Assembly (NCBI GenBank): GCA_017435905.1
Contig: JAFSEB010000071.1
Coordinates: 8-64,007, forward strand
Reading direction: 5' to 3'
DNA length: 64,000 nucleotides
DNA from: Clostridia bacterium
Lineage (GTDB): Bacteria > Bacillota > Clostridia > Christensenellales > CAG-138
Shown here: positions 1 to 64,000 of the stretch, one piece after another
Layout of the letters: each line of letters opens with the position of its first letter
Position numbering within the stretch: position 1 is the first letter of the stretch
Program-made: the position numbers and the translations under genes
The notes under the pieces: generated by a model
Seen by the model: the letters and a program-made list of their open reading frames with translations, nothing else
What the model was told of the DNA's origin: nothing
Databases searched by the model: none

Positions 1-153
1 CCATTTTGCGGTCGAAGAGTCTAAAAAGGCAAGACCGGTTCTATCGGCAGGCGTGTGGTCGAAGGAATAGTGGTGCTATTTCAAGACCGCACAACACACC
101 GATAGGGCCGGTATTGCCTTTCTTAGACCGATGGTTTCTTAACGGGATGCCCC
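1..153 (-). repeat. Dispersed hairpin (REP/MITE-like) repeat, copy 1, cut by window start
   Basis: Reverse complement aligns to 63784-63937 with 4 substitutions and one 1-nt indel in a T-run; contains a long imperfect internal palindrome. Confidence 0.92.
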
Positions 154-189
154 TTTCAACTGCCGCCTTTTTTCATTTTGTTATTTCCG

Positions 190-651
190 CTAAACATCCT
201 TGACCATCACAAGTTCTGTGATGCCCTGTTTCGCCGCATTGGGCAGTTCACCCAGCTTCCAATACCCGAGCCGCTCATAAAAGCGGATGCCGCCGGTATT
301 GAAGTCGCTGACCATCAGTGTCACACGCTTTGCGCCGGATTCCTTCGCAAGCCGTTCAAGCTCGCCCATCAGGAAGGCACCTGCGCCGCAGCCACGGCTC
401 TCCGCATGTACGCCGATCAGGGAAAGATACGGATACAGACCGCAGAACCCCCGCATGGAGATGCGCATCGCACCCACGGGACGGTCGTTTTCATCAAGGG
501 CAAGGTACAGTTCCCCTGCCGCTGCCGCACGGGGCAGGATGTTGTTGAGCCTGCCATCGCTGAAATAGCGTTCGTGGATGGCAGAATTATCGAAGATCTC
601 CACCACACCGGCAGGAAGCTCCGCCGGGCATTTCACAAGATGCAGCGCCAT
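190..651 (-). CDS. GNAT family N-acetyltransferase
   Basis: 153 aa; acetyl-CoA motif (IGVHAESRGCGAG) and N..GIRFYERLGY; 3 bp downstream of anmK. Confidence 0.85.
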   Translation of the reverse strand: MALHLVKCPAELPAGVVEIFDNSAIHERYFSDGRLNNILPRAAAAGELYLALDENDRPVGAMRISMRGFCGLYPYLSLIGVHAESRGCGAGAFLMGELERLAKESGAKRVTLMVSDFNTGGIRFYERLGYWKLGELPNAAKQGITELVMVKDV

Positions 652-654
652 AAC

Positions 655-1857
655 TTACACCTTGTAGGGCAAAGATATCTTGCCCATGATCACAGGCTGC
701 CTTGCGCCGGTCACCGCAGGGAGGGTGTTGGGCATGCCCCGTACCGCACGGTCCGCAAGCAGGGCGAATGCCACGGCTTCCTTCGCATCGCTGTTGAAGC
801 CGAGATCCTCCTGTACACGCACCCTGACGCCATAGGGTTCAAAGCGCTTTTCCATCATGGCCACAAGGGTCTTGTTGTAGCTGCCGCCGCCGCCCACGAT
901 GATCTCCACCGCTTTGTGCTTGGGCAGAATGTAACGCTCATACGCATCCGCAATGGACCATGCTGTCAGGTCGGTCACGGTGGCGACCACATCGTCATCG
1001 CAGAGGCCGAGTTCCTGCTGCATGGCAAGGATATCCCTTGTATACTGCACGCCGAAATGCTCACGGCCGGTGGATTTGGGCAGGGGCTGGCTGTAGTAGG
1101 GATCCGCCTGCAGCTTGCTGAGCAAGGCTTCGGATACCTTGCCCCGAGCGCCCCGGGCGCCGCCTGCATCGTAGGTCTCCCTGCCGTCCGTCAGCGCACT
1201 GACCACCGCATCGATGATCATGTTGCCGGGGCCGGTATCAAAGGCGAACACCGCTTCGGGGCCGGCAGATGCAGGAAGCACCGTTACATTGCCGATGCCG
1301 CCGATGTTCTGGAGGAGGATGGTCTCATCCTGCCGGCGGTAAAGAAGATATTCGGAAAAGGGCACAAGGGGCGCACCCTGACCGCCCTCCGCAATATCCG
1401 CCACGCGGAAATCGGAAACGGTGAGAATACCCGTGCGCTGTGCGATCACGGAGCCTTCGCCGATCTGCACGGTGTAACGGATGGGATAACCGTCCCGGTC
1501 ATCGGGATCGGGCGAATGCCAGATGGTCTGGCCGTGGGAGCCGATGGCATCGATATCCTCGGGCTTCATTCCCGCCTTTTCGATGACGGAAAGCGCTGCC
1601 TTTGCATACAGCTCGCCGAGAAGGAAACTCATGTAGCCCACATCGTCAACGGGAGCGGTATCCGGTCGGAACAGCCTGAAGATCTTTTCCCTGACTGCCG
1701 GCGGAAAGGGCTTGTTCTCAAAAGCAACAAGCCTGACTTCCGGACGCTCTTCGGAACCGGAAAACTCCACAAGGGCAGCATCCACACCGTCCACGGAGGT
1801 ACCGGACATCATGCCCACAACAAGCCGTTTTTCCTTATTCTTTACAAGTTCGTACAC
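655..1857 (-). CDS. anmK: Anhydro-N-acetylmuramic acid kinase
   Basis: GMMSGTSVDGVD, GSHGQT, DFRVADIAEGGQGAPLVP, NIGGIGN, FDTGPGN, KSTGREHF, KEAVAFA motifs. Confidence 0.96.
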   Translation of the reverse strand: MYELVKNKEKRLVVGMMSGTSVDGVDAALVEFSGSEERPEVRLVAFENKPFPPAVREKIFRLFRPDTAPVDDVGYMSFLLGELYAKAALSVIEKAGMKPEDIDAIGSHGQTIWHSPDPDDRDGYPIRYTVQIGEGSVIAQRTGILTVSDFRVADIAEGGQGAPLVPFSEYLLYRRQDETILLQNIGGIGNVTVLPASAGPEAVFAFDTGPGNMIIDAVVSALTDGRETYDAGGARGARGKVSEALLSKLQADPYYSQPLPKSTGREHFGVQYTRDILAMQQELGLCDDDVVATVTDLTAWSIADAYERYILPKHKAVEIIVGGGGSYNKTLVAMMEKRFEPYGVRVRVQEDLGFNSDAKEAVAFALLADRAVRGMPNTLPAVTGARQPVIMGKISLPYKV

Positions 1858-1860
1858 GCT

Positions 1861-2772
1861 TCAGTTCCCCTTTCCTGCTTCGATGGCTTCTGCAAGGCGT
1901 CCGCCGCAGCGGTCGAGGACCGCCTGTGCCGCCTGCGCATCAAGACCCGTTTCGATCATAAGAATGGCAAGCTTCACATGGGAATTTGCCTTGACGATAT
2001 ATTCGCCCGCCGTTTCGCTGTCAACGCCGGTGGCGTGGCAGATGAGCCTTCTTGCACGGTCTTCAAGCTTTTTGTTGCTGGCCTTCAGATCCACCATCAG
2101 GTTGCCGTACACCTTGCCCATCTTGACCATGGAGCAGGTGGTGAGCATGTTGAGCACCATCTTCTGGGCGGTGCCGGACTTCATGCGGGTGGAGCCGGAG
2201 ATGACTTCGGGACCGACCTTGGGGGCGATGGTCACATCGCACACCTTTTCAAGCTTGGAGTTTGCATTGGTGCAAAGGCCGATGGCCGCGGCGCCAAGCT
2301 CTTTTGCGTGCTCCACCGCCGCAAGCACATAAGGTGCGCTGCCGCTGGCAGTGATGCCCACAACGGCATCCTTTTCATTCACGTGCAGCTCATCGATGAT
2401 GGCAATGCCGTCTTCCCTGCTGTCCTCGCAGCCTTCCACGGGGCGGCGGAGGGCAATGTCGCCGCCGGCGATGTAGCCCTGTACCATATCGGGATCTACA
2501 CCGAAGGTAGGAAGGCATTCGGACGCATCGAGAACGCCGAGGCGCCCGGAGGTGCCTGCACCAAGGTAGATCAGCCGTCCGCCGTTTTCAAGGCGGGGGT
2601 AGATCATATCGATCGCCTTGGCGATGTTTTCCGCTTCCGCACCCACCGCACCGGCAACAAGAGCATCCTGCCTGTTGATCATGGTCACCATATCGATGGT
2701 GGAGCAGCGGTCGATGCCCTTGGTATCTTCGTTGACGCTTTCCGTGGCAAGACCTGCCAGATATTTATCCAT
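1861..2772 (-). CDS. murQ: N-acetylmuramic acid 6-phosphate etherase
   Basis: GAGTSGRLGVLDASEC, GPEVISGSTRMKSGTAQKMVLNM, GNLMVD motifs; GGAGG RBS. Confidence 0.97.
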   Translation of the reverse strand: MDKYLAGLATESVNEDTKGIDRCSTIDMVTMINRQDALVAGAVGAEAENIAKAIDMIYPRLENGGRLIYLGAGTSGRLGVLDASECLPTFGVDPDMVQGYIAGGDIALRRPVEGCEDSREDGIAIIDELHVNEKDAVVGITASGSAPYVLAAVEHAKELGAAAIGLCTNANSKLEKVCDVTIAPKVGPEVISGSTRMKSGTAQKMVLNMLTTCSMVKMGKVYGNLMVDLKASNKKLEDRARRLICHATGVDSETAGEYIVKANSHVKLAILMIETGLDAQAAQAVLDRCGGRLAEAIEAGKGN

Positions 2773-2804
2773 AAGTAACGTACCTCCGAAAGGTTGTTAA
2801 AATT

Positions 2805-2834
2805 AGCCTATCCCATTGTCATGCAGTCTGTCAA
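2805..2834 (-). promoter_or_regulatory. Putative sigma-A promoter of murQ-anmK-GNAT
   Basis: TTGACA-18-TAGGCT on minus strand upstream of the murQ RBS. Confidence 0.5.
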
Positions 2835-2948
2835 CAGAGAGAAAAAAGAATTTGTGCAAAATAAAACGTTCCCTGTTCACGCAAATCCCTCACCCGTATG
2901 CAATTCCTGAATTTTCTGAAAACAATAGCTTTTTTTCATGTTTTTCTG

Positions 2949-2977
2949 TAGACAGATACATACGTAAATGGTATACT
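2949..2977 (+). promoter_or_regulatory. Putative sigma-A promoter of hydrolase/ABC operon
   Basis: TAGACA-17-TATACT with TG extension; implies a ~280 nt leader. Confidence 0.6.
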
Positions 2978-3262
2978 GTACATGATTTGTCAGACCACTT
3001 GCTGTGGCTGATCAACACACTTTCACACACAGCAATATTTGTTACCTTTCCGACTTGGCGTTGTATCATTCGAACACGGTGCAGCACACTCGCACCCGAT
3101 ATCGGCGGCAGGCTTTTGTTTTGCCACCACACAGCGGCAAGGTACTTTGTATGAACGCCGGGCAGTGACCTTTGTGCGCAGGCACCCTCTTTCTTTTTTG
3201 ATGCAGCTAACGCAACCACCATGCTGCCCGGCTTCATTTTACAGATCAACAGGAGGTCATTT

Positions 3263-4300
3263 ATGAACATCGATCCCAAGATGCTCGACTCCATCCTTGA
3301 AAAATACCGTGCGGAAGGCTACTTCCCCGCTGCGGTATGTCAGGTTTTCGATAAGGAAAAAACGCTTTACCACAACTGCGTCGGTCCCGTGGAAAAGGAC
3401 ACCTGGTTCGATCTTGCTTCCGTCAGCAAGATCGTGTGCACCACCATGCTGCTTTTCGCCATGGAAGAAGGCCGCGTTTCCCCCGAAGACAGGGTGCTTT
3501 CCCGCCTTCCCGTCAACGGCCCCCTTTCCGTTACCCGTGAAAGGCTCAGGGATGTCACGGTGTTTCAGCTTCTGACCCACACCTCCGGCATCGTGCCCTG
3601 GTTCCCCTTCTACAGCGACGGGCGTGATTTTTACACCGTTCTTGAGCGTGTTCTTTCCTCCACCCCCGTGGAGACGGGCATGGCTTACAGCGACCTCAAT
3701 TTCATGCTCCTCGGCCTCATTTTCACCCATGTGACGGGGCTCACCCTCCGTGAAGGTCTTGAGCATTACATCCGTCCCATCGTGGGCGAAGGCATGGCTT
3801 ACGGCCCCGTTGAGCCTTCCCTCTGCGCACCGAGCTGCTACGGCAACCAGATCGAACAGCGCATGTGCGCCGAACGCAATCTGACCTTTGACGGCTGGCG
3901 CGAAAACGGCGTCGAGGTGCGTGGCAGCGTCAACGACGGCAACGCCTTCTATTATTGGAACGGCGCCAGCGGCCACGCAGGCGTGTTCGCCACTTCGGAA
4001 GCACTCAGCCGCCTTTGCATGTTCTATCTGAACACCGAAAAGCCCATCTTCCTTAGGGCGATGGAGACCACCCTCAACGAGCGGGGTCTCGGCTTTGACA
4101 AGACCGTCACCTTCCCCGAGGGCTGCGGACACACCGGCTTCACCGGCACCGGCATGTGGATCAGCCGCAGGAACGGCATCGGTGCGGTAACGCTGACCAA
4201 CAAGTTCCACCGCCTTGAAGGCGCCCCCGGCAACACCAACGAGTTCCGCCGGGCCATCCATTACACGCTGCTTGGGCAGGAAGCGCCCATCGTGCAGTAA
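3263..4300 (+). CDS. Serine hydrolase, beta-lactamase/PBP fold (AmiE-like muropeptide amidase candidate)
   Basis: FDLASVSK (SxxK), LLTHTSG, YSD, GHAG, GHTGFTG; AGGAGG RBS before ATG 3263. Confidence 0.85.
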   Translation: MNIDPKMLDSILEKYRAEGYFPAAVCQVFDKEKTLYHNCVGPVEKDTWFDLASVSKIVCTTMLLFAMEEGRVSPEDRVLSRLPVNGPLSVTRERLRDVTVFQLLTHTSGIVPWFPFYSDGRDFYTVLERVLSSTPVETGMAYSDLNFMLLGLIFTHVTGLTLREGLEHYIRPIVGEGMAYGPVEPSLCAPSCYGNQIEQRMCAERNLTFDGWRENGVEVRGSVNDGNAFYYWNGASGHAGVFATSEALSRLCMFYLNTEKPIFLRAMETTLNERGLGFDKTVTFPEGCGHTGFTGTGMWISRRNGIGAVTLTNKFHRLEGAPGNTNEFRRAIHYTLLGQEAPIVQ

Positions 4301-4358
4301 ACGGTATCTGCAGGCATAGCCTGTGATATAAAAATTATTTTCGGAAAGAGGTAACACA

Positions 4359-6023
4359 ATGAAAAAGCTTCTGTCCCTGATGCTGGCTGTCATGATGATC
4401 GCCAGCGTACTGGCAGGCTGCGGCAAGACCACCACCACCGAGCCTGAAGCCAGCACCGCTCCCGAGGCTTCCACTGCCCCCGAAGCCAGCACTGCCCCCG
4501 AAGCCAGCACCGCTCCCGAGGCTTCCACCGAGCCCGAAGCACCCGCTGAGCCCATGATCCTCCGCTGGGGTGCGGATTCCGAACCCACCGGCTTCGATCC
4601 CCACACCGTTTCTGAGGAAGCTTCCCTCCGTGTCATTCCCCAGCTGTATGAGACTCTCCTCGGTCAGGACGAGAACCTCAACTACTACGGCGAACTCGCC
4701 GAGAGCTGGGAAGTTGCTCCCGATGGTCTTTCCTACACCATCAAGCTCCGTGAAGGCGTGAAGTTCCACTCCGGCAACGAGATGGACGCTGAAGCCGTCA
4801 AGTACTCCTTCGAGCGCGTTCTCGGTCGTACCGAGGCCGGCGACATCGGTGCTTTCGGCAGCAAGGCGACCTACTTCGGCAACATCGACACCATCGAAGT
4901 TGTTGACAAGTACACCGTCAAGTTCAACCTCACCACCGTTACTTCCGTATTCCTCAGCAACCTCTGCAGCAACTACGGCGCCATCGTTGACCCCGCTGTT
5001 GTTAAGGAAAACGGCGACCTCATGCGTGCTGACGGCGGCACCGGCCCCTTCAAGCTTGATGAGTGGATGCCCAACAACTACGTAAGCGTTGTAAAGTTCG
5101 AAGAGTACTGGGATGCCGACCGTGTTAAGCTCGACGGTATCACCTACTACCTCGTTGGCGACGAAGCTGCCCGTCTGGCTGCTCTCCGTACCGGCGAAGT
5201 CCACATTTCCACCCTTTCCGCTTCCAACGTACAGGCTGCCGCTAAGGAAGAGAACCTGACCGTTGCCAGCTACCAGACCAGCAACTACATCGCCATCGGC
5301 CTCAACGCTTCCACTCCTGCCCTCCAGGATAAGAACGTCCGTCAGGCGATCTGCTACGCCATCGACCGTCAGAACGTCATCGACATCGTGTTCTCCGGCG
5401 AAGCTATCCCCACCCACATCATTCCTCCCTCCACCGGTCACTGGTCCGTGCCCCTTGAGAAGTACGACCTGTACACCACCAACGTGGAAAAGGCCAAGCA
5501 GATGATGGAAGCTGCCGGCTACAACGAGAACAACCGCCTCACCCTTAAGGTTGCCGCCGGTCTTCTCGACAGCATCCGTCAGACCGCTGTTGTTGTTGAC
5601 CAGCAGCTCGATCCCATCTACGTTGACTTCGAGATCGTGAACCTCGAGTCCGGTGAATACGTAGACGTATGGTACAAGATGGGCACCCCCGAAGCCGGCT
5701 TTGACGCCATGGTCGTTCAGGACGGTTCCGGCACCGACCCGAACCGCGGTATCGGCATGTTCTTCACCACCGACGGCAGCGCCAGCGTATTCGGTTTCTC
5801 CAACGCCCGTGTTGACGAGCTCTGCGAGCTTGCTCTTGCCACCGCTGATGAACCCACCCGTGAAGCTTACTACAACGAGTGCCAGGACATCATCATTGAC
5901 GACGCCGGTAAGATCGGTGTTGCAAGCCCCATGGCTTACTTCGTGATCAGCAAGGACCTCCAGGGCTTCGTTCCCACCCTTGCCGACAGCAGCAACTACC
6001 GCGACGCTTGGCTCGAAAACTAA
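4359..6023 (+). CDS. ABC transporter substrate-binding lipoprotein, family 5 (OppA/DppA-like)
   Basis: Lipobox LAGC; LAESWEV, LREGVKFH, GTGPFKL, VRQAICYAIDR motifs. Confidence 0.93.
   Translation: MKKLLSLMLAVMMIASVLAGCGKTTTTEPEASTAPEASTAPEASTAPEASTAPEASTEPEAPAEPMILRWGADSEPTGFDPHTVSEEASLRVIPQLYETLLGQDENLNYYGELAESWEVAPDGLSYTIKLREGVKFHSGNEMDAEAVKYSFERVLGRTEAGDIGAFGSKATYFGNIDTIEVVDKYTVKFNLTTVTSVFLSNLCSNYGAIVDPAVVKENGDLMRADGGTGPFKLDEWMPNNYVSVVKFEEYWDADRVKLDGITYYLVGDEAARLAALRTGEVHISTLSASNVQAAAKEENLTVASYQTSNYIAIGLNASTPALQDKNVRQAICYAIDRQNVIDIVFSGEAIPTHIIPPSTGHWSVPLEKYDLYTTNVEKAKQMMEAAGYNENNRLTLKVAAGLLDSIRQTAVVVDQQLDPIYVDFEIVNLESGEYVDVWYKMGTPEAGFDAMVVQDGSGTDPNRGIGMFFTTDGSASVFGFSNARVDELCELALATADEPTREAYYNECQDIIIDDAGKIGVASPMAYFVISKDLQGFVPTLADSSNYRDAWLEN
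4443..4550 (+). repeat. 18-bp coding tandem repeat (PEASTA linker, ~6 units)
   Basis: cctgaagccagcaccgct / cccgaggcttccactgcc / cccgaagccagcactgcc ... directly after the lipobox. Confidence 0.9.
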
Positions 6024-6036
6024 TCTTTGCGCCTTT

Positions 6037-6069
6037 GGGATGGGGCGGGTTACCGCCCCATCCTCTTTA
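6037..6069 (+). terminator. Stem-loop after the binding-protein gene
   Basis: ggatggggcgg-gtta-ccgccccatcc followed by tcttt. Confidence 0.6.
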
Positions 6070-6184
6070 CGCTTACAGGTTGAGGTCTGACAAAGCCAAC
6101 CCCTCACCGTTTGGCATTTGTCAGCTCTCAACCCATGCAAGAAACAACGGCAGAAAACAGCCTGCCGCCTCAGGAGAGTGAAAA

Positions 6185-7129
6185 ATGAGAAATTATATCA
6201 TTCGCCGTATCATTCAGCTGCTGCCCGTTCTTTTCGGCATCAGCGTGCTCATCTTCGCCGTTATGAAGATGATCCCGGGCGATGTTATCTCCGGTATTCT
6301 CGGCATTGAAGCCACCGAAGAACTTCGCCACCAGTTGGAAGTGAAGTTCGGCCTCGACAGGCCCTATATCGTCCAGTATCTCGATTGGATCAGCGGTGTG
6401 TTTATCGGTGACTTCGGCGAGTCTATCCGTACCGGTAACCCCATCCTGCCCGACATCATGCAGCGCATGCGTGTGACCGCCGAGCTCGCCATCCTTTCCG
6501 CCGTGATCTCCTGGATCATTGCGATCCCCCTCGGCATCGTCGCCGCTGTGAAGCGCAACACCTGGGTAGACCGCTTCGTGCGTGTTTTCGCCCTTCTCGG
6601 CGTCTCCGTGCCCGGCTTCGCCACCTGTATCTGCGTGATCCTTGCGCTTTCCCTTATGTTCAATTATTATTCCCCGCTGGGCTTCGTGTTCTTCGTGGAC
6701 GATCCCATGCTGAACCTTGAAATGATCATCCTTCCGGCGCTCATCAACGGCTTCAGCATTTCCGGTTCCGTCATGCGTATGACACGTTCCTCCATGCTGG
6801 AAGTGCTCAGGCAGGACTTCATCAAGACCGTCCGTGCAAAGGGCGCAAGCGAAAAGGTTGCCATCTTTAAGCACGCCTTCCGCAATGCGATGATCCCCGT
6901 TGTCACCCTCATCGGCATGCAGATCGGTTCCCTTCTTGGCGGCGGCGTCATCATGGAGCAGATCTTCTCCCTGCCGGGTCTCGGCCAGCTTGCCGTTACC
7001 GCCATCAACCAGCGTGACTACCCGGTGGTTCAGGGCTGTACCCTCGTGATCGCATTCATCTTCGTTATCGTGAACCTGATCACGGACCTGCTGTACGCCT
7101 TCATCGATCCCCGAATTTCTTATAATTGA
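6185..7129 (+). CDS. ABC permease (OppB/DppB-like)
   Basis: MRNYIIRRI start; QDFIKTVRAKG EAA loop; RDYPVVQG; DPRI end. Confidence 0.94.
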   Translation: MRNYIIRRIIQLLPVLFGISVLIFAVMKMIPGDVISGILGIEATEELRHQLEVKFGLDRPYIVQYLDWISGVFIGDFGESIRTGNPILPDIMQRMRVTAELAILSAVISWIIAIPLGIVAAVKRNTWVDRFVRVFALLGVSVPGFATCICVILALSLMFNYYSPLGFVFFVDDPMLNLEMIILPALINGFSISGSVMRMTRSSMLEVLRQDFIKTVRAKGASEKVAIFKHAFRNAMIPVVTLIGMQIGSLLGGGVIMEQIFSLPGLGQLAVTAINQRDYPVVQGCTLVIAFIFVIVNLITDLLYAFIDPRISYN

Positions 7130-7130
7130 G

Positions 7131-7976
7131 GTGAGCACTTTGAGAAGATTTGGACAAACCATCAAAGATCTTTGGCGCGATCCCATGGCGCGTGTGTGCA
7201 TCGTGGGCATCTTCCTGATCATCCTTACTGCGGTGCTGGCCCCCGTTATTGCCCCCTACCAGCCGGACCACATGATCGCAGCTCCTAAGTCTGCCCCTGC
7301 AAAGGATTACCTTTTCGGCACGGACAACTACGGCCGTGACGTCTTCAGCCGTGTGATCTACGGCGCCCGTGTTTCCCTTTGGGTCGGCCTCATTGCCGTT
7401 GGCATCGGCGCCGGCGCAGGCTACGTTGTCGGCATGATCGCCGGCTACTTCGAGGGCTGGACCGATACCGTCATCATGCGCATCATGGACATCCTGTTTG
7501 CGTTCCCCTCCATCCTCCTTGCGATCCTGATCTCCACGGTGCTTGGCCGCGGTCTCGGCGCAACGATGGTGGCCATCGGTATCGTCAACATCCCGGTATT
7601 CGCACGTACCGTCCGTGCATCGGTCATTGCGGCAAAGGGTCTTGAGTATGTAAAGAACGCCCAGAGCGTTGGCGTAAAGACCGTTTACGTTCTTATCCGC
7701 CACATCTCCCCCAACGTCATCGCACCCTTCACCGTGCAGTCCACCCTTGCGCTTTCCGGTGCGATCCTGACCGAGGCTGCCATGAGCTTCCTTGGCCTTG
7801 GCATCCAGCCGCCGGATCCTTCCTGGGGTTCCATGCTGTCCGAAGCCCGTGCCTTTATGGAGCAGGCTCCCTGGATGGTCATCTTCCCCACCATCTTTAT
7901 CGTGATCACCATTCTGCTGTTCAACGTTTTGGGCGACAGTCTCCGTGACGTGCTCGACCCGAAGCTGAAGCTTTGA
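7131..7976 (+). CDS. ABC permease (OppC/DppC-like)
   Basis: FGTDNYGRDVFSR, LSFLGLG-type motif, PSWGSML, GDSLRDVLDPK. Confidence 0.94.
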   Translation: MSTLRRFGQTIKDLWRDPMARVCIVGIFLIILTAVLAPVIAPYQPDHMIAAPKSAPAKDYLFGTDNYGRDVFSRVIYGARVSLWVGLIAVGIGAGAGYVVGMIAGYFEGWTDTVIMRIMDILFAFPSILLAILISTVLGRGLGATMVAIGIVNIPVFARTVRASVIAAKGLEYVKNAQSVGVKTVYVLIRHISPNVIAPFTVQSTLALSGAILTEAAMSFLGLGIQPPDPSWGSMLSEARAFMEQAPWMVIFPTIFIVITILLFNVLGDSLRDVLDPKLKL

Positions 7977-7994
7977 TAGGAGGAAAAGATAGAT

Positions 7995-9002
7995 ATGGAT
8001 CATCTGCTTGAGATTCGCAATCTCTCTATCGATCTGCCCAGGGGCAAGAAGCTTCCTCCCATCAAGCTGGTGGAAGGGATCGACCTTGACATCAACAAGA
8101 AACAGAACTTCGGCGTGGTCGGTGAATCCGGCTGCGGCAAGTCCATCACCTGCAACGCCATCATGGGTCTTCTTTCCTACCCCCTTAAGGTCGGTAAGGG
8201 AAGCTCCATCCGCTTCCAGAACAGCAACGGCAAGGAGCAGGAGATCGTCGGCATGGCGCCCCAGGAGCTGTGCAAGATCCGCGGCAACGAGATCTCCATG
8301 ATCTTCCAGGAGCCCATGACCGCTCTCGACCCCATGTACACCATTGAGCAGCAGATCAACGAAGCACTCAGCTTCCACACCAATCTGACCAAGGCGGAGA
8401 TGCACGATGCTTCCCTTGAAATGCTTAAGAAGGTGAAGATCCCCCGTGCGGAAGAGATCCTTCGGGATTATCCCCACCACCTTTCCGGCGGTATGCTGCA
8501 GCGTGTGATGATCGCCATCGCCCTCATCAACAATCCCCGCCTGCTCATTGCCGACGAACCCACCACCGCCCTTGACGTGACCATTCAGGCACAGATCCTT
8601 GACCTGATGAACGAGCTCAGGGAAAGCTACGATACCTCCGTGATCATGATCACCCATGACCTTGGCGTTATCGCCGAGACCTGTGAGCATGTGGCAGTAT
8701 TCTATGCAGGTCAGGTCGTGGAAGAAGCCAGCGTTGTGGATATCTTCCATCACACTGCCCACCCCTACACCGAGGGTCTGCTCCGCTCCGTTACCAGCCT
8801 TGGCAACGCAAAGAAAGAGCTTTACACCATCAAGGGTATGGTTCCCTCCGCAGGCAACTTCAGCACCGGCTGCCGCTTTGCAGACCGCTGCGACCGCTGC
8901 ATGGATAAGTGCAAGACCGAATGTCCGCCGCTCGTTGAGATCGAAACCGGCCACAAGTGCCGCTGCTGGCTCCACATTGACGGCGCAGTAGAGGAGGCGT
9001 AA
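7995..9002 (+). CDS. ABC ATPase (OppD/DppD-like)
   Basis: [24 protein letters not shown]-terminal Cys cluster. Confidence 0.95.
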
Positions 9003-9005
9003 CGT

Positions 9006-9983
9006 ATGAGCGAACAGAAAGTACTTTTTGATGTACAGCATCTGCAGACCTACTTCCCCATCCTCGGCGGCGTTGTCCGCAAGACCGTTGGCTATGTGCA
9101 TGCGGTGGAAGATGTATCCTTCCAGATCCGGGAAAAGGAGACCTTCAGCCTTGTTGGTGAGTCCGGCTGCGGTAAATCCACCACCGGCCGCACCATCCTG
9201 CGCCTGATCGAGCCAACGAAAGGCAAGATCATCTTTGACGGTCAGGACCTCTGCCAGCTGGACAAGGAAAGCATGCGCAAGATGCGCCGCAACATGCAGC
9301 TGGTGTTCCAGGATCCCTACTCTTCCCTGAACCCCCGCATGACCGTGCGCAAGCTCCTTGAGGAGCCCCTTGATACCCACTTCAAGCTCACCCCTGCGGA
9401 AAAGGAAGAGCAGATCAAGTGGATCACCGAGGCTGTCGGCATCAACCCGGAGCACCTTGAGCGTTATCCGCACCAGTTCTCCGGCGGTCAGCGCCAGCGC
9501 ATCAGCATCGCCCGTGCGCTGATCACCAAGCCCAAGTTCGTCGTAGCCGACGAGCCGGTCTCCGCGCTTGACGTTTCCATTCAGGCACAGATCCTGAACC
9601 TGCTGATGGATCTGCAGAAGAATATGGAGCTTTCCTACCTCTTCATCTCCCACGACCTGAACGTTGTGCGCCACATCAGCAACCGTGTCGGCGTCATGTA
9701 CCTTGGCCGCATCGTGGAAATGGGCAACACCGAGGATGTTTATCAGAATCCGATGCATCCCTACACGCAGGCGCTTCTTTCTGCGATCCCCAAGCGTGAT
9801 CCGCTGGAAGAAAAGAAGCGCATCCGCCTTGAAGGCGACGTGCCCAGCCCCGCCAATCCGCCCAAGGGCTGTGCCTTCCATGACCGCTGCGTCCACTGCA
9901 TGGGCATCTGCTCCGAGCAGGTACCCGAAGCCCGTGAGTTGGAACCCGGCCACTTCGTGGCTTGCCATCTGTTCGACAAATAA
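9006..9983 (+). CDS. ABC ATPase (OppF/DppF-like)
   Basis: [31 protein letters not shown] end. Confidence 0.95.
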
Positions 9984-10018
9984 GAACAGGCTTTCGGCAG
10001 TAAACCGGCAAACACACA

Positions 10019-10059
10019 AAAACGCAGACTTTCCCTTCCCGGGAGCGTCTGCGTTTTTT
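10019..10059. terminator. Intrinsic terminator between oppF and ferredoxin
   Basis: aaaacgcagac...gtctgcgtttttt hairpin between convergent genes. Confidence 0.75.
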
Positions 10060-10125
10060 ATGTGGGCGATATATCCGAATAAAAAAAGACCCTCTGCATG
10101 GAGGATCTTTCGCCACATATTCTGC

Positions 10126-10356
10126 TTATTTCATGAAGAGCTTCTGCAAAAAGGAGCGCTTTTTGACCGGCTTGGGGTCGGACTCCCCTTCCTTGACGAT
10201 AGCATCCATCGGGCAGGAATCCGCACAGGCGCCGCATGCAACGCACAGCGACTGATCGATCACAAAAACTTCGCTCTCTTTAATGGCATCCATCGGGCAA
10301 GCATCAACGCAGCTGCTGCAGGCAATGCATAAATCATCTTTGATCACATAGTTCAT
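10126..10356 (-). CDS. 2x[4Fe-4S] ferredoxin
   Basis: Two CxxCxxCxxxCP motifs; AAGGAGG RBS before ATG 10356. Confidence 0.9.
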   Translation of the reverse strand: MNYVIKDDLCIACSSCVDACPMDAIKESEVFVIDQSLCVACGACADSCPMDAIVKEGESDPKPVKKRSFLQKLFMK

Positions 10357-10592
10357 GACCGTTCCTCCTTCAGAGAAATAACAAATGGTATCCGGTGACA
10401 GCATACAGTAAAGGTGTTGCGGGTGTCAAGTAAGATGTATTAAGAAACGGCACAGCGTTGCCGCAAAGACCGTGCTTGCATTCCATGCTGCACACGTCTC
10501 GCCTGTGCCGCAAAATCCGGCCGCTAAAAACGCTCCACCGGAGCGTTTTTGCCCTCCGGGCACACGGCTTTGACTCCCTTCTTCTGTATAAC

Positions 10593-10632
10593 CAAAGGAA
10601 AACACCACCCTTTCGGGTGGTGTTTTCCTTTG
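10593..10632. terminator. Strong hairpin, probably the original tmRNA terminator displaced by the cassette
   Basis: caaaggaaaacaccaccc-tttc-gggtggtgttttcctttg, perfect 18-bp stem. Confidence 0.8.
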
Positions 10633-10713
10633 TCTATGGGCTATAAAAAAGATATTTTTGGCGTTTTGCTTATGAATTCGAACTCTCGCAAATCTAGTGC
10701 AACCATATTGTGA

Positions 10714-12384
10714 TTATTTGGATTTTTTGAGTTTTTCTCTAGCGCATACAGGGCAACCGTTTCCGTTGCTTCTGTTGTTTATTGTCGTTTCCCACTCATG
10801 TCCTTGGCCGCACTTCCACCATACTTTCTTATTGCTATTAGGCAATACATCCATAGGCGTTAATCCGTTGTTCTTTTCGTAGTTCCATTCATCTGCTAAG
10901 GTTGGATTAACTGTATATAAATCATTTTCACCTTTAATGGCGTACCTCCCTACACAATACGGGCATCTACACCCACTATGTCTGCTTGCTATCGTCGCTT
11001 GCCATTCGTGCCCTTTACTGCACTTCCACCATACCTTTTTATTACTGTTAGGTGCCACATCCATAGGTGTTAATCCGTTGTTCTTTTCATAATTCCATTC
11101 ACTTGCTAAAGATGGATTAATCGTTTGCAAATCATTATCGCCTATCATAGTTTTTACACCCGAGCAAAATGGACATCTGTGCCCTTTGTTTCTAGTATAA
11201 ATTGTCGCTTGCCATTCATGGCCTTTCCCGCACTTCCACCATACCTTTTTATTACTATTGGCTGAAAAATGTTCTGGTTTCAAATTTCCATTCTTTTCAT
11301 AATTCCACTCGTTTGCTATTTCTGGATTAGAAACCAAAATAGATTGTTCTTTTTCTGTATATTCACGCAAATTCTCTATAGCAATCGAGTCTCTTTCTAG
11401 ATCAATATCCACCTTAGTTTCAACGATTTCAGTCAAAATTGCTTCTAGTATTTGGGGTAAATCTTTCTGACCTTTTTGAACGACAAAATCTATGGAACTG
11501 TCATTAAGCGGCTGCAAACCCTCCCTTATCCTGTATAATTTGATTCCATCCATTTTACATTTTATATTTTTTTCTATATCCTTTTGCGCCTTATTTTTAT
11601 GCCAAAGATATCCATCGTATTCGATGGCTATTTTTTGTGATGGAATGTAAATATCTAACTCGTAACCATATTCCTTATATGAATGCACTACCTCTAAACC
11701 GTATTTTTTTAGATAATATACAAGGATATACTCAGGGAAAGACGTTTTCCGTTCAGAAGTGCAAACAGGGCACCCAATCCCTTTATTTCTGTTTGCTATC
11801 GTCGCTTGCCACTCGTGCCCTTTACTACACTTCCACCATACTTTTTTATGGCTATTAGGCGTTACTTCCGTAGGTGTTAATCCGTCGTTTTTTTCGTAGT
11901 TCCACTCGTTTGCTAAAGCTGGATTAACTGTTGATAAATCATTTTCATCTTTAATAGTGTATAGATTTGCGCAGTAGGGACAACCATTTCCATTATTTCT
12001 ACTTGCTATTGATGCTTGCCATTCATGTCCTTTTCTGCACCTCCACCATGCTTTTTTATTGCTGTTAGGCAATACATCCATGGGAGTTAACCCACCGTTC
12101 TTTGCATAATTCCATTCATCTGCTAAAGCTGGATTAACTGTTGATAAATCATTTTCGCCTTTAATAGCGTACCTCCCCGCGCAGTACGGGCACCCACATC
12201 CGCCATATCTGCTTGCTACCTTCGCTTGCCATTCGTGTCCTTTGCTGCATATCCACCAAACTTTTTTATTACTTCCAAGAGTTAGTTGCGCTGGGGTAAC
12301 ATCTGTATTTCTTTCCCAACTCCATTCATCCATAAGTTGAGCATTTTCCGATATATACTGTTTTTCTGACATAGTTTTACTCAA
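10714..12384 (-). CDS. Zinc-ribbon repeat protein (DUF4379-like, 3+3 repeats) with central Vsr/DUF559-like endonuclease domain
   Basis: Six repeats of EW..xKN..L.P..V.PNSNKKVWWKCxKGHEWQA....R..G.GCPxC; centre SFPE...ELDIYIP..KIAIEYDG..WH...D..KN. True start may be ATG 12372 after GAGGAG. Confidence 0.85.
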   Translation of the reverse strand: MSKTMSEKQYISENAQLMDEWSWERNTDVTPAQLTLGSNKKVWWICSKGHEWQAKVASRYGGCGCPYCAGRYAIKGENDLSTVNPALADEWNYAKNGGLTPMDVLPNSNKKAWWRCRKGHEWQASIASRNNGNGCPYCANLYTIKDENDLSTVNPALANEWNYEKNDGLTPTEVTPNSHKKVWWKCSKGHEWQATIANRNKGIGCPVCTSERKTSFPEYILVYYLKKYGLEVVHSYKEYGYELDIYIPSQKIAIEYDGYLWHKNKAQKDIEKNIKCKMDGIKLYRIREGLQPLNDSSIDFVVQKGQKDLPQILEAILTEIVETKVDIDLERDSIAIENLREYTEKEQSILVSNPEIANEWNYEKNGNLKPEHFSANSNKKVWWKCGKGHEWQATIYTRNKGHRCPFCSGVKTMIGDNDLQTINPSLASEWNYEKNNGLTPMDVAPNSNKKVWWKCSKGHEWQATIASRHSGCRCPYCVGRYAIKGENDLYTVNPTLADEWNYEKNNGLTPMDVLPNSNKKVWWKCGQGHEWETTINNRSNGNGCPVCAREKLKKSK

Positions 12385-12390
12385 CTCCTC

Positions 12391-13071
12391 TTAATCTATT
12401 TCAATATGCTTTATATTGTAATCAACATAGTGCTGCATCTCGGGAAACTGAAGATATTCCCTTTTATCCGTTTCTAAATTTCGGAGAACCATTTTTCTGT
12501 CAAATGAAATATAAATTACGTATAAATGTTTTTTAGATGTATCAGTAGTCGCAGACAGTTCTCTATAAATCTTTTTAAGAAGGTCAGATGCTCCTACAAG
12601 TGGAAAACCTTCAAAATCAAAAACAATCGGATACGGAATGAAGAATATTACATTTTCATCCGATTTAGTCTTGCTGATATTGTTCTTCATTTTTTTGAAT
12701 AGATTTAGTTCTATAATCGGCTTTTTTTGATCTCCCACAAAGCAATACTGAAACTCTAACGCTTCATTGTGCAATTCAGTTGTTAATGCACCAGCATCGC
12801 CTTTTCGACCACCAATCATTTGTCCTTGTCTTTTATCAATAGGGATTTTAGCGTCAAATTTCTCTCCAGTAACAGCATCAACGAAATCACACTCGCCGTT
12901 AGCTTGCTTCTCCTGATGGATGTATTGACCGGGAAAAATTGTTTTAGATGCATTCATTAAATCTAAAATAATTCTTTCATAGTTACCTGATTTGATTAGA
13001 TCTTTAATATCGTTATGAATTGTAGAGTAAATGCTGTAATAGTTCTTTAATAAATCCATTTCATTTATCAC
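12391..13071 (-). CDS. Hypothetical protein, putative PD-(D/E)XK nuclease fold
   Basis: 226 aa AT-rich ORF; helix with YE, then GECDFVD...EKFDAK; 6 bp from the downstream gene. Confidence 0.6.
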   Translation of the reverse strand: MINEMDLLKNYYSIYSTIHNDIKDLIKSGNYERIILDLMNASKTIFPGQYIHQEKQANGECDFVDAVTGEKFDAKIPIDKRQGQMIGGRKGDAGALTTELHNEALEFQYCFVGDQKKPIIELNLFKKMKNNISKTKSDENVIFFIPYPIVFDFEGFPLVGASDLLKKIYRELSATTDTSKKHLYVIYISFDRKMVLRNLETDKREYLQFPEMQHYVDYNIKHIEID

Positions 13072-13094
13072 TTCAGCAAAAATAATATTTATCT

Positions 13095-13123
13095 ATTATA
13101 TCATATTTCTGCATTTCTTTCAA
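13095..13123 (-). promoter_or_regulatory. Near-consensus sigma-A promoter inside the cassette
   Basis: TTGAAA-17-TATAAT with TG extension (tgatataat). Confidence 0.7.
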
Positions 13124-13298
13124 TTCCTACTCAAAATGCTATAAAAAAATAGACTTTTACGAGAGTTCAAGTCTGTTCTGTGAAAAACACCTTTTTTGTA
13201 CATTCAAATCGATAACCGAAATTTTGCCCATAAAAACAGAAAAAGCCCTGATAAAATCAGAGTTTTTCTGTGGCTATATCTTTTTTGTAGCCCTTTGA

Positions 13299-13650
13299 TG
13301 GTGGAGACGAGGGGAGTCGAACCCCTGTCCGAAAACCCGTCCACAAGACTTTCTACGAGCGTAGCCGCTGTTTTGTCATTCCCTCCATCCTGCCCCCAAC
13401 GGCAGGGTCAGGACTTTGGTAGCTTCATAAGATCCCACCTGCGGCAAAGCTTACGCAGGCTGGTTCCCCACATTATTGACGCCCGTTGACCCGGTCGTGG
13501 GCAACCGGGGACGGACGGTCACTGCTTAAGCAGCGACGGGTACGAAATTAGATTCGTCAGTTAATTTTTAATTCCCGTTTTTAACGAAGCACGGGGCTTC
13601 GGCTCGCTTATCCGGCTTCAGCGATCCCCGTCGAAACCATTTACGCCCCC
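13299..13650 (-). ncRNA. ssrA: tmRNA; predicted tag (A)DESNFVPVAA
   Basis: 5' GGGGGCG..GGUUUCGAC; 3' GACAGGGGUUCGACUCCCCUCGUCUCCACCA; G3-U acceptor pair; tag frame 13558-13526 ending GCU GCU UAA; adjacent to smpB. Confidence 0.97.
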
Positions 13651-13690
13651 ATAAAGCGCCGCCGTACCCTTGCGGCGCATACAGGCTTTT

Positions 13691-14167
13691 TTAGTAATCC
13701 GCATTCTTCATGCGGCGGTCGATATCACGCTTGGCATCACGCTCTGCGATGCTGTGGCGCTTATCGTAAAGCTTTTTGCCCTTTGCCACCGCCAGCTCCA
13801 TCTTCACAAGACCATCGCGAAGGTAGAGTCGAAGGGGGATCAGGCTGTAGCCATCCGCCTGGGCAAGAGCGTGGAGCTTGCGGATCTCCTGCTTGTGCAG
13901 CAGCAGCTTCCTTTGGCGGAAAGGATCCGCATTAAAGATGTTGCCCTGCTCATAGGGACTCACATGCATGCCCACGATGAATGCCTCGCCGTTCTTGATC
14001 TGGGCATAGGAATCCTTGAGATTCACCTTGCCTGCACGGATGCTTTTTACCTCCGTACCCACCAGTGCAAGACCGCATTCGTAAGTATCTTCGATGAAAT
14101 ACTCATGCCGTGCTTTGCGGTTTTCCGCGATCTGCCTGACGCCTTTTTTGATCGGCAACACATTCAC
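13691..14167 (-). CDS. smpB: SsrA-binding protein
   Basis: [36 protein letters not shown]; start may be TTG 14158. Confidence 0.97.
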
Positions 14168-14206
14168 CTCCTTTTCGGGTTATCCAAAGCGGTATTGTTT
14201 ATTATA

Positions 14207-16495
14207 CTATTTTCCTTTGCGCTTTGCAACTTTGCCCGCACGGTTTGTGCGCCGTTCTTTCCGCCCTGCCGGTTTTTCCTTTTTCCGTTTCGGATAAGGA
14301 GCACTTTTCTTCCCGACAGAAGACGGTTTTGCACTCTTTCTTTCGCTCTTCCCCGTCTTCCCCGGCTTTTCCTGTTTTTCCGGGATCAGTTCAAGCTCCA
14401 CCCTGGCATTTGCCATATCGACGCCCGTCACACGCACCTTGACAGAGTCGCCAAGGCGATAGGTACGGCCGCCGTTTTTTCCGCTGAGGCGATAGTTTTT
14501 CTGATCGATGACGAACCCATCCCCGGGAATGGAGGCGATGCGCACCATGCCCTCCACGGTGTTCGGAAACTCCACAAACAACCCGAACTGTGTCACGCCG
14601 CTGATGATGCCTTCCTCCACCGCACCGATGCGGCTGAGCATATATTCTGCCTTTTTGAGATCATCCGCCGCACGTTCCGCCTCCATGGCAGCAAGCTCAC
14701 GGTCGGAGCAGTGCTGCATCATATCGGGAAGATCCGCATCGTATCGGTCGGCACGCTTTTTCGTCATTTTGCCGTGCATGATCTCCTTGAGCATGCGGTG
14801 CGCCACAAGATCGGGATAACGGCGAATAGGCGAAGTAAAATGGCAGTAGTGCTCCGCCGCAAGGCCAAAGTGACCGACGCAATCCGCCGCATAGCGTGCT
14901 TTCTTCATGGAACGCAGCACGACACGGCTCACCACGCTCTCCTCTGGCGTACCCTTTGCCTTTTCCAGCATCCGCTGAAATACGATGGGACGCACACGGC
15001 CCGTATTCTTAAGCCCGTAGCCCAGCGTATGCAAAAAGGCATTGAGATCCTCAAGCTTCGTTTCATCCGGCTTCTCGTGGATGCGGTAAGCAAAGGACAA
15101 ACCGAGATCATCCGCATGTTTCGCCACAGTCTCGTTGGCGGCGAGCATGAACTCCTCGATCATGCGCTCTGCGCTTCCACGCTCCGCTGCCATTACATCC
15201 ACCGCTTTTCCTTTTTCATCAAGGGTGATCTTCGCTTCCGGAAGTTCAAAATCGATAGCACCCCGTTTCACCCGTTTTGCATGCAGGATCTCCATGAGTT
15301 CACGCATCTCACAGAGCATGGGCACAACATCCTCATAGCGCTTGCACAGCGCCGTATCCCCGTCAAAAATAGCGTTAACGTCATCATAGGTCATCCTGTG
15401 TGCGGTTTTAATGACGCTCTCCGCAAAGCGGTGAGAAAGGATGCTGCCGCTTTCATCGATCTCCATAAAACAGGAGAGCGTCAGCTTCTCGGTGCCTTCC
15501 GTTAAGGAGCAAACGCCGTTTGAAATATCCGGCGGGAACATGGGCAGCACCCTGTCCGGGAAATATACGCTCGTACCACGCTTATATGCCTCTGTATCAA
15601 GCGCCGTGCCTGTTTTGACGTAATGGCTCACATCTGCGATATGAACGCCGAGAAGCCGGTTTTCGCCGTTTTTTGTAAGGGATACCGCATCGTCAAGATC
15701 CTTTGCATCCGCACCGTCGACGGTGATGATCTGCATACTGCGAAGGTCTTCCCTTGAAGCAGCAGCTTCCGGTGAAAGGGGCTTATTGAGCTGCTTTGCA
15801 TACCGCAGGGCTGCCTTTGAAAAATCCACGGGCAGGTCGAGCCGTTTGATAATGGAAAGGATATCCGTGCCCGCTTCGTTCCTGCCGCCGATGATCTCTT
15901 CGATCTCGCCCATCATCGGGCGGCGCCCGTCACCGTGCTGCGTGATCCTGACGACGACCTTATCGCCATGGCGCAGCTTCTTTTCGGTGGGACGGAACAG
16001 CAGCACATCCTCCGCAATGCGGGCATCATCCGGAATGACGTATCCGAATTCATCCTCCCCACGTTCATATGTGCCCACAAGGCGTGTCAGTGCACGCTCT
16101 GCGATCAGCACTACCTCTGCCTCCGGTGCACCGTTGCGGCCGATACGGGGCGTTTCCCGCACCCATACCTTGTCGCCGTGCATAGCGCCTCGCAGATCGG
16201 CTGCTGGGATGTAAAGATCGCTTCCGCCTTCCTGCGGAATGAAAAAGCCAAAGCCCCTTGCATTGCCCTGTATCCGCCCGTAGCGAAGACCGCTTTGCTC
16301 GGGAAGGGCAAGCTTTCTCTTACGGGTCAAAAGAAGCTTTCCGCCCGCCAGCATTTTGCCGACAGAGGTCATTGCCTCCTCCTGTTCCGTTTCATCGAAC
16401 ATGGTAAAAAGCGTTTCCTGCTCAATGGGGCACCCGGCATCCCGAAGCGCTTCCCTGATGCGCATTTCCATTGTGACCGTTTCCGTGTTGTTCAC
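14207..16495 (-). CDS. rnr: Ribonuclease R
   Basis: TVDGADAKDLDDA, HFTSPIRRYPDL, S1 domain, basic tail; between secG and smpB. Confidence 0.96.
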   Translation of the reverse strand: MNNTETVTMEMRIREALRDAGCPIEQETLFTMFDETEQEEAMTSVGKMLAGGKLLLTRKRKLALPEQSGLRYGRIQGNARGFGFFIPQEGGSDLYIPAADLRGAMHGDKVWVRETPRIGRNGAPEAEVVLIAERALTRLVGTYERGEDEFGYVIPDDARIAEDVLLFRPTEKKLRHGDKVVVRITQHGDGRRPMMGEIEEIIGGRNEAGTDILSIIKRLDLPVDFSKAALRYAKQLNKPLSPEAAASREDLRSMQIITVDGADAKDLDDAVSLTKNGENRLLGVHIADVSHYVKTGTALDTEAYKRGTSVYFPDRVLPMFPPDISNGVCSLTEGTEKLTLSCFMEIDESGSILSHRFAESVIKTAHRMTYDDVNAIFDGDTALCKRYEDVVPMLCEMRELMEILHAKRVKRGAIDFELPEAKITLDEKGKAVDVMAAERGSAERMIEEFMLAANETVAKHADDLGLSFAYRIHEKPDETKLEDLNAFLHTLGYGLKNTGRVRPIVFQRMLEKAKGTPEESVVSRVVLRSMKKARYAADCVGHFGLAAEHYCHFTSPIRRYPDLVAHRMLKEIMHGKMTKKRADRYDADLPDMMQHCSDRELAAMEAERAADDLKKAEYMLSRIGAVEEGIISGVTQFGLFVEFPNTVEGMVRIASIPGDGFVIDQKNYRLSGKNGGRTYRLGDSVKVRVTGVDMANARVELELIPEKQEKPGKTGKSERKSAKPSSVGKKSAPYPKRKKEKPAGRKERRTNRAGKVAKRKGK

Positions 16496-16587
16496 CTTCT
16501 TTCACAGTGACATGTTTCCCTTTTTACCGGGTTTCAAACAAAAAAATGTGCCTGCATTGCTGCAGGCACATCGGTGTTGTGTTTCGC

Positions 16588-16821
16588 TTATGCGATGATC
16601 ATCATGGCGATCGCAAGGACGCCGATGACGGCGGCAAGGATCACGGTGATCTTCTGAAGCTTTGCTTCCTTGCTGGCTGCACGGCCGCGAGCGGTGAAGG
16701 ACGCGGTATCGCCACCGAAAGCGCCGCCAAGACCGGCACTCTTGGTCTGCTGCAGAAGAACCACAGCGATGAGAGCGATGGAAGCAAGAATGAGGACTAT
16801 GTTAATGATGATGCTTAACAT
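16588..16821 (-). CDS. secG: Preprotein translocase subunit SecG
   Basis: Two TM segments, VLLQ..KSAGLGGAFGG; conserved position. Confidence 0.93.
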   Translation of the reverse strand: MLSIIINIVLILASIALIAVVLLQQTKSAGLGGAFGGDTASFTARGRAASKEAKLQKITVILAAVIGVLAIAMMIIA

Positions 16822-16934
16822 TTACTACAACCTCCTAATTGACTGCAACACGCATTATATCATGCGAAGACCGAAAGCGCAAGCATTTTCGGCGTTTCTT
16901 CCGAAGAAAGGTGCGCTGTTTCGGCATTTTTCCT

Positions 16935-18467
<1,533 letters not shown>

Positions 18468-18483
18468 AATACCCTCTGATTTC

Positions 18484-19233
18484 TCAATATTTCACAACTT
18501 TGGAAAAATCTTCCGCCTTCAGGCTTGCACCGCCGATGAGGCCGCCGTCGATCTCGGGCATTGCCATCAGTTCTGCCGCATTCTTCGGGTTCATGCTGCC
18601 GCCGTACTGGATGCGGACGGCCTCTGCGTTCTCCTTGCCGTAAAGCTTCTTCACGGTTTCACGGATGCAGGCAATGGTCTCATTGGCCTGCTCCTTGGTA
18701 GCAGTCTTGCCGGTACCGATGGCCCAGATGGGCTCGTAAGCGATAACAAGCGCCTTGACATCTTCCACTTCGATGCCTGCAAGCGCCTTTTCCGCCTGAG
18801 CGGAAACGATGGCTTCGGTCTTGCCGGTCTCACGCTCTTCAAGGGATTCACCCACGCAGATGATGGGAGTGATGCCGGCGGCGATGGCTGCCTTTGTGCG
18901 CATGTTCACGGTCTCATCGGTCTCGCCGAAGTACTGCCTGCGCTCGCTGTGGCCGATGATGGCGTAGGAAACGCCGACTTCCTTGAGCATCTTTGCGCTG
19001 ATCTCGCCGGTGAAAGCGCCCTTTTCCGCCCAATGGATGTTCTGTGCACCGAGGGCGATGTTGGTGCCCTTCACAAGCTCCGCTGCCGTGGGGAGGACAA
19101 GATAAGGGGGACAGATGACCACATCCGCCTGCGCATCCTGCACGAGGGGGATGAGTGCGCTGATAAGTTCCTTTGCTTCCGCAGGTGTCATGTTCATTTT
19201 CCAGTTGCCTGCGATGATGGGTTTGCGTGCCAT
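18484..19233 (-). CDS. tpiA: Triosephosphate isomerase
   Basis: AGNWKMN, GHSERR, AYEPIWAIGTG, YGGS, IGGASL. Confidence 0.98.
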   Translation of the reverse strand: MARKPIIAGNWKMNMTPAEAKELISALIPLVQDAQADVVICPPYLVLPTAAELVKGTNIALGAQNIHWAEKGAFTGEISAKMLKEVGVSYAIIGHSERRQYFGETDETVNMRTKAAIAAGITPIICVGESLEERETGKTEAIVSAQAEKALAGIEVEDVKALVIAYEPIWAIGTGKTATKEQANETIACIRETVKKLYGKENAEAVRIQYGGSMNPKNAAELMAMPEIDGGLIGGASLKAEDFSKVVKY

Positions 19234-19258
19234 ATTGTCAACTTCTCCTTTGAAGATA

Positions 19259-20446
19259 TTATTTGTCGTTCAGAGCTGCCACGCCGGGAAGCACCTTGCC
19301 CTCAAGGAATTCAAGGCTTGCACCGCCGCCGGTGGAGATGTGGGTCATCTTCGCCGCATAGCCGAGCTTCTTCACGGCGCTGGCGCTGTCGCCGCCGCCG
19401 ATGATGGTGGTGCCGTCACACGCTGCGCAGGCTTCCGCCACAGCAGCGGTGCCCTTTGCAAAGGCGGGGAACTCGAACACGCCCATGGGGCCGTTCCAGA
19501 TGACGGTCTTTGCGGACTTGATGGCCTCCGCAAAGAGCGCACGGGTCTCCTCGCCGATATCAAGACCCTGCCAGTTTGCCGGGATCTCGGAGGACTTTAC
19601 GGTCTTATGGGCTGCATCCGCCGCAAAGGTCTCCGCCACGACGGTATCCACGGGAAGAAGCAGCTTCACGCCCCGTTCCTTTGCTTCCGCCATCAGTTCC
19701 TTTGCGAGATCGATGGATTCCGCATCAAGGAGGGAATCGCCGATCTCATAGCCCATGGCCTTGAAGAAGGTGTAGGCCATGCCGCCGCCCACGATGAGAG
19801 TATCGCACTTTTTGAGCAGGTTTTTGATCACGCCGATCTTATCCGCTACCTTTGCGCCGCCAAGGATGGCAACGAAGGGACGCTGCGGATTTTCAAGGGC
19901 TTCGCCCATGATGTCAAGTTCCTTGCCGATGAGGAAGCCGGAGACCGCAGGCAGGTAAGCCGCCACGCCGGCGGTGGAAGCATGGGCACGGTGCACGGTG
20001 CCGAAGGCATCGGAAACGTAAAGTTCCGCAAGGGAAGCAAGCTCCTTTGCAAAAGCGGGATCGTTCTTTTCCTCTTCCTTGTGGAAGCGAAGGTTCTCAA
20101 GAAGCAGGATCTCGCCATTCTTGAGGGCAGCTGCCTTTTCTTTGGCCTCTTCGCCGATGCAGTCGGAAGCAAAGGTGATCTTCACTTCCGGCAGCAGTGC
20201 CGCAAGGCGGTCCGCCACGGGCTTCATGGAGAATTCCGGTTTGCGCTCGCCCTTGGGGCGGCCGAGATGGGAGCAGAGAATGATGCGTGCGCCGTTCTCG
20301 ATGAGATATTTCACGGTGGGCATGGAAGCCACGATGCGCTTATCATCGCTGACTTCGCCTTTTTCATTGAGGGGCACGTTGTAGTCCACACGGACGAGAA
20401 CACGCTTGCCCTGAACGGCAACATCCGTTACTGTCTTTTTTGCCAT
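19259..20446 (-). CDS. pgk: Phosphoglycerate kinase
   Basis: [37 protein letters not shown]. Confidence 0.98.
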
Positions 20447-20598
20447 GTTGATCTATCCTCCTGAACATAAAAATGATAAACCTATTTTTACCGATACTAT
20501 TTTAACACATACAGCAGCTATTGCCAATTCAGGAAATCAAATAGCTTTGTCCCTTGTCATTGTGGACGGTTTGAAGAGGCTGTGGTATAATATCCTCT

Positions 20599-21384
20599 AT
20601 GAAAAAAGTGCTCATTGTTTTCCTGATCACAGCGTTTTTACTGCTCACCGCCTGCAAAGGGGATGAGCCTTCTTCCGTGCCTGCGGATATTACCGCATCC
20701 CCTGCACCGGAAGAAACGCCGGTATCCGGTACAGCGCTCTCTACAGAGACCGCCGCTCCCGCTTACGGCAAAAATGCCGCCGCTTCCGTTTCCGATACCG
20801 CCGCACTCTTTTTTGAGGGCGATGAGGGGCTGACCCTTTACGGCGCCGTTGCCTACGAAAACACCGGCGATTGCCCCATTGTGATCGACAGCGCCGTTTT
20901 CACCTTCACGGCGGAAGGCATTCCCATCGAGCACAGCTTCTCCCCTGCCTTTTCCGAATACACGGTGCTGCTGCCGGGCGAAACATCCTTCCTGACCGCA
21001 TGGCTCGTGCAGGATGAAGAAACGCCCTTCACCGCCGAAACGGAGGTCAGCATGGCAGCGACCCTGACCGCCCGCCGGGCAGAGACGGATATGCGCACGC
21101 TCCTTCTTCTTGACAACCTGTACCTTGCGGACAACTACCCTGCCTTTACCACCCTTTCGGGGCGCATCCGCACGGAGGGCGCAAGCTGCGGCATGAATGT
21201 GATCCACACCGGTTTTTATGACGAAGGCGGCAGCTTCCTCGGCTCCTGGTATTTCACGAAAAACACGCTGCTCGAAAGCGGCGAAGCCAAGGATTTTGTG
21301 GCACAGATGCACGGCTTCCCCATCAAAGGGCTTTCCGAAAAAGCACATGAGATCAAAGCCATCGGCTTTGGCTTTACGCTGTAA
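20599..21384 (+). CDS. Lipoprotein, FxLYD-like beta-sandwich domains
   Basis: Lipobox LTAC; ENTGD and GFYDEGGSFLG motifs. Confidence 0.7.
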   Translation: MKKVLIVFLITAFLLLTACKGDEPSSVPADITASPAPEETPVSGTALSTETAAPAYGKNAAASVSDTAALFFEGDEGLTLYGAVAYENTGDCPIVIDSAVFTFTAEGIPIEHSFSPAFSEYTVLLPGETSFLTAWLVQDEETPFTAETEVSMAATLTARRAETDMRTLLLLDNLYLADNYPAFTTLSGRIRTEGASCGMNVIHTGFYDEGGSFLGSWYFTKNTLLESGEAKDFVAQMHGFPIKGLSEKAHEIKAIGFGFTL

Positions 21385-21393
21385 GAAAAACAT

Positions 21394-21433
21394 AAAAGAC
21401 CGGATGCGGTTCAACCTGCATCCGGTCTTTTTT
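21394..21433. terminator. Bidirectional intrinsic terminator
   Basis: aaaagaccggatgc-ggttcaacct-gcatccggtcttttt. Confidence 0.85.
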
Positions 21434-21436
21434 CAT

Positions 21437-21627
21437 GCCGAAAACTGCCCGCGGCCCACCCTCGCAAAAGGATCGGCGATATGGTGGTACAAGTAACGAT
21501 AACAATGCACATGTTACTGTGCCGGGAATTAAAATGCAGTAAACGTGTCCCCACACGTAGTCATGCCCTGCGTCATTCTCACGCAGCAGAGATCTCGCCC
21601 GCCTCCTTCGGCTACACGCTTCTCGGC
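21437..21627 (-). ncRNA. Candidate structured RNA in the 3' region of the DIP1984-family gene
   Basis: Ends pair (GCCGAGAA/UUUUCGGC), further nested long-range helices and three internal hairpins; fills the space between stop codon and terminator. Confidence 0.6.
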
Positions 21628-21628
21628 T

Positions 21629-22081
21629 TTACAGCAGTTCCGTTGTCCAGTTTGTCTCCTGAATAAGGGCATCAAGCTCCCGAAGCTCCTTGGAAAGGGC
21701 ATCGATCTGCTTCTGAAGCTGCCTAACATCCACGGTGCTTTTGATCTTGATCTCGCCCACGGTACGGCGGCTCACAAGGGCGCTGGCCTCATCGGAAAAC
21801 TGCCGCAGAATGCCGTTTTTGCCGGCAAGGCAATCCCTGCGTGCAAGCAGAGCGGTCAGGCTTTCACCCTTTACCACAGTCTCGCTGTTGGTGCGGTTGA
21901 TGCGGCCGATGAGCAATTCAAGCGCCGCATAGGCATCATCGAGCTCTTTGAGAAGAAAAGCGGGATCTTCCGCCGGGGTCTCCCCTTCCTGCACCTGTGC
22001 GTTGTTCATCAGGCGGTTTCCAAGCTGGCGGATCTTCGTTTGGAGCTCTGCACGCTCCATGAGTGCGTTTGCAAGTTTCAT
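21629..22081 (-). CDS. DIP1984-family protein (helical, function unknown)
   Basis: MKLANALMERAELQ, NAQVQEGETPAEDP, RINRTN, IQETNWTTEL signature; AAAGGAG RBS. Confidence 0.88.
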   Translation of the reverse strand: MKLANALMERAELQTKIRQLGNRLMNNAQVQEGETPAEDPAFLLKELDDAYAALELLIGRINRTNSETVVKGESLTALLARRDCLAGKNGILRQFSDEASALVSRRTVGEIKIKSTVDVRQLQKQIDALSKELRELDALIQETNWTTELL

Positions 22082-22099
22082 GGCGTATTCTCCTTTTCC

Positions 22100-23338
22100 T
22101 TAATTGATCTTGCGGAGCAGGTCGCCTTCCTTCACCGGCTCGCTGCAGCCGATGTAAAGGATCTGCTTCGGGTGCGGCGCAGCCTGCTGCATCTCCCCTG
22201 CCTCATTGCGGATGCCGCTGACAGCAAAGCTTCTGCCCACATCGGAGGGTGACAGGATGGAAAGCGTTTCCCCATCCTGAAAGCGGTTGCGCTGGGCAAT
22301 GTGTGCGGTTTTGGTCGCTTCATCGTACCCGAGCACCACGGCGCTGATGCGTGCATCGGAAACATAGTCGGCGCTTTTGGGCGCCTGCATATCCTTGCCG
22401 TCGCTGCCAAAGGCAAAGCCCGTGGTGTAGGGGCGGTGGCTTGCGTAGTCAAGCTCCTTCACGATATGCGGCGGCACGGGGGCGGCAGGATCCTTTGCAT
22501 AAAGATCGAGCGCCATGCGGTAGGCATTCACCACCGTTGCTACATAGGCGATGGACTTCATGCGGCCTTCGATCTTCAGGCTGCATGCGCCCGATGCAAT
22601 GACCTCCGGCAGGTGCTCGATGAGGTTCATATCCCTTGCATTGAGGATATAGGTGCCAAGTTCATCCTGCTCGATGCCGAAATATTCGCCGTCACGGCCA
22701 CGCTCACGGAGCTCATAAGTCCAGCGGCAGGGCTGCGCACATTCGCCCCGGTTGGAATCGCGGCCGGCGATGTAGTTGCTCAAAAGGCAGCGGCCGGAAT
22801 AGGAAACGCACATGGCACCGTGAATAAACAGCTCGATCTCAAGGCTTTCGGGCAGCGCTTCACGCATTGCCTTTACCGATGCAAGGGGCAGTTCCCTTGC
22901 AAGCACGATGCGCTTGATGCCGGCTTCATGCCAGAAAAGCGCAGCCTCGCTGTTGAGGGTATTTGCCTGCGTGCTCAGGTGCAGCGGAATCTCCGGCACC
23001 GTATCCCTTGCCACACGGATAACGCCCGGATCGTTCACGATGAGCGCATCGGGGCCTGCGGCACGAAGTTCCCTTAAAAGCTGCGGCAGGGCCTTGATGT
23101 CGTTATCCCGTGCAAAGGCGTTGCAGGCAACATAGACCTTCTTGCCCCGTTCATGGGCATATTCGCAGGCTGCTTTCAAGGAATCTGCGGTAAAGTTATC
23201 CGCATAGTTGCGAAGGCTCATGGTCTCCGCACCGAGATAGACCGCATCCGCACCGAAGCGAAAGGCGGTCACAAGGCGTTCCATATTGCCTGCCGGCGCA
23301 AGAAGCTCCGGCAGGCCGTTTTTCATTTCGTTCATCAT
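22100..23338 (-). CDS. U32 family protein (TrhP-like tRNA hydroxylation)
   Basis: PELLAPAG, HLSTQAN, HGAMCVSYSGRC, NRGECAQPCRW, LKIEGRMK; ATG overlaps the mltG stop (exact start uncertain). Confidence 0.92.
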   Translation of the reverse strand: MMNEMKNGLPELLAPAGNMERLVTAFRFGADAVYLGAETMSLRNYADNFTADSLKAACEYAHERGKKVYVACNAFARDNDIKALPQLLRELRAAGPDALIVNDPGVIRVARDTVPEIPLHLSTQANTLNSEAALFWHEAGIKRIVLARELPLASVKAMREALPESLEIELFIHGAMCVSYSGRCLLSNYIAGRDSNRGECAQPCRWTYELRERGRDGEYFGIEQDELGTYILNARDMNLIEHLPEVIASGACSLKIEGRMKSIAYVATVVNAYRMALDLYAKDPAAPVPPHIVKELDYASHRPYTTGFAFGSDGKDMQAPKSADYVSDARISAVVLGYDEATKTAHIAQRNRFQDGETLSILSPSDVGRSFAVSGIRNEAGEMQQAAPHPKQILYIGCSEPVKEGDLLRKIN

Positions 23339-24507
23339 TGTGCTGCATCCCATAGATCTTTATAAAGTGCTACGTTTTCGTTGTGTTCCTCAAGGGTCTT
23401 TGCATAGGCGTTCTCGCCGGTAGCGGGATCCTTCAGACAGAAGTAGAGATAGCCTTCTTCCAAGAACTCCTCGCTCGGATAAAGCGCCGCCTTGATCGCC
23501 CTTTCACCCGGATTGCAGATGGGGCCGAGGGGCAGCCCTTCATACACATGCGTGTTGTAAAGGGAGGGATCCTGCATTTCCGCTTCGGTATAGGTGAGCT
23601 TGTCCGTGGTATCAAGGATGTACTTGAGGGGCGCATCGGACTGCAGGCGCATCCCTTCCTTCAGGCGGTTATGGAATACTGCGGATACCTTTTCAAAGTC
23701 ACCTGCCGCCTTCGCTTCCTTCTCGATGAGGGATGCAAGGGTGACGACCTCATCGAGGGTCATACCAAGTTCCTGTGCCCTTGCGGTATACGCATCGGAA
23801 AAGACGTTGCGGAAGCGCACAAGAAGGCGTGTGATGATGGACTGGGCGGACTCATCGGTATAGATCTCGTAGGTATCCGGGAAAAGATAACCTTCAAGAA
23901 GATAATCCCTTGCCTGCTTCGGGTTTTGTTCGATGGCATTGAGGAAGGAATAATCAAAAGCGCTGCCATCCCTGCAGAGGGAAAGGAACTGTTCTTCGTT
24001 TTCAAGCACGCCGAGAGAAACGAGTTTTTCCGCAATGCCTTCCACCGTGATACCCTCTGCGGTGGTGAAGCGCATGGTGGTACGGGGCGGATTGCCCTCG
24101 CAGATGATGTCAAGGATCTGCCCGACGCTCATGTTGCGGGAAAGCACATACGTACCGGCCTTCAGCTTGCTGGTTTTGCCGGTGAAGTCAGCATAGATCT
24201 TAAAGACGGTCTTGCTGGCGATAAGACCCGGCAGCTGTTCCCCGTTTTCATCCGTTCCGCCGGCCTTGTGAAGGATGCCGGCGATGGCGGATGCACCGGA
24301 GTTGGATTTGATGGTCACGGTGATGGGTGTGGCATCGTTGGGATCCACCGGCGCAAAGAGCTTTTCATAGGCGATCTTTGCTCCCCCCACAAGGATGAGC
24401 GCACAAAGCCCCACGCTCAGAAGCGCCACCACCAGCGGACGCATCACCTGCCATGCACGCCTGAAGTCCGGGTTTTCCCGGTTATTGCCGCCGTTTCGGT
24501 ATTCCAT
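23335..24507 (-). CDS. mltG: Endolytic transglycosylase MltG
   Basis: N-terminal TM; LEGYLFPDTY, LASLIEKE, FHNRL..GMRLQSD, YNT...GLPLGPICNPG. Confidence 0.94.
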   Translation of the reverse strand: MEYRNGGNNRENPDFRRAWQVMRPLVVALLSVGLCALILVGGAKIAYEKLFAPVDPNDATPITVTIKSNSGASAIAGILHKAGGTDENGEQLPGLIASKTVFKIYADFTGKTSKLKAGTYVLSRNMSVGQILDIICEGNPPRTTMRFTTAEGITVEGIAEKLVSLGVLENEEQFLSLCRDGSAFDYSFLNAIEQNPKQARDYLLEGYLFPDTYEIYTDESAQSIITRLLVRFRNVFSDAYTARAQELGMTLDEVVTLASLIEKEAKAAGDFEKVSAVFHNRLKEGMRLQSDAPLKYILDTTDKLTYTEAEMQDPSLYNTHVYEGLPLGPICNPGERAIKAALYPSEEFLEEGYLYFCLKDPATGENAYAKTLEEHNENVALYKDLWDAAQ

Positions 24508-24508
24508 A

Positions 24509-24853
24509 TCAGCCTTCCAGCATGCTGAGGTCTACGTCAATGGCCTCCGCAAGGATCTTATACACATCGCCGAGCATCACGTTCAGGCGGTATTCCGCCA
24601 TGAGAAATTCGGATGCATCCCGGTTCATCTGCAGCACTTCGCCTACCTTCTGCAGGCGTTCCATGATGGCATCATCCTTCTTGCCCTGTACCATGGCAGC
24701 CTGTGCCTGCATCTGCAGCTGGTGATATTCCTTCACAAGAGCTTTGGTGGTGTCGTTCACAAGGGCCTTTTCACGGGTCTCCCTGTATGCCTTATACTCC
24801 CTGCTGTCCGCAAGAAGACGGGAAAGCTCCCGTGCTTTGTCATAAACCTGCAT
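24509..24853 (-). CDS. YlbF/YmcA family regulator
   Basis: 114 aa; VYDKARELSRLL..SREY pattern; rnj neighbourhood. Confidence 0.8.
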   Translation of the reverse strand: MQVYDKARELSRLLADSREYKAYRETREKALVNDTTKALVKEYHQLQMQAQAAMVQGKKDDAIMERLQKVGEVLQMNRDASEFLMAEYRLNVMLGDVYKILAEAIDVDLSMLEG

Positions 24854-24872
24854 GCTGTTTCCTCCTTGTTTT

Positions 24873-26540
24873 TCAGTCGATCTCGATGATGATAGGAACG
24901 ATCATCGGGGTGCGTTTGGTTTTGTTGTAAAGGTAGTTCTTCAGGGAAGAACGGATGTTGTTCTTGATGGAAGACCATTCGCTACGGTGGGCGCTCTCGA
25001 ATTTGGATGCAAGATCCGTTACGAGGTCACGGGCTTCCTGTACGAGCTCCTCGGAGTTTTTCAGGTACACAAAGCCCCGGGAAATGATCTCCGCCGGTGC
25101 CACAAGGGCGCCTGTCTTTTTCCGAAGCAGGATGACGGCGGTAAAAAGACCTTCCTCCGCAAGCAGCTTCCTGTCGCGGAGCACCGCATCGCCGATATCG
25201 CCCACGCTGTTGCCGTCGATCATCAGGCTGCCTGCCTGCACGGAACCGTTGACACGGATGCTGTTTTTGTTGAGCTCGATCACATTGCCGATCTCGGATA
25301 CGATGATGTTGTCGCCAGGAACGCCCATCTCCTCCGCAAGCTCCGCATGCTGGTAAAGGTGCCTTGCCTCGCCGTGAACGGGGATGAAGAATTTGGGCTT
25401 TGTGAGCGTGAACATGAGGCGAAGCTCCTCACGCCTTGCGTGACCGGAAACGTGCACATCCGCCATGGGATCGTAAACCACCTTTGCGCCCTTCTGGTAG
25501 AGCTGGTTGATGACCCTTGAAACGGCGATCTCGTTGCCGGGAATGGAGGAAGCGGAAATGATGACCGTATCCCCCTTGCCGATGTTCAGGCGGTGGGATG
25601 CGTTTGCCATGCGGAACAAACCGCTCATGGGCTCGCCCTGGCTGCCGGTGGTGATGACGCACACCTTCTCGTCATCGATGCGGCGCAGCTTTTCCACCTC
25701 TACGATCTTCTCTTCCGGAATGCTGAGATACCCAAGCTCTCCCGCTACCTTGGCGATGTTCACCATGCTCCTTCCCTGGAAGCAGATGACACGCCCATGG
25801 GCGATGGCCACATCGGCGATCTGCTGGATGCGGTAAATATTGGATGCAAAGGTCGCCACGATGACACGCCCCTTTGCGATCTCAAAATAATGCTCGAAGG
25901 TCTTGCCGATCTCCCGTTCCGATTGGGTATGGCCCGCAAGTTCCGCATTGGTGGAATCGCTCATAAGCGCAAGCACGCCCTTTGCGCCGTAATGGGCAAA
26001 GCGGGCCACATCGATGGGCTCGCCGTCAAGGGGCGTATAATCCACCTTGAAATCGCCGGTATGGATCAGCGTGCCCACAGGGGTGGTGACGGCAAGTGCC
26101 ACGGCGCCGGCGATGGAATGGCTCGTTTTGATGAATTCCACCGTGAAGCAGCCAAGCTGGATTTTATCGCCGGGGGCGATGCAGCGAAGGTCTGCGTTTT
26201 TGATCTTTGCCTCGCTGAGCTTGTGCTCGATCAGTGCGGTGGTGAGCCTTGTGCCAAAGACGGGCACATTGAAGTTTTTGAGCGCATAGGGGAGCGCACC
26301 GATGTGGTCTTCATGCCCGTGGGTGATGAGAAAGCCGCGAAGCTTTTCCGCATTTTTTTCAAGATAGGACATATCCGGGATCACAAGGTCGATGCCGGGC
26401 ATATCATCATCCGGGAAGATGAGGCCGCAGTCCACGACCACGATATCCTTCCCGTATTCGATCACAGTCATATTTTTGCCGATCTCACCCACGCCGCCAA
26501 GGGGGATGATCTTCAGCTTTGCTTTGGATCTTGATGCCAA
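24873..26540 (-). CDS. rnj: Ribonuclease J
   Basis: PLGGVGEIGKN, THGHEDHIG, HTGDFK, TGSQGEP, HVSGH, PVHGE. Confidence 0.97.
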   Translation of the reverse strand: MASRSKAKLKIIPLGGVGEIGKNMTVIEYGKDIVVVDCGLIFPDDDMPGIDLVIPDMSYLEKNAEKLRGFLITHGHEDHIGALPYALKNFNVPVFGTRLTTALIEHKLSEAKIKNADLRCIAPGDKIQLGCFTVEFIKTSHSIAGAVALAVTTPVGTLIHTGDFKVDYTPLDGEPIDVARFAHYGAKGVLALMSDSTNAELAGHTQSEREIGKTFEHYFEIAKGRVIVATFASNIYRIQQIADVAIAHGRVICFQGRSMVNIAKVAGELGYLSIPEEKIVEVEKLRRIDDEKVCVITTGSQGEPMSGLFRMANASHRLNIGKGDTVIISASSIPGNEIAVSRVINQLYQKGAKVVYDPMADVHVSGHARREELRLMFTLTKPKFFIPVHGEARHLYQHAELAEEMGVPGDNIIVSEIGNVIELNKNSIRVNGSVQAGSLMIDGNSVGDIGDAVLRDRKLLAEEGLFTAVILLRKKTGALVAPAEIISRGFVYLKNSEELVQEARDLVTDLASKFESAHRSEWSSIKNNIRSSLKNYLYNKTKRTPMIVPIIIEID

Positions 26541-26729
26541 ATGATTACCTCTCTTTCTGTTGCTGTTTTATACAAGGGCACGGATGCCCATAATTTCTCA
26601 ATAATAGTATACTCTTTTTTCTTCTATCTAACAAGCCGGGGTATTTGTGAACAATCGGCAAAGAAAAAGATATTCGCTTCAGCATGTTGCCCATTTGCAA
26701 AAGTTGTAGTATACTTCAAATGAGGTACT

Positions 26730-28325
26730 ATGACAATGGAAAAACGATCTTCTACCCCCGGCATGCGCACCGGCTCTGCCCGTGAAAGCCGTGCCAAGCA
26801 GGCCTACAAGCGGTTAAAGCGCCTTGTTGGCCTTGTCAGACTGGCCGTGATCGGCCTTGCCCTGCTTTTTACGGTGCTGCTCATCGTGCACCTTTTTGTG
26901 GAAAAACCCGGCGAAGCCAAGCTTGCCGCCATCAGCGAAAGCAGTACGTTCCTTCCCGGCATCACGGTCAACGGCATCGATGTTGCCGGCATGACCCGCA
27001 GCGAAGCCGCCCGAAAGATCGGCGCTGTGCTGCAGGACGATGTTTCCTCCATCAACATCACCGTCCGCCACGGCAGTTCCCTTTGGGTGCTGACCGCTGC
27101 GGATATGGCACCGAAAACCAACCTTGATAAGATCCTTGATGAAGCGATCCTTCTTGGCCGTACCGGTACCGTACTTGAAAACAACCGTGCTGCGAAAGAG
27201 ATCGCCGAATCCGGCCGTGCCTTTACGGCTGCCCTTGTGCCGGATCACGATACCCTGCTTGCCCGCCTTGCACTGATCGGTGCGGCGGTGGATACCGCAC
27301 CTGTAGAACCCTATGCGGAAGCAGACCCCACCGCAAGCGTTCCCACCTTCATCTATGTGGAAGGCAAAGACGGCTACGTTCTCAATCAGGAAGCGCTGTT
27401 TTCCGAGATCCTTGCGCTGATGGAGCAGCGCCAGTATACGGCGACCCTTACCCCGGAGCTTGAATACGCCTCCCCCGCCACTACGGTGGAAGCCCTCAAG
27501 CTTGCAACACAATACCGCTCCGAGTTCCAAACGAGCTTCGGCGGCAGCCGTGCTGCCCGCAATGAAAAGCGTGTGGGCAATATTCAGCGTGCCGTGACCA
27601 TGCTCAACGGCTGCAAGGTGGAGCAGGGCGAGCTTTTCCACTTCAACGCCTATATTGGTCCCCGTACGGAAAGGGGCGGCTGGCCTCTTGCCCCGGGCAT
27701 CGTCAGCGGCGAACGCTATGAGGATCAGGCCGGCGGCGGCATCTGTCAGGTCTCCACGACCCTTTACAATGCCCTGCTTTGCTCCGGTGCATCCATGCAG
27801 CGGGGCAGCACCCTTGAAGAGATCATGTCCGCAAGCATCGAGGGCATCTCCATCACGGAGCGCAAGCACCATTCCTGGCCCTCCAGCTATGTGGACAAGG
27901 GTCTTGATTCCACCGTAACGGGCACCGTTGAAAGCGGCAAGAGCCTTAACTTCGTCAACAATACCGGCGCACCTGTGTACATTTTCGCTTACTGCGATCA
28001 GGATAACTACACCGTTACAGTTTATATTTACGGCGCACCGCTTCCGGAAGGTACCACCTATAAGGTGCGCGGTGAAGTAAACGAAGAGTTGGAGCCCGGA
28101 GAGACTATCATAGCCGAAGATCCCACATGGCCCCTCGGTTATGAAGAGGAGACCGTCTCCGCCCGTACCGGCTATAAGGTGACCGCTTACCGTGACATTT
28201 ACATCAACGGTAATCTTGATTCCACCGAGGTGCTTTACGAAGAAACCTACAACGCCGTTACCGGAAAAAAGACCGTTGGCACAGGCGATCCCACGCTGCC
28301 CGTTCCCGGCGCTTCCGAAAATTAA
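26730..28325 (+). CDS. VanW family membrane-anchored protein with G5-like C-terminus
   Basis: TM anchor; GGGICQVSTTLYNA, ERKHHSWP..YV..GLD motifs. Confidence 0.88.
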   Translation: MTMEKRSSTPGMRTGSARESRAKQAYKRLKRLVGLVRLAVIGLALLFTVLLIVHLFVEKPGEAKLAAISESSTFLPGITVNGIDVAGMTRSEAARKIGAVLQDDVSSINITVRHGSSLWVLTAADMAPKTNLDKILDEAILLGRTGTVLENNRAAKEIAESGRAFTAALVPDHDTLLARLALIGAAVDTAPVEPYAEADPTASVPTFIYVEGKDGYVLNQEALFSEILALMEQRQYTATLTPELEYASPATTVEALKLATQYRSEFQTSFGGSRAARNEKRVGNIQRAVTMLNGCKVEQGELFHFNAYIGPRTERGGWPLAPGIVSGERYEDQAGGGICQVSTTLYNALLCSGASMQRGSTLEEIMSASIEGISITERKHHSWPSSYVDKGLDSTVTGTVESGKSLNFVNNTGAPVYIFAYCDQDNYTVTVYIYGAPLPEGTTYKVRGEVNEELEPGETIIAEDPTWPLGYEEETVSARTGYKVTAYRDIYINGNLDSTEVLYEETYNAVTGKKTVGTGDPTLPVPGASEN

Positions 28326-28375
28326 CAGTTTACATTTGGGAGTATCCCCAACCAACAATATTCAGGAGGTTTTCC

Positions 28376-29572
28376 ATGAAGTTCTCCAGCAAAGTGCAGA
28401 AGTGCAACCTTTCTCCCATCCGCAAGTTCTACCCCTACCAGGTAGAGTGCAAGAAGTAGGGCATCAAGATCTACCCCCTCAACATCGGTCAGCCCGACAT
28501 CGAGACCCCTTCCGCTTACTTTGATGCCATCAAGAATTTTGAGCAGCCCGTTCTTGCGTATGCTCCCTCCCCCGGTATCCCGGAGATGATCGAAGCCGTC
28601 AAGAAGTACTACGCCAACCTCAACATCAACTTCGAGACCAACGACATCATGATCACCACCGGCGGCAGCGAGGCCCTCACCATGGTCCTCAACTGCATCC
28701 TTGACGATGGCGACGAGATCATCATCCCCGAACCCTTCTACCCCAACTACAACACCTTCGTGCGCCTGACCGGCGGCGTGATCCGTCCCCTGACCACCAG
28801 CGCAGAAGAAGGCTACAATTTCGCAAACCGTGAAAAGATCGAGGCCCTCATCAACGAGAAGACCCGTGCGATCATGTTCACCAACCCCGGCAACCCCACC
28901 GGTATCGTTCTCAAGCCCGAAGAAATGCGCCTCATCGCAGACATTGCGAAGGAGCATAACCTCTTCCTCATCGGCGACGAAGTGTACCGTGAGTTCGTAT
29001 ACGGCGGCGAGCCCCTCCAGAGCATCGCACAGTTCGATGACCTCCACGAGAACGCCATCGTCATCGACTCCGTTTCCAAGCGTTTCAGCGCCTGCGGCGC
29101 CCGTATCGGCACCGTGATCACCCGCAACAAGGAACTGCAGCAGCAGCTCATGAAGATCGCCCAGGCCAGGCTTTCCGTTGCGACCCTCGACCAGATCGCT
29201 TCCACCGCTCTCTACAACGTGGATCCCAGCTACTTCGATGCCGTTCGCGCTGAGTACAAGCTCCGCCGTGACACCATCTATGCCAAGCTGCAGGAGATCC
29301 CCGGCGTTGTCTGCAAGGAGCCCAAGGGTGCCTTCTATGTCATGGCCAAGCTCCCCGTTGACGATACCGATGCCTTCCAGACCTGGCTGCTCACCGAGTT
29401 CCAGGACAACGGCGAAACCGTGATGTTCGCACCCGGCGCCGGCTTCTATGCCACCCCCGGCTGCGGCAAGAACGAAGTCCGTCTTGCTTACATCCTCAAC
29501 AAGGCCGACATCGAGCGTGCAATGGATCTTCTTGCCATGGGTATCAAGAAGTACAACGAGCTCAAGAAATAA
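28376..29572 (+). pseudogene. PLP-dependent class I/II aminotransferase interrupted by in-frame TAG at codon 28
   Basis: AGGAGG RBS and ATG 28376 give MKFSSKVQKCNLSPIRKFYPYQVECKK*GIKIYPLNIGQPD, in frame with ORF 28586-29572 (NPGNPTG, DEVY, SVSKRFSACGARIG). Confidence 0.8.
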
Positions 29573-29584
29573 GCTTTACCGCAC

Positions 29585-29615
29585 AAAAGCAGGCTGCAGC
29601 GCAGCCTGCTTTTTT
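29585..29615. terminator. Bidirectional terminator
   Basis: aaaagcaggctgc-agc-gcagcctgctttttt between convergent genes. Confidence 0.85.
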
Positions 29616-30985
29616 CATGCGCCCACATCCTCCGGCAGGGAAAGAATGGGCCCCACATGGGTAATGCCGGAAATGGAGCGGTATTTATCCTTTGTGACCT
29701 GCTCCCGGCGAAGGAAATTCCCTTCCGCATCGTAGTATTCCTTATAGGTAACGGAGATGCTGCCGCGGCGTGGTTCACGCATCACCTGCTGCTCTCCCGG
29801 TTTGAGCAAATCATCCGTCACATATTCCACTTCCGGCTCCGGCAGTGTCTCCAGCTTTTTGGATGTGACCCGGATGGAAATGCCGTCCGGCAGCGGACGC
29901 CCGTAAATTGAAACGGAAACGGTCTTCTTTTCCCTGTCAACTGCCGCACAAACGGTAACGGGCGCCCCGCTGCTGTTTACAAAACGGAAATTCGGGCCGC
30001 CGGTGCTGATGGTGGCATCCCGACCGATGTCGATATAGCCAAGAGGCCATGAATGGTGCACACGCTCCGTCACCGAAAGATCCGCCATCAGCACGGTATT
30101 GTAAAGCGTGCTCGACACCTGGCAGACGCCGCCGCCGTATTCCTGCACATACACCGCATCCCGAATGCCGGTGGCTTCCTTCCAGCCGTTTTCACCCGTA
30201 CGGGGACCGAGAAGCGCATTCATGTCAAATTCCTCACCGCTCTGCAGCATGACGCCGTTGATCAGCGATGCTGCTTTTTCAATGTTGAACACACGCCCCT
30301 CCTTACCGTAGGTCTTCCCTGAAAAGGACGTAGAAAAGCTCGCAACAAGGGCCGTATCCGCCTTTGCATCCGCAAGCGTATACTCTGCTGGCACAGCATC
30401 AAAGGGCACATCAAGGCGCTCTTGCGCACCGTTTCGGAGGCTCTGCGCAAGAAGCGGTGCAATGGTTTGCGGCGAAACGCTCTGCCCGGGCTGATCCGCC
30501 GTATACACAAAAACGTTTTTTGTTTTGTCGTAGGCTGCAGCAGCGTTTTGCGGCGCAAAGGAAAGCGCCTCTGCGATCCTCTCCGCCTCCTTTGCAAGCA
30601 CATGTTCATCGATGAAAAAGCTGCTTTCGATGCTCCTTGGTGCATTGGCGGCAGGATAATATGCGCTGAGGGAAAGCGCCTGCAGCAGCGCCTCATCCAC
30701 ATCATAACCTGCGCCGAGGTCTGCCGCATTGCAGTTTACCTGTTTTTCCCCCGCCGCAACGGTGAAGCACACCGCCTGCAGCTGCTCCTGCCTTACGGAA
30801 AGCAGCCTTTTCCTCGCTTCCGCCACAGCCATGCCGGAAACGGGGATGCCGTCGATCACGATGTTTTCTCCAAGCACAGCCCCTGCACGGACAGCTTCCG
30901 CTACATCCGCATGCTCCTGCCTTTGACACCCCGAAAACAGCGCCGCACACAGTAAAAAGACCAGTATCCATCTCCTCTTGTTCAT
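29615..30985 (-). CDS. VanW family lipoprotein
   Basis: Lipobox FSGC; GGGVCQVSSTLYN, ERVHHSWPLGYI..GRDAT. Confidence 0.88.
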   Translation of the reverse strand: MNKRRWILVFLLCAALFSGCQRQEHADVAEAVRAGAVLGENIVIDGIPVSGMAVAEARKRLLSVRQEQLQAVCFTVAAGEKQVNCNAADLGAGYDVDEALLQALSLSAYYPAANAPRSIESSFFIDEHVLAKEAERIAEALSFAPQNAAAAYDKTKNVFVYTADQPGQSVSPQTIAPLLAQSLRNGAQERLDVPFDAVPAEYTLADAKADTALVASFSTSFSGKTYGKEGRVFNIEKAASLINGVMLQSGEEFDMNALLGPRTGENGWKEATGIRDAVYVQEYGGGVCQVSSTLYNTVLMADLSVTERVHHSWPLGYIDIGRDATISTGGPNFRFVNSSGAPVTVCAAVDREKKTVSVSIYGRPLPDGISIRVTSKKLETLPEPEVEYVTDDLLKPGEQQVMREPRRGSISVTYKEYYDAEGNFLRREQVTKDKYRSISGITHVGPILSLPEDVGA

Positions 30986-31130
30986 CCATCCGTTTCCTTT
31001 CCTGCGATCCTGCTGCCGTTTTCCGCATATGTCCGGTCAATAAGCAGCGCTGCCTTTAGCATGCCGCAGTTTCTCATTTGCATCCATTCCATTTTCAGAT
31101 TTGTATCTCTGTTTTTTCTTAAAAAATGAA

Positions 31131-31182
31131 ATGCATGTATACATGCATAAATCTTGCATTTTTCTACGGTTTATTCTAAAAT
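31131..31182 (+). promoter_or_regulatory. Perfect 18-bp palindrome (putative GntR operator) plus sigma-A promoter
   Basis: atgcatgtatacatgcat at 31131-31148, then TTGCAT-17-TAAAAT at 31154-31182. Confidence 0.65.
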
Positions 31183-31208
31183 AATAGGATGAAACGGAGG
31201 AACTCCCT

Positions 31209-31865
31209 ATGTTTTTTGATTTGAATGACAAGCAGTCCCTGACAGCAAAGGTCTATTCCCACATTCGGGATGATATCATCGAAGGCCGTTACAGCACGGG
31301 CAGCTACCTTGTCGAAACAAAGCTTGCGGAAGAACTGGATGTCAGCCGCACACCGGTGCGTGAAGCCCTCAAGCAGCTTGAGCTTGAAGGCCTTGTGGTC
31401 TCCATCCCCAACCGGGGCATGATGGTGCAGGGCATGTCCAGCCACGATATTGACGATATTTTCACCGTGCGCCACCTGCTTGAAGGGCAGGCTGCCTATT
31501 GGGCTGCGGAACGCATTGATGAATCGAACCTTGCACGCCTCACCGAGATCGTTGAGCTGATGGAAATGTACACCCGTAAAAACGATGCTGCCAACCTTGC
31601 ACGCCTTGATACCGAATTTCACGAGGTGCTTTTCTCTGCCAGCGACAGCCGCATTCTCCGCCAGATCCTGACCACGCTTCACCAGAACTCCCGCCGTGCA
31701 AGGCGCACCTCCCTCACCGCACCGGAGCGCCCTTCCCATTCCCTTGCGGAGCACCGTGCCATTTTTGAAGCCATCGAGCGTCACGAGCCGGAGCTTGCCA
31801 AATCCCGTATGGAAGATCATGTCACCAACGCCCGAAGCAGGCGTGTGAACCCGGAACAGCAATAA
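31209..31865 (+). CDS. GntR family (FadR/FCD) transcriptional regulator
   Basis: ETKLAEELDVSRTPVREAL..LE.EGLV; FCD motifs D.EFH and EHRAI. Confidence 0.93.
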   Translation: MFFDLNDKQSLTAKVYSHIRDDIIEGRYSTGSYLVETKLAEELDVSRTPVREALKQLELEGLVVSIPNRGMMVQGMSSHDIDDIFTVRHLLEGQAAYWAAERIDESNLARLTEIVELMEMYTRKNDAANLARLDTEFHEVLFSASDSRILRQILTTLHQNSRRARRTSLTAPERPSHSLAEHRAIFEAIERHEPELAKSRMEDHVTNARSRRVNPEQQ

Positions 31866-31928
31866 ACAGCATACATTTCCCTTCGGCATGCCCGAAGGGT
31901 TTTGTTCTATCTTGCAAAGGAGATAACG

Positions 31929-33131
31929 ATGAACCGCATTGCATCCATCAAAGGCGAGATCCTCCCCACCGGCGGCCCGGGCATCTTTTTGAAAGGCCGT
32001 GCGGAGCAGCTTTGCGAAAGCCTTGCCGCCGAATACGAGGGCAAGGTGCAGCTCATCTACCTTGACCCGCCCTTCGGCACGGGCGATACGTTTTCCGTTA
32101 AGCTCAGCACGGGCAAAAAGAAGCTGACCCTGCCTGCTTACAGCGACAAGCTTTCCCGTGAGGAATACCTTGCCATGATGCGCACGGTGCTTACCGCCTG
32201 CCACAGGATGCTCAGCGACACGGGATCGCTCTATCTGCACATCGATTACCGCATGAGCCCCTACCTTCGCCTGATACTCGATGAAATATTCGGCGAAAAG
32301 AATTTCATGAACGAGATCATCTGGGCTTATAAATCCGGCGGACGCAGCACCAGGCACTTTTCCCGCAAGCACGATGTGATCCTGTTTTACCGCAAAACAA
32401 AGGCGGTGTATTTCGATATCACCGCCGTGGGCATTCCCCGGGGTCCGCAGAAGCGAAACAACATGAAGCGCACGGTGGATGAGCTTGGCCGTGTTTGCTT
32501 CTCCATCCGCAGCGGCGGCAAAACTTACACTTACTACGAAGACACCCCCATCTTCCCCAGCGATGTATGGGACGACATCGAGCACCTGCACCAGCGTGAC
32601 CCGGAACGGACCGGCTTCGGCACGCAAAAGCCGGAAGCGCTGTTAAAGCGCATCATCCTTTCCTCCTCAAAACCGGGCGACCTTGTGTGCGATCTTTTCT
32701 CCGGCAGCGGTACCACAGCCTCGGTAGCGGCAAAGCACGGACGCCGCTTCCTTGCTTTGGATGCCTCCCCCATCGCCATGCAGCTGCTGCGTGCACGGCA
32801 GCTGGTGGGACGCAGCGAACCCACCTTCTTTGACGGCAGCCATCAGCTTACCCTCCGCTACGGCGATGCGCCCCAAATTTGCGAAAACGCAAGCCTTCGC
32901 CTCACCGCACAGGAGGTCGGTCTTCGTGCTGTTTACGAAGGCAGCGAAAACGAGGATGCCGCATTCCTTGCCATCGGCACCGTTGGCGATGACGGCTTCT
33001 TCCGTCCCTTTACCTATTCCGTTTCCCCGAAGCCCGGCGCCGTGCTGACGCTGCCCGATACCGATGCGCAGCTTTATCTTGCCATTTCCGACTACGCAGG
33101 AAACGTATCCTACACGGCGCTTTGCCGCTGA
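31929..33131 (+). CDS. Orphan beta-class amino-DNA methyltransferase (m6A/m4C)
   Basis: LIYLDPPF (motif IV) before TQKPE..L and DLFSGSGTT (motif I); AAGGAG RBS; no adjacent endonuclease. Confidence 0.88.
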   Translation: MNRIASIKGEILPTGGPGIFLKGRAEQLCESLAAEYEGKVQLIYLDPPFGTGDTFSVKLSTGKKKLTLPAYSDKLSREEYLAMMRTVLTACHRMLSDTGSLYLHIDYRMSPYLRLILDEIFGEKNFMNEIIWAYKSGGRSTRHFSRKHDVILFYRKTKAVYFDITAVGIPRGPQKRNNMKRTVDELGRVCFSIRSGGKTYTYYEDTPIFPSDVWDDIEHLHQRDPERTGFGTQKPEALLKRIILSSSKPGDLVCDLFSGSGTTASVAAKHGRRFLALDASPIAMQLLRARQLVGRSEPTFFDGSHQLTLRYGDAPQICENASLRLTAQEVGLRAVYEGSENEDAAFLAIGTVGDDGFFRPFTYSVSPKPGAVLTLPDTDAQLYLAISDYAGNVSYTALCR

Positions 33132-33150
33132 TTTCCCCCTTGGAGGTACC

Positions 33151-33675
33151 ATGCGCACGGAACGCATCACCACGGCAGCACACCCCTTGTTCCCTGCCGC
33201 CATGTCCCTTTACAAAGAAAGCTTCCCCTTTCACGAACAGCGTGAACCTGCGTCGCAGCACACCATCATGCAGCATAAGGAATATCATTTTCTTGCGGTT
33301 TTCGATGATGCCGATGCATTTGTGGGGCTGATCCTTTGCTGGGAAACGGAAGAGTTTATCTATGTGGAGCATTTCTGCATCGGCAGCACGCTCCGAAACC
33401 AAGGTTTCGGCAGCCGTGCGCTGCAGCTGCTTCTTGAAACGGGCAAAACCGTGATCCTTGAGATCGATCCGCCCGTTGATGACATTTCACGGCGCAGAAA
33501 AGGATTTTACGAACGCTGCGGCTTTGCGGCGAATCCCTATCCGCATATCCATCCGCCATATCATCAAGATCATTCGGGGCATGCCCTTGTGGTGATGTCC
33601 GCACCGAACCCCATTACCGAAGAAGCATACAAACGCTTTTCCGCATACCTGCAGGAAACCGTGATGGGAAACTGA
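33151..33675 (+). CDS. GNAT family N-acetyltransferase
   Basis: SFP..EQRE, LRNQGFGS, ILEIDPP, RRKGFYERCGF; GGAGG RBS. Confidence 0.88.
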   Translation: MRTERITTAAHPLFPAAMSLYKESFPFHEQREPASQHTIMQHKEYHFLAVFDDADAFVGLILCWETEEFIYVEHFCIGSTLRNQGFGSRALQLLLETGKTVILEIDPPVDDISRRRKGFYERCGFAANPYPHIHPPYHQDHSGHALVVMSAPNPITEEAYKRFSAYLQETVMGN

Positions 33676-33690
33676 AAATACTGAGAGAGC

Positions 33691-33731
33691 AACAGAAAGG
33701 CAGAGCAATAATTGCTCTGCCTTTCTGTTTT
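33691..33731. terminator. Bidirectional terminator
   Basis: aacagaaaggcagagcaa-taa-ttgctctgcctttctgtt. Confidence 0.85.
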
Positions 33732-35907
33732 ATCCTTTTCGCCTTTTGAAGCAAAATGCAAATACGATGCCGCCCGCCAATACGGCAATGGAGATGCCAA
33801 GCATCAAAGCGGATGATGTGCCTCCGCCCGAAACTGCCTCCGCCCGCAGGAAGCTTCCCTCCCCTGTTTCCATATTGGGAACGGGCATTTGCGGCATGCC
33901 ACCGTTTTGCTCCGTTTGCGCAGGAAGCTCGCCTGCAAAGGGCGCCGTAAAGCCGTTCGTCCCTTCAGGCGGAACATTGCCCGGCATCATACCGCCCGGA
34001 AATCCGCCCGGCATTGCGGCACCGCCCGGCAGCACCAAACCTTCCGGTGCGGTCGGAATATCGGGCACGGTCATACTGCCGGAAAAAGGCATTTCGTTTT
34101 CCGCAGCATCGGGCGCTGCAGCAAAGCCGCCTTTTCCGCCGCCCATGCCGTTCCCCATGGTGCCCAAGTCGGAAAGGTCAAGGCTTCCAATATCGATCAG
34201 CGTGCTGCTGTCTGCCGCCTGCCCTTCCGCCGTTGAGGGAATGGTACCCTGAAGCTGCCCCTTCACGCTTTCTGCCCGGAGAAGGCAGAATGCTTTGATC
34301 GCAGCAACGCCTGCTTCAAATTCTTCATATGTGCAGAATTTGGTGGGATCCTTTTCCACATAGGGTGCGATCAGCGTGCTGACTGAATCCACGGTCTGCG
34401 CAAAAACGCCGCTGTCGAACACATCGCAGATGAACTGCGAAAGATATTCATGATAAAGTGCGGTATACGCTTCCGTTTCAAAGATCCACGATACCATGGG
34501 GCGGTCTTCCATGCTGCCGCCCGAAACGGGAGAATCGATGGGATCGTTGACCGCATCTGCCGCACGGTTTCCTTGAAATGTACCGAAGGCAAGGTTGTAA
34601 TTCCAGGGAATCATGGAAAGTACGCCGTCTTTTTCGTACAGATAATAGTTATGGATCATACTGCCGGTGTAGCTGTCCCCGTTCACCACAAAGTTATGCA
34701 CCGCAAAATAGCGCAGCACCGCCTCCACATCCACGGCATCCGCCTTGTTTTCGCCGCTGCCGAGGGTCTTCAGCGCACCGATCAGCCGGGCTTTATCCGC
34801 ATCGGTGATATCGGTTTTGGCGTTGTCAAAAATGTTGCTGTAGCTTTGGGGATCATCATCGATATACTGCAGCTTGACATCGCTTGATCCCATACCGCCC
34901 ATGCCGCCTCTGCCGCCCTGCATGGAGGGCATTGCTGCGGCATTGCTTTGTGCTGCAGCTTTCATCAGGCTTTCCCAATCGATGCCTTCAAGCTGCTCCG
35001 CCAGCTGCCGCAGCGTTTCTGCGGTCATGTTTTCAAAATCGATACCGTCAAGAACGGAAGGATCGATCCCCTGCGCTTCAAGGGCTTCACAGAGCGCCTC
35101 TTCATCGATGGCAAAGGCAACTTCGCCCCTGCTTCCACGTCCGCCAAAGCCGCCTTTTTCGCCGAAGGGCATCTGCCCCGGCATTTGCACAGCACCGGAT
35201 GCCTCATCCTGCACGGCTTCGCCGTCCTGATTTTCCGCAGCAAAATCATCCATGTTGAAGTTTTTGCCGTTGCCTCTGCCGCCGCCGAAGCTCATGCTGT
35301 CGGGCTTATAAAGCTCGCCGTGATCATTGCCGTAGTTGCGCTGCAAAAACGCATCCTCTACGCCTTCAAGGGCAAGATACAGCCCCCAATCCGCCCCGTT
35401 TACGGTAATATAGGCAAAGCTTGCAAGCGGCGCTGCAGCACCTGCAAGGCGCATCATTTCATACACAAGGTAATCCTTGAGAAAGGAATTATCCTGAATG
35501 AGGTTGTTGAGGCTGAGCTTATCAAGCCCGTGGTAGCTTTTTGTGCTGTCGTATTGGTCAAATTCCACCTTAAAGCTGTAGCGGTCGCTGTTCATGGAGG
35601 ATACATTTGAAAGGGACGTATTTCCCTTTGCCCGGATGCCGATATTCTCGTAGGCTTCCCCATCTATCACCATGCTGCAAAGGGCATATTCTTCGTTTTC
35701 GCAGCTTTCGATAAAGCTGTCCCAGTCCTCCATCACGATATCCACGGTATGCACCCGGGTGGTGTCGAACAGGCGGTTTTCGTAGCCCATCACCCTTTCT
35801 GTGGGGATGATGCCAAGCCATGCGCCGTTCATAAAAAGTACCGTGAGCAAAAGGGAAAGCGCCGCCGCAATACTGCAGATCTTATCGATATGCTTGTGCG
35901 CTGCCAT
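33730..35907 (-). CDS. CotH kinase family protein with N- and C-terminal membrane segments
   Basis: GIRAKGNTSL, RYSFK.EFD, GLY..LE, LYKP, HNYYLYE, IPWNYNLAFG; Gly/Met/Pro-rich linkers. Confidence 0.9.
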   Translation of the reverse strand: MAAHKHIDKICSIAAALSLLLTVLFMNGAWLGIIPTERVMGYENRLFDTTRVHTVDIVMEDWDSFIESCENEEYALCSMVIDGEAYENIGIRAKGNTSLSNVSSMNSDRYSFKVEFDQYDSTKSYHGLDKLSLNNLIQDNSFLKDYLVYEMMRLAGAAAPLASFAYITVNGADWGLYLALEGVEDAFLQRNYGNDHGELYKPDSMSFGGGRGNGKNFNMDDFAAENQDGEAVQDEASGAVQMPGQMPFGEKGGFGGRGSRGEVAFAIDEEALCEALEAQGIDPSVLDGIDFENMTAETLRQLAEQLEGIDWESLMKAAAQSNAAAMPSMQGGRGGMGGMGSSDVKLQYIDDDPQSYSNIFDNAKTDITDADKARLIGALKTLGSGENKADAVDVEAVLRYFAVHNFVVNGDSYTGSMIHNYYLYEKDGVLSMIPWNYNLAFGTFQGNRAADAVNDPIDSPVSGGSMEDRPMVSWIFETEAYTALYHEYLSQFICDVFDSGVFAQTVDSVSTLIAPYVEKDPTKFCTYEEFEAGVAAIKAFCLLRAESVKGQLQGTIPSTAEGQAADSSTLIDIGSLDLSDLGTMGNGMGGGKGGFAAAPDAAENEMPFSGSMTVPDIPTAPEGLVLPGGAAMPGGFPGGMMPGNVPPEGTNGFTAPFAGELPAQTEQNGGMPQMPVPNMETGEGSFLRAEAVSGGGTSSALMLGISIAVLAGGIVFAFCFKRRKG

Positions 35908-35914
35908 CGTCTTC

Positions 35915-36589
35915 TCAGCCCATGTACTCGCCGTTGTAACTGACAAGCACCGCACTCACCACGCCCGGGATATCGCTGAGTGCATTGATGAAGTCCGTGT
36001 TTTCGCTTTTCAGGCGCACTTCAAGGTTCAGCTCCACGCTGCCCTTTTCCGCAGTTTTGCTTTTCACGGCGCAGCGGGTCACATGCTGCCTTAAAAGCTG
36101 CTGGGCTGCAAGCTCGCTTTCATGACCGCTGCAGCGAAGCACGATAATATTGGGATTCACATGGGGTTTTCTGTTGACGAACACAAGAAGGATCATGCCG
36201 ATCACAACGCTGCCGATGACCGCAAGGGGGATCATGCCTGCCGCGAGCACGATGCCGACAGCGATCGCCCAGAAAAGGAAGGCGATATCAAGCGGCTCCT
36301 TGATGGCGGTGCGGAAGCGCACGATGGAAAGCGCACCCACCATACCGAGTGACAGCACCACGTTGCTTGTAACGGCAAGGATGACAACGGTAGTGATCAT
36401 CGTAAGCGCCACAAGGGTAACGCCAAAGCTCGAAGAATACATGACACCGGAATAGGTCTTCCTGTAGACAAGAAAGATGAACATGCCGATGCCGAAAGCA
36501 AGGATCAGCGCAAGTGCCATATCAAGGATGCTGACGCTTGCTGCGTTTTCAAGAAAAGAGGATTTGAAGATATCGCTGAAATTTGTCAT
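35915..36589 (-). CDS. DUF4956 membrane protein
   Basis: LSLGMVGALSIVRFRTAIKEPLD signature. Confidence 0.9.
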   Translation of the reverse strand: MTNFSDIFKSSFLENAASVSILDMALALILAFGIGMFIFLVYRKTYSGVMYSSSFGVTLVALTMITTVVILAVTSNVVLSLGMVGALSIVRFRTAIKEPLDIAFLFWAIAVGIVLAAGMIPLAVIGSVVIGMILLVFVNRKPHVNPNIIVLRCSGHESELAAQQLLRQHVTRCAVKSKTAEKGSVELNLEVRLKSENTDFINALSDIPGVVSAVLVSYNGEYMG

Positions 36590-36613
36590 GGTGGTATACT
36601 CCTTTTGTCAGAT

Positions 36614-37291
36614 TCAATGGATCGTTCGGCCATAAATACGGCAGGCTGCATATTTGGAAAACGGGCCGCTGCGGCAGGATTCAAGCTGCACCGCATCACG
36701 GATGATATCGGGAAGATAGGCATCCCATTTCACTTCAAGAATGATGGGATCGCCGGGCACGGGCACGGTGAGCGGCTCCTCAGCAAGAAAGTCCGTTCCG
36801 GAAAGCCCTGTGCGGATGCTGCGGTCAATGGTCACACGCACGTTGCCCGGTGCGAACACATAGGGTTCACGGACGTATTCCACAATGGTTTTGGGCATTA
36901 GCCCTTCTGCCGTCATCCTTGCATAGAATTCACGGATAAGCGGATCTTCTTTTTCACGCATGAAGGCGCTATCCCCTGCAAGAAGGGCGGAAACCTCCGC
37001 TGCTGTGAGCGGTGCGCTCTCCTTGCCGCAAAGCCCTCCCGCTTTGATCTTCTTTTCAAGGCGGATACGGGAAAAATCGCCGTTATAGCAGCGGATGCGG
37101 AATTTGATCCTGCGGCTCACACCGTCCGCCTTTTCCCGAAGTGCTTTATCCGTCAGTGTATCAAAATACAGGCTGCGGATGCGGTATTGCCCATCCTTCG
37201 CATGGGTGTCCGGCCGTGCCACCGCCTTCAGGCGGCTTCTGAGGGCAAGCATATCCGCATAGGTGATCTCATGCTTCCATTCGTGTCGCAA
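36614..37291 (-). CDS. VTC / polyphosphate polymerase domain protein
   Basis: RHEWKH, YRIRSLYFD, KFRIRCY, LEKK.K, VRVTID, ILEVK, SKY; AAAGGAG RBS favours TTG 37291. Confidence 0.9.
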   Translation of the reverse strand: MRHEWKHEITYADMLALRSRLKAVARPDTHAKDGQYRIRSLYFDTLTDKALREKADGVSRRIKFRIRCYNGDFSRIRLEKKIKAGGLCGKESAPLTAAEVSALLAGDSAFMREKEDPLIREFYARMTAEGLMPKTIVEYVREPYVFAPGNVRVTIDRSIRTGLSGTDFLAEEPLTVPVPGDPIILEVKWDAYLPDIIRDAVQLESCRSGPFSKYAACRIYGRTIH

Positions 37292-37362
37292 TCCTGTTTT
37301 GCTCCTTTCCTGTCTCATAGGGCATGCTTTCTTTGGGGGCAGCAGCCTCTCTTCTGCTTCAT

Positions 37363-37394
37363 AGGATAAACTTCGGTGCTGAAGGGATGCTGAA
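37363..37394 (-). promoter_or_regulatory. OmpR-type direct-repeat box plus -10 for the VTC operon
   Basis: TTCAGC-N5-TTCAGC then 9 nt then TATCCT on minus strand. Confidence 0.7.
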
Positions 37395-37486
37395 AAAAGC
37401 CGCGGCAAGTTTGTAAAAGAAATGTGGCACAATGCCTTATTTCCCTCGGTTTTTGTCATGTTATGCCGCATATCGCACCACGGGTT

Positions 37487-37519
37487 TTTCAGCTTTGTTT
37501 CAGCATGCGGAGATATGAT
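37487..37519 (+). promoter_or_regulatory. OmpR-type direct-repeat box plus -10 for the two-component operon
   Basis: TTCAGC-N5-TTCAGC then 9 nt then TATGAT on plus strand. Confidence 0.7.
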
Positions 37520-37575
37520 AGACTAAAGAAAGTTCCGCATGGAGCGCTGCCTCCCGGTAAAAGAAAGGTGAAAAC

Positions 37576-38253
37576 ATGAAGATACTGATCGTGGAAGACG
37601 AAAAGCTTCTGGCCGATTCCCTGAAAACACTGCTGAAAAAAAAGGGATTTGAGGCTGAGACTGCCTATGACGGCGAAACCGGCCGTGAATATGCGCTGCT
37701 CGGCATTTACGATCTTCTGATACTTGATGTGATGATGCCCGGTCTTGACGGGTTTGAGCTGACACGGGAAGTGCGTGCCCACCGCTGCAATACGCCGATC
37801 CTGATGCTCACCGCACGCAGCGCCGTGGAGGACAGGATCCGTGGGCTGAATGCAGGTGCGGATTATTACCTGACCAAGCCCTTTGATGCAAGGGAGCTTC
37901 TTGCCTGTATCAATGCGCTGCTGCGGAGGCAGGGCAGCGAACTCAACACCCTTTCCTACGGAAACACATCCCTTGACCTTGACAGCTGCACCCTTTCTGC
38001 AAGCGGGAACAGCGTGCGCCTGAGCGCAAGGGAATTCGACGTAATGCGCCTGCTGCTGCAATCGCAGGAGCGGATCCTTTCCAAGGAAACCATCCTTGCA
38101 AGGGTATGGGGCTATGAGTCCAACGCCGTTGAAAACCATGTAGAGGTCTATGTGGGCTTCCTGCGCAAAAAGCTGCAGAGCATCAAATCCGATATCCGCA
38201 TTGAAGCGGTGCGGCGGCTCGGCTACCGGCTGGAGGTGAAAGATCCTTGCTGA
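37576..38253 (+). CDS. OmpR/PhoB family response regulator
   Basis: VEDE, ILDVMMP, MLTA, GADYYLTKPF, winged-helix C-terminus. Confidence 0.95.
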   Translation: MKILIVEDEKLLADSLKTLLKKKGFEAETAYDGETGREYALLGIYDLLILDVMMPGLDGFELTREVRAHRCNTPILMLTARSAVEDRIRGLNAGADYYLTKPFDARELLACINALLRRQGSELNTLSYGNTSLDLDSCTLSASGNSVRLSAREFDVMRLLLQSQERILSKETILARVWGYESNAVENHVEVYVGFLRKKLQSIKSDIRIEAVRRLGYRLEVKDPC

Positions 38254-39449
38254 AGCGGCTGCGCATCAAATTCATCTGCATCACCATGGCCATCGTGACG
38301 GTAATGCTGTGCATTATTTTTGCACTTGTGCTCAGCACCACAAAGCATGACCTTGAAAAGCGAAGCGTTGCCATGATGGATCCGAACGGCGTTCCCGCTC
38401 ATCCGGCTCCGCCCGGTGAACCGCCCCGGATGCAGATACCGTCCTTCATTCTGGAATACGATGAAGCAGGCGTGCTCACCGTTTCCGGAGGTGAAGGGAT
38501 CGATCTTTACGATCCTGCGTTTTTGGAGGAGATCGCTTCCGAGGCTTTTTCCTCCAGGAAAGCGACCGACCTGATCCCCCGTTACCGGCTTCGCTTTTTC
38601 CGCAGCGGACCGCCCGATTCCGAAAGCGTGGTCTTTGCGGATGCGGAATATGAGCTGAAAACATATTCCGATCTTGTCAAAACCTGTCTTCTCATCGGCA
38701 GTATCAGCTTTGTACTGTTCCTTGGCATCACCGTTCTTCTTTCCGGCTGGGCGATCAAGCCCGTTGCAGCCGCATGGACGCAGCAAAAGCAGTTTATTGC
38801 AGATGCATCACACGAGCTGAAAACGCCGCTGACGGTCATCATGACAAACGCAGAGCTTCTGCAGGGCTCAACAGCCGATAATACGGAGCAAAAGCGTTTT
38901 TCGGAAAGCATCCTCACCATGTCCCGGCAGATGCGCAGCCTGGTGGAAAGCCTTCTGCAGCTTGCCCGTATCGATGCGGGGGCACCCCACACCGTCCTTT
39001 CGCAGGTGGATCTTTCCGCAGCGGTCAGCAGTGCGATCCTGCCCTTTGAAGCGGTGTTTTTTGAAAAAGGACTTCGGCTTTGCGAGATCATTGCACCGAA
39101 TATCCGTGTGAAGGGGATCGATGCCCAGCTTCGGCAGCTTGTGGAGATATTCCTTGACAATGCACAGAAATATGCAGACCCGGGAACCGAGGTCACCGTT
39201 TCTTTGCAGCCCGTAAACCGCAGCATGTGCAGGCTGAGCGTATCCAACTGCGGTGCGCCGCTTTCAGACGAAGAACTTCAAAACCTGTTCAAGCGGTTTT
39301 ACCGGGGCGACAAAGTCCGTACCATGAACCGCAGCTACGGTCTCGGCCTTGCCATTGCGGAAAGCATCGTGAAGGAGCACCGGGGCAGGATCGATGCACA
39401 AAGCAAGGACGGGATCAATACCTTCAGCGCCCTATTGCCCACGGCATAA
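38247..39449 (+). CDS. Sensor histidine kinase
   Basis: Two TMs; ADASHELKTPL, FLDNAQKY, FKRFYR, GLGLAI. Confidence 0.95.
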   Translation: MLKRLRIKFICITMAIVTVMLCIIFALVLSTTKHDLEKRSVAMMDPNGVPAHPAPPGEPPRMQIPSFILEYDEAGVLTVSGGEGIDLYDPAFLEEIASEAFSSRKATDLIPRYRLRFFRSGPPDSESVVFADAEYELKTYSDLVKTCLLIGSISFVLFLGITVLLSGWAIKPVAAAWTQQKQFIADASHELKTPLTVIMTNAELLQGSTADNTEQKRFSESILTMSRQMRSLVESLLQLARIDAGAPHTVLSQVDLSAAVSSAILPFEAVFFEKGLRLCEIIAPNIRVKGIDAQLRQLVEIFLDNAQKYADPGTEVTVSLQPVNRSMCRLSVSNCGAPLSDEELQNLFKRFYRGDKVRTMNRSYGLGLAIAESIVKEHRGRIDAQSKDGINTFSALLPTA

Positions 39450-39486
39450 AGCAAAAAGGCAAGGGCGTTCCATAAAATCGGTATCG

Positions 39487-39535
39487 CAAAACCGGGAAAC
39501 AGCATGATTTGCGTCATTCTGTTTCCCGGTTTTTC
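39487..39535 (+). terminator. Hairpin after the histidine kinase
   Basis: aaaaccgggaaacag...ctgtttcccggttttt. Confidence 0.7.
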
Positions 39536-39761
39536 AATTACAGGGTTTAGGGGAACCAACAAAATTCCATAAGGGCAAAAGAGTTGCCGAAAGAATTTGT
39601 GCCGCAGCAGGATCCTGCTTTGCGCATTTCTGCTTTTTCACACTACTCAAGAAGCATGAAAAAAACACACTTGCAGGTGCTATAATTGTTTCGGAATTAT
39701 TAGATGAGCTTTGCATTGGCAAAAAATCGACTTATCCTTTCAATGAAAGCGAGGAACGATT

Positions 39762-40103
39762 ATGCGTTATAAACGAATGATAAGCTTATTTCTGACCTTT
39801 GTAATGGCTTTAGGGTCACTGTCGGGTTGCGGCAGTAAGCCGGAGTCTACTGCAGCACCGGAAGAACCGGTCGCCGTATTGGATATCGGCGAGATGCAAA
39901 AAGAAGAACTGCTTGATATGAGCAAATTGGGGTTTTCACTGAATCATAGCAAGGAAAATAGCGATGCATGGCTCTCAAAGCCAAGCATCGCTATTATTCT
40001 GTTGCACTTCCGTATGGCATCAATATGCCGGCAGTACTCTCATGTTATCTTATCGGAAGTCACCCGACGGGGTATTCCGAAAAGGGTACTTTTTTTGTGT
40101 TGA
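39762..40103 (+). pseudogene. Probable truncated lipoprotein gene remnant
   Basis: GAGG RBS, signal peptide with LSGC lipobox, AT-richer than neighbours; 3' end runs through a hairpin up to the aspS stop. Confidence 0.5.
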
Positions 40104-40108
40104 TCCAT

Positions 40109-41902
40109 TTATTCTTCCACAACGGTCCTGATGTGGAGCTCGGTGAGCTGCTTATCTTCCACCACATTGGGGGCATCGGTCATCAGGCAGGATGCGGTCT
40201 GCACCTTCGGGAAGGCGATGACGTCACGGATGTTGGTGGTGCCGGTCATGAGCATCACAAGGCGGTCAAGACCGTAGGCGATGCCGCCGTGGGGAGGCGT
40301 GCCGTACTTGAAGGCATCGATGAAGTAGCCGAAGCGCTCGTGAGCCTGCTCCTGAGTGAAGCCGATGGTCTCGAACATCTTTTCCTGCAGCTCGGAGGAG
40401 TGGATACGGATGGAACCGCCGCCTGCCTCATAGCCGTTGATGACCATATCGTAGGCCTTTGCATGGGCCTTACCGGGGTCGGTATCAAGAAGCTCGATGT
40501 CTTCATCCTTGGGGCTGGTGAAGGGATGGTGGCAGGCAACGTAGCGGTTGTCTTCCTCATCCCACTCAAGCAGCGGGAAATCGGTGACCCAAAGCACATC
40601 AAACTTGGTCTGATCGATAAGGTCAAGCCGCTTGGCGATCTCGTTGCGCAGTGCGCCGAGGGAAGCGTAAACCACATCGTTCTTGGCATCCGCCACGAAG
40701 AAGAGGATGTCGCCGGTCTCGGCACCTGCAGCCTGCTGGATGCCTGCGATCTGCTCTTCGGTAAGGAACTTCGCAAAGGAGCACTGGAGGCCATCGGGCT
40801 TGAGGCTCATCCATGCCATACCCTTGGCACGGTAGATCTTCACGAACTCCACGAGCTCGTCGATCTTCTTGCGGGGGAACTTGTCCACGCCGCCCTTGAC
40901 GTTGATGCAGCGCACGCTGCCGCCGCCCTCGATGGCAGAGGTGAACACGCCAAAGCCGCAGCCCTTGACGATATCGGTGACGTTCACAAGTTCAAGGCCG
41001 AAACGGGTATCGGGCTTGTCGGAGCCGAAGCGGTCCATGGCTTCCTGCCAAGACAGCCTGCGCAGGGGCAGTTCAAGGTCGATGTCCTTGATCTCCTTGA
41101 GGAGGCGGGCGATGAAGCCTTCGTTGATGGCAAGAACATCATCCACATCCACAAAGGACATTTCCACGTCGATCTGGGTAAATTCGGGCTGACGGTCCGC
41201 ACGGAGATCCTCGTCACGGAAGCAGCGGGCAAGCTGGAAATAGCGGTCATAGCCGGCGATCATGAGCAGCTGCTTGAACTGCTGGGGGCTCTGGGGCAGC
41301 GCATAGAACTCGCCCGGATGCACACGGCTCGGTACGAGGTAATCACGGGCGCCTTCCGGCGTGGAGCGGCCGAGAACGGGGGTCTCGATCTCGAGGAAGC
41401 CCTCACCGTCGAAATAGCTGCGGGTGATCTGGGAGATGCGGTGGCGCATCATCATGATCTCCTGCATACGGGGACGGCGAAGGTCAAGGTAACGGTACTT
41501 CAGGCGAAGGTCTTCCTTGGTGTTCACGTTGTCGTCGATATAGAAAGGCGGCGTCTGTGCGGTGGAGAAGATCTTGAGTTCCTTTGCAATCACTTCAAAT
41601 TCGCCGGTCTTCATATCCTTGTTGACCATTTCGGGAGTGCGGCGGGCAAGGGTGCCCTTCACGGCGATGACATACTCGCTGCGGATGGTCTCCGCAAGGG
41701 CAAATACATCCTTCGCGATATCCGACTCGTTGAAGACGACCTGCATGAGGCCGCTGCGGTCACGCAGACCGATGAAGATGAGTGCACCGAGGTTGCGCCA
41801 GGTGCCGGCCCAACCCATCAGGGTGATCTCCTGTCCAACATGTTCGGCGGTAAGTTCGCCCACCCGGTGGGTACGCTTCCAGCCCTGCATCAATTCTGCC
41901 AT
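40109..41902 (-). CDS. aspS: Aspartate-tRNA ligase
   Basis: RLKYRYLDLRR, TPEGARDY, LPQSPQ, FRDEDLRADRQPEFTQ, PPHGGIAYGLDR. Confidence 0.98.
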   Translation of the reverse strand: MAELMQGWKRTHRVGELTAEHVGQEITLMGWAGTWRNLGALIFIGLRDRSGLMQVVFNESDIAKDVFALAETIRSEYVIAVKGTLARRTPEMVNKDMKTGEFEVIAKELKIFSTAQTPPFYIDDNVNTKEDLRLKYRYLDLRRPRMQEIMMMRHRISQITRSYFDGEGFLEIETPVLGRSTPEGARDYLVPSRVHPGEFYALPQSPQQFKQLLMIAGYDRYFQLARCFRDEDLRADRQPEFTQIDVEMSFVDVDDVLAINEGFIARLLKEIKDIDLELPLRRLSWQEAMDRFGSDKPDTRFGLELVNVTDIVKGCGFGVFTSAIEGGGSVRCINVKGGVDKFPRKKIDELVEFVKIYRAKGMAWMSLKPDGLQCSFAKFLTEEQIAGIQQAAGAETGDILFFVADAKNDVVYASLGALRNEIAKRLDLIDQTKFDVLWVTDFPLLEWDEEDNRYVACHHPFTSPKDEDIELLDTDPGKAHAKAYDMVINGYEAGGGSIRIHSSELQEKMFETIGFTQEQAHERFGYFIDAFKYGTPPHGGIAYGLDRLVMLMTGTTNIRDVIAFPKVQTASCLMTDAPNVVEDKQLTELHIRTVVEE

Positions 41903-41920
41903 ATGAATTCTCCTTTTCTT

Positions 41921-43183
41921 TTATGCGAGGATATTTTTAACGGTTGCAACAAATTCGGAAAGGGAAACTGTCAGTTCCTCACCCTTTTCCATGTTCTTGA
42001 GCTTTGCGATGCCCTGCTCGATCTCAGAGTCGCCAAGGATGGCAACGAACCTTGCGCCGAGCTTGTCCGCATACTTGAACTGCGCCTTGAAGCTCTTGCC
42101 CACGTGGTCGAATTCCGCCTTCACGTTGGCATCACGCAGTTCCTTCACAAGGCGCATGCCCTCTTTGCGGGCGGCTTCGCCCATGGCGGCAATGTACACG
42201 CCCACGGGACGGGGCAGCGGAATGGGACGGAAGGATTCCGCCACCAGCAGCAGCCTTTCCATGCCGAGACCGAAGCCTACGCCGGGCATCTTCGGGCCGC
42301 CAAGCTGCTCGAGAAGACCGTCATAACGGCCGCCGCCGCAGACGGTACCCTTGAACTGGCCTTCGGTGGAGATGATCTCGAACACGGTCTTGGTGTAATA
42401 GTCAAGGCCGCGGACGATCATCGGGTCCACATTGTAGGCAATGCCCATGGCTTCAAGGGCGCCCTTGAGCTCTTCAAAGTGGTTTGCGCAGTCATCGCAA
42501 AGGCAGTCGAGCATTTTCGGTGCGCCGGCGGTGATCTTCTTGCACTTTTCCTCCTTGCAGTCAAGAATGCGCAGGGGGTTCTTTTCAAAGCGGGTACGGC
42601 AGGTCTCGCAAAGGTCGTCATAGTTGGCGGCGAGATACTGCTTCAGCTTTTCGTTGTAAGCAGGGCGGCAGTTGGGGCAGCCGATGCTGTTTACATTGAC
42701 GCTGAGACCGCCGATGCCGAGGGTCTCAAACAGCTTGAGCGCAATGGAGATGCACTCCGCATCCACGCTTGCACGGGGTGCGCCGTAAACCTCCACGCCA
42801 AACTGGTGGTGCTCCCTGAGGCGGCCTGCCTGGGGCTTTTCATAGCGGAACACCGGGCAGGTGAGGTAATACATCTTCGTGGGCTGCGCTTCATTAAACA
42901 GCTTCGCCTCCATGAACATGCGGGCAACGCCGGCGGTGCCTTCGGGCTTGAGGGTCACGGAACGGTCGCCCTTATCGGTAAAGGTGTACATTTCCTTCTG
43001 TACGACATCCGTGGTATCGCCCACGGAGCGAAGGAACAGCTCCGTATGCTCGAGCACCGGGGTACGGGTCTCGTTAAAGCCGTAGACCTCGCAAAGGTCA
43101 CGGATAATGCCTTCGATATACTGCCACTTGTAGCTTTCCTTGGGGGTCACATCGCGCATCCCCTTGGGTACCTGATACTGCAT
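41921..43183 (-). CDS. hisS: Histidine-tRNA ligase
   Basis: PKGMRD, KEMYTF, LKPEGTA, RGLDYY, GGGRYD; AAGGAG RBS before ATG 43183. Confidence 0.98.
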   Translation of the reverse strand: MQYQVPKGMRDVTPKESYKWQYIEGIIRDLCEVYGFNETRTPVLEHTELFLRSVGDTTDVVQKEMYTFTDKGDRSVTLKPEGTAGVARMFMEAKLFNEAQPTKMYYLTCPVFRYEKPQAGRLREHHQFGVEVYGAPRASVDAECISIALKLFETLGIGGLSVNVNSIGCPNCRPAYNEKLKQYLAANYDDLCETCRTRFEKNPLRILDCKEEKCKKITAGAPKMLDCLCDDCANHFEELKGALEAMGIAYNVDPMIVRGLDYYTKTVFEIISTEGQFKGTVCGGGRYDGLLEQLGGPKMPGVGFGLGMERLLLVAESFRPIPLPRPVGVYIAAMGEAARKEGMRLVKELRDANVKAEFDHVGKSFKAQFKYADKLGARFVAILGDSEIEQGIAKLKNMEKGEELTVSLSEFVATVKNILA

Positions 43184-43214
43184 CCTGTTTCTCCTTCTCA
43201 CATAGTTCAAATAT

Positions 43215-43450
43215 AAAACAAGGGTTTTCCGTCCTTCGAACAAAAGGGACGGGAAACCCGCGGTGCCACCCTTGCTTGCGCACGCATATGCGCACGCCGC
43301 TTGATGCCGTTAACGCCGGCTTACGGCCATGCCTTATCAGCATGGCGGCTCACGGTCGTCCTTCACGCAGTTCCTTCCGGGGCGGCTTTCAGCCGGTGAC
43401 CGCCCTCTCTTTGCGGTTGAAAAAGCGCTACTTTTCCGCTCAACGCCTAT
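43215..43450 (-). promoter_or_regulatory. T-box riboswitch (specifier GAC, Asp)
   Basis: AGUA, AGAGA and GCUGA stem-I motifs; T-box AAGGGUGGCACCGCG (43273-43259); terminator GGGUUUCCCGUCC/GGACGGAAAACCC; GAC at 43360-43358 and 43357-43355. Confidence 0.93.
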
Positions 43451-43472
43451 TTACTCATTCTTATCTTTTTGC

Positions 43473-43501
43473 ATTATATCCGCGGCGAAAAGAATTGTCA
43501 A
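43473..43501 (-). promoter_or_regulatory. Consensus sigma-A promoter of hisS-aspS
   Basis: TTGACA-17-TATAAT exact. Confidence 0.9.
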
Positions 43502-43953
43502 CCACGGAAAAGGATCGCTTCGAGTTCCCTGACGCAGGCAGTCAAAACCGCCTCATCCGCCTCGGAAAAACGGTCAAAAACGGGGCTGTCCATATCGAGC
43601 ACGCCTACGGGTTCCCCTTCCCCGTTGCGGATGGGGATGACGATCTCGGAATTGGATGCGCTGTCGCAGGCAATGTGCCCCGGGAAATCGTGCACGTTCT
43701 TCACACGCAGGGTGCGGTTTTCGCTATATGCCGCACCGCATACGCCCTTTGCAAAGGGGATGTGCATGCAGGCGACCTTCCCCTGAAAAGGACCAAGGAT
43801 GAGTTCGCCGTTTTTGGCAAGGTAAAACCCTGCCCAGTTGATGCGGTCAAAGGCTTCGTTGATGAGCGCCGCCGCATTCGCAAGGCAGGCGGTCTCATCC
43901 GTTTCCCCTTCAAGCAGGGCACGAAGCTGTTTTGCAAGCAGATATTCTTTCAT
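43498..43953 (-). CDS. msrC: GAF-domain protein, free methionine-(R)-sulfoxide reductase
   Basis: NWAGFY, LGPFQGKVAC, GVCG, FPGHIACD..SNSEIVIP, VLDMDS. Confidence 0.88.
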   Translation of the reverse strand: MKEYLLAKQLRALLEGETDETACLANAAALINEAFDRINWAGFYLAKNGELILGPFQGKVACMHIPFAKGVCGAAYSENRTLRVKNVHDFPGHIACDSASNSEIVIPIRNGEGEPVGVLDMDSPVFDRFSEADEAVLTACVRELEAILFRG

Positions 43954-43964
43954 ACCGTCCCTTT

Positions 43965-45428
43965 TCAGCCGATGGAATAAAGCCGCAGCTTTTCCTCCGC
44001 CAGCCTGTCGATCTTTTCGATGTAGGTCTCAATGTTCTTCGGGTTTGGCACACGTTCCACCCTGCGTTCTGCATCGTAAATGCACTTTGTCATGGCGCCT
44101 GCGCCGTGTGCCATAATGGAAGTGGTATCCTCCATCATATCGATGTTGTAGATGCACTCCTTCCCTGCCTTTGCATAGCCCACGTTTTCAAGGTTGCCGC
44201 GCATGTACTTCTGCCGGTACATGTAGTAGGGCTTCATTTGGAGCGCCTTTGCCGCCTCCGCACCGAGGGATACCATCTCCTCTGCCGCCTCCGCTTCGGG
44301 CAGGGGGTACTCATCGAGTTTTTCCACCAGACGGGAGGAGCGTTTGAGCGCCAGCGTATGCACGGTCAGGTTGTCGGGTCCAAGCGCTACAATGGCATCA
44401 AGGGTGCGGCGCATATCCTCCGGCGTTTCGCCGGGAAGACCTGCGATCACGTCCATGTTGATGGAATCAAAGCCGGCGTTGCGTGCCATGTTGAAGGCGG
44501 TGACGATGGATTCCGGCGAATGGCTTCTGCCGATGAGTTCAAGGGTGCGTGCATTCATGCTTTGGGGGTTGATGGAAACACGCCCCACGCCGTATTTGCG
44601 CAGAACTTTGAATTTTTCTTCCGTGATGGTATCGGGACGTCCTGCTTCCACGGTAAATTCCGTGCCGAAGCCGCCGTATTCGCAAAGGGCATGGTCAAGA
44701 AGCCTGTCAAGCTCTTCCGCCGTCAGCACGGTGGGCGTGCCGCCGCCAAGGTACATGCTGCGCACCTTTCTGCCCGTCTCCTTTATGATGCGTACGCCGT
44801 GGGAGATATCCCGTTCAAGGGCAGCAAGGTAGGCTGCCATGTCAGTCTTTTTGGTGCGCACCTGAGAAGCAAAGGAGCAGTACAGACACCTTGAAGCGCA
44901 GTACGGGATACCGATATAGATATCCGCATCCGCCTTCGTCTGCGTGCGGAGGATGGGCATCTGCACGCCCACGATCTCCGATGCAAGGGAAAGCTTTTCC
45001 GGTGTAACATCGAAGTCCTCACGCATCATGCGAAGGGCTTCCTTTCCCCCTTCACGCTCTATGAGCTCCCGAAGCAGCCGTGTGGGACGGATGCCCGTCA
45101 GCGAGCCCCAGGGAAGCACAAGCCCCGTGGCTTCACGCATGGCACGGAAGGCAGCGATCTTCACCGCACGTTTGCGGCAGCGTTTTTCCTCCAGCGCATC
45201 GCCGGAGACGGCAGGGCGCTCATACACGGAAACGGCCTCCCGCCCGTCAAGGCAAATGCGTGCCGTAACGTGCCAAAGACCGTCCTTTTCTTCAAGAACA
45301 ACGGCTGCGCTGTTGCCGGAAACGCTCATTCCCTCTGCAGGGACGATCTCCTCCATGGCAAGGAACAGCCGAAGTTCATCTGCGATATCCGCAAAAAATG
45401 CGGTTTCATTCGTATAAAGGCTTACCAT
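43965..45428 (-). CDS. hemZ: HemZ radical SAM protein
   Basis: PWGSLTGIRPT, CASRCLYC, GGGTPT, VEAGRPD, PYYMYRQK. Confidence 0.93.
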   Translation of the reverse strand: MVSLYTNETAFFADIADELRLFLAMEEIVPAEGMSVSGNSAAVVLEEKDGLWHVTARICLDGREAVSVYERPAVSGDALEEKRCRKRAVKIAAFRAMREATGLVLPWGSLTGIRPTRLLRELIEREGGKEALRMMREDFDVTPEKLSLASEIVGVQMPILRTQTKADADIYIGIPYCASRCLYCSFASQVRTKKTDMAAYLAALERDISHGVRIIKETGRKVRSMYLGGGTPTVLTAEELDRLLDHALCEYGGFGTEFTVEAGRPDTITEEKFKVLRKYGVGRVSINPQSMNARTLELIGRSHSPESIVTAFNMARNAGFDSINMDVIAGLPGETPEDMRRTLDAIVALGPDNLTVHTLALKRSSRLVEKLDEYPLPEAEAAEEMVSLGAEAAKALQMKPYYMYRQKYMRGNLENVGYAKAGKECIYNIDMMEDTTSIMAHGAGAMTKCIYDAERRVERVPNPKNIETYIEKIDRLAEEKLRLYSIG

Positions 45429-46066
45429 TGTACATTGCCCCAGCTGCGCATGATGGGATTGTTGTCCCGTTCAAACTGCAGCGTCGTGCGCCGCATGTGG
45501 CCGGGATACACGGTATAATCGCCGGGCAAAGCAAACAGCGTGTATGCGATGGAAGAATAAAGTTCCTCCTCGCTGCCGCCCTTGAGGTCGCTTCTGCCAA
45601 CGCTCAAACGAAACAGCGTGTCGCCTGCAAAGATGGTGCGTTCCTCTTCAAGCAGGAAGCAGACGCTGCCCTTGGAGTGACCCGGCGTATGGAGCACTTT
45701 TACCCTAAAGCCGGCAGCATCGAATACCTCGCCGCCTTCAAGCAGCACATCCGCCGTGCAGGGAGGCACCTTGATGCCTGCCATCAAAGAAAGGCTTGCC
45801 TTGAAATCGTGAAGCGCCGCCTCATCCGCCCGGTGGATGCAAACCTTTGCACCGTATTCCTGCTGCAGCGCCGCCACTGCAAGGATATGGTCAAAATGGC
45901 CATGGGTCAAAAGCACATGGGTGGGCACAAGTTTTTCCCGTTCCATGACTTCCTTCACGGCTTTGAAATCGGAAGGGTCCACCACAAAACAGGTTCCTTC
46001 CCGTTTGCCGTACATGATATAGGTGTTTACATCCAAAGGCCCCGTAAGCAGGGTGATGGGTTCCAT
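45422..46066 (-). CDS. MBL-fold metallo-hydrolase (glyoxalase II-like)
   Basis: THGHFDH, HTPGHS, GDTLF, YPGH. Confidence 0.92.
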   Translation of the reverse strand: MEPITLLTGPLDVNTYIMYGKREGTCFVVDPSDFKAVKEVMEREKLVPTHVLLTHGHFDHILAVAALQQEYGAKVCIHRADEAALHDFKASLSLMAGIKVPPCTADVLLEGGEVFDAAGFRVKVLHTPGHSKGSVCFLLEEERTIFAGDTLFRLSVGRSDLKGGSEEELYSSIAYTLFALPGDYTVYPGHMRRTTLQFERDNNPIMRSWGNVQW

Positions 46067-46067
46067 A

Positions 46068-46514
46068 TCAGAAAGTCCTTTCGCTGTCAAGTAAGATGGT
46101 CACAGGGCCGTCGTTCACGAGGGCTACCTGCATATCCGCACCGAATTCGCCGGTCTCCACGGGAAGGGCTTCCCGAAGCCTGCGGATAGCCTCTTCGTAG
46201 AGGGGGATGGCTTTTTCCGGCCTTGCCGCATGGGAAAAGCTGGGGCGCCTGCCCTTTCGTGCATCACCGCAAAGGGTGAACTGGGATACCATCAGAATGG
46301 AGCCTTCCGCATCGAGGATGGAGCGGTTCATCTTGCCTTCCTCATCCTCAAAAATGCGGATCTTGAGAAGCTTGTCGCAGATATACTCCAAATCTTTTTC
46401 CGTATCGTTCTCATGGATGCCGAGAAGCACCATGTAGCCTTTTTCGATCTTTCCCGTGACGGCGCCTTCAACGGTAACGGAAGCGCCATTCACACGCTGC
46501 ACAACTGCACGCAT
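46068..46514 (-). CDS. dtd: D-aminoacyl-tRNA deacylase
   Basis: MRAVVQRV, SQFTL, KGRRPSF, NDGPVT. Confidence 0.97.
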   Translation of the reverse strand: MRAVVQRVNGASVTVEGAVTGKIEKGYMVLLGIHENDTEKDLEYICDKLLKIRIFEDEEGKMNRSILDAEGSILMVSQFTLCGDARKGRRPSFSHAARPEKAIPLYEEAIRRLREALPVETGEFGADMQVALVNDGPVTILLDSERTF

Positions 46515-46536
46515 GTACTTCCTCCTGTTTGCCGGG

Positions 46537-48699
46537 TCAAACGTTGATCCTGTAGACCTCGTTGACCATGTTGACTTTTTTCATTTGCTTGATGATGGAT
46601 TCAAGCTGGTCCGCACTTGTGACATCAAAGGACATCTGCAGGTTCACCACATCGCCGGTGGTTTTGGCGTTCATGGATTTGATGCTGATATTGAGGTTCA
46701 AAAGCACCTGCGATATCTCAAGCAGCAAGCCCGCCCGTTCGCCTGCCTGCACCTGAATGCTGGCGGTATATGTGGTCTTGGCGGACTTTGTCCATTCCAC
46801 CTCGATGAAACGCTCCGGTTCCACCATCAGGTCGTCCATATTGGGGCAATCCTCCCGGTGGATGGAAACGCCTCTGCCGCGGGTGATGTACCCGACGATC
46901 TTATCGCCCGGCAGGGGGCTGCAGCAGTGGGCAAAGCGGATCACCATATTGGGATCGCCCTTTACGATCACACCTCTGCCCTGATGGTCGCCGGACTGCA
47001 TCCGCTGTTCCTTTTGTTCCAGCCACTCGGCAGCCTGCTGTGCCTTCGCTTCTTTGCGGTACTGCTCCAGGAGCTTATGGAGCACCTGCCCGGTGGTGAT
47101 GCCGCCGTAGCCGATGGCTGCGTAAACATCCTCCATGTTGGACATGTTGAAGCGCTTGAGGATATCGTCAAAATACTCATCCTTGGAAAGCTCGCTCAGC
47201 TGCCTGCCCTGACGGCGTGCGGCCTCCGACAGCATTTCCTTGCCTCGCTGGATGTTTTCATCCCTGTTGGCTTTTTTGAACCACTGGCGGATCTTCGCCT
47301 TGGCCTGCTGTGTTTTGACGATCTTGAGCCAGTCGCGGCTCGGGTTCGTATTGGGGGATGTGACGATCTCCACCACATCGTTGTTCTTGAGTTTATAATC
47401 GAGCCTGACGATGGCGCCGTTCACCTTGGCATGCTGCGCATGGTTGCCCACGTTGGAGTGGATGCGGTAAGCAAAGTCAAGGGGCGTGGAGCCCGTAACA
47501 AGGTCGATGATCTGCCCTCGGGGCGTGAGCACGTAAACGTAATCGCTGAAAAAGTCCTTGCGGATGTTTTCCACGAATTCACGGGTGTTATCCGCATAGT
47601 TTTCAAGCTCCAGCGCCTCACGCAGCCATGCAAGCTTGCTGTCAAGCTCATCCCGGTTGGCACGGCCCTCTTTGTACATCCAGTGGGCCGCAATGCCGTA
47701 TTCTGCGGTGCGGTGCATTTCAAAGGTGCGGATCTGCACCTCAAAGGGCATGCCCGTTTCGGAGAAGAGCGTTGTATGCAGCGAACGGTACATGTTCGGC
47801 TTCGGCATGGCAATATAGTCCTTGAACCTGCCGGGGACCGGTTTCCAGATGGCATGGATGACGCCAAGGGCTGCATAGCAATCGTTGATGGTATTCACGA
47901 TGACACGCACGGCGATCAGGTCGAAAATATCCTGTACGCCCCTGTTTTGGCGGATGGTCTTTTTATAGACGCTGTAAAGGTGCTTCGGCCTGCCGTTGAT
48001 CTGCGCTTCGATGCCCGCCGCCTCAAGCTGCCGCTTTGTGGTGGCGATCGCAGATTCAAGGGTCAGCATACGCTCACGCTGCTGCGGTTCGATCTGCTTC
48101 TTCAAAGCCTGGTAATCATCCGGCCAAAGATACTGGAAGCAAAGGTCTTCAAGTTCGCCTTTGATGGCACCCATACCGAAGCGGTGTGCAAGGGGGGCGT
48201 AAACATCAAGCGTTTCCCGTGCCTTGCGAACCTGCTTTTCTTCCGTGCAGTATTCAAGGGTGCGAAGGTTGTGCAGGCGGTCCGTCAGCTTGATGATGAC
48301 CACACGCACGTCCTTTGCAATGGCAAGGAACAGCTTGCGAAGGTTCTCCGCCTGCGCTTCTTCCTTGCTCCAAAGCTCGCTTTTGCCGGTTTTGGTCAGC
48401 TTGGTGACGCCGTCCACCATGGTGGCGATATCCTCGCCAAACTGGGTGCGCAGCATTTCAAGCCCCACTTCCGGGCAATCCTCCACCACATCGTGAAGAA
48501 GGCCTGCGATGACCGTTCGGCTGTCCATGCCCATGTCAAAGAGCATGCGTGCCACCGCTTCCGGATGGGTATAGTAAGGCTCGCCGGATTCACGCTTCTG
48601 CCCGCAATGGGCATTCTTCGCAAAATCGATCGCCTTATCAAGAAGCGCCATTTCTTCCGGTGCAAAACGCTCCGCACAGCAATTATGAAGATCGGTCAT
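46537..48699 (-). CDS. relA: Bifunctional (p)ppGpp synthetase/hydrolase Rel
   Basis: SGEPY..HP, LLHDVVED, KDYIA.PK.N.Y.SLH, EVQIRT, TGS and ACT domains. Confidence 0.96.
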   Translation of the reverse strand: MTDLHNCCAERFAPEEMALLDKAIDFAKNAHCGQKRESGEPYYTHPEAVARMLFDMGMDSRTVIAGLLHDVVEDCPEVGLEMLRTQFGEDIATMVDGVTKLTKTGKSELWSKEEAQAENLRKLFLAIAKDVRVVIIKLTDRLHNLRTLEYCTEEKQVRKARETLDVYAPLAHRFGMGAIKGELEDLCFQYLWPDDYQALKKQIEPQQRERMLTLESAIATTKRQLEAAGIEAQINGRPKHLYSVYKKTIRQNRGVQDIFDLIAVRVIVNTINDCYAALGVIHAIWKPVPGRFKDYIAMPKPNMYRSLHTTLFSETGMPFEVQIRTFEMHRTAEYGIAAHWMYKEGRANRDELDSKLAWLREALELENYADNTREFVENIRKDFFSDYVYVLTPRGQIIDLVTGSTPLDFAYRIHSNVGNHAQHAKVNGAIVRLDYKLKNNDVVEIVTSPNTNPSRDWLKIVKTQQAKAKIRQWFKKANRDENIQRGKEMLSEAARRQGRQLSELSKDEYFDDILKRFNMSNMEDVYAAIGYGGITTGQVLHKLLEQYRKEAKAQQAAEWLEQKEQRMQSGDHQGRGVIVKGDPNMVIRFAHCCSPLPGDKIVGYITRGRGVSIHREDCPNMDDLMVEPERFIEVEWTKSAKTTYTASIQVQAGERAGLLLEISQVLLNLNISIKSMNAKTTGDVVNLQMSFDVTSADQLESIIKQMKKVNMVNEVYRINV

Positions 48700-48732
48700 T
48701 CGCTCACCTCCTTTTCTGTCGGACTATCGGGA

Positions 48733-49245
48733 TCAATACTTGATGACGGCACCCACGTCGTAGCCTTCCAAAACGCTGCGGCCGGGAAGATCCGTCAGTT
48801 CCATGGCAAAGCGGATGCCTGCAACAACGCCGCCCGCCTGCTCGATGAGCTTTGCGGTGGCAAGGGCGGTGCCGCCCGTTGCAAGAAGGTCATCCACGAT
48901 CACGCAGCGGCCGCCTTCCTTGATGGCGGTGGCGTCGATCTCAAGGGAATCGGTGCCGTATTCAAGGGCATATTCGTAGCGAAGAGTCTTGCAGGGCAGC
49001 TTGCCGGGCTTCCTTGCCAGCACAAGACCGGCGCCGAGGGTATAGGCAAGGGCGCTGCCGATGGCAAAGCCGCGTGCTTCCGGTCCAACGACGTAATCGA
49101 TATTCTTATCCTTCAGCTCGGCGGCAAAGGTATCGATCAGGCAGCGGAAGGCTTCCGCATCCTTCAGGAGCGTGGAAACGTCACGGAAAAGAATGCCCTC
49201 TTTGGGGAAATCGGGAACGGTACGAATGGTGTCCTGCAGGTTCAT
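48733..49245 (-). CDS. apt: Adenine phosphoribosyltransferase
   Basis: PDFPKEGILFRD, EARGF, RKPGKLP, YALEYG, VDDLLATGGT. Confidence 0.97.
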   Translation of the reverse strand: MNLQDTIRTVPDFPKEGILFRDVSTLLKDAEAFRCLIDTFAAELKDKNIDYVVGPEARGFAIGSALAYTLGAGLVLARKPGKLPCKTLRYEYALEYGTDSLEIDATAIKEGGRCVIVDDLLATGGTALATAKLIEQAGGVVAGIRFAMELTDLPGRSVLEGYDVGAVIKY

Positions 49246-51761
49246 GGTTGTCCCTCCTCAAGGTTTTGCGTTTGTAATTCAGCCCACCGGCTGTTTAAGA
49301 TACGTTTTGCGTGCCCGTGCATCGTTTCAAGGGATGCGGCGGTGCGGAAAGTCAGACTTTCGGAAAGATCCCGCTTATCCTTCGGTGCTGCGAAACAAAG
49401 CTGTTCCCCCTCTCCCTTTTCAAGGAAGCCGAGTTCGGTGCAGATCTCCGCCGCAAGCATGCAGATATGGGATGGTGCCCCCGTTTCACGTGCAAAATGG
49501 TCGAGCAGCACCGCCCTGTTATAGTAGCTGCCGCCACGCCGTACAAGAGCCTTGTAAAACGGCACAAGGCTTGCCCGGTCAAAGGAAAGGCTTTGAAAAT
49601 GGGAAGCCATATCCCCCTCTTCGGGCTTTGCAACGGCAATTGCCGCATGGGGCGCCAAGGCCGAAAGCGCATCGAGAATGCCGAGGGTAACGGGCGTATC
49701 GTATACGATCACGTGGCGGAAGCGTGAAACAGTCAGCGCATCGAGCACGGGTGCAAATACCGCCGCATGGTAGGCGCAGGGCTGCCTGAGGTTTTTCTCA
49801 AAGCCGATCTCCATCTTTGCGAACAGGTCTTCCTTTTCCGCAAAGCGGAGAAAGCGGATGGCGCCTGCCGGCGTAAAACAAAGCACCAGTGTGCCGGCGA
49901 TGCCACCGGACAGCATCTGCTTCAAATATGCATCGGGATCATCTGCCAATGTGTAAGCACACATGGCATTCATATTATTATATCGAATATTGCACGAGAA
50001 TGCATCAATAAATTTCTTTCTTCTTGCTCCGATATACGCTTCCGCATCCGGTGCGGAGGCGGCACGGATGGCCCGCATTTCAAGCTGCAGGCTTTTTCTG
50101 CCGTTGAACTCGTTTACGGAGGGTACATACAGGATATCCGCACGGCCGTAATCGTTGATCTCATCAAACCGGTCGCCGGCATAAAACCAGACCGCCTCTT
50201 CGTAATGACCGCTTCCCTCAAAGGTGAGACGCAGGTGCTTACCGGATTCACCGATGCGCTGCAGGCGCTTTACCGCTGCGCCGTCCGTGCGGAACACCGG
50301 CATGGGATTTCCCTCGCCAAAGGGCGCCAGCATGGCGATCTCCGCCGCAAGCTGCATGGTCAGTTCCCCAAAGGAGACCTTCTCCTCATAGTGGGCGGCA
50401 GGGCGGAACAGTTCTTCCGCTGCAGCCGTTCTGACGCTCGCATCAAAAGCCTCCCTGAAAGGCTCGAAGTTTTCGGGGGCAAGGGTCATTCCGGCGGCAT
50501 AGGCATGTCCGCCAAAGCGCAGGAAAAAATGCTCGTTCTCCTTGAGAGCGGCATGAAGATCCACCCCTTCCACGGAACGGGCAGAGCCTGTCAAAAGGCC
50601 GTCGTGTTCCGAAAGCAGCACAACGGGTCTGTGGTAGCGCTCCGCAAGCTTGGATGCGGCAATGCCCACAACGCCGCTGTTCCAATCGGGGCTTTTCAGT
50701 ACGATGGTGCGCTTGTCCGTCAGGTCATCCGCCTCGATGGCATGTACTGCATCCTCATACACGGCGCCTTCTTCCCGCTGGCGTGCCTGATTGAGCTGAT
50801 CGAGCCGCTCCGCAAGCTGCAGCGCCCGTCCTTTTTCCGTTTCCGTCAGAAGGGAAACGCTCAGGGAAGCATCCTCCATGCGACCGGCGGCGTTGAGCCT
50901 CGGTGCGATGACGAACACAAGATCCCGGGATGTCAGCGTACGCTTCCGCTCCATCGCCACATCCTGCAGCGCACTGAGACCGAGGGGACAATCCCCCTTG
51001 TTGATGGCATGAAGCCCAAGTGCGGCAAACACCCTGTTTTCCCCCACAAGGGGGACCACATCCGCCGCCGTGGCGATGGCGGCAAGGGAGATATAGGGCA
51101 TGGCGGCATCCCGTCCGCCAAGGGCTTCGATCAGCTTGAAGGCAGTGCCTGCGCCGCAGATGTTCTTGTTCGGATAGGTACACCCTTCCACCGTGTGGCA
51201 CAAAAGTGCCTCACAGGGCGGCAGTTCATCCCCGGGCAGGTGATGATCCGTGACGATCACATCCATGCCGAGTTCCCGACAGCGTTTCAGTTCATGATTT
51301 GCCTTCACGCCGTTATCCACGGTGATGATCAGCTTTGCGCCGCGCTCCTTCAGCCGTTCCACAGCGCCCATGCTCATACCGTAGCCTTCCGTATGTCTGG
51401 AAGGAATATGGTAATCCACATTGGCGCCCTCGCCCCTAAGGTAGAGAAGCAGCATGCTCGTGGCACAGACGCCGTCCGCATCGTAATCGCCGAAAATGAA
51501 GATCTGTTCCCCTTCCCGAACGGCACGGCGGATCCTGTTTACCGCCTTTTCCATGTCACGGAACAGGAAAGGATTGTGCAGCATGCTTTCAGACGGGTGG
51601 AGAAATGCCTTTGCGGCAGCCTCATCGCAAATGCCCCTGCCGATCAAAAGGCGTGCCGTACGCAGGGAGACCGAAAGCGCACCGGAAAGCCGTGCAGCTT
51701 CCTGCAGCAGCACAGCATCTTCCTGTTGCGTCAGTTCGGTGGTGGGCAGATAACGAAGCAT
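49242..51761 (-). CDS. recJ: ssDNA exonuclease RecJ with C-terminal extension
   Basis: GDYDADG, ITVDNG, TDHH, PRLNAAGR, GSARS, GGH..AAG, PFGEGN. Confidence 0.95.
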   Translation of the reverse strand: MLRYLPTTELTQQEDAVLLQEAARLSGALSVSLRTARLLIGRGICDEAAAKAFLHPSESMLHNPFLFRDMEKAVNRIRRAVREGEQIFIFGDYDADGVCATSMLLLYLRGEGANVDYHIPSRHTEGYGMSMGAVERLKERGAKLIITVDNGVKANHELKRCRELGMDVIVTDHHLPGDELPPCEALLCHTVEGCTYPNKNICGAGTAFKLIEALGGRDAAMPYISLAAIATAADVVPLVGENRVFAALGLHAINKGDCPLGLSALQDVAMERKRTLTSRDLVFVIAPRLNAAGRMEDASLSVSLLTETEKGRALQLAERLDQLNQARQREEGAVYEDAVHAIEADDLTDKRTIVLKSPDWNSGVVGIAASKLAERYHRPVVLLSEHDGLLTGSARSVEGVDLHAALKENEHFFLRFGGHAYAAGMTLAPENFEPFREAFDASVRTAAAEELFRPAAHYEEKVSFGELTMQLAAEIAMLAPFGEGNPMPVFRTDGAAVKRLQRIGESGKHLRLTFEGSGHYEEAVWFYAGDRFDEINDYGRADILYVPSVNEFNGRKSLQLEMRAIRAASAPDAEAYIGARRKKFIDAFSCNIRYNNMNAMCAYTLADDPDAYLKQMLSGGIAGTLVLCFTPAGAIRFLRFAEKEDLFAKMEIGFEKNLRQPCAYHAAVFAPVLDALTVSRFRHVIVYDTPVTLGILDALSALAPHAAIAVAKPEEGDMASHFQSLSFDRASLVPFYKALVRRGGSYYNRAVLLDHFARETGAPSHICMLAAEICTELGFLEKGEGEQLCFAAPKDKRDLSESLTFRTAASLETMHGHAKRILNSRWAELQTQNLEEGQP

Positions 51762-51918
51762 AGCCTGTTTTCGTTTCCTTTCAAATAAACAAAAGGCCGA
51801 CCGGATCTGATACCGGGCGACCTTGCATATGATCGCTTGGTCAAACGCAGTCCGCCTTCCTAAGGGAATGCAGACTCCTTTTTGGTCATTATACACAAAA
51901 CAGAAGGTTCCCACAACC

Positions 51919-52314
51919 CTATTTTCCGATGAGCTGCCGCACCGCCCCTGCCGTCATGCCGGAAAGGAGACCAATCAGAAGATCACTCAGAAGCGCCTCT
52001 GAAACCACAAACGTATCCGACAAAACAGAAAACACCATAAACGCAAGCAGCGTATAAAACAGCCCCGTTAAAGCACCCGTAAGCCACCGCCGCCTTGCGC
52101 ACCTGCGCACGGCAAACAGCGCTGCGGCAGCGGCAGAAAGCACCTTGATGAGCGCATTCACAAGGCGTATGCTTTCTGCCGGAAGCAGCTCTTTCCAAAG
52201 GGCAAGCGCATACAAAAAGATCAGCATGACGCTGACGAGTGCCCCAAGCATGCCGCCTTTTATCACTTCCATCCCCATGCGCGATGCCTTTGCGCCATTC
52301 CTCATGTTCTGCAT
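51919..52314 (-). CDS. TIGR04086-like membrane protein
   Basis: Four hydrophobic segments; usual position after yajC; AAGGAAGG RBS. Confidence 0.7.
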   Translation of the reverse strand: MQNMRNGAKASRMGMEVIKGGMLGALVSVMLIFLYALALWKELLPAESIRLVNALIKVLSAAAAALFAVRRCARRRWLTGALTGLFYTLLAFMVFSVLSDTFVVSEALLSDLLIGLLSGMTAGAVRQLIGK

Positions 52315-52402
52315 CAAAACACCTTCCTTCCGGAATAAATCTATGCGGCGGTATATAAAAAAAGAGCTGCGCAGGCAGCTCTTTTTTGCTGTATTTCGGT
52401 TC

Positions 52403-52729
52403 TTATTTGACGGTGCCGTCTTCCATGGTGTTTTCCACAGCAACGTCTTCCACATTGGCGATAGCGCCGCGTGCAAACACGAGCTGTACACGGTCGGGGC
52501 CGACGGAGATGGTGATAACATCATCCTTTGCGCTCACAACAGTGCCGTAGATGCCGCCGATGGTGCGTACACGGTCGCCCGGCTTAATAGCAGCAAGCAT
52601 TTCCTTGATCTTCTTTTCACGCCTGCGCTGGGGGATGATCATGATGAGCATCATGACGACCATCATGACGATGAGAAGGCCGCCGCCGCTGAAGAAAGTC
52701 CCCAGAGAATCCATAAAACCCGCGTTCAT
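52403..52729 (-). CDS. yajC: Preprotein translocase subunit YajC
   Basis: TM then PQRRREKK, GDRVRTIGGIYG. Confidence 0.93.
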   Translation of the reverse strand: MNAGFMDSLGTFFSGGGLLIVMMVVMMLIMIIPQRRREKKIKEMLAAIKPGDRVRTIGGIYGTVVSAKDDVITISVGPDRVQLVFARGAIANVEDVAVENTMEDGTVK

Positions 52730-52864
52730 TCCGATAAATACCGTCCTTACTTCAATAATTCAATGCGCCGGCAGTTTTCATCCTGCCGTTCCATAAAATG
52801 ATAATACGAAGGTGGGCATGCAGTCAAGCACAATCGCCCATCCTTTTCATAATGTCACATTTTC

Positions 52865-53752
52865 TCAACAAAATTCAATGGTACAGTTCTGTTTTTTTGC
52901 ACCGGAAAGAAGCACTTCAAGGCTTTCCGCCCCCGTATCCGCAAGAAGCGCCGCCGTATCGATGGGGCAAAGCATGCTGAACATCATCCGCTCGTCGGAA
53001 GAAATACCCGGCAGCGAAAACCCTGCCGGCAGGCGGAAGCGAAGCTGTTTTCCGAAGCGGCCGAGCGCCGCAAGCAGCGGAAGGATATCCCTGCCCGCAA
53101 GCTCCGAAAGGGAGATCTCCTCTTCCCCCATGTATGCAATGGCATAGGCTTGTTTAGATACAAACACCTTGCCGCCGGCGGCTTCTGCTTCAAGGAGCGT
53201 ATTTTCCATATACCGCAGCGAGCGCACCATCATGCCGTTATACGCTTTTGCAAAGCCTTCATACAGGCAAAGCATGTGCGCCGCATCCGGTGCAAGCAGT
53301 TCCGCAGGCTGTACATGTGCAAGCTGCACGGGATCCAACCGGTAGCAATCATGCCAACCGAAGGGACGGTAGCCGAAGGGGCCGTAAATATCCGCATCGG
53401 GCTTGAGCACCGCAGCGCAGACACCTTTTTCCCTGAGCCATGCTTCGCTTGTGCGCAGCATGGCAGCCGCAGCGCCCTGCATGCGGTATTCGGGCAGCGT
53501 GGCAACCCCCGTTACGAGGGCGCATCTCTTCAAGGTACCGCCAAAGCGCAGCGGATAGGGCAGCGCATGCAGCGTGCCGATCATCTCCCCTGCCGGCGTG
53601 AATGCCGCAAGGATGTATTCGGCTTTTGTGCGCCTTGAAAAGTAAAAATCGGAATAGCTGTCCGCATCCTCCGGAAAGCAGCGATCCCATACCGCTTTTG
53701 CGGCAGCAAATTCCCTTTGTTCGATGGGGCGGACAATATGTGTCACAGGCAA
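52865..53752 (-). CDS. Eis-like GNAT N-acetyltransferase
   Basis: GVATLPEYRMQG, Y.PFGY; overlaps the DUF2156 stop. Confidence 0.82.
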   Translation of the reverse strand: MPVTHIVRPIEQREFAAAKAVWDRCFPEDADSYSDFYFSRRTKAEYILAAFTPAGEMIGTLHALPYPLRFGGTLKRCALVTGVATLPEYRMQGAAAAMLRTSEAWLREKGVCAAVLKPDADIYGPFGYRPFGWHDCYRLDPVQLAHVQPAELLAPDAAHMLCLYEGFAKAYNGMMVRSLRYMENTLLEAEAAGGKVFVSKQAYAIAYMGEEEISLSELAGRDILPLLAALGRFGKQLRFRLPAGFSLPGISSDERMMFSMLCPIDTAALLADTGAESLEVLLSGAKKQNCTIEFC

Positions 53753-54636
53753 TACCCCCGATACTTTTCGATCAGAAACGCAGGGTAATAGGAAAGCTTC
53801 GCCTTGCGAAGGCCGGGAATACCCATATCCTCTTCCCTGTTGATGTACTGCATATGGGAAAACTCCCGCTGCGCAAACTGCTGGTTGATGATGGTATAAA
53901 GACCGGGCACGCTGCTGTCCGCCTTCTCGATATGGATGACGGCGATCTCGTTATCGATCTCCTCGCCGAGGGTAAAGGCCGCAAGCTTGCCGCCGATGCG
54001 GATTCCGCCGCCCTTGATGCGGAGCACATCCATCGCCGAGATGGCACGTTCGATGGCACAGCGTTCGCCGAGGGCACCCGGTTCCGTGGGATCTTTGCCG
54101 AGGATCCACTCATCGTACACCGCAAGGCACTCTTCGAGCATATCCTTTGTGACGGGCACGTATTCAAAGCTGTCGCCGTATTCCGCACGGAATTTATTGA
54201 TGTGGTTACGCTTGGCGTGCAGCTTTTTGCCTGCAAGGGTGCAGAGACTTTCTGCGGAATACACATAGTCCGCATTGTCCCTGTCCTCTTCAAGGGAATA
54301 GCCCTCCACCCCCTTGAACGCCTCGTAAATGGGGCCGGAGATCGCCCGGAAGCAAGGGACTTCGCCCCGCTTTTCAAACTCTTTTACCGCTTTTTTGAGC
54401 ACTGTACCGTAATCGGCGGAAGGGTCTTGTGAAAGGGGCGCAAACATAAAGGGCTTCCCCTGCCCGTAGCGGGCAAAGAAGAACAGGGCGCCATCCTCCT
54501 CTGCGAGTTCAAGGTGCGCTTCCTTTCCCCAGATGTAAAGGTTCGTAAAGGTATATTCGGAGCACTGCAGATGCCAGGGTTTCGTGTAGCGCTCTACAAG
54601 CTCCTTCATTTCAAGTTCGATCGGTCGGAATTCCAT
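53743..54636 (-). CDS. Stand-alone DUF2156 (aminoacyl-tRNA-dependent transferase-like domain)
   Basis: EYTFTNLYIW, RDNADYVY, LAGKKLHAKRNHINKF, HIEKA, INREEDMGIPGLRKAKLSY. Confidence 0.9.
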   Translation of the reverse strand: MEFRPIELEMKELVERYTKPWHLQCSEYTFTNLYIWGKEAHLELAEEDGALFFFARYGQGKPFMFAPLSQDPSADYGTVLKKAVKEFEKRGEVPCFRAISGPIYEAFKGVEGYSLEEDRDNADYVYSAESLCTLAGKKLHAKRNHINKFRAEYGDSFEYVPVTKDMLEECLAVYDEWILGKDPTEPGALGERCAIERAISAMDVLRIKGGGIRIGGKLAAFTLGEEIDNEIAVIHIEKADSSVPGLYTIINQQFAQREFSHMQYINREEDMGIPGLRKAKLSYYPAFLIEKYRGYCL

Positions 54637-54707
54637 ATTTCCTCTTATTTTGATTTTGTGCCTGTCGGCATGCGGTGCAATGCGCCGCAGATCGTATCTA
54701 TCGGTTT

Positions 54708-55856
54708 TCAGCGCAGCAGCACGGTCACCGCACGGGCGGTGATGCACTTTCCTGCACCCTCATCATTCATTTTCTCGCTTGTGGTGGCTTTTATGCTCAC
54801 CCGTTCCAAGGGAACGCCAAGCGCCTCCGCAATGATCTTCCGCATGGCATCGATATGCGGCGCCAGCTTCGGGCGCTGCGCCACAACGGTGATATCCGCA
54901 TTGCCGAAGGCAAAGCCTTTTTGCTTCACAAGCGCCCATGCTTCCTTGAGCAGCAGCACGGAACTGATACCCCTGTAGCGCTCATCCGTATCGGGGAAAT
55001 GGCGCCCGATGTCGCCAAGGGCTGCCGCACCGAGGATGGCATCCGTCAGCGCATGGCAAAGAACATCCGCATCCGAATGGCCGAGAAGCCCCTTTTCATA
55101 AGGGATCTCCACGCCGCCGAGGATGAGCTTTCTTCCCTCCTGCAGCACATGGGTATCCTCCCCGTAGCCGATAGCAGGAACTGTCTTTTCAAGCGCCGCC
55201 CGGAAAAAGGGGATATCCTCCGGGTAGGTCAGTTTCTGGTTCATAATGCTTCCTTCCGTAAAAAAGGGAACGTGACCCTGCAGGCGGTAAAGGGCACAGT
55301 CATCGGTAACGGTGATGCCCTGCGCCTTTGCTGCCGAATATGCATCATAGATCAGGCGAAGTTCAAAGGCCTGCGGCGTCTGCATCAGGCGGAGCCTGTC
55401 CCGGGGAAGGTCGTTTCCCTCGCTGTCACGCACCGTGTCACGCACGGGAATGGCGGCAATGCCGCTGCCGTATAGGGCGGCGCCTTCCACCGCCGCATCG
55501 ATCACAGCACCCGACACAAGGCAGCGTGCCGCATCGTGAATGGCGGCGATGCCATCCGTTTCGCCGGAGCGCACCAGAAAAGAAAGCGCATTGAAGACGG
55601 AATCCCCCCGGGTTTCACCGCCTCCCACAACAAACACGTTTTCTTCTTCCGCCGCAAGGGCTTCCGCCTGCGGACGCACCGCATCCGATGTGACGATCAC
55701 GGTCTTTGAGGGCGGATGGCTGCTTCTTTGGAACGCCTCATAGGAAAGGCGAAGCGGCGTTTTGCCGCCAAAGGTAAGCTCTATTTTATTTTGGCCCATG
55801 CGTGTGCCGCTGCCTGCTGCAAGGAGCACCGCAAAGACCTTTTTTTCGGGCAGCAT
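54708..55856 (-). CDS. ispDF: Bifunctional IspD/IspF
   Basis: [26 protein letters not shown]; then G.GEDTH, GHSDADV..HA..DAILGA, KATT.E. Confidence 0.94.
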
Positions 55857-55857
55857 G

Positions 55858-56106
55858 TTATTCCTCCCCCAGCACTTCATACATGGAGGAAGCATCCGCC
55901 TTTGCGGCATGTTCCTGCACGCTCACAACACGAAGGCGCATGTTTTTGCCGCCAAGAAGCACTGTGAGCACGTCTCCCTCTTTCACTTCAGCCGAGGGCT
56001 TTGCGACCTTCCCGTTGATCTGCACCCTGCCAAGACCTGCCGCCTCATTGGCAACGGTCCTGCGTTTGATGATACGGGATACCTTTAAGTACTTATCAAG
56101 CCGCAT
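55858..56106 (-). CDS. yabO: S4-domain RNA-binding protein (YabO/RqcP)
   Basis: [22 protein letters not shown]; GGAGG RBS. Confidence 0.92.
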
Positions 56107-56202
56107 AGCATAAACCTCCAACGGTATTTTTCCAAAGTACAGTATAAAGAAAAACGGCGGCGGAATCAACCGCCGCCGCACATTTTACGCCTTTTGTTCC
56201 TT

Positions 56203-57645
56203 TTATGCAAGGGGTTCGTACACCGCAGGGTAATAGGTCACGGTGCCGTCGCTCATCCACGCAGCAAGGAGCGCATCCCACTCCGCAAGGCGCTGATCCT
56301 CAAGGAGATAGCCGCGGATATCCTCTGCCACCGCATCGAGCGCCACATTGCCGGAAACCTCATCGTCAAGGTAGAAGATGATGTGATAGCCGTCATCATC
56401 CGCAAAGGCTTCGGAGTATTCGCCCACGGCAAGCTTTGCGAACTGCGCCTTGACTTCGCTGCTCCAGTCGTTATCGCAGGCAAGATCCTTTGCGATCAGG
56501 ATGCCCTTTTCGGTGTAAACATCGTAGCCCTTATAGCCGTCATCGCCGCCCTTTTCCTTCACGAGGGAAGCGAAATCCGCACCGTTCTGAAGCTCCGCAT
56601 ACAGGCTCTCTGCCTCCGCACGGGCTGCGCTGATGTGGTTTTCATACATGGCTTCGTTGGCTGCCATCAGGTTCACATATTCCTTCAGAAGGTCTGCCAT
56701 TTCGGCTTCGGCATCATCCTTGGCGGTGCCGAGTTCCACATCGATGGCAAGGGTGCCGTACTCCTCACGGATGATCTCCATGTCCACCGCATTGGCTTCA
56801 TAATCCTCGGGGAGCGCTTCCTCAAAGGGAACGAACAAATGCAGGATGCGGCTGTAGCCCTCGGGCACATAGGCAACGGGTGCGGTGCCGCTCTTCTCAT
56901 AGGCTTCCTGATCGAACTTATAAGCTTCGGGGGATTCCGCAAAATAGGTCTGCTGTTCTTCCGTAAGGGCGTTGTATTCCGCTTCCACGGCGCTGTCCGG
57001 AACGGTTACATCCTTTAGCATTTCATCCTCAAGAAGCTCCTGCAGGTAGGTATCAAGCAGGGTATCGGTGATGTAAGCAACATAGTCATCATAGGTGGCA
57101 TCCGGTTCGCCCATCACGGCAGCGGCTTCCGCCACGATGAGTTCCATGGTGCGTGCTTCCACATCCACCGCAGCATCCGCCTCGGCTTCCGCTTCCGCTT
57201 CTGCCTTGAAATACTCGTAGAGGGAATCAAGCTCCGTCTGCACACGGGAATCAAGCTCCGCCTGCTGCTCTGCGGTCAGATCGGCAATACCGGCCTCCTC
57301 CGCCTTGACCTTGATCAGCTCCGCCTGCGCAAGGGTCTCTACCACGCTGGTCAGGAACGATACATCGCCTGCAACATCGTAGCCATAGCTGCTGAAATAG
57401 CTGACGTAGGAATCGTAGGCTGCCTTGACTTCCGCAAGGGTGATCTTCACATCGCCCACCTCCGCCGCCACGGCGCTGAGATCGAGTTCCTCCGCATCCG
57501 AAACGGAAGGTACCGGCTCACCGGCACCCACCTGGCCTTCGGGTTCGGCGTCGCCTTCCGCAACAGGGGCTTCGGTCAGCGCACAGGCCGCAAACAGAGA
57601 GAGCATCATGACCGCCGCAAGAAGCAGGGCAAGATATTTTTTCAT
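56203..57645 (-). CDS. PrsA/SurA-like peptidylprolyl isomerase lipoprotein
   Basis: Lipobox FAAC; ADFASL, L.VGEYS, GYHII; position after mfd. Confidence 0.75.
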   Translation of the reverse strand: MKKYLALLLAAVMMLSLFAACALTEAPVAEGDAEPEGQVGAGEPVPSVSDAEELDLSAVAAEVGDVKITLAEVKAAYDSYVSYFSSYGYDVAGDVSFLTSVVETLAQAELIKVKAEEAGIADLTAEQQAELDSRVQTELDSLYEYFKAEAEAEAEADAAVDVEARTMELIVAEAAAVMGEPDATYDDYVAYITDTLLDTYLQELLEDEMLKDVTVPDSAVEAEYNALTEEQQTYFAESPEAYKFDQEAYEKSGTAPVAYVPEGYSRILHLFVPFEEALPEDYEANAVDMEIIREEYGTLAIDVELGTAKDDAEAEMADLLKEYVNLMAANEAMYENHISAARAEAESLYAELQNGADFASLVKEKGGDDGYKGYDVYTEKGILIAKDLACDNDWSSEVKAQFAKLAVGEYSEAFADDDGYHIIFYLDDEVSGNVALDAVAEDIRGYLLEDQRLAEWDALLAAWMSDGTVTYYPAVYEPLA

Positions 57646-57712
57646 TCAAACAGTCTCCTTAAAATTTTACTTGGTCACAGGGGTGCTGCTGCACCCCCGT
57701 AACATTATACCA

Positions 57713-60700
57713 TTATTTTTTCTCCACGCAATCGGCAAGGCTGTAAACAAACTGTGGCAGCATGCCGCAAAGCTTTGCTGCAGAAGCCTTTGGCATGCGG
57801 ATGAGCAGCACGGGAACTTCCCCGTTCAAAAGCTGCGCACCGGGAATGCTGCCGATGGCCGCAAACAGCTTCTGCCCGTTGATGGGCGCATCCTTATCAA
57901 AGGTGAAGCGCACCTCCCCGTCGCGCACGGAAAGCTGGCTGACAAATGCACGGGAAGCTTCCGCCTTGATGAGGGCGATATCGAGCAGGTTCTGCGTTTC
58001 CTCCGGAATGTCGCCGTAGCGGTCAATGAGCTCATCCTGCACATCGTAAAGGTCTTCCCTTGCGCCGATGAGGGCGATACGTTTGTACATGGAAAGCCGT
58101 TCCGTTTCCCTTGCGATATAGGAGGGTGGGATCGCTGCGCTGAGGGGCACATCCATCACCGTTTCCACCGTACGGGGCATGGGCTCGCCCTTGGCTTCCT
58201 GCACCGCACTGTTGACGATCTTGCAGTAAAGGTCGTAGCCCACCGCCGCCATGTGACCGTGCTGTTCGGGGCCGAGCAGATTGCCTGCGCCCCGGATCTC
58301 AAGGTCACGCATGGCGATCTTGAAGCCGGCGCCGAACTGGGTAAATTCACGGATGGCGCTGAGGCGCTTTTCCGCCACCTCCGTGAGCACCTTGTTCCGT
58401 TCAAAGGTCAGGTAGGCATAGCCGAGGCGTGCACCTCTTCCCACCCTGCCCCGAAGCTGATAAAGCTGGGAAAGACCCATCTTATCCGCATCGTAGATGA
58501 AGATGGTATTCACGTTGGAAATATCAAGACCGCTTTCGATGATGGTGCTGCAAAGAAGCACATCGTATTCATGCTCCATAAAATCGAGCATGGTCTTTTC
58601 AAGCTCCCGCTCATTCATCTGCCCATGGGCATAGCCGATACGGGCTTCCGGCACAAGGGCACGGAGCTTTTCCGCAAAGTGCTCCATGTTTCTGACCTTG
58701 TTATACACAAAGAACACCTGTCCGCCCCTGCCGATCTCCTTCAGGATGGCTTCCCTTGCGATGCCGTCGCTGTATTCCATAACATAGGTCTGCACGGGAT
58801 AACGCTGTTCGGGCGGCGTTTCAATGACGGACATATCACGGATGCCGGTCATGGACATGTGGAGCGTTCTTGGGATGGGCGTGGCGGAAAGGGTCAGCAC
58901 ATCCACGCTTTGGCGGATGTTCTTGATCTGTTCCTTATGCCCCACGCCGAATCGCTGCTCTTCATCGATGATCAGAAGTCCGAGATCCTTGAACTTCACG
59001 CTTTTACCAAGAAGTTTATGGGTGCCGACCACCACATCGATGCTGCCCTTTTCAAGCCCTTCAAGGATGGCTTTCTCATCCTTTCCCGCCTTGAAACGGG
59101 AAAGGAGCGCCACGTTGACGGGGAAGCCAGAAAACCTTGCCGCAAGGGTGTTGTAATGCTGCTGCGCCAGGATGGTGGTGGGCACGAGGAACGCCACCTG
59201 CTTGCTGTCCATTACCGCTTTGAAAGCAGCACGCAGGGCGACCTCCGTTTTGCCGTAGCCCACATCGCCGCAAAGAAGGCGGTCCATGACCCGGTCGGAC
59301 TCCATATCCTTCTTGATCTCCGCAATGCTCGTGAGCTGATCCGGCGTTTCCTCATAGGGAAAGTTTTCCTCAAGGCGTGTCTGCCAGCTCGTATCCGGCG
59401 AAAAGCGGAAGCCCTTTCTGTTCATGCGCTCGCCGTAAAGGCGTACAAGGTCAAAGGCCAGCTTTTTGACGCTTTCACGGGTACGGGAAACGGTCTTCTG
59501 CCACTCGCCGCTGCCAAGCTTGGAAAGGCGCACCGTCTCCTCTTCGCCGCCGATGTATTTCTGCACCCTGTCAAGCTGATCGGTGGGAATATACAGCTTT
59601 TCGCTGCCTGCGTACACAAGGTGCAGATAATCCCTTGTTACGCCGCCCACCGTCAGGGTAATGACGCCCACAAAGCGTCCCACGCCGTGCAGCTCGTGCA
59701 CCACAAGATCCCCTACGGCCAGTTCCGAAAAAGCAAGCTGCGGACGCTTTTTCGTCTGCACGGTGCGCTTTTTCTGCACGCTGCCGTAAAGTTCCGCCTC
59801 GCTGACGGCAACAAGTTTGATCTCCGGATATTCAAAGCCCTTTTCGATGCTCTCGCCGGTGATGATGACCTCCCCCGGAACGAGAAGCCGCCCGAGGGAA
59901 TCCGTTACCGCAGCGTGCACATCCATATCAAGAAGCTGATCCTGCAGTCTGACCGCATGACCGCCTGCATAGATGGCAACCGTTGTCCCCGTCTTCCGCC
60001 ACGAAGCAATATCGGCTGCAAGGAGGTCCTGCGCCGCAAGGTACTTTGTTGCAGGCCTTGTTTCAAAGCGGAAAAGGCACTTTGGCGCAATGAGCCCATA
60101 GGTGCGTGTCAGCGCAAACAGCATGGCCGTTCGGGGCGTATCGAGGCTTTCAAGGATCACCGAGGGCTTGCCGAGAAGCTCCGTCTGTTCGCCCTCCGCA
60201 TTGCCGTCCGCAAGAAGGGCACTGACGGTATCCACATGCTCCGTGTGCGCCATTTTGGCGCTTTCTTCCACGCGCTGCGGCTCATCGATGAGGATGATGG
60301 CATCCTCCGGCAAATAATCCTGCAGGTAGGCATCATCATAGAAAAGCGGCAGATACAGCGCCGCATCCGCCGGGGTGCCGCCTGTGGAAAGCGTCTCAAA
60401 CATCTCTTCAAGACGGGGCCTTTTCTTCACAGCCGCAAGACCTTTCCTGCGTGCGGTCTCCGTGAGCGGCGTTTCGCTTGCAGGGGGCACGGTCACGGAA
60501 TCGGTATTTTCGATGGAACGCTGTGTCAGCGCATCATAGGTGCGCATGGTATCCACATCCTCATCGAAAAACTCGATGCGCACCGGGTTTTCCGCCGTGA
60601 TGGGAAAAATATCAAGGTAGCCGCCCCTAAGGCACACCTGCCCCTTCGCTTCGCAGACCTCCACCCGTTCATACCCTGCCGCAATGAACTTTGCAAGCAG

Positions 60701-61159
60701 TTCCTTCGGCGGGATCACATCGCCGATGCTGACGGTGTGGGTCATGGAACGGATGGCGGCAGGCGGTGCAAGCCGCTGCAGCAGCGCAGGTGCGGACACG
60801 GTGATCAGCGCAGGGAAGCCGGAAAGAAGATCCGTCAACACCGCCATGCGCCTTGCGCCGATGCCGGCGGAGGATACGGTTCCGCGCCCTGCAAGGGGCA
60901 TATCCCTGTAAGGCATGTGTACAGCTTTTTCCGTATAAGCGGCAGCCTCTTCCCGGATGCGGGATGCGGAGGCTTCATTGGCAGTGATGACCAGCACGGT
61001 TTTTCCGGTATCGCAAAAAAGCGCAGCGGCCATATGTGCCCGGTGCGCTTCTCCGAGACCGAACACGGCCGCGGCGCCTTCGTTTTTCAGCATCGCTTCC
61101 TTCAGGCGGCAATATTCCGGATGCCGCCCGAGGAAATCAATGAGCGGATGCTTATTCAT
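57713..61159 (-). CDS. mfd: Transcription-repair coupling factor
   Basis: GDLVVH..HGVG, CGDVGYGKTEVA, IIDEEQRFGV, SATPIPRT, QLRGRVGR, TRCF domain. Confidence 0.97.
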   Translation of the reverse strand: MNKHPLIDFLGRHPEYCRLKEAMLKNEGAAAVFGLGEAHRAHMAAALFCDTGKTVLVITANEASASRIREEAAAYTEKAVHMPYRDMPLAGRGTVSSAGIGARRMAVLTDLLSGFPALITVSAPALLQRLAPPAAIRSMTHTVSIGDVIPPKELLAKFIAAGYERVEVCEAKGQVCLRGGYLDIFPITAENPVRIEFFDEDVDTMRTYDALTQRSIENTDSVTVPPASETPLTETARRKGLAAVKKRPRLEEMFETLSTGGTPADAALYLPLFYDDAYLQDYLPEDAIILIDEPQRVEESAKMAHTEHVDTVSALLADGNAEGEQTELLGKPSVILESLDTPRTAMLFALTRTYGLIAPKCLFRFETRPATKYLAAQDLLAADIASWRKTGTTVAIYAGGHAVRLQDQLLDMDVHAAVTDSLGRLLVPGEVIITGESIEKGFEYPEIKLVAVSEAELYGSVQKKRTVQTKKRPQLAFSELAVGDLVVHELHGVGRFVGVITLTVGGVTRDYLHLVYAGSEKLYIPTDQLDRVQKYIGGEEETVRLSKLGSGEWQKTVSRTRESVKKLAFDLVRLYGERMNRKGFRFSPDTSWQTRLEENFPYEETPDQLTSIAEIKKDMESDRVMDRLLCGDVGYGKTEVALRAAFKAVMDSKQVAFLVPTTILAQQHYNTLAARFSGFPVNVALLSRFKAGKDEKAILEGLEKGSIDVVVGTHKLLGKSVKFKDLGLLIIDEEQRFGVGHKEQIKNIRQSVDVLTLSATPIPRTLHMSMTGIRDMSVIETPPEQRYPVQTYVMEYSDGIAREAILKEIGRGGQVFFVYNKVRNMEHFAEKLRALVPEARIGYAHGQMNERELEKTMLDFMEHEYDVLLCSTIIESGLDISNVNTIFIYDADKMGLSQLYQLRGRVGRGARLGYAYLTFERNKVLTEVAEKRLSAIREFTQFGAGFKIAMRDLEIRGAGNLLGPEQHGHMAAVGYDLYCKIVNSAVQEAKGEPMPRTVETVMDVPLSAAIPPSYIARETERLSMYKRIALIGAREDLYDVQDELIDRYGDIPEETQNLLDIALIKAEASRAFVSQLSVRDGEVRFTFDKDAPINGQKLFAAIGSIPGAQLLNGEVPVLLIRMPKASAAKLCGMLPQFVYSLADCVEKK

Positions 61160-61790
61160 GCTGCTCCTCTTTCACTTCCGCCTGCACTTCCTGTGCGTTT
61201 TCTTCCTTCTTTTTCTTTTCCTTTTTGGGCTTCTTGTTGAAGCGTGCCTGCGCTTCCTTCACGTTGCCCCCCACGATGAGCTCCACCGCATCCGCTGCGT
61301 TCTTCATGGCGCTGAGAAGAAGATCCTTCTCCTCGCCCTGCGGTGCGCCGAGCACATGGGAAACAAGGTTCCTTTCCCCATCCGGCTGCCCGATGCCCAC
61401 ACGCACACGGGGAAAATCATCAAACCCAAGCTGGTAGATGATGCTGCGCATGCCGTTGTGGGTGCCCGAAGAGCCGCCCTCACGGATGCGGAGCGTGCCG
61501 ATGGGGATATCGATATCATCATAAATGACGATGAGCTCGCTGTTTTCGCACTTGTACCAGTTGATCAGGTCCCGTGCCGCCCAGCCGGAATTGTTCATAT
61601 AGGTATCGGGCTTTGCAAGCACCACACGCTGCCCGCCGATGCGACCCTCGCCAAAGACGCTGCGGAAATTCTGGCGGCAGATGTTGATATCATAGCGATC
61701 CGCCAGCAGGTCAAGGGTCATAAAGCCCACATTATGCCTTGTGTTCTGATACTCACGGCCCGGGTTTCCGAGACCAAGCACGATATACAT
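61152..61790 (-). CDS. pth: Peptidyl-tRNA hydrolase
   Basis: GLGNPG..Y..TRHNVGF, KP.TYMN.SG, HNG, R.RVGIG. Confidence 0.97.
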   Translation of the reverse strand: MYIVLGLGNPGREYQNTRHNVGFMTLDLLADRYDINICRQNFRSVFGEGRIGGQRVVLAKPDTYMNNSGWAARDLINWYKCENSELIVIYDDIDIPIGTLRIREGGSSGTHNGMRSIIYQLGFDDFPRVRVGIGQPDGERNLVSHVLGAPQGEEKDLLLSAMKNAADAVELIVGGNVKEAQARFNKKPKKEKKKKEENAQEVQAEVKEEQHE

Positions 61791-61990
61791 AGTATCCTCC
61801 CTCAACGTATCAATGCCCTCATACCGATTTGGTATGGGGGTAGAAAGTTTCCAATGATTGTATTGTGCTTATTATAATACCCGTTTTCTTCATGTGCAAG
61901 AAGCGTGACAAACTGATTTTTTTGCGTTATAGTTAATTTAGATTAAAATTTGTCGAAAACAGCATTATTTACGAAAGAAGATTTTCTGCC

Positions 61991-63745
61991 ATGGATATTT
62001 TCGGTATTCTGACACTTTGCGGCGGCATTGCCATGTTCCTTTACGGCATGCGTGTTATGGGCGACGGCATTGAAAAGCGTGCCGGCCGCCAAATGAGCAT
62101 GATCCTTGAAAAGCTGACCGCAAACCCCATCAAAGGCATCCTGCTTGGCGCAGGCGTCACAGGCATCATCCAAAGCAGTGCCGCCACCACGGTCATGGTG
62201 GTGGGCTTTGTCAATTCCGGCATCATGAAGCTCAGCCAGGCTACGGGCGTCATCATGGGTGCAAACCTTGGCACCACCGTCACCGCATGGATCCTGAGCC
62301 TTTCCGGCATCCACGGGGAAAGCCTTGTGCTGCAGCTTTTAAAGCCCTCCTCCTTCTCCCCTGTGCTGGCGCTCATCGGCATCATCCTGCTCCTTTTTGC
62401 AAAGAAGAACAAGCATAAGGATGTGGGCACCATCATGCTCGGCTTTGCGGTGCTCATGTTCGGCATGCAGACCATGAGCGGTGCCGTGGAACCGCTGGCG
62501 GATATGCCGGAGTTCACCAACATTCTGACGCTCTTTAAAAACCCCGTCCTCGGCACGCTGACGGGCGTTGCCATCACCGCTGTCATCCAAAGCTCTTCCG
62601 CATCGGTAGGCATCCTGCAGGCCATTTCCGTAACAGGCGTGATCACCTTTGATGAAGCGCTGCCCATCATCCTCGGCATGAATATCGGCGCCTGCATCAT
62701 CACGCTGCTCTCCTCCGTCGGCACCAGCCGTGAAGCCCGCCGTGCCGCCTTCGTGCACCTGTATTTCAGCCTGTTTGGCAAAACGCTGCTGACTGCACTT
62801 TTCCTGACCGCAGACCTGATCTTCTCCTTCCCCTTTATGGATATGATCATGGATCCCGTCAGCATCGCCATCATGCACACGGTGCTGAACCTTATCAGCA
62901 TCATTGCCATGCTTCCCTTCCGGGGCATGCTGGAACACTTTGCCATCCTTACCGTAAAGGATGGGCATGAGCGTGGGGAAGAGGATATCTTCCTCGACAA
63001 GCGCTTCCTGACAACCCCCGGTCTTGCGGTGGACCGCAGCCGTGACATCACCAAGGAAATGGCGGACCTCTGCATCGCCGCCTTCCGTGATGCAGTATCC
63101 CTCATCTCTCACTTCGACGACAAGGTCTATCACGATGTGATCGATGCGGAAAACCGCACCGACCTGTATGAAGACCGCATCGGTTCCTATCTTGTGGTGC
63201 TTTCCGCCGAAAGCCTCACCCATACCGACAACCGCAATACACAGAAGCTGCTGCACGCCATCGGCGACTTCGAGCGCATCGGCGACCATGCCCTCAACAT
63301 CGCCCAATCCTGCGAGGAAATGCACCGCAAGGGCGTCAGCTTCTCCCCTGCCGCCGCAAGCGAGCTTCGGGTGATCATGAATGCGGTATCCGAGGTATTG
63401 GAGCTTTCCGTGCGTGCCTTCTTCGACGACGATACCGACCTTGCCGCCAGGGTGGAGCCCCTTGAAGACGTGGTGGATGACCTTCGTGCAGAGCTGAAGA
63501 GCCGCCACATTGAACGCTTGCAGCAGGGCGCCTGCACCATTGAGCTTGGCTTTATCTTCAGCGACCTGCTCACCAACTTCGAGCGTATTTCCGATCACTG
63601 CAGCAACATTGCCGCCTATGTGATCCAAACCTCCCTGCACAGCATGGAGACCCACAGCTACATGCACGGCCTCAAGACCTCCGGCAGCGAGCTGTATGAT
63701 TCCGCACAGGCGGAATACCGCAGCAAATACAATTTGGAAGCATAA
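61991..63745 (+). CDS. Na/Pi cotransporter family protein with PhoU domains
   Basis: IQSSAATT and IQSSSAS repeats, GANLGTT, DFERIGDH, ERISDHCSNIA. Confidence 0.93.
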   Translation: MDIFGILTLCGGIAMFLYGMRVMGDGIEKRAGRQMSMILEKLTANPIKGILLGAGVTGIIQSSAATTVMVVGFVNSGIMKLSQATGVIMGANLGTTVTAWILSLSGIHGESLVLQLLKPSSFSPVLALIGIILLLFAKKNKHKDVGTIMLGFAVLMFGMQTMSGAVEPLADMPEFTNILTLFKNPVLGTLTGVAITAVIQSSSASVGILQAISVTGVITFDEALPIILGMNIGACIITLLSSVGTSREARRAAFVHLYFSLFGKTLLTALFLTADLIFSFPFMDMIMDPVSIAIMHTVLNLISIIAMLPFRGMLEHFAILTVKDGHERGEEDIFLDKRFLTTPGLAVDRSRDITKEMADLCIAAFRDAVSLISHFDDKVYHDVIDAENRTDLYEDRIGSYLVVLSAESLTHTDNRNTQKLLHAIGDFERIGDHALNIAQSCEEMHRKGVSFSPAAASELRVIMNAVSEVLELSVRAFFDDDTDLAARVEPLEDVVDDLRAELKSRHIERLQQGACTIELGFIFSDLLTNFERISDHCSNIAAYVIQTSLHSMETHSYMHGLKTSGSELYDSAQAEYRSKYNLEA

Positions 63746-63783
63746 AAAGCATATCAAAAAAGGAGAAAAAAGGAGCGGATAAC

Positions 63784-64000
63784 GGGGTATTCCGATAAGA
63801 AATCATCGGTCTAAGAAAGGCAATACCGGCCCTATCGGTGTGTTGTGCGGTCTTGAAATAGCACCACTATTCCTTCGACCACACGCCTGCCGATAGAACC
63901 GGTCTTGCCTTTTTTAGACTCTTCGACCGCAAAATGGATCGCTTTCGGGTAAATGCAAGGAAGAGGAGGAAGGCATATCCGTCGATATTCCGACCGACGA
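63784..64000 (+). repeat. Dispersed hairpin repeat, copy 2, continuing past window end
   Basis: 63784-63937 is the inverted near-identical copy of 1-153; hairpin 63809-63919; a second related module near 63950-64000. Confidence 0.92.

Follow-up and report, generated by a model that had tools for sequence, protein, structure and literature searches.

Does an array of small zinc modules direct a nuclease to particular DNA sequences, and does such an enzyme serve its host or only itself? This question is raised by a gene in the 64,000-nucleotide stretch of Clostridia DNA analyzed here (the window). A first-pass annotation of the sequence had proposed a symmetric, re-programmable nuclease, homing-like or anti-phage, in which each zinc repeat may read a short DNA word or a modified base. 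The features of the locus are compiled in Table 1.

Table 1: Features of the repeat-nuclease locus, with positions counted in the window.
Feature	Position	Strand	Remarks
Repeat-nuclease gene	10714..12384	(-)	3 DUF4379 repeats + Vsr/EDxHD nuclease + 3 DUF4379 repeats
Repeat 1	12160..12369	(-)	tip ASRYG, 12202-12216
Repeat 2	11950..12159	(-)	tip ASRNN, 11992-12006
Repeat 3	11740..11949	(-)	tip ANRNK, 11782-11796
Vsr/EDxHD-fold nuclease + helical linker	11353..11739	(-)	fold match, residue conservation
Repeat 4	11143..11352	(-)	tip YTRNK, 11185-11199
Repeat 5	10933..11142	(-)	tip ASRHS, 10975-10989
Repeat 6	10723..10932	(-)	tip NNRSN, 10765-10779
Partner gene, 226 aa	12391..13071	(-)	D62, D73, K75 invariant; weak fold matches
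Candidate sigma-70-type promoter of the two-gene unit	13095..13123	(-)	11/12, extended -10
tmRNA (ssrA), intact	13299..13650	(-)	downstream of smpB; 3' CCA = insertion site
Cassette left end	13160..13298	(-)	starts at base after tmRNA CCA
Left end: outer inverted-repeat copy	13276..13293
Left end: terminator-like hairpin	13246..13262
Left end: inner copy	~13160..13201
Cassette right end, attR-like	10633..10689	(-)	left motif inverted + T-loop-like octamer
Terminator hairpin of the host tmRNA, displaced by the insertion	10593..10632	(-)	directly after CCA in the empty site of G007

Architecture and predicted structure of the repeat nuclease

The open reading frame comprises 556 amino acids from a TTG codon or 552 from an ATG at 12372. 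Translation more likely begins at the ATG (residue 5), where the Atlas protein begins too. Pfam detected six stretches of PF14311 (DUF4379) with an E value of 1.9e-131 and 428.7 bits, compared with a gathering cut-off of 24.5. The repeat cores follow one another at distances of 70, 70, 199, 70 and 70 residues, and the zinc ligands of the DUF4379 treble clef (C-x3-H...C-P-x-C) are conserved across the homologues. Together with the fold matches of the core, the six Pfam stretches bear out the modular zinc array around a Vsr-type nuclease. All six tip sequences of the earlier list were recovered exactly in the translation (Table 1).

An AlphaFold2 model calculated with 86 homologues had a mean pLDDT of 90.2 and a pTM of 0.50; the single domains are predicted with confidence, while their mutual placement is uncertain. 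Each modelled repeat is built of a pair of short helices, then a beta-hairpin that holds the Cys and His ligands, then a helix of five residues and finally the CPxC motif. As had been supposed, the variable tip lies on a helix, namely this five-residue helix, in all six predicted repeats. A homodimer prediction for residues 140-410 scored 0.00 and gave no answer either way.

The nuclease core

Sequence profiles described the core only loosely. The Pfam family REase_MTES_1575 matched residues 223-288 with an E value of 6.4e-5, which is under the family cut-off, the match to TIGR00632 (Vsr) was weak (E 0.0075), and a PDB sequence search with the nuclease domain alone returned nothing meaningful. 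Strong PHROG matches were obtained to endonuclease and homing-endonuclease families. The modelled domain resembled Vsr (1cw0; Z 8.7, rmsd 2.8, 101 aligned residues) and I-Bth0305I (3r3p; Z 8.1, rmsd 3.6, 95 aligned residues), with further Vsr-fold matches over residues ~205-318 (3hrl, Z 8.6; 1vsr, Z 8.5) and weak fold matches to the 5hmC-specific PvuRts1I/AbaSI.

All 86 aligned homologues share eight residues, E218, D244, E255, D257, G258, H262, K272 and R285, and 83 of the 86 have D269. The catalytic Glu/Asp/His/Asp set of Vsr-like nucleases thus appears to be kept as E218, D244, E255, H262 and D269, an assignment mapped from the alignment and not by superposition. The median dN/dS of the nuclease was 0.077 (25 of 64 comparisons, those with a computable dS). 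Judged from the intact catalytic residues, the predicted Vsr fold and the low dN/dS, the enzyme is very probably active.

The known modified-base reader domains of Type IV enzymes include SRA, PUA/EVE and wH. No known domain of this function exceeded its Pfam cut-off in the repeat nuclease; PUA_4 gave an E value of 0.017 over 14 residues only.

History of the repeats

The junctions of repeats 1-2 and 5-6 had been noted as nearly identical and read as a sign of recent shuffling or conversion. At the protein level the likeness is real (38 of 44 residues). On the DNA level only 112 of 132 nucleotides are identical, with a dN of 0.07 and a dS of 0.77, and the junctions are therefore old copies kept similar by purifying selection. 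Since, moreover, every pair of repeats has a dS of at least 0.86, recent gene conversion within the gene is ruled out. The longest exact DNA run common to two repeats measures 36 nt (repeats 2 and 3), and the top DNA identity between repeat cores is 0.80.

The symmetry of the nuclease did not hold either. Equal arms were counted in just 17 of 73 complete genes, an approximate figure as the search pattern misses repeats of odd spacing; the 3+3 arrangement is therefore not a conserved one. Arms of the family contain about 1-7 repeats and vary widely in length, and the repeat number varies freely among near-identical nucleases. In P0084, a 92%-identical homologue, the first arm and the nuclease are near-identical and the tip half of repeat 6 is replaced. 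Repeats that are at least 95% identical occur in 5 of 2040 distant gene pairs, and near-identical internal repeat copies in 3 of 65 other genes. Shuffling of the arrays, in repeat number as well as in arm composition, was consequently found in relatives.

Composition and selection of the variable tips

A census of the tips covered 883 repeats of standard spacing in which Arg was not required. Arg was present in 876 of them, confirming the near-invariant residue that had been described, and it is flanked by a narrow polar alphabet: position -1 is N, S, H or D in 783 repeats and position +1 is N in 643. Altogether 398 distinct five-residue tips were found. Other residues within one step are avoided at position -1 (K in 9 and T in 14 of the 883). 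The tip positions covary with z values of up to 12, uncorrected for kinship. The entropy at positions -2, -1, +2 and +4 amounts to 2.4-3.1 bits, and some scaffold positions are equally variable. A few variable positions on a helix within a fixed scaffold are a property shared with TALE and C2H2 arrays, by analogy only.

Among 140 repeat pairs the pN/pS was 0.45 for the tips versus 0.14 for the scaffold, a scaffold value deflated by the choice of pairs on scaffold identity with Arg required. A further test used orthologous nuclease-adjacent repeats in pairs picked on the nuclease (23 and 49 repeat pairs). Here, the tip pN/pS was 0.40-0.52 overall, 0.15-0.31 at position -1 and 0-0.11 at position +1. 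Positions -2, +2 and +4 reached 0.5-0.8, about equal to exposed scaffold sites. No tip position clearly exceeded 1 (highest value 1.01), and the diversifying selection for which a per-site check had been suggested was not borne out. Selection on the tips, as estimated from these sequences, appears to be purifying or neutral. Because of its low pN/pS between orthologous repeats, position -1 differs among repeats yet is kept within lineages. In this small sample it seems to behave like a specificity residue.

A cassette at the end of the tmRNA gene

The repeat nuclease and a 226-aa reading frame upstream of it fill a cassette of 2.7 kb, which contains these two reading frames, no recombinase and no methylase. 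Its GC content is 36% versus ~55% in the surrounding genome region. The cassette starts at the base after the tmRNA CCA, between CCA and the tmRNA terminator. In G007, a genome of the same genus, the site is empty and the terminator stands straight after CCA. A second islet with the same ends but other cargo is located at a tRNA-Ala on another contig (C24). Contigs from four DNA runs of four studies hold near-identical pieces, one of them (X10) with 7 differences in 1277 nt over 10664-11940; a clean excision joint was not seen in these contigs. A candidate promoter precedes the two genes (Table 1), and sigma-70-type sites are no more numerous than expected by chance (8 versus 9.3).

A scan with the left-end motif gave 84 matches, 77 of them right after CCA. 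Their cargo consisted of restriction-modification (RM) systems in 30 cases, ICE-like genes in 12, DUF4379/CapR arrays in 10, other Vsr-like genes in 3 and other genes in 12, and 17 were too short; the identity of the RM cargo was confirmed by PADLOC and Pfam on subsets. This tally includes L094, L109 and L121 as fragments and three DUF4379 loci that are the same contigs as L001, L019 and L054. The right-end motif (66 matches) was followed to RM systems in 5 cases, Vsr/DUF4379 genes in 4, recombinases in 2 and other genes in 55. Many of these matches are cargo-less scars 180-290 nt behind tRNAs, and PADLOC found 4 weak or partial matches among 36 right-end proteins. Such cassettes also carry cargo unrelated to defence, and tRNA ends gather any mobile gene.

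The right-end motif also stands behind large serine recombinase genes (Resolvase/Recombinase/Zn-ribbon) in L167, L223 and L254, as in 2 of the 66 matches of the unbiased scan. This points to the cassette as a non-autonomous remnant of recombinase-bearing elements. The tRNA-like 3' end, the empty site in a relative and the shared end motif are those of a non-autonomous serine-recombinase element. The source genome has three recombinase genes, and in the loci examined none of them had the end motif. Cis-mobilisable remnants of serine-recombinase ICEs occur at tRNA 3' ends. Like the cassette, they sit at CCA, have conserved ends, lack a recombinase and often carry RM cargo. A description of the cassette end family was not found in the parts of the literature that were accessible.

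The upstream partner gene

No Pfam or PADLOC family was found for the 226-aa partner. It has 130 homologues, in which D62, D73 and K75 are invariant. The best fold matches (VIA-align) are CdiA-CT nucleases with Z 7.5-7.6, under the trust level of Z 8, and Foldseek gave no match with an E value of 0.001 or below. The CdiA-CT nucleases matched have tRNase activity. The invariant residues and the weak fold matches suggest a candidate PD-(D/E)XK nuclease. In sister cassettes the same partner precedes unrelated nucleases, and near-identical repeat nucleases have differing partners. As partners shuffle between loci, a fixed toxin-antitoxin-like pairing of the two genes is unlikely.

Distribution and neighbourhood of the family

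The family is very large: a homology search scored 7999 candidates, of which 7984 were matches, and their lengths rise in steps of ~70 aa. Within the order, matches over the cut-off were found in 14 of 151 genomes, mostly at one locus each. Of the 66 loci with sufficient upstream DNA, 37 have the homologue starting no more than 650 nt downstream of a tRNA or tmRNA 3' end; the same closeness applies to 9 of 1486 genes of the source genome. Homologues ride more than one cassette type, many of them in a type other than the tmRNA-end cassette. Near-identical arrays occur at different tRNAs (Leu in L001, Tyr in L019) and different arrays at the same tRNA. Arrays therefore do not encode the insertion site, and the idea that the tips encode a tRNA target is ruled out.

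Neighbours of the homologues include AbiTii, HEPN_AbiU2, HEPN and SduA, most neighbours having no family, and PADLOC matched 3 of 25 partner proteins scanned. No PADLOC model matched the repeat nuclease itself; only a spurious DruE3 stretch was reported (E 0.0013). A heuristic search detected an RM or methylase signal within 3 kb at 0 of 80 loci. Decayed homologues are few (3 split and 1 nuclease-less among 80, and a fragment in L094). Phages hold only distant relatives, the best phage match to the nuclease being 36%, and no close relative was found in viral contigs. The phage match examined, from Listeria phage LP-048, is a free-standing gene of 210 aa with neither tRNA nor intron in the 8.4 kb shown.

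Comparison with known systems

Joined zinc repeats and Vsr-type nucleases are known from phages. According to the available part of PMC12350094, phage intron proteins combining CapR/DUF4379/DUF723-like repeats with an EDxHD/Vsr nuclease form a large unrecognised outgroup of homing endonucleases, and the repeats are proposed there to be DNA-binding modules. These proteins likewise join several zinc repeats to an EDxHD/Vsr nuclease, but their nuclease is C-terminal and they reside in phage introns, whereas the repeat nuclease has it in the middle, between two arms, and its gene lies in a chromosomal tRNA-end cassette. I-Bth0305I, the prototype of the EDxHD family and the nearest enzyme with experimental data, shares the Vsr-type catalytic fold with its acidic residues and His. 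It differs in its N-terminal NUMOD2 helix-turn-helix repeats and in being intron-encoded in a phage recA, and as far as PMC3239194 was available its specificity comes mostly from the nuclease domain, the repeat modules binding largely non-specifically. The repeat nuclease has neither the N-terminal NUMOD2/HTH modules nor the intron, intein or phage-gene location of EDxHD homing enzymes. It appears to work like these nucleases and falls outside the EDxHD homing family by module type and location.

In the accessible portions of PMC8096241 and PMC10448857, CapR and the arrays of T5orf172 homing endonucleases (HEGs) show a related zinc-finger repeat, a beads-on-a-string arrangement, swapping, and domestication for anti-phage use. 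PMC8096241 shows binding of the CapR zinc finger to a specific phage promoter, and PMC10448857 describes repeat deletion and swapping in related arrays. CapR differs as a nuclease-free repressor with CxxC...CxC ligands, and T5orf172 is a nuclease different from the present core. The match of those arrays to DUF4379 is not certain, as the text seen of PMC10448857 gives DUF4397 and the legend DUF723/4379. Giant-virus genes of Marseillevirus also combine DUF4379 with a nuclease; the available part of PMC5513546 describes "putative restriction endonucleases" with four DUF4379 domains as well as a restriction-endonuclease domain. The cognate DNA methyltransferase of a Type II restriction-modification system is absent from the cassette.

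In structure, the repeats best matched a trypanosome mitoribosomal protein, mt-SAF33 (6sga_Fd, Z 11.9; 7pua_Fd, Z 11.9 with an rmsd of 1.0 over 70 residues). Both mt-SAF33 and mS66 (6SGA, 7AOR) have the same repeat fold without a nuclease, in RNA-protein assemblies. The solved DUF4379 folds found were mitoribosomal proteins only, and one has Arg at the place of the tip Arg. Hence, this Arg may have a structural role, and RNA may be what the repeats bind. No functional study of the DUF4379-array nuclease family and no paper on the Clostridial form with a central nuclease, its tips or a defence role was found in the literature searched, and supplements of defence screens could list the family.

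Proposed function and rival explanations

We tentatively favour a single-gene, methylase-free defence nuclease that was domesticated from Vsr/EDxHD homing-endonuclease stock and whose arms add sequence preference via the tip helices; we give this reading slightly less than even confidence. It builds on the observed architecture, fold, intact active site, cassette, empty site and reshuffling. The arms would lie along the DNA, and every repeat would offer its short tip helix to it. The invariant Arg would hold on to a base or the backbone; the preceding N, S, H or D with its neighbours would add base preference. Summed over the repeats, the target site may be so long that it is rare in the host, and a methylase would then not be needed. 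The central domain would nick or cut phage or mobile DNA that enters the cell. The target would be retuned as alleles gain, lose and exchange repeats, and the cassette might be moved by a serine recombinase in trans or by homologous recombination between its conserved ends. The RM-rich slot (30/84), the Abi, HEPN and SduA neighbours, the patchy spread, the lack of a close phage copy and, from the accessible text of PMC8096241, the specific promoter binding of CapR count for defence. Against it count the lack of a matching PADLOC model, the few matching partners (3/25), the weak defence bias seen with the right-end motif, the variation at tip positions -2, +2 and +4 that resembles exposed scaffold, the mitoribosomal folds and the largely non-specific modules of I-Bth0305I.

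A free-standing selfish endonuclease of the homing type, without host benefit, would cut cassette or ICE alleles lacking the gene, or the empty tRNA-end site, and spread by break repair, dragging the neighbour gene along. The same domain pairing occurs in phage intron and free-standing homing endonucleases (available parts of PMC12350094 and PMC10448857), and the PHROG matches, the positional bias at tRNA ends, the several cassette types with changing partners, the absent methylases and the broken copies would all suit such an element. However, arrays and tRNAs do not go together, one array being found at different tRNAs and one tRNA hosting different arrays, the cassette has recombinase-type ends of its own, and no host gene or intron is interrupted. 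The close relatives are chromosomal rather than phage-borne, homing needs frequent encounters of donor and recipient, and purifying selection is strong with few decayed copies. We regard this explanation as rather unlikely; of the two functions named in the first-pass annotation, the context (the slot shared with RM systems and the PADLOC neighbours) favours anti-phage over homing. Doubtful as well is a defence nuclease without a code. Its repeats would form a largely non-specific scaffold that gives avidity or senses modification or structure, most of the tip variation would be neutral drift of an exposed helix, and the specificity would reside in the Vsr core or depend on the phage DNA being modified, mismatched or in replication. 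The tip pN/pS below 1, the free variation of repeat number, the absent methylase, which fits modification dependence, the weak matches to PvuRts1I/AbaSI and Vsr, and the precedent of I-Bth0305I (PMC3239194, as far as available) agree with it, as does the genetic code, which places N, S, H and D within one base change of Asn codons. Yet position -1 avoids K and T and is conserved in orthologues, the tip positions covary, though uncorrected for kinship, and a known modified-base reader domain is absent above the Pfam cut-off. We consider it very improbable that the array acts as a sensor or regulator by binding RNA, such as tRNA, tmRNA or phage RNA, and perhaps controls a toxic partner gene. The mitoribosomal matches of the repeat and the CdiA-CT matches of the partner speak for such a role; against it, partners are not fixed across nucleases, Vsr-fold enzymes and CapR act on DNA, and the Z values of the partner are at an inconclusive level.

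The favoured defence nuclease has a stricter form, a natural zinc-finger nuclease with a code, in which a short DNA word would be specified by each 70-aa DUF4379 module via the residues flanking Arg. In this form, arrays of 5-11 modules, retuned by arm swaps, would serve gut Clostridia as methylase-free restriction enzymes in tRNA-end cassettes. We regard this combined reading as unlikely.

Significance

The repeat nuclease consists of known parts in an unstudied arrangement, and the observation is real. A natural allelic series differing by single repeats or tips exists (P0001 versus P0084; L009, L010, L011 and L053), which makes the question of a DNA code in CapR/DUF4379-type modules directly testable. 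If the code were true, the modules would add a third modular scaffold for DNA recognition to C2H2 fingers and TALEs, and the code could be worked out from thousands of natural variants. DUF4379 modules carrying such a code would offer a new programmable DNA-binding scaffold; otherwise the enzyme would be one more domesticated homing nuclease. By sharing its cassette slot with RM systems, the repeat nuclease becomes a concrete candidate for a new anti-phage system of gut Clostridia.

Cargo of cassettes with the same ends

The ends that bound the main cassette, a low-GC islet at the tmRNA gene, also enclose a second low-GC cassette at a tRNA-Ala(GGC) gene on contig C24 (G000). Its cargo encodes two proteins: one of 421 aa, whose C-terminus bears a Vsr-like motif, and an unknown one of 319 aa. 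Loci L112, L126 and L137 carry Vsr-like cargo that resembles it and gave no Pfam match. In L131 and L136 the same cassette carries array proteins of mixed zinc repeats which are nearer to the phage homing-endonuclease type. The left end also opens larger ICE-like elements in L084, L088, L107, L129, L130, L150 and L154. These are sited at tRNA-Met and tRNA-Gln and contain a C5 methyltransferase and a DUF4314 gene.

Features of the cassettes and their cargo
Feature	Location	Remark
Palindromic repeat element and terminator	window 10467-10632	beside the main cassette
Partner gene	window 12391-13071	226 aa
Second low-GC cassette	G000:C24:11225-14275	both ends as in main cassette
Mixed CapR/DUF723/DUF4379 array protein	L131:1130-2917	~600 aa
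Mixed CapR/DUF723/DUF4379 array protein	L136:8639-10435	~600 aa
DUF4379 nuclease with C-terminal tail	L104:5446-7086	tail ~75 aa

Sites at tRNA genes

A scan for the right-end motif found a tRNA gene within 2.2 kb in 35 of 66 cases. Often the motif lay 180-290 nt behind the tRNA 3' end with cargo absent, and such cargo-less motifs came after another hairpin-type left sequence (L207-L286). These sites are either recombination scars or miniature elements, widespread in gut Clostridia. The palindromic element and terminator have several genomic copies, mostly directly downstream of tRNA genes (C60, C42, C36, C5, C35, C54), and are also present in G007, the same-genus genome with an empty tmRNA site.

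Variants of the nuclease and the partner family

The nuclease family also occurs in a second cassette type, mostly at tRNA-Pro, with about 175 common bases upstream and 50-125 downstream (L002, L006, L010, L033, L035, L050, L067, L079). In L104 and L094 the nuclease extends beyond its last repeat into an extra tail that, judged by eye, resembles a small DNA-binding module of the helix-turn-helix type. No nuclease motif was detected in P0020, P0034 and P0082, which have 9-11 DUF4379 repeats each and are possibly nuclease-free binders like CapR. The partner represents an unnamed protein family, 130 strong, that is marked by a PD-(D/E)XK-like motif. Its fold is matched best by CdiA-CT nucleases and by PA4535/DUF1780 (Z 6.6-7.6). 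The partner is itself a candidate for a defence effector.

Follow-up and report, generated by a model that had tools for sequence, protein, structure and literature searches.

The closest described counterparts of the locus analysed here are bacterial systems that involve a structured RNA, in most cases together with a partner protein. Rsr (Ro60) and the YrlA Y RNAs combine a dedicated protein gene with an RNA encoded beside it; the 5' and 3' ends of Y RNAs pair as a closing stem, and the RNA contains an internal module resembling a tRNA T-arm. SmpB, a small protein of about 150 aa, partners the pseudoknot-rich tmRNA, which has a T-arm and a D-loop-like GG without a D-stem, and the two genes are often neighbours. 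The guide RNAs of TnpB and IscB are structured RNAs of 150-250 nt at or past the 3' end of the partner gene, on the same strand, and protein and guide travel jointly on mobile DNA. Type III toxin-antitoxin (TA) systems such as ToxIN are two-part units of protein and RNA, common on plasmids and patchily distributed. OLE (with OapA/B/C), raiA, ROOL and GOLLD are highly conserved, complex bacterial RNAs of obscure chemistry, and orphan RNAs of this type were found by comparative genomics and are linked to partner genes without a known function. Discoveries of structured RNA families that span phyla are rare, and past examples have led to new biochemistry.

The RNA described here belongs to a previously undescribed family, about 170-200 nt long, that in every case lies directly 3' of a gene of the DIP1984 (DUF6847) protein family and on its strand. 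As with Rsr and the Y RNAs, a dedicated protein gene has an RNA encoded beside it, the RNA ends pair as a closing stem, and a tRNA-like T-arm is present in 58 of 91 relatives (about two thirds); the copy in the present genome has lost this arm, and no tRNA-like module is found in it. However, PF05731 (TROVE/Rsr) was not found in the present genome (93.75% complete), the RNA has no Rfam Y-RNA match, DIP1984 is a 150-aa helical protein rather than a Ro ring protein, and the RNA is probably fused to an mRNA 3' end and carries pseudoknots and a G-rich strand. A small protein with a pseudoknot-rich RNA encoded next door recalls SmpB and tmRNA, as does the combination of a T-arm with a D-loop-like GG lacking a D-stem: the linker carries GG in 55 of the 58 T-arm copies, against 13 of the 33 copies without the arm. 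Unlike tmRNA, the RNA has no acceptor stem, CCA end or tag reading frame, ARAGORN finds no gene in four of its loci, and the DIP1984 family is unrelated to SmpB; the genome's canonical tmRNA lies at 13299-13650 of the window (the whole 64,000-nt stretch of DNA analysed).

The size of the RNA, its place past the gene on the same strand and its joint travel with that gene on mobile DNA are also features of TnpB and IscB guide RNAs, yet the DIP1984 protein has no nuclease match, the RNA is single-copy in the present genome, and we saw neither transposon ends or repeats nor a guide-like variable 3' segment. The two-part, plasmid-borne and patchy character of the unit is shared with ToxIN, but here a single complex fold lies downstream of the gene in place of upstream tandem repeats (none occur within 21437-21627), and the protein has no match among defence or toxin models. 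Finally, like the OLE-type RNAs, the family is highly conserved, was found by comparative genomics and is tied to a gene of unknown function, but it has no Rfam match to OLE, raiA, ROOL or GOLLD, is much shorter than OLE, ROOL and GOLLD, stands one-to-one with a single small gene, and occurs on plasmids as well as chromosomes.

A search of the window against Rfam 15, as the first-pass annotation had proposed, gave no real match to the RNA at E up to 10. The matches overlapping the region, a Thr leader (18.3 bits, gathering threshold 55) and STnc500 (14.1 bits, gathering threshold 44), are both anchored on the terminator hairpin. In six relatives, half of them belonging to distant phyla, the stretch with the RNA stayed without any match at E up to 1. 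Literature searches returned no mention of the RNA, which supplementary sRNA tables could list under a local name.

On the minus strand of the window, genes for RNase J, YceG/MltG and peptidase U32 precede the DIP1984 gene, which is followed by a 191-nt gap holding the RNA, a strong hairpin with a U-run and a convergent ORF (Table 1). This agrees with the coordinates and layout first given for the locus, including the separate terminator and the attachment of the unit to the rnj-mltG-U32 operon; the U32 gene directly precedes the unit here and in the closest relative. The terminator hairpin is absent from the list produced by a pattern scan. Across 80 loci we found no conserved neighbouring gene: the commonest neighbour cluster occurs in 14, all from one Oscillibacter/Lawsonibacter-like group in which gyrA lies upstream and RNase H follows the RNA, and the upstream genes of two lineages, of 434 and 437 aa, are mutually unrelated. 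We rejected a riboswitch or 5' leader of a downstream gene, since the RNA is followed by a terminator and a convergent gene and the downstream genes are unconserved.

Table 1 Positions in the window of the DIP1984-family gene, the RNA that follows it and the parts of the RNA fold
Feature	Position	Strand	Remarks
DUF6847/DIP1984-family protein gene	21629-22081	minus	150 aa; Pfam, NCBIfam, PDB homologue
Whole structured RNA, P1 5' strand to P1 3' strand	21437-21627	minus	2 nt past UAA stop
P1 5' strand (closing stem), GCCGAGAA	21620-21627	minus	duplex -13.5 kcal/mol in present genome
Conserved 5' junction ending GUA; GUAGC block continues into P3	21613-21619	minus	high information content
P3 5' strand (GAAGGA/UCCUUU helix)	21604-21612	minus	95% of cells paired; 9/9 pairs compensatory
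Conserved internal loop GGCG	21600-21603	minus	faces GA at 21473-21474
P4 5' strand (GGCGA)	21595-21599	minus	92.1% paired; GC/AU/UA/CG swaps
Pseudoknot 1, 5' strand (UCUC)	21589-21592	minus	83.8% paired; 2/4 pairs compensatory; outside search model
P5 hairpin (CUGCGU/ACGCAG)	21568-21586	minus	91.9% paired; 5/5 pairs compensatory
P6 hairpin (ACGUGU/ACACGU)	21543-21558	minus	90.7% paired; 3/3 pairs compensatory
Pseudoknot 2, 3' strand (UCCC)	21524-21527	minus	81.8% paired; 4/5 pairs compensatory; outside search model
G-poor segment, spaced YAC motifs, conserved ACC block at end	21483-21523	minus	AC enrichment
P4 3' strand (UCGCC)	21475-21479	minus	partner of GGCGA 21595-21599
P3 3' strand	21464-21472	minus	partner of 21604-21612
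Nearly invariant G-rich 3' strand, GAGGG-Y-GGG-N4-GGG	21445-21463	minus	invariant alignment columns
P1 3' strand, UUUUCGGC	21437-21444	minus	pairs with P1 5' strand
Intrinsic terminator-like hairpin, A and U runs either side	about 21394-21433	minus	common to convergent gene

The protein is a full-length member of the DUF6847/DIP1984 family, matching Pfam PF20935 (169.2 bits, cut-off 27) and NCBIfam NF038048 (172 bits, cut-off 70) above their curated cut-offs, and it is homologous to PDB 3kdq (E 3e-25; 2.7e-40 with a profile). This family comprises about 3,000 sequence clusters at 50% identity, and a crystal structure exists. At E up to 10, DUF6847 was the sole real Pfam match, the remainder being weak coiled-coil noise; no known RNA-binding domain was matched in the Pfam searches, and defence and phage libraries, including PADLOC, gave no match either. 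By our own count on the translation the protein is slightly acidic (21 K+R against 23 D+E). Fused forms of the protein did not recur: only 7 single cases turned up, and these are probably gene-calling artefacts.

All 31 downstream regions taken from genomes of the same family contain the same sequence blocks (UUACA, GCA and UACUACC), which bears out the suggestion in the first-pass annotation that comparable segments lie behind DIP1984 genes of other bacteria. With a covariance model (R1) that we built from relatives, one copy was matched directly 3' of the gene and on the same strand at 79 of 80 GTDB loci (E 3e-46 to 5e-7), the single missed locus lying at a contig end, and a second run matched 99 of 100 sources. 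Of 151 same-family genomes, 37 encode the protein and 36 gave the RNA, all 36 within those 37 and none among the 114 protein-negative genomes; the RNA of the remaining protein-positive genome scored E 8e-11 when its locus was searched alone. In a sample of 151 genomes from the phylum, the protein was present in 8 and the RNA in 7 of these, the eighth carrying a divergent copy, and in 0 of the 143 protein-negative genomes. One member of the genus lacks both gene and RNA, and two genomes carry a second DIP1984 paralogue without an RNA of its own. Gene and RNA are gained and lost together and form a unit that is present or absent as a whole, in line with the original proposal of a two-part module.

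The existence of a structured RNA family, and its coupling to the DIP1984 gene, are in our assessment almost certainly real, and the co-occurrence of the RNA with the same gene family in several phyla suggests that protein and RNA are working partners. An RNA acting autonomously, as a trans regulator, ribozyme or ligand-binding RNA that merely uses the DIP1984 promoter, with the protein not a partner, would accord with the complexity, high conservation and tertiary-looking features of the family; its invariant single-stranded blocks could serve for base-pairing to targets or make up an active site, and the tRNA-like elbow could address machinery that recognises tRNA. However, such an RNA would be expected sometimes to occur without the gene or beside other genes, and in the 302 whole genomes searched it was never seen without a DIP1984 gene; nor is there a conserved third gene. 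We consider this explanation unlikely.

The covariance-model core matches the window at 21446-21617 with 118.3 bits (E about 1e-30). In the fold of the RNA, P1 leads to a long P3-P4 stem interrupted by a conserved GGCG/GA loop, inside which a C-G pair is suggested (0.95 of pairs standard), and the P5 and P6 hairpins each take part in an H-type pseudoknot: the P5 loop GAGA (21577-21580) pairs with the upstream UCUC, and the P6 loop GGGA (21548-21551) with the downstream UCCC. These two pseudoknots do not appear among the helices first listed for the locus. The G-poor segment is rich in AC, at a frequency of 0.123 against 0.039 in the remaining RNA (509 AC against 323 +/- 14 in shuffles), and no conserved pairing was found within it (21483-21523) across relatives. 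For the G-rich strand we considered, by eye, pairing with the ACC block, which fits some sequences but shows no compensation in close relatives that differ at the Y position, and pairing with the anti-Shine-Dalgarno end of 16S rRNA, which fails for the C variant; for a G-quadruplex in the RNA tail only three clean G-tracts are present. None of the three gained support.

Measured against comparative data, the helices originally drawn for the present sequence had mixed fortunes. Those now called P3, P5 and P6 are confirmed, as is the closing stem P1, which reaches -10 kcal/mol or better in 51 of 97 relatives, as compared with 27.5% among mismatched controls; P1 is optional across the family. A helix does exist where GGCG/CGCC had been placed, but in a different register: covariation favours the GGCGA/UCGCC pairing of P4 (21599-21595 with 21479-21475), and the GGCG at 21603-21600 forms the loop. 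In contrast, CGUG-ua-GCC/GGCCGCG and a third hairpin (ACAGUAAC/GUUACUUGU) are not conserved: in 97 distinct relatives 48.3% of their cells are paired, against 47.1% in shuffled controls, with 24 of 500 shuffles doing as well or better.

For the proposed pairs as a whole, compensatory changes occur at 33 of 36. Paired cells amount to 90.5%, compared with 65.1% after shuffling (0 of 500 shuffles reach 90.5%) and 35-44% when the strands are slid, and the covariation score of 0.606 exceeds the 0.200 obtained after shuffling and the 0.06-0.08 obtained on sliding. Because the aligned sequences are related, the numbers of shuffles should not be read as probabilities. The pairs with the highest mutual information are helix pairs. 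Since the alignment was fitted to the nested helices of the model, the pair counts of those helices are inflated; the two pseudoknots lie outside the model. MAFFT with RNAalifold alone recovered only 9 pairs, because hairpins were misaligned by 2-3 columns between subgroups, and helices were therefore annotated by hand on an alignment of 19 sequences, from which 12 of the 31 (the members of two divergent subgroups, plus two singletons) were excluded because they were difficult to align; Infernal then realigned all hits after the hand-annotated model.

The very strong case that this structure exceeds chance rests on the comparative evidence and not on folding energy. The single-sequence energy of the 192-nt RNA has a z-score of -0.73, with 46 of 200 shuffles folding at least as well, and the value of -3.59 obtained with the terminator included arose because the terminator was inside the folded stretch; we consequently dropped folding energy as evidence, and it lends no support to the impression that the segment is more structured than a 3'UTR has to be. 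Could the segment then be an ordinary 3'UTR with chance pairings, or a coding extension through the UAA? The modest z-score would suit the former, and for the latter the reading frame does stay open for 84 codons past the stop in the present genome, but conservation and covariation across phyla speak against an absence of function. Moreover, over 109 loci the open frames after the stop have medians of 20, 15 and 15 codons, those in frame 0 being no longer than the others, and at least 60 codons are open in 20 of 109 loci in each frame. On this comparison we rejected read-through or a missed ORF, as the first-pass annotation had done in seeing no credible ORF here, and we regard the lack of any dedicated function as extremely improbable.

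Layout leads us to infer that the RNA is made as a 3' extension of the DIP1984 mRNA, because its core lies a median of 13 nt past the stop codon (at most 25 nt in 76 of 99 loci), a pattern scan found no promoter-like site between gene and RNA at the present locus, and a terminator follows; 34 of 96 loci have a terminator-like site after the RNA, compared with 9 of 96 that have one in a control window. Three contigs from one RNA library (85-88 nt, 90-99% alike) map to 21449-21591, which is weak evidence because DNA can occur in such libraries. The same run held 0.07 of the sampled words of the stretch, with all 3 contigs inside the RNA and none on the coding part, a cover too thin to be informative about absence.

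A strictly cis-acting role is a serious rival. The RNA could be purely a 3'UTR element that protects the mRNA or times its decay (for example by blocking an exonuclease) with no stable protein-RNA particle, or, in a variant of this idea, could sense a ligand or the terminating ribosome and so set the amount of protein. The constant strand and 3' position close to the stop codon, the restriction to protein-positive genomes (0/114 and 0/143 otherwise), the lack of a promoter-like site here, the frequent terminator and the extension of P1 into the stop codon region in several loci are all as this would predict, and a cis element explains the fixed 3' position no less well than a ribonucleoprotein does. 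Known 3' stabilisers need far less structure than this RNA has: about 60 of its positions are nearly invariant, and these, together with the two pseudoknots and the tRNA-like arm, all kept in at least four phyla, count against a cis element. So does the tolerance of distance, with the core 64-694 nt past the stop in 12 of 99 loci and the RNA 150-530 nt from it in viral contigs, which argues against mechanisms that need proximity to the stop codon. On balance we think a purely cis-acting element somewhat unlikely.

We favour, at about even chances, a ribonucleoprotein module formed by DIP1984 and its trailing RNA. In such a scheme, the DIP1984 mRNA would carry the RNA as its 3' extension, and the protein, translated from the same transcript, would then bind it, probably at the invariant single-stranded blocks, the two acting as one accessory, horizontally spread module.

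Chromosomal and plasmid-borne copies of the gene-RNA unit were found in at least four phyla, which supports the initial view that DIP1984-family genes of several phyla are accompanied by a conserved, structured RNA that does not code for protein. On plasmids the RNA follows the gene in Mycobacterium, Streptomyces, Paracoccus and Picosynechococcus, and more weakly in Enterococcus and Acinetobacter, with model E-values of 2e-20 (M. branderi), 1e-15 (Paracoccus), 1e-15 (Streptomyces), 3e-11 (Picosynechococcus), 6e-5 (E. faecium) and 0.009 (A. baumannii pAC12); in each of these carriers the RNA is the best match of the locus and lies directly after the gene. The G-rich 3' strand is present in the first four genera and missing in Acinetobacter. 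The gene was found on 371 plasmid records, 342 of them from Acinetobacter, and Deinococcus radiodurans, in our control panel, is a carrier of the protein. A scan of IMG/VR yielded 8 full-length homologues on viral contigs; 3 of the 7 viral-contig loci searched gave no RNA match, one of these having only about 300 nt downstream.

This distribution also bears on a toxin-antitoxin-like or defence module of type III character, a special case of protein-RNA binding in which the RNA would neutralise the protein or be licensed by it. The patchiness is that of accessory genes (37/151 family genomes, 8/151 phylum genomes), the gene is frequent on plasmids, and gene and RNA come and go as a unit. However, there is no PADLOC match, no tandem repeat in the RNA and no sign of protein toxicity, the RNA lies downstream of the gene rather than upstream, and homologues are rare on viral contigs; we judge such a module distinctly improbable.

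Tentatively, and with more doubt than confidence, we suggest that the favoured pairing of DIP1984 with its RNA may represent a new class of bacterial ribonucleoprotein, horizontally spread over at least four phyla and hundreds of plasmids, in which a tRNA-elbow mimic (dispensable in some lineages, including the present one) may engage the ribosome, RNase P or tRNA-modifying enzymes, with the protein reading the invariant YAC-repeat and G-rich strands. The pairing of protein and RNA is directly testable, and the DUF6847 family, of unknown function, gains a concrete handle in a cognate, elaborately folded and attached RNA.

Cholesterol-dependent cytolysins have about 500 aa and a thiol-activated cytolysin domain. 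Some records of the DUF6847 protein bear the legacy label 'septicolysin', an identity that we rejected for a protein of 150 aa with DUF6847 as its sole real Pfam match; in the sources found, the label stands in database names and in papers that take it from annotation. On small A. baumannii plasmids the gene is repeatedly counted among pore-forming virulence factors because of its name alone, as in one report (PMC5559437). If the proposed ribonucleoprotein class were real, the virulence label given to the genes on Acinetobacter plasmids would wrongly name an RNA-binding protein. On A. baumannii plasmids, the unannotated stretch behind the gene holds a variant of the RNA.

On the minus strand of the window, genes for RNase J, YceG/MltG, peptidase U32 and the DUF6847/DIP1984 protein follow one another in that order, with 18 nt separating the stop of U32 from the start of DIP1984. 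The gap beyond the last of these genes, which is occupied by the RNA considered here, is single-copy in the genome and contains no tandem repeats, and a pattern scan found no minus-strand promoter-like site between it and the DIP1984 gene. The convergent ORF on the far side has a lipoprotein-like N-terminus (a hydrophobic stretch, then a cysteine).

Positions of the DIP1984 locus and other features in the window
Feature	Position	Strand	Remark
RNase J gene	24873-26540	-	
YceG/MltG gene	23335-24507	-	
Peptidase U32 gene	22100-23353	-	
DUF6847/DIP1984 protein gene	21629-22081	-	150 aa; family matches
The RNA	21437-21627	-	191-nt gap after UAA stop of DIP1984
Strong hairpin flanked by A and U runs	about 21394-21433		3' of the gap
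Open frame past the DIP1984 stop	21374-21628	-	84 codons
Convergent ORF	20599-21384	+	261 aa; no Pfam or NCBIfam match
tmRNA gene	13299-13650	-	Canonical; tag peptide DESNFVPVAA (ARAGORN)

A DNA search of 151 genomes from the same family recovered three long matches, all within the same genus, and an alignment including them contains long invariant blocks. The protein family was found in 37 of the 151 genomes, and the same ordered blocks recur in all 31 regions cut out from these 3' of the stop codon. We built a covariance model, R1 (186 positions, 27 pairs), from a 19-sequence alignment annotated with five nested helices. Of 80 loci of GTDB species genomes fetched with the protein alignment, R1 matches 79 (E 3e-46 to 5e-7), immediately 3' of the gene and in its orientation; in the sole miss, L043, the contig ends after only 275 nt, and its close relatives begin the RNA about 90 nt past the stop. 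When the 151 same-family genomes were searched in full with R1, 36 gave one match each, all of them among the 37 protein-positive genomes, and none of the 114 protein-negative genomes matched; the 37th protein-positive genome gave E 8e-11 with its locus searched alone. Similarly, 8 of 151 genomes sampled from the phylum encode the protein, 7 of which carry the RNA right after the gene, while the eighth has a divergent copy in which the 5' and 3' blocks of the family are retained; the remaining 143 genomes are all without the RNA. Moreover, one member of the genus that is without the protein is also without the RNA in the 8 kb past its U32 gene.

The pair extends beyond the phylum. Among 1.84 billion representatives, 3,007 clusters match the protein family at E up to 0.001, nearly all of about 150 aa, and the protein is encoded on 371 plasmid records, of which Acinetobacter accounts for 342. 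In each of six plasmid loci the best R1 match lies just 3' of the gene (Mycobacterium branderi, E 2e-20; Paracoccus versutus, 1e-15; Streptomyces, 1e-15; Picosynechococcus, 3e-11; Enterococcus faecium, 6e-5; A. baumannii pAC12, 0.009). In the Acinetobacter copy, helices P3 and P4, the GGCG loop and the UUACA and ACC blocks are all retained, but the G-rich tail is absent; in pAC12 (L122, 2963-3457) this variant sits in a 496-nt unannotated stretch behind a gene named 'septicolysin'. Papers call this plasmid gene a pore-forming virulence factor, from its name alone; the name is a legacy label, and the 150-aa helical DUF6847 shows no cytolysin domain. The gene and RNA also occur together in metagenome bins labelled Bacteroidota, Synergistota, Desulfovibrionaceae, Aeromonadales and one archaeon, where binning errors are possible. 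The archaeal case (L105, a contig binned as Candidatus Methanoprimaticola) holds the full module at E 2e-23 and could reflect either gene transfer or a binning error. On viral contigs the gene is rare (8 full-length homologues), with the RNA in 4 of 7 loci scanned.

The folding energy of the 192-nt RNA alone is not unusual (z-score -0.73; equalled or bettered by 46 of 200 shuffles), a z-score of -3.59 being obtained when the terminator is included. Consequently, folding energy alone does not set the RNA apart from chance, and the case for structure rests on comparison. Across 97 distinct aligned R1 matches, the highest corrected mutual information falls on helix pairs. Standard pairs fill 90.5% of cells (36 pairs in 8 helices), versus 65.1% after shuffling (0 of 500 shuffles reach 90.5%) and 35-44% after sliding the partner 1-3 columns, although the nested helices belonged to the model that made the alignment and are therefore favoured by these counts. 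Both-sided changes occur in 33 of the 36 pairs, and the covariation score reaches 0.606, falling to 0.200 after shuffling and to 0.06-0.08 after sliding. Two pseudoknots lie outside R1, one pairing UCUC with GAGA in the P5 loop and the other GGGA in the P6 loop with a downstream UCCC. The first is paired in 83.8% of cells and shows compensatory changes in 2 of its 4 pairs; for the second the figures are 81.8% and 4 of 5 pairs. The closing stem P1, also outside R1, forms a duplex of -10 kcal/mol or better in 51 of the 97 sequences, versus 27.5% of mismatched flank pairs, and is thus common but optional. Helices P1, P3, P5 and P6, as drawn in the first-pass annotation, stand; its GGCG/CGCC pairing requires, by covariation, a one-repeat shift to GGCGA/UCGCC, and neither its CGUG-GCC/GGCCGCG helix nor its third hairpin is conserved (48.3% of cells paired versus 47.1% shuffled).

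Two other stretches have no pairing partner. One is the almost invariant 3' strand GAGGG-Y-GGG-N4-GGG; the other, from pseudoknot 2 to the 3' strand of P4, is G-poor and carries many spaced YAC motifs, with 509 AC dinucleotides versus 323 +/- 14 in shuffled sequence and spacing peaks at 2-3 and 6-7 nt. The same-genus alignment further contains a perfect tRNA-type T-arm hairpin that is lost in this genome. With six misaligned rows dropped, 58 of the remaining 91 contain such a hairpin; the linker before P6 has a GG in 55 of these 58 rows versus 13 of the 33 without the hairpin, a count that ignores relatedness. The two features fit a putative tRNA-elbow-like contact; the window's copy has neither.

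Searches against Rfam 15 gave no family match, with E-value limits of 10 for the window and 1 for six relatives. ARAGORN rules out a tRNA or tmRNA, the genome's tmRNA lying elsewhere, and a Y RNA is ruled out by context, since no TROVE gene was found. A leader of the downstream gene is ruled out by gene layout and the lack of a conserved neighbour. Nor is the RNA coding; the DIP1984 frame does stay open past its UAA, across both RNA and terminator, but this extension is not conserved in 109 relatives and is probably open by chance. For the protein, defence and phage libraries gave no match, and no recurrent fusions were found. The RNA is likewise missing from Rfam and the literature searched, though supplementary transcriptome tables might list a local sRNA name; as it stands, it is a new RNA family, and its connection with the functionally uncharacterised DUF6847 family is both new and testable.

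The core of the RNA begins a median of 13 nt past the stop (within 25 nt in 76 of 99 loci), and a terminator-like site follows it in 34 of 96 loci versus 9 of 96 control windows, a layout which says that the RNA would be transcribed together with the DIP1984 gene. The sole hint of expression, a weak one, comes from a single RNA library, of which three short contigs map inside the RNA. No third conserved gene was found at DIP1984 loci, and this, together with strict one-to-one coupling and gain or loss as a unit, points to mutual dependence of protein and RNA. The reading we favour, at about even confidence, is a ribonucleoprotein in which newly made DIP1984 protein would bind the RNA at the end of the mRNA that encodes it. 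The main rival, a purely cis-acting 3'UTR device, we consider rather unlikely; the distances of 64-694 nt from the stop that the RNA tolerates in 12 of 99 loci make stop-codon-dependent mechanisms less plausible, while leaving cis action in general unaffected.

The distance from the stop codon to the RNA is 694 nt in L120 and 336 nt in L109, rather than about 13 nt, and an insertion appears to separate the RNA from the gene. In an Oscillibacter/Lawsonibacter-like group (L044-L056; e.g. L048, 1962-2591, plus strand) gyrA and an RNase H gene flank the module, and the long ORF called for RNase H extends spuriously across the RNA. Finally, in L127 (G165; 791-3241, minus strand) and L129 (G255) two DIP1984 paralogues lie either side of a 434-aa gene with just a weak, sub-threshold DUF2325 match, and the RNA is present after the last paralogue only.
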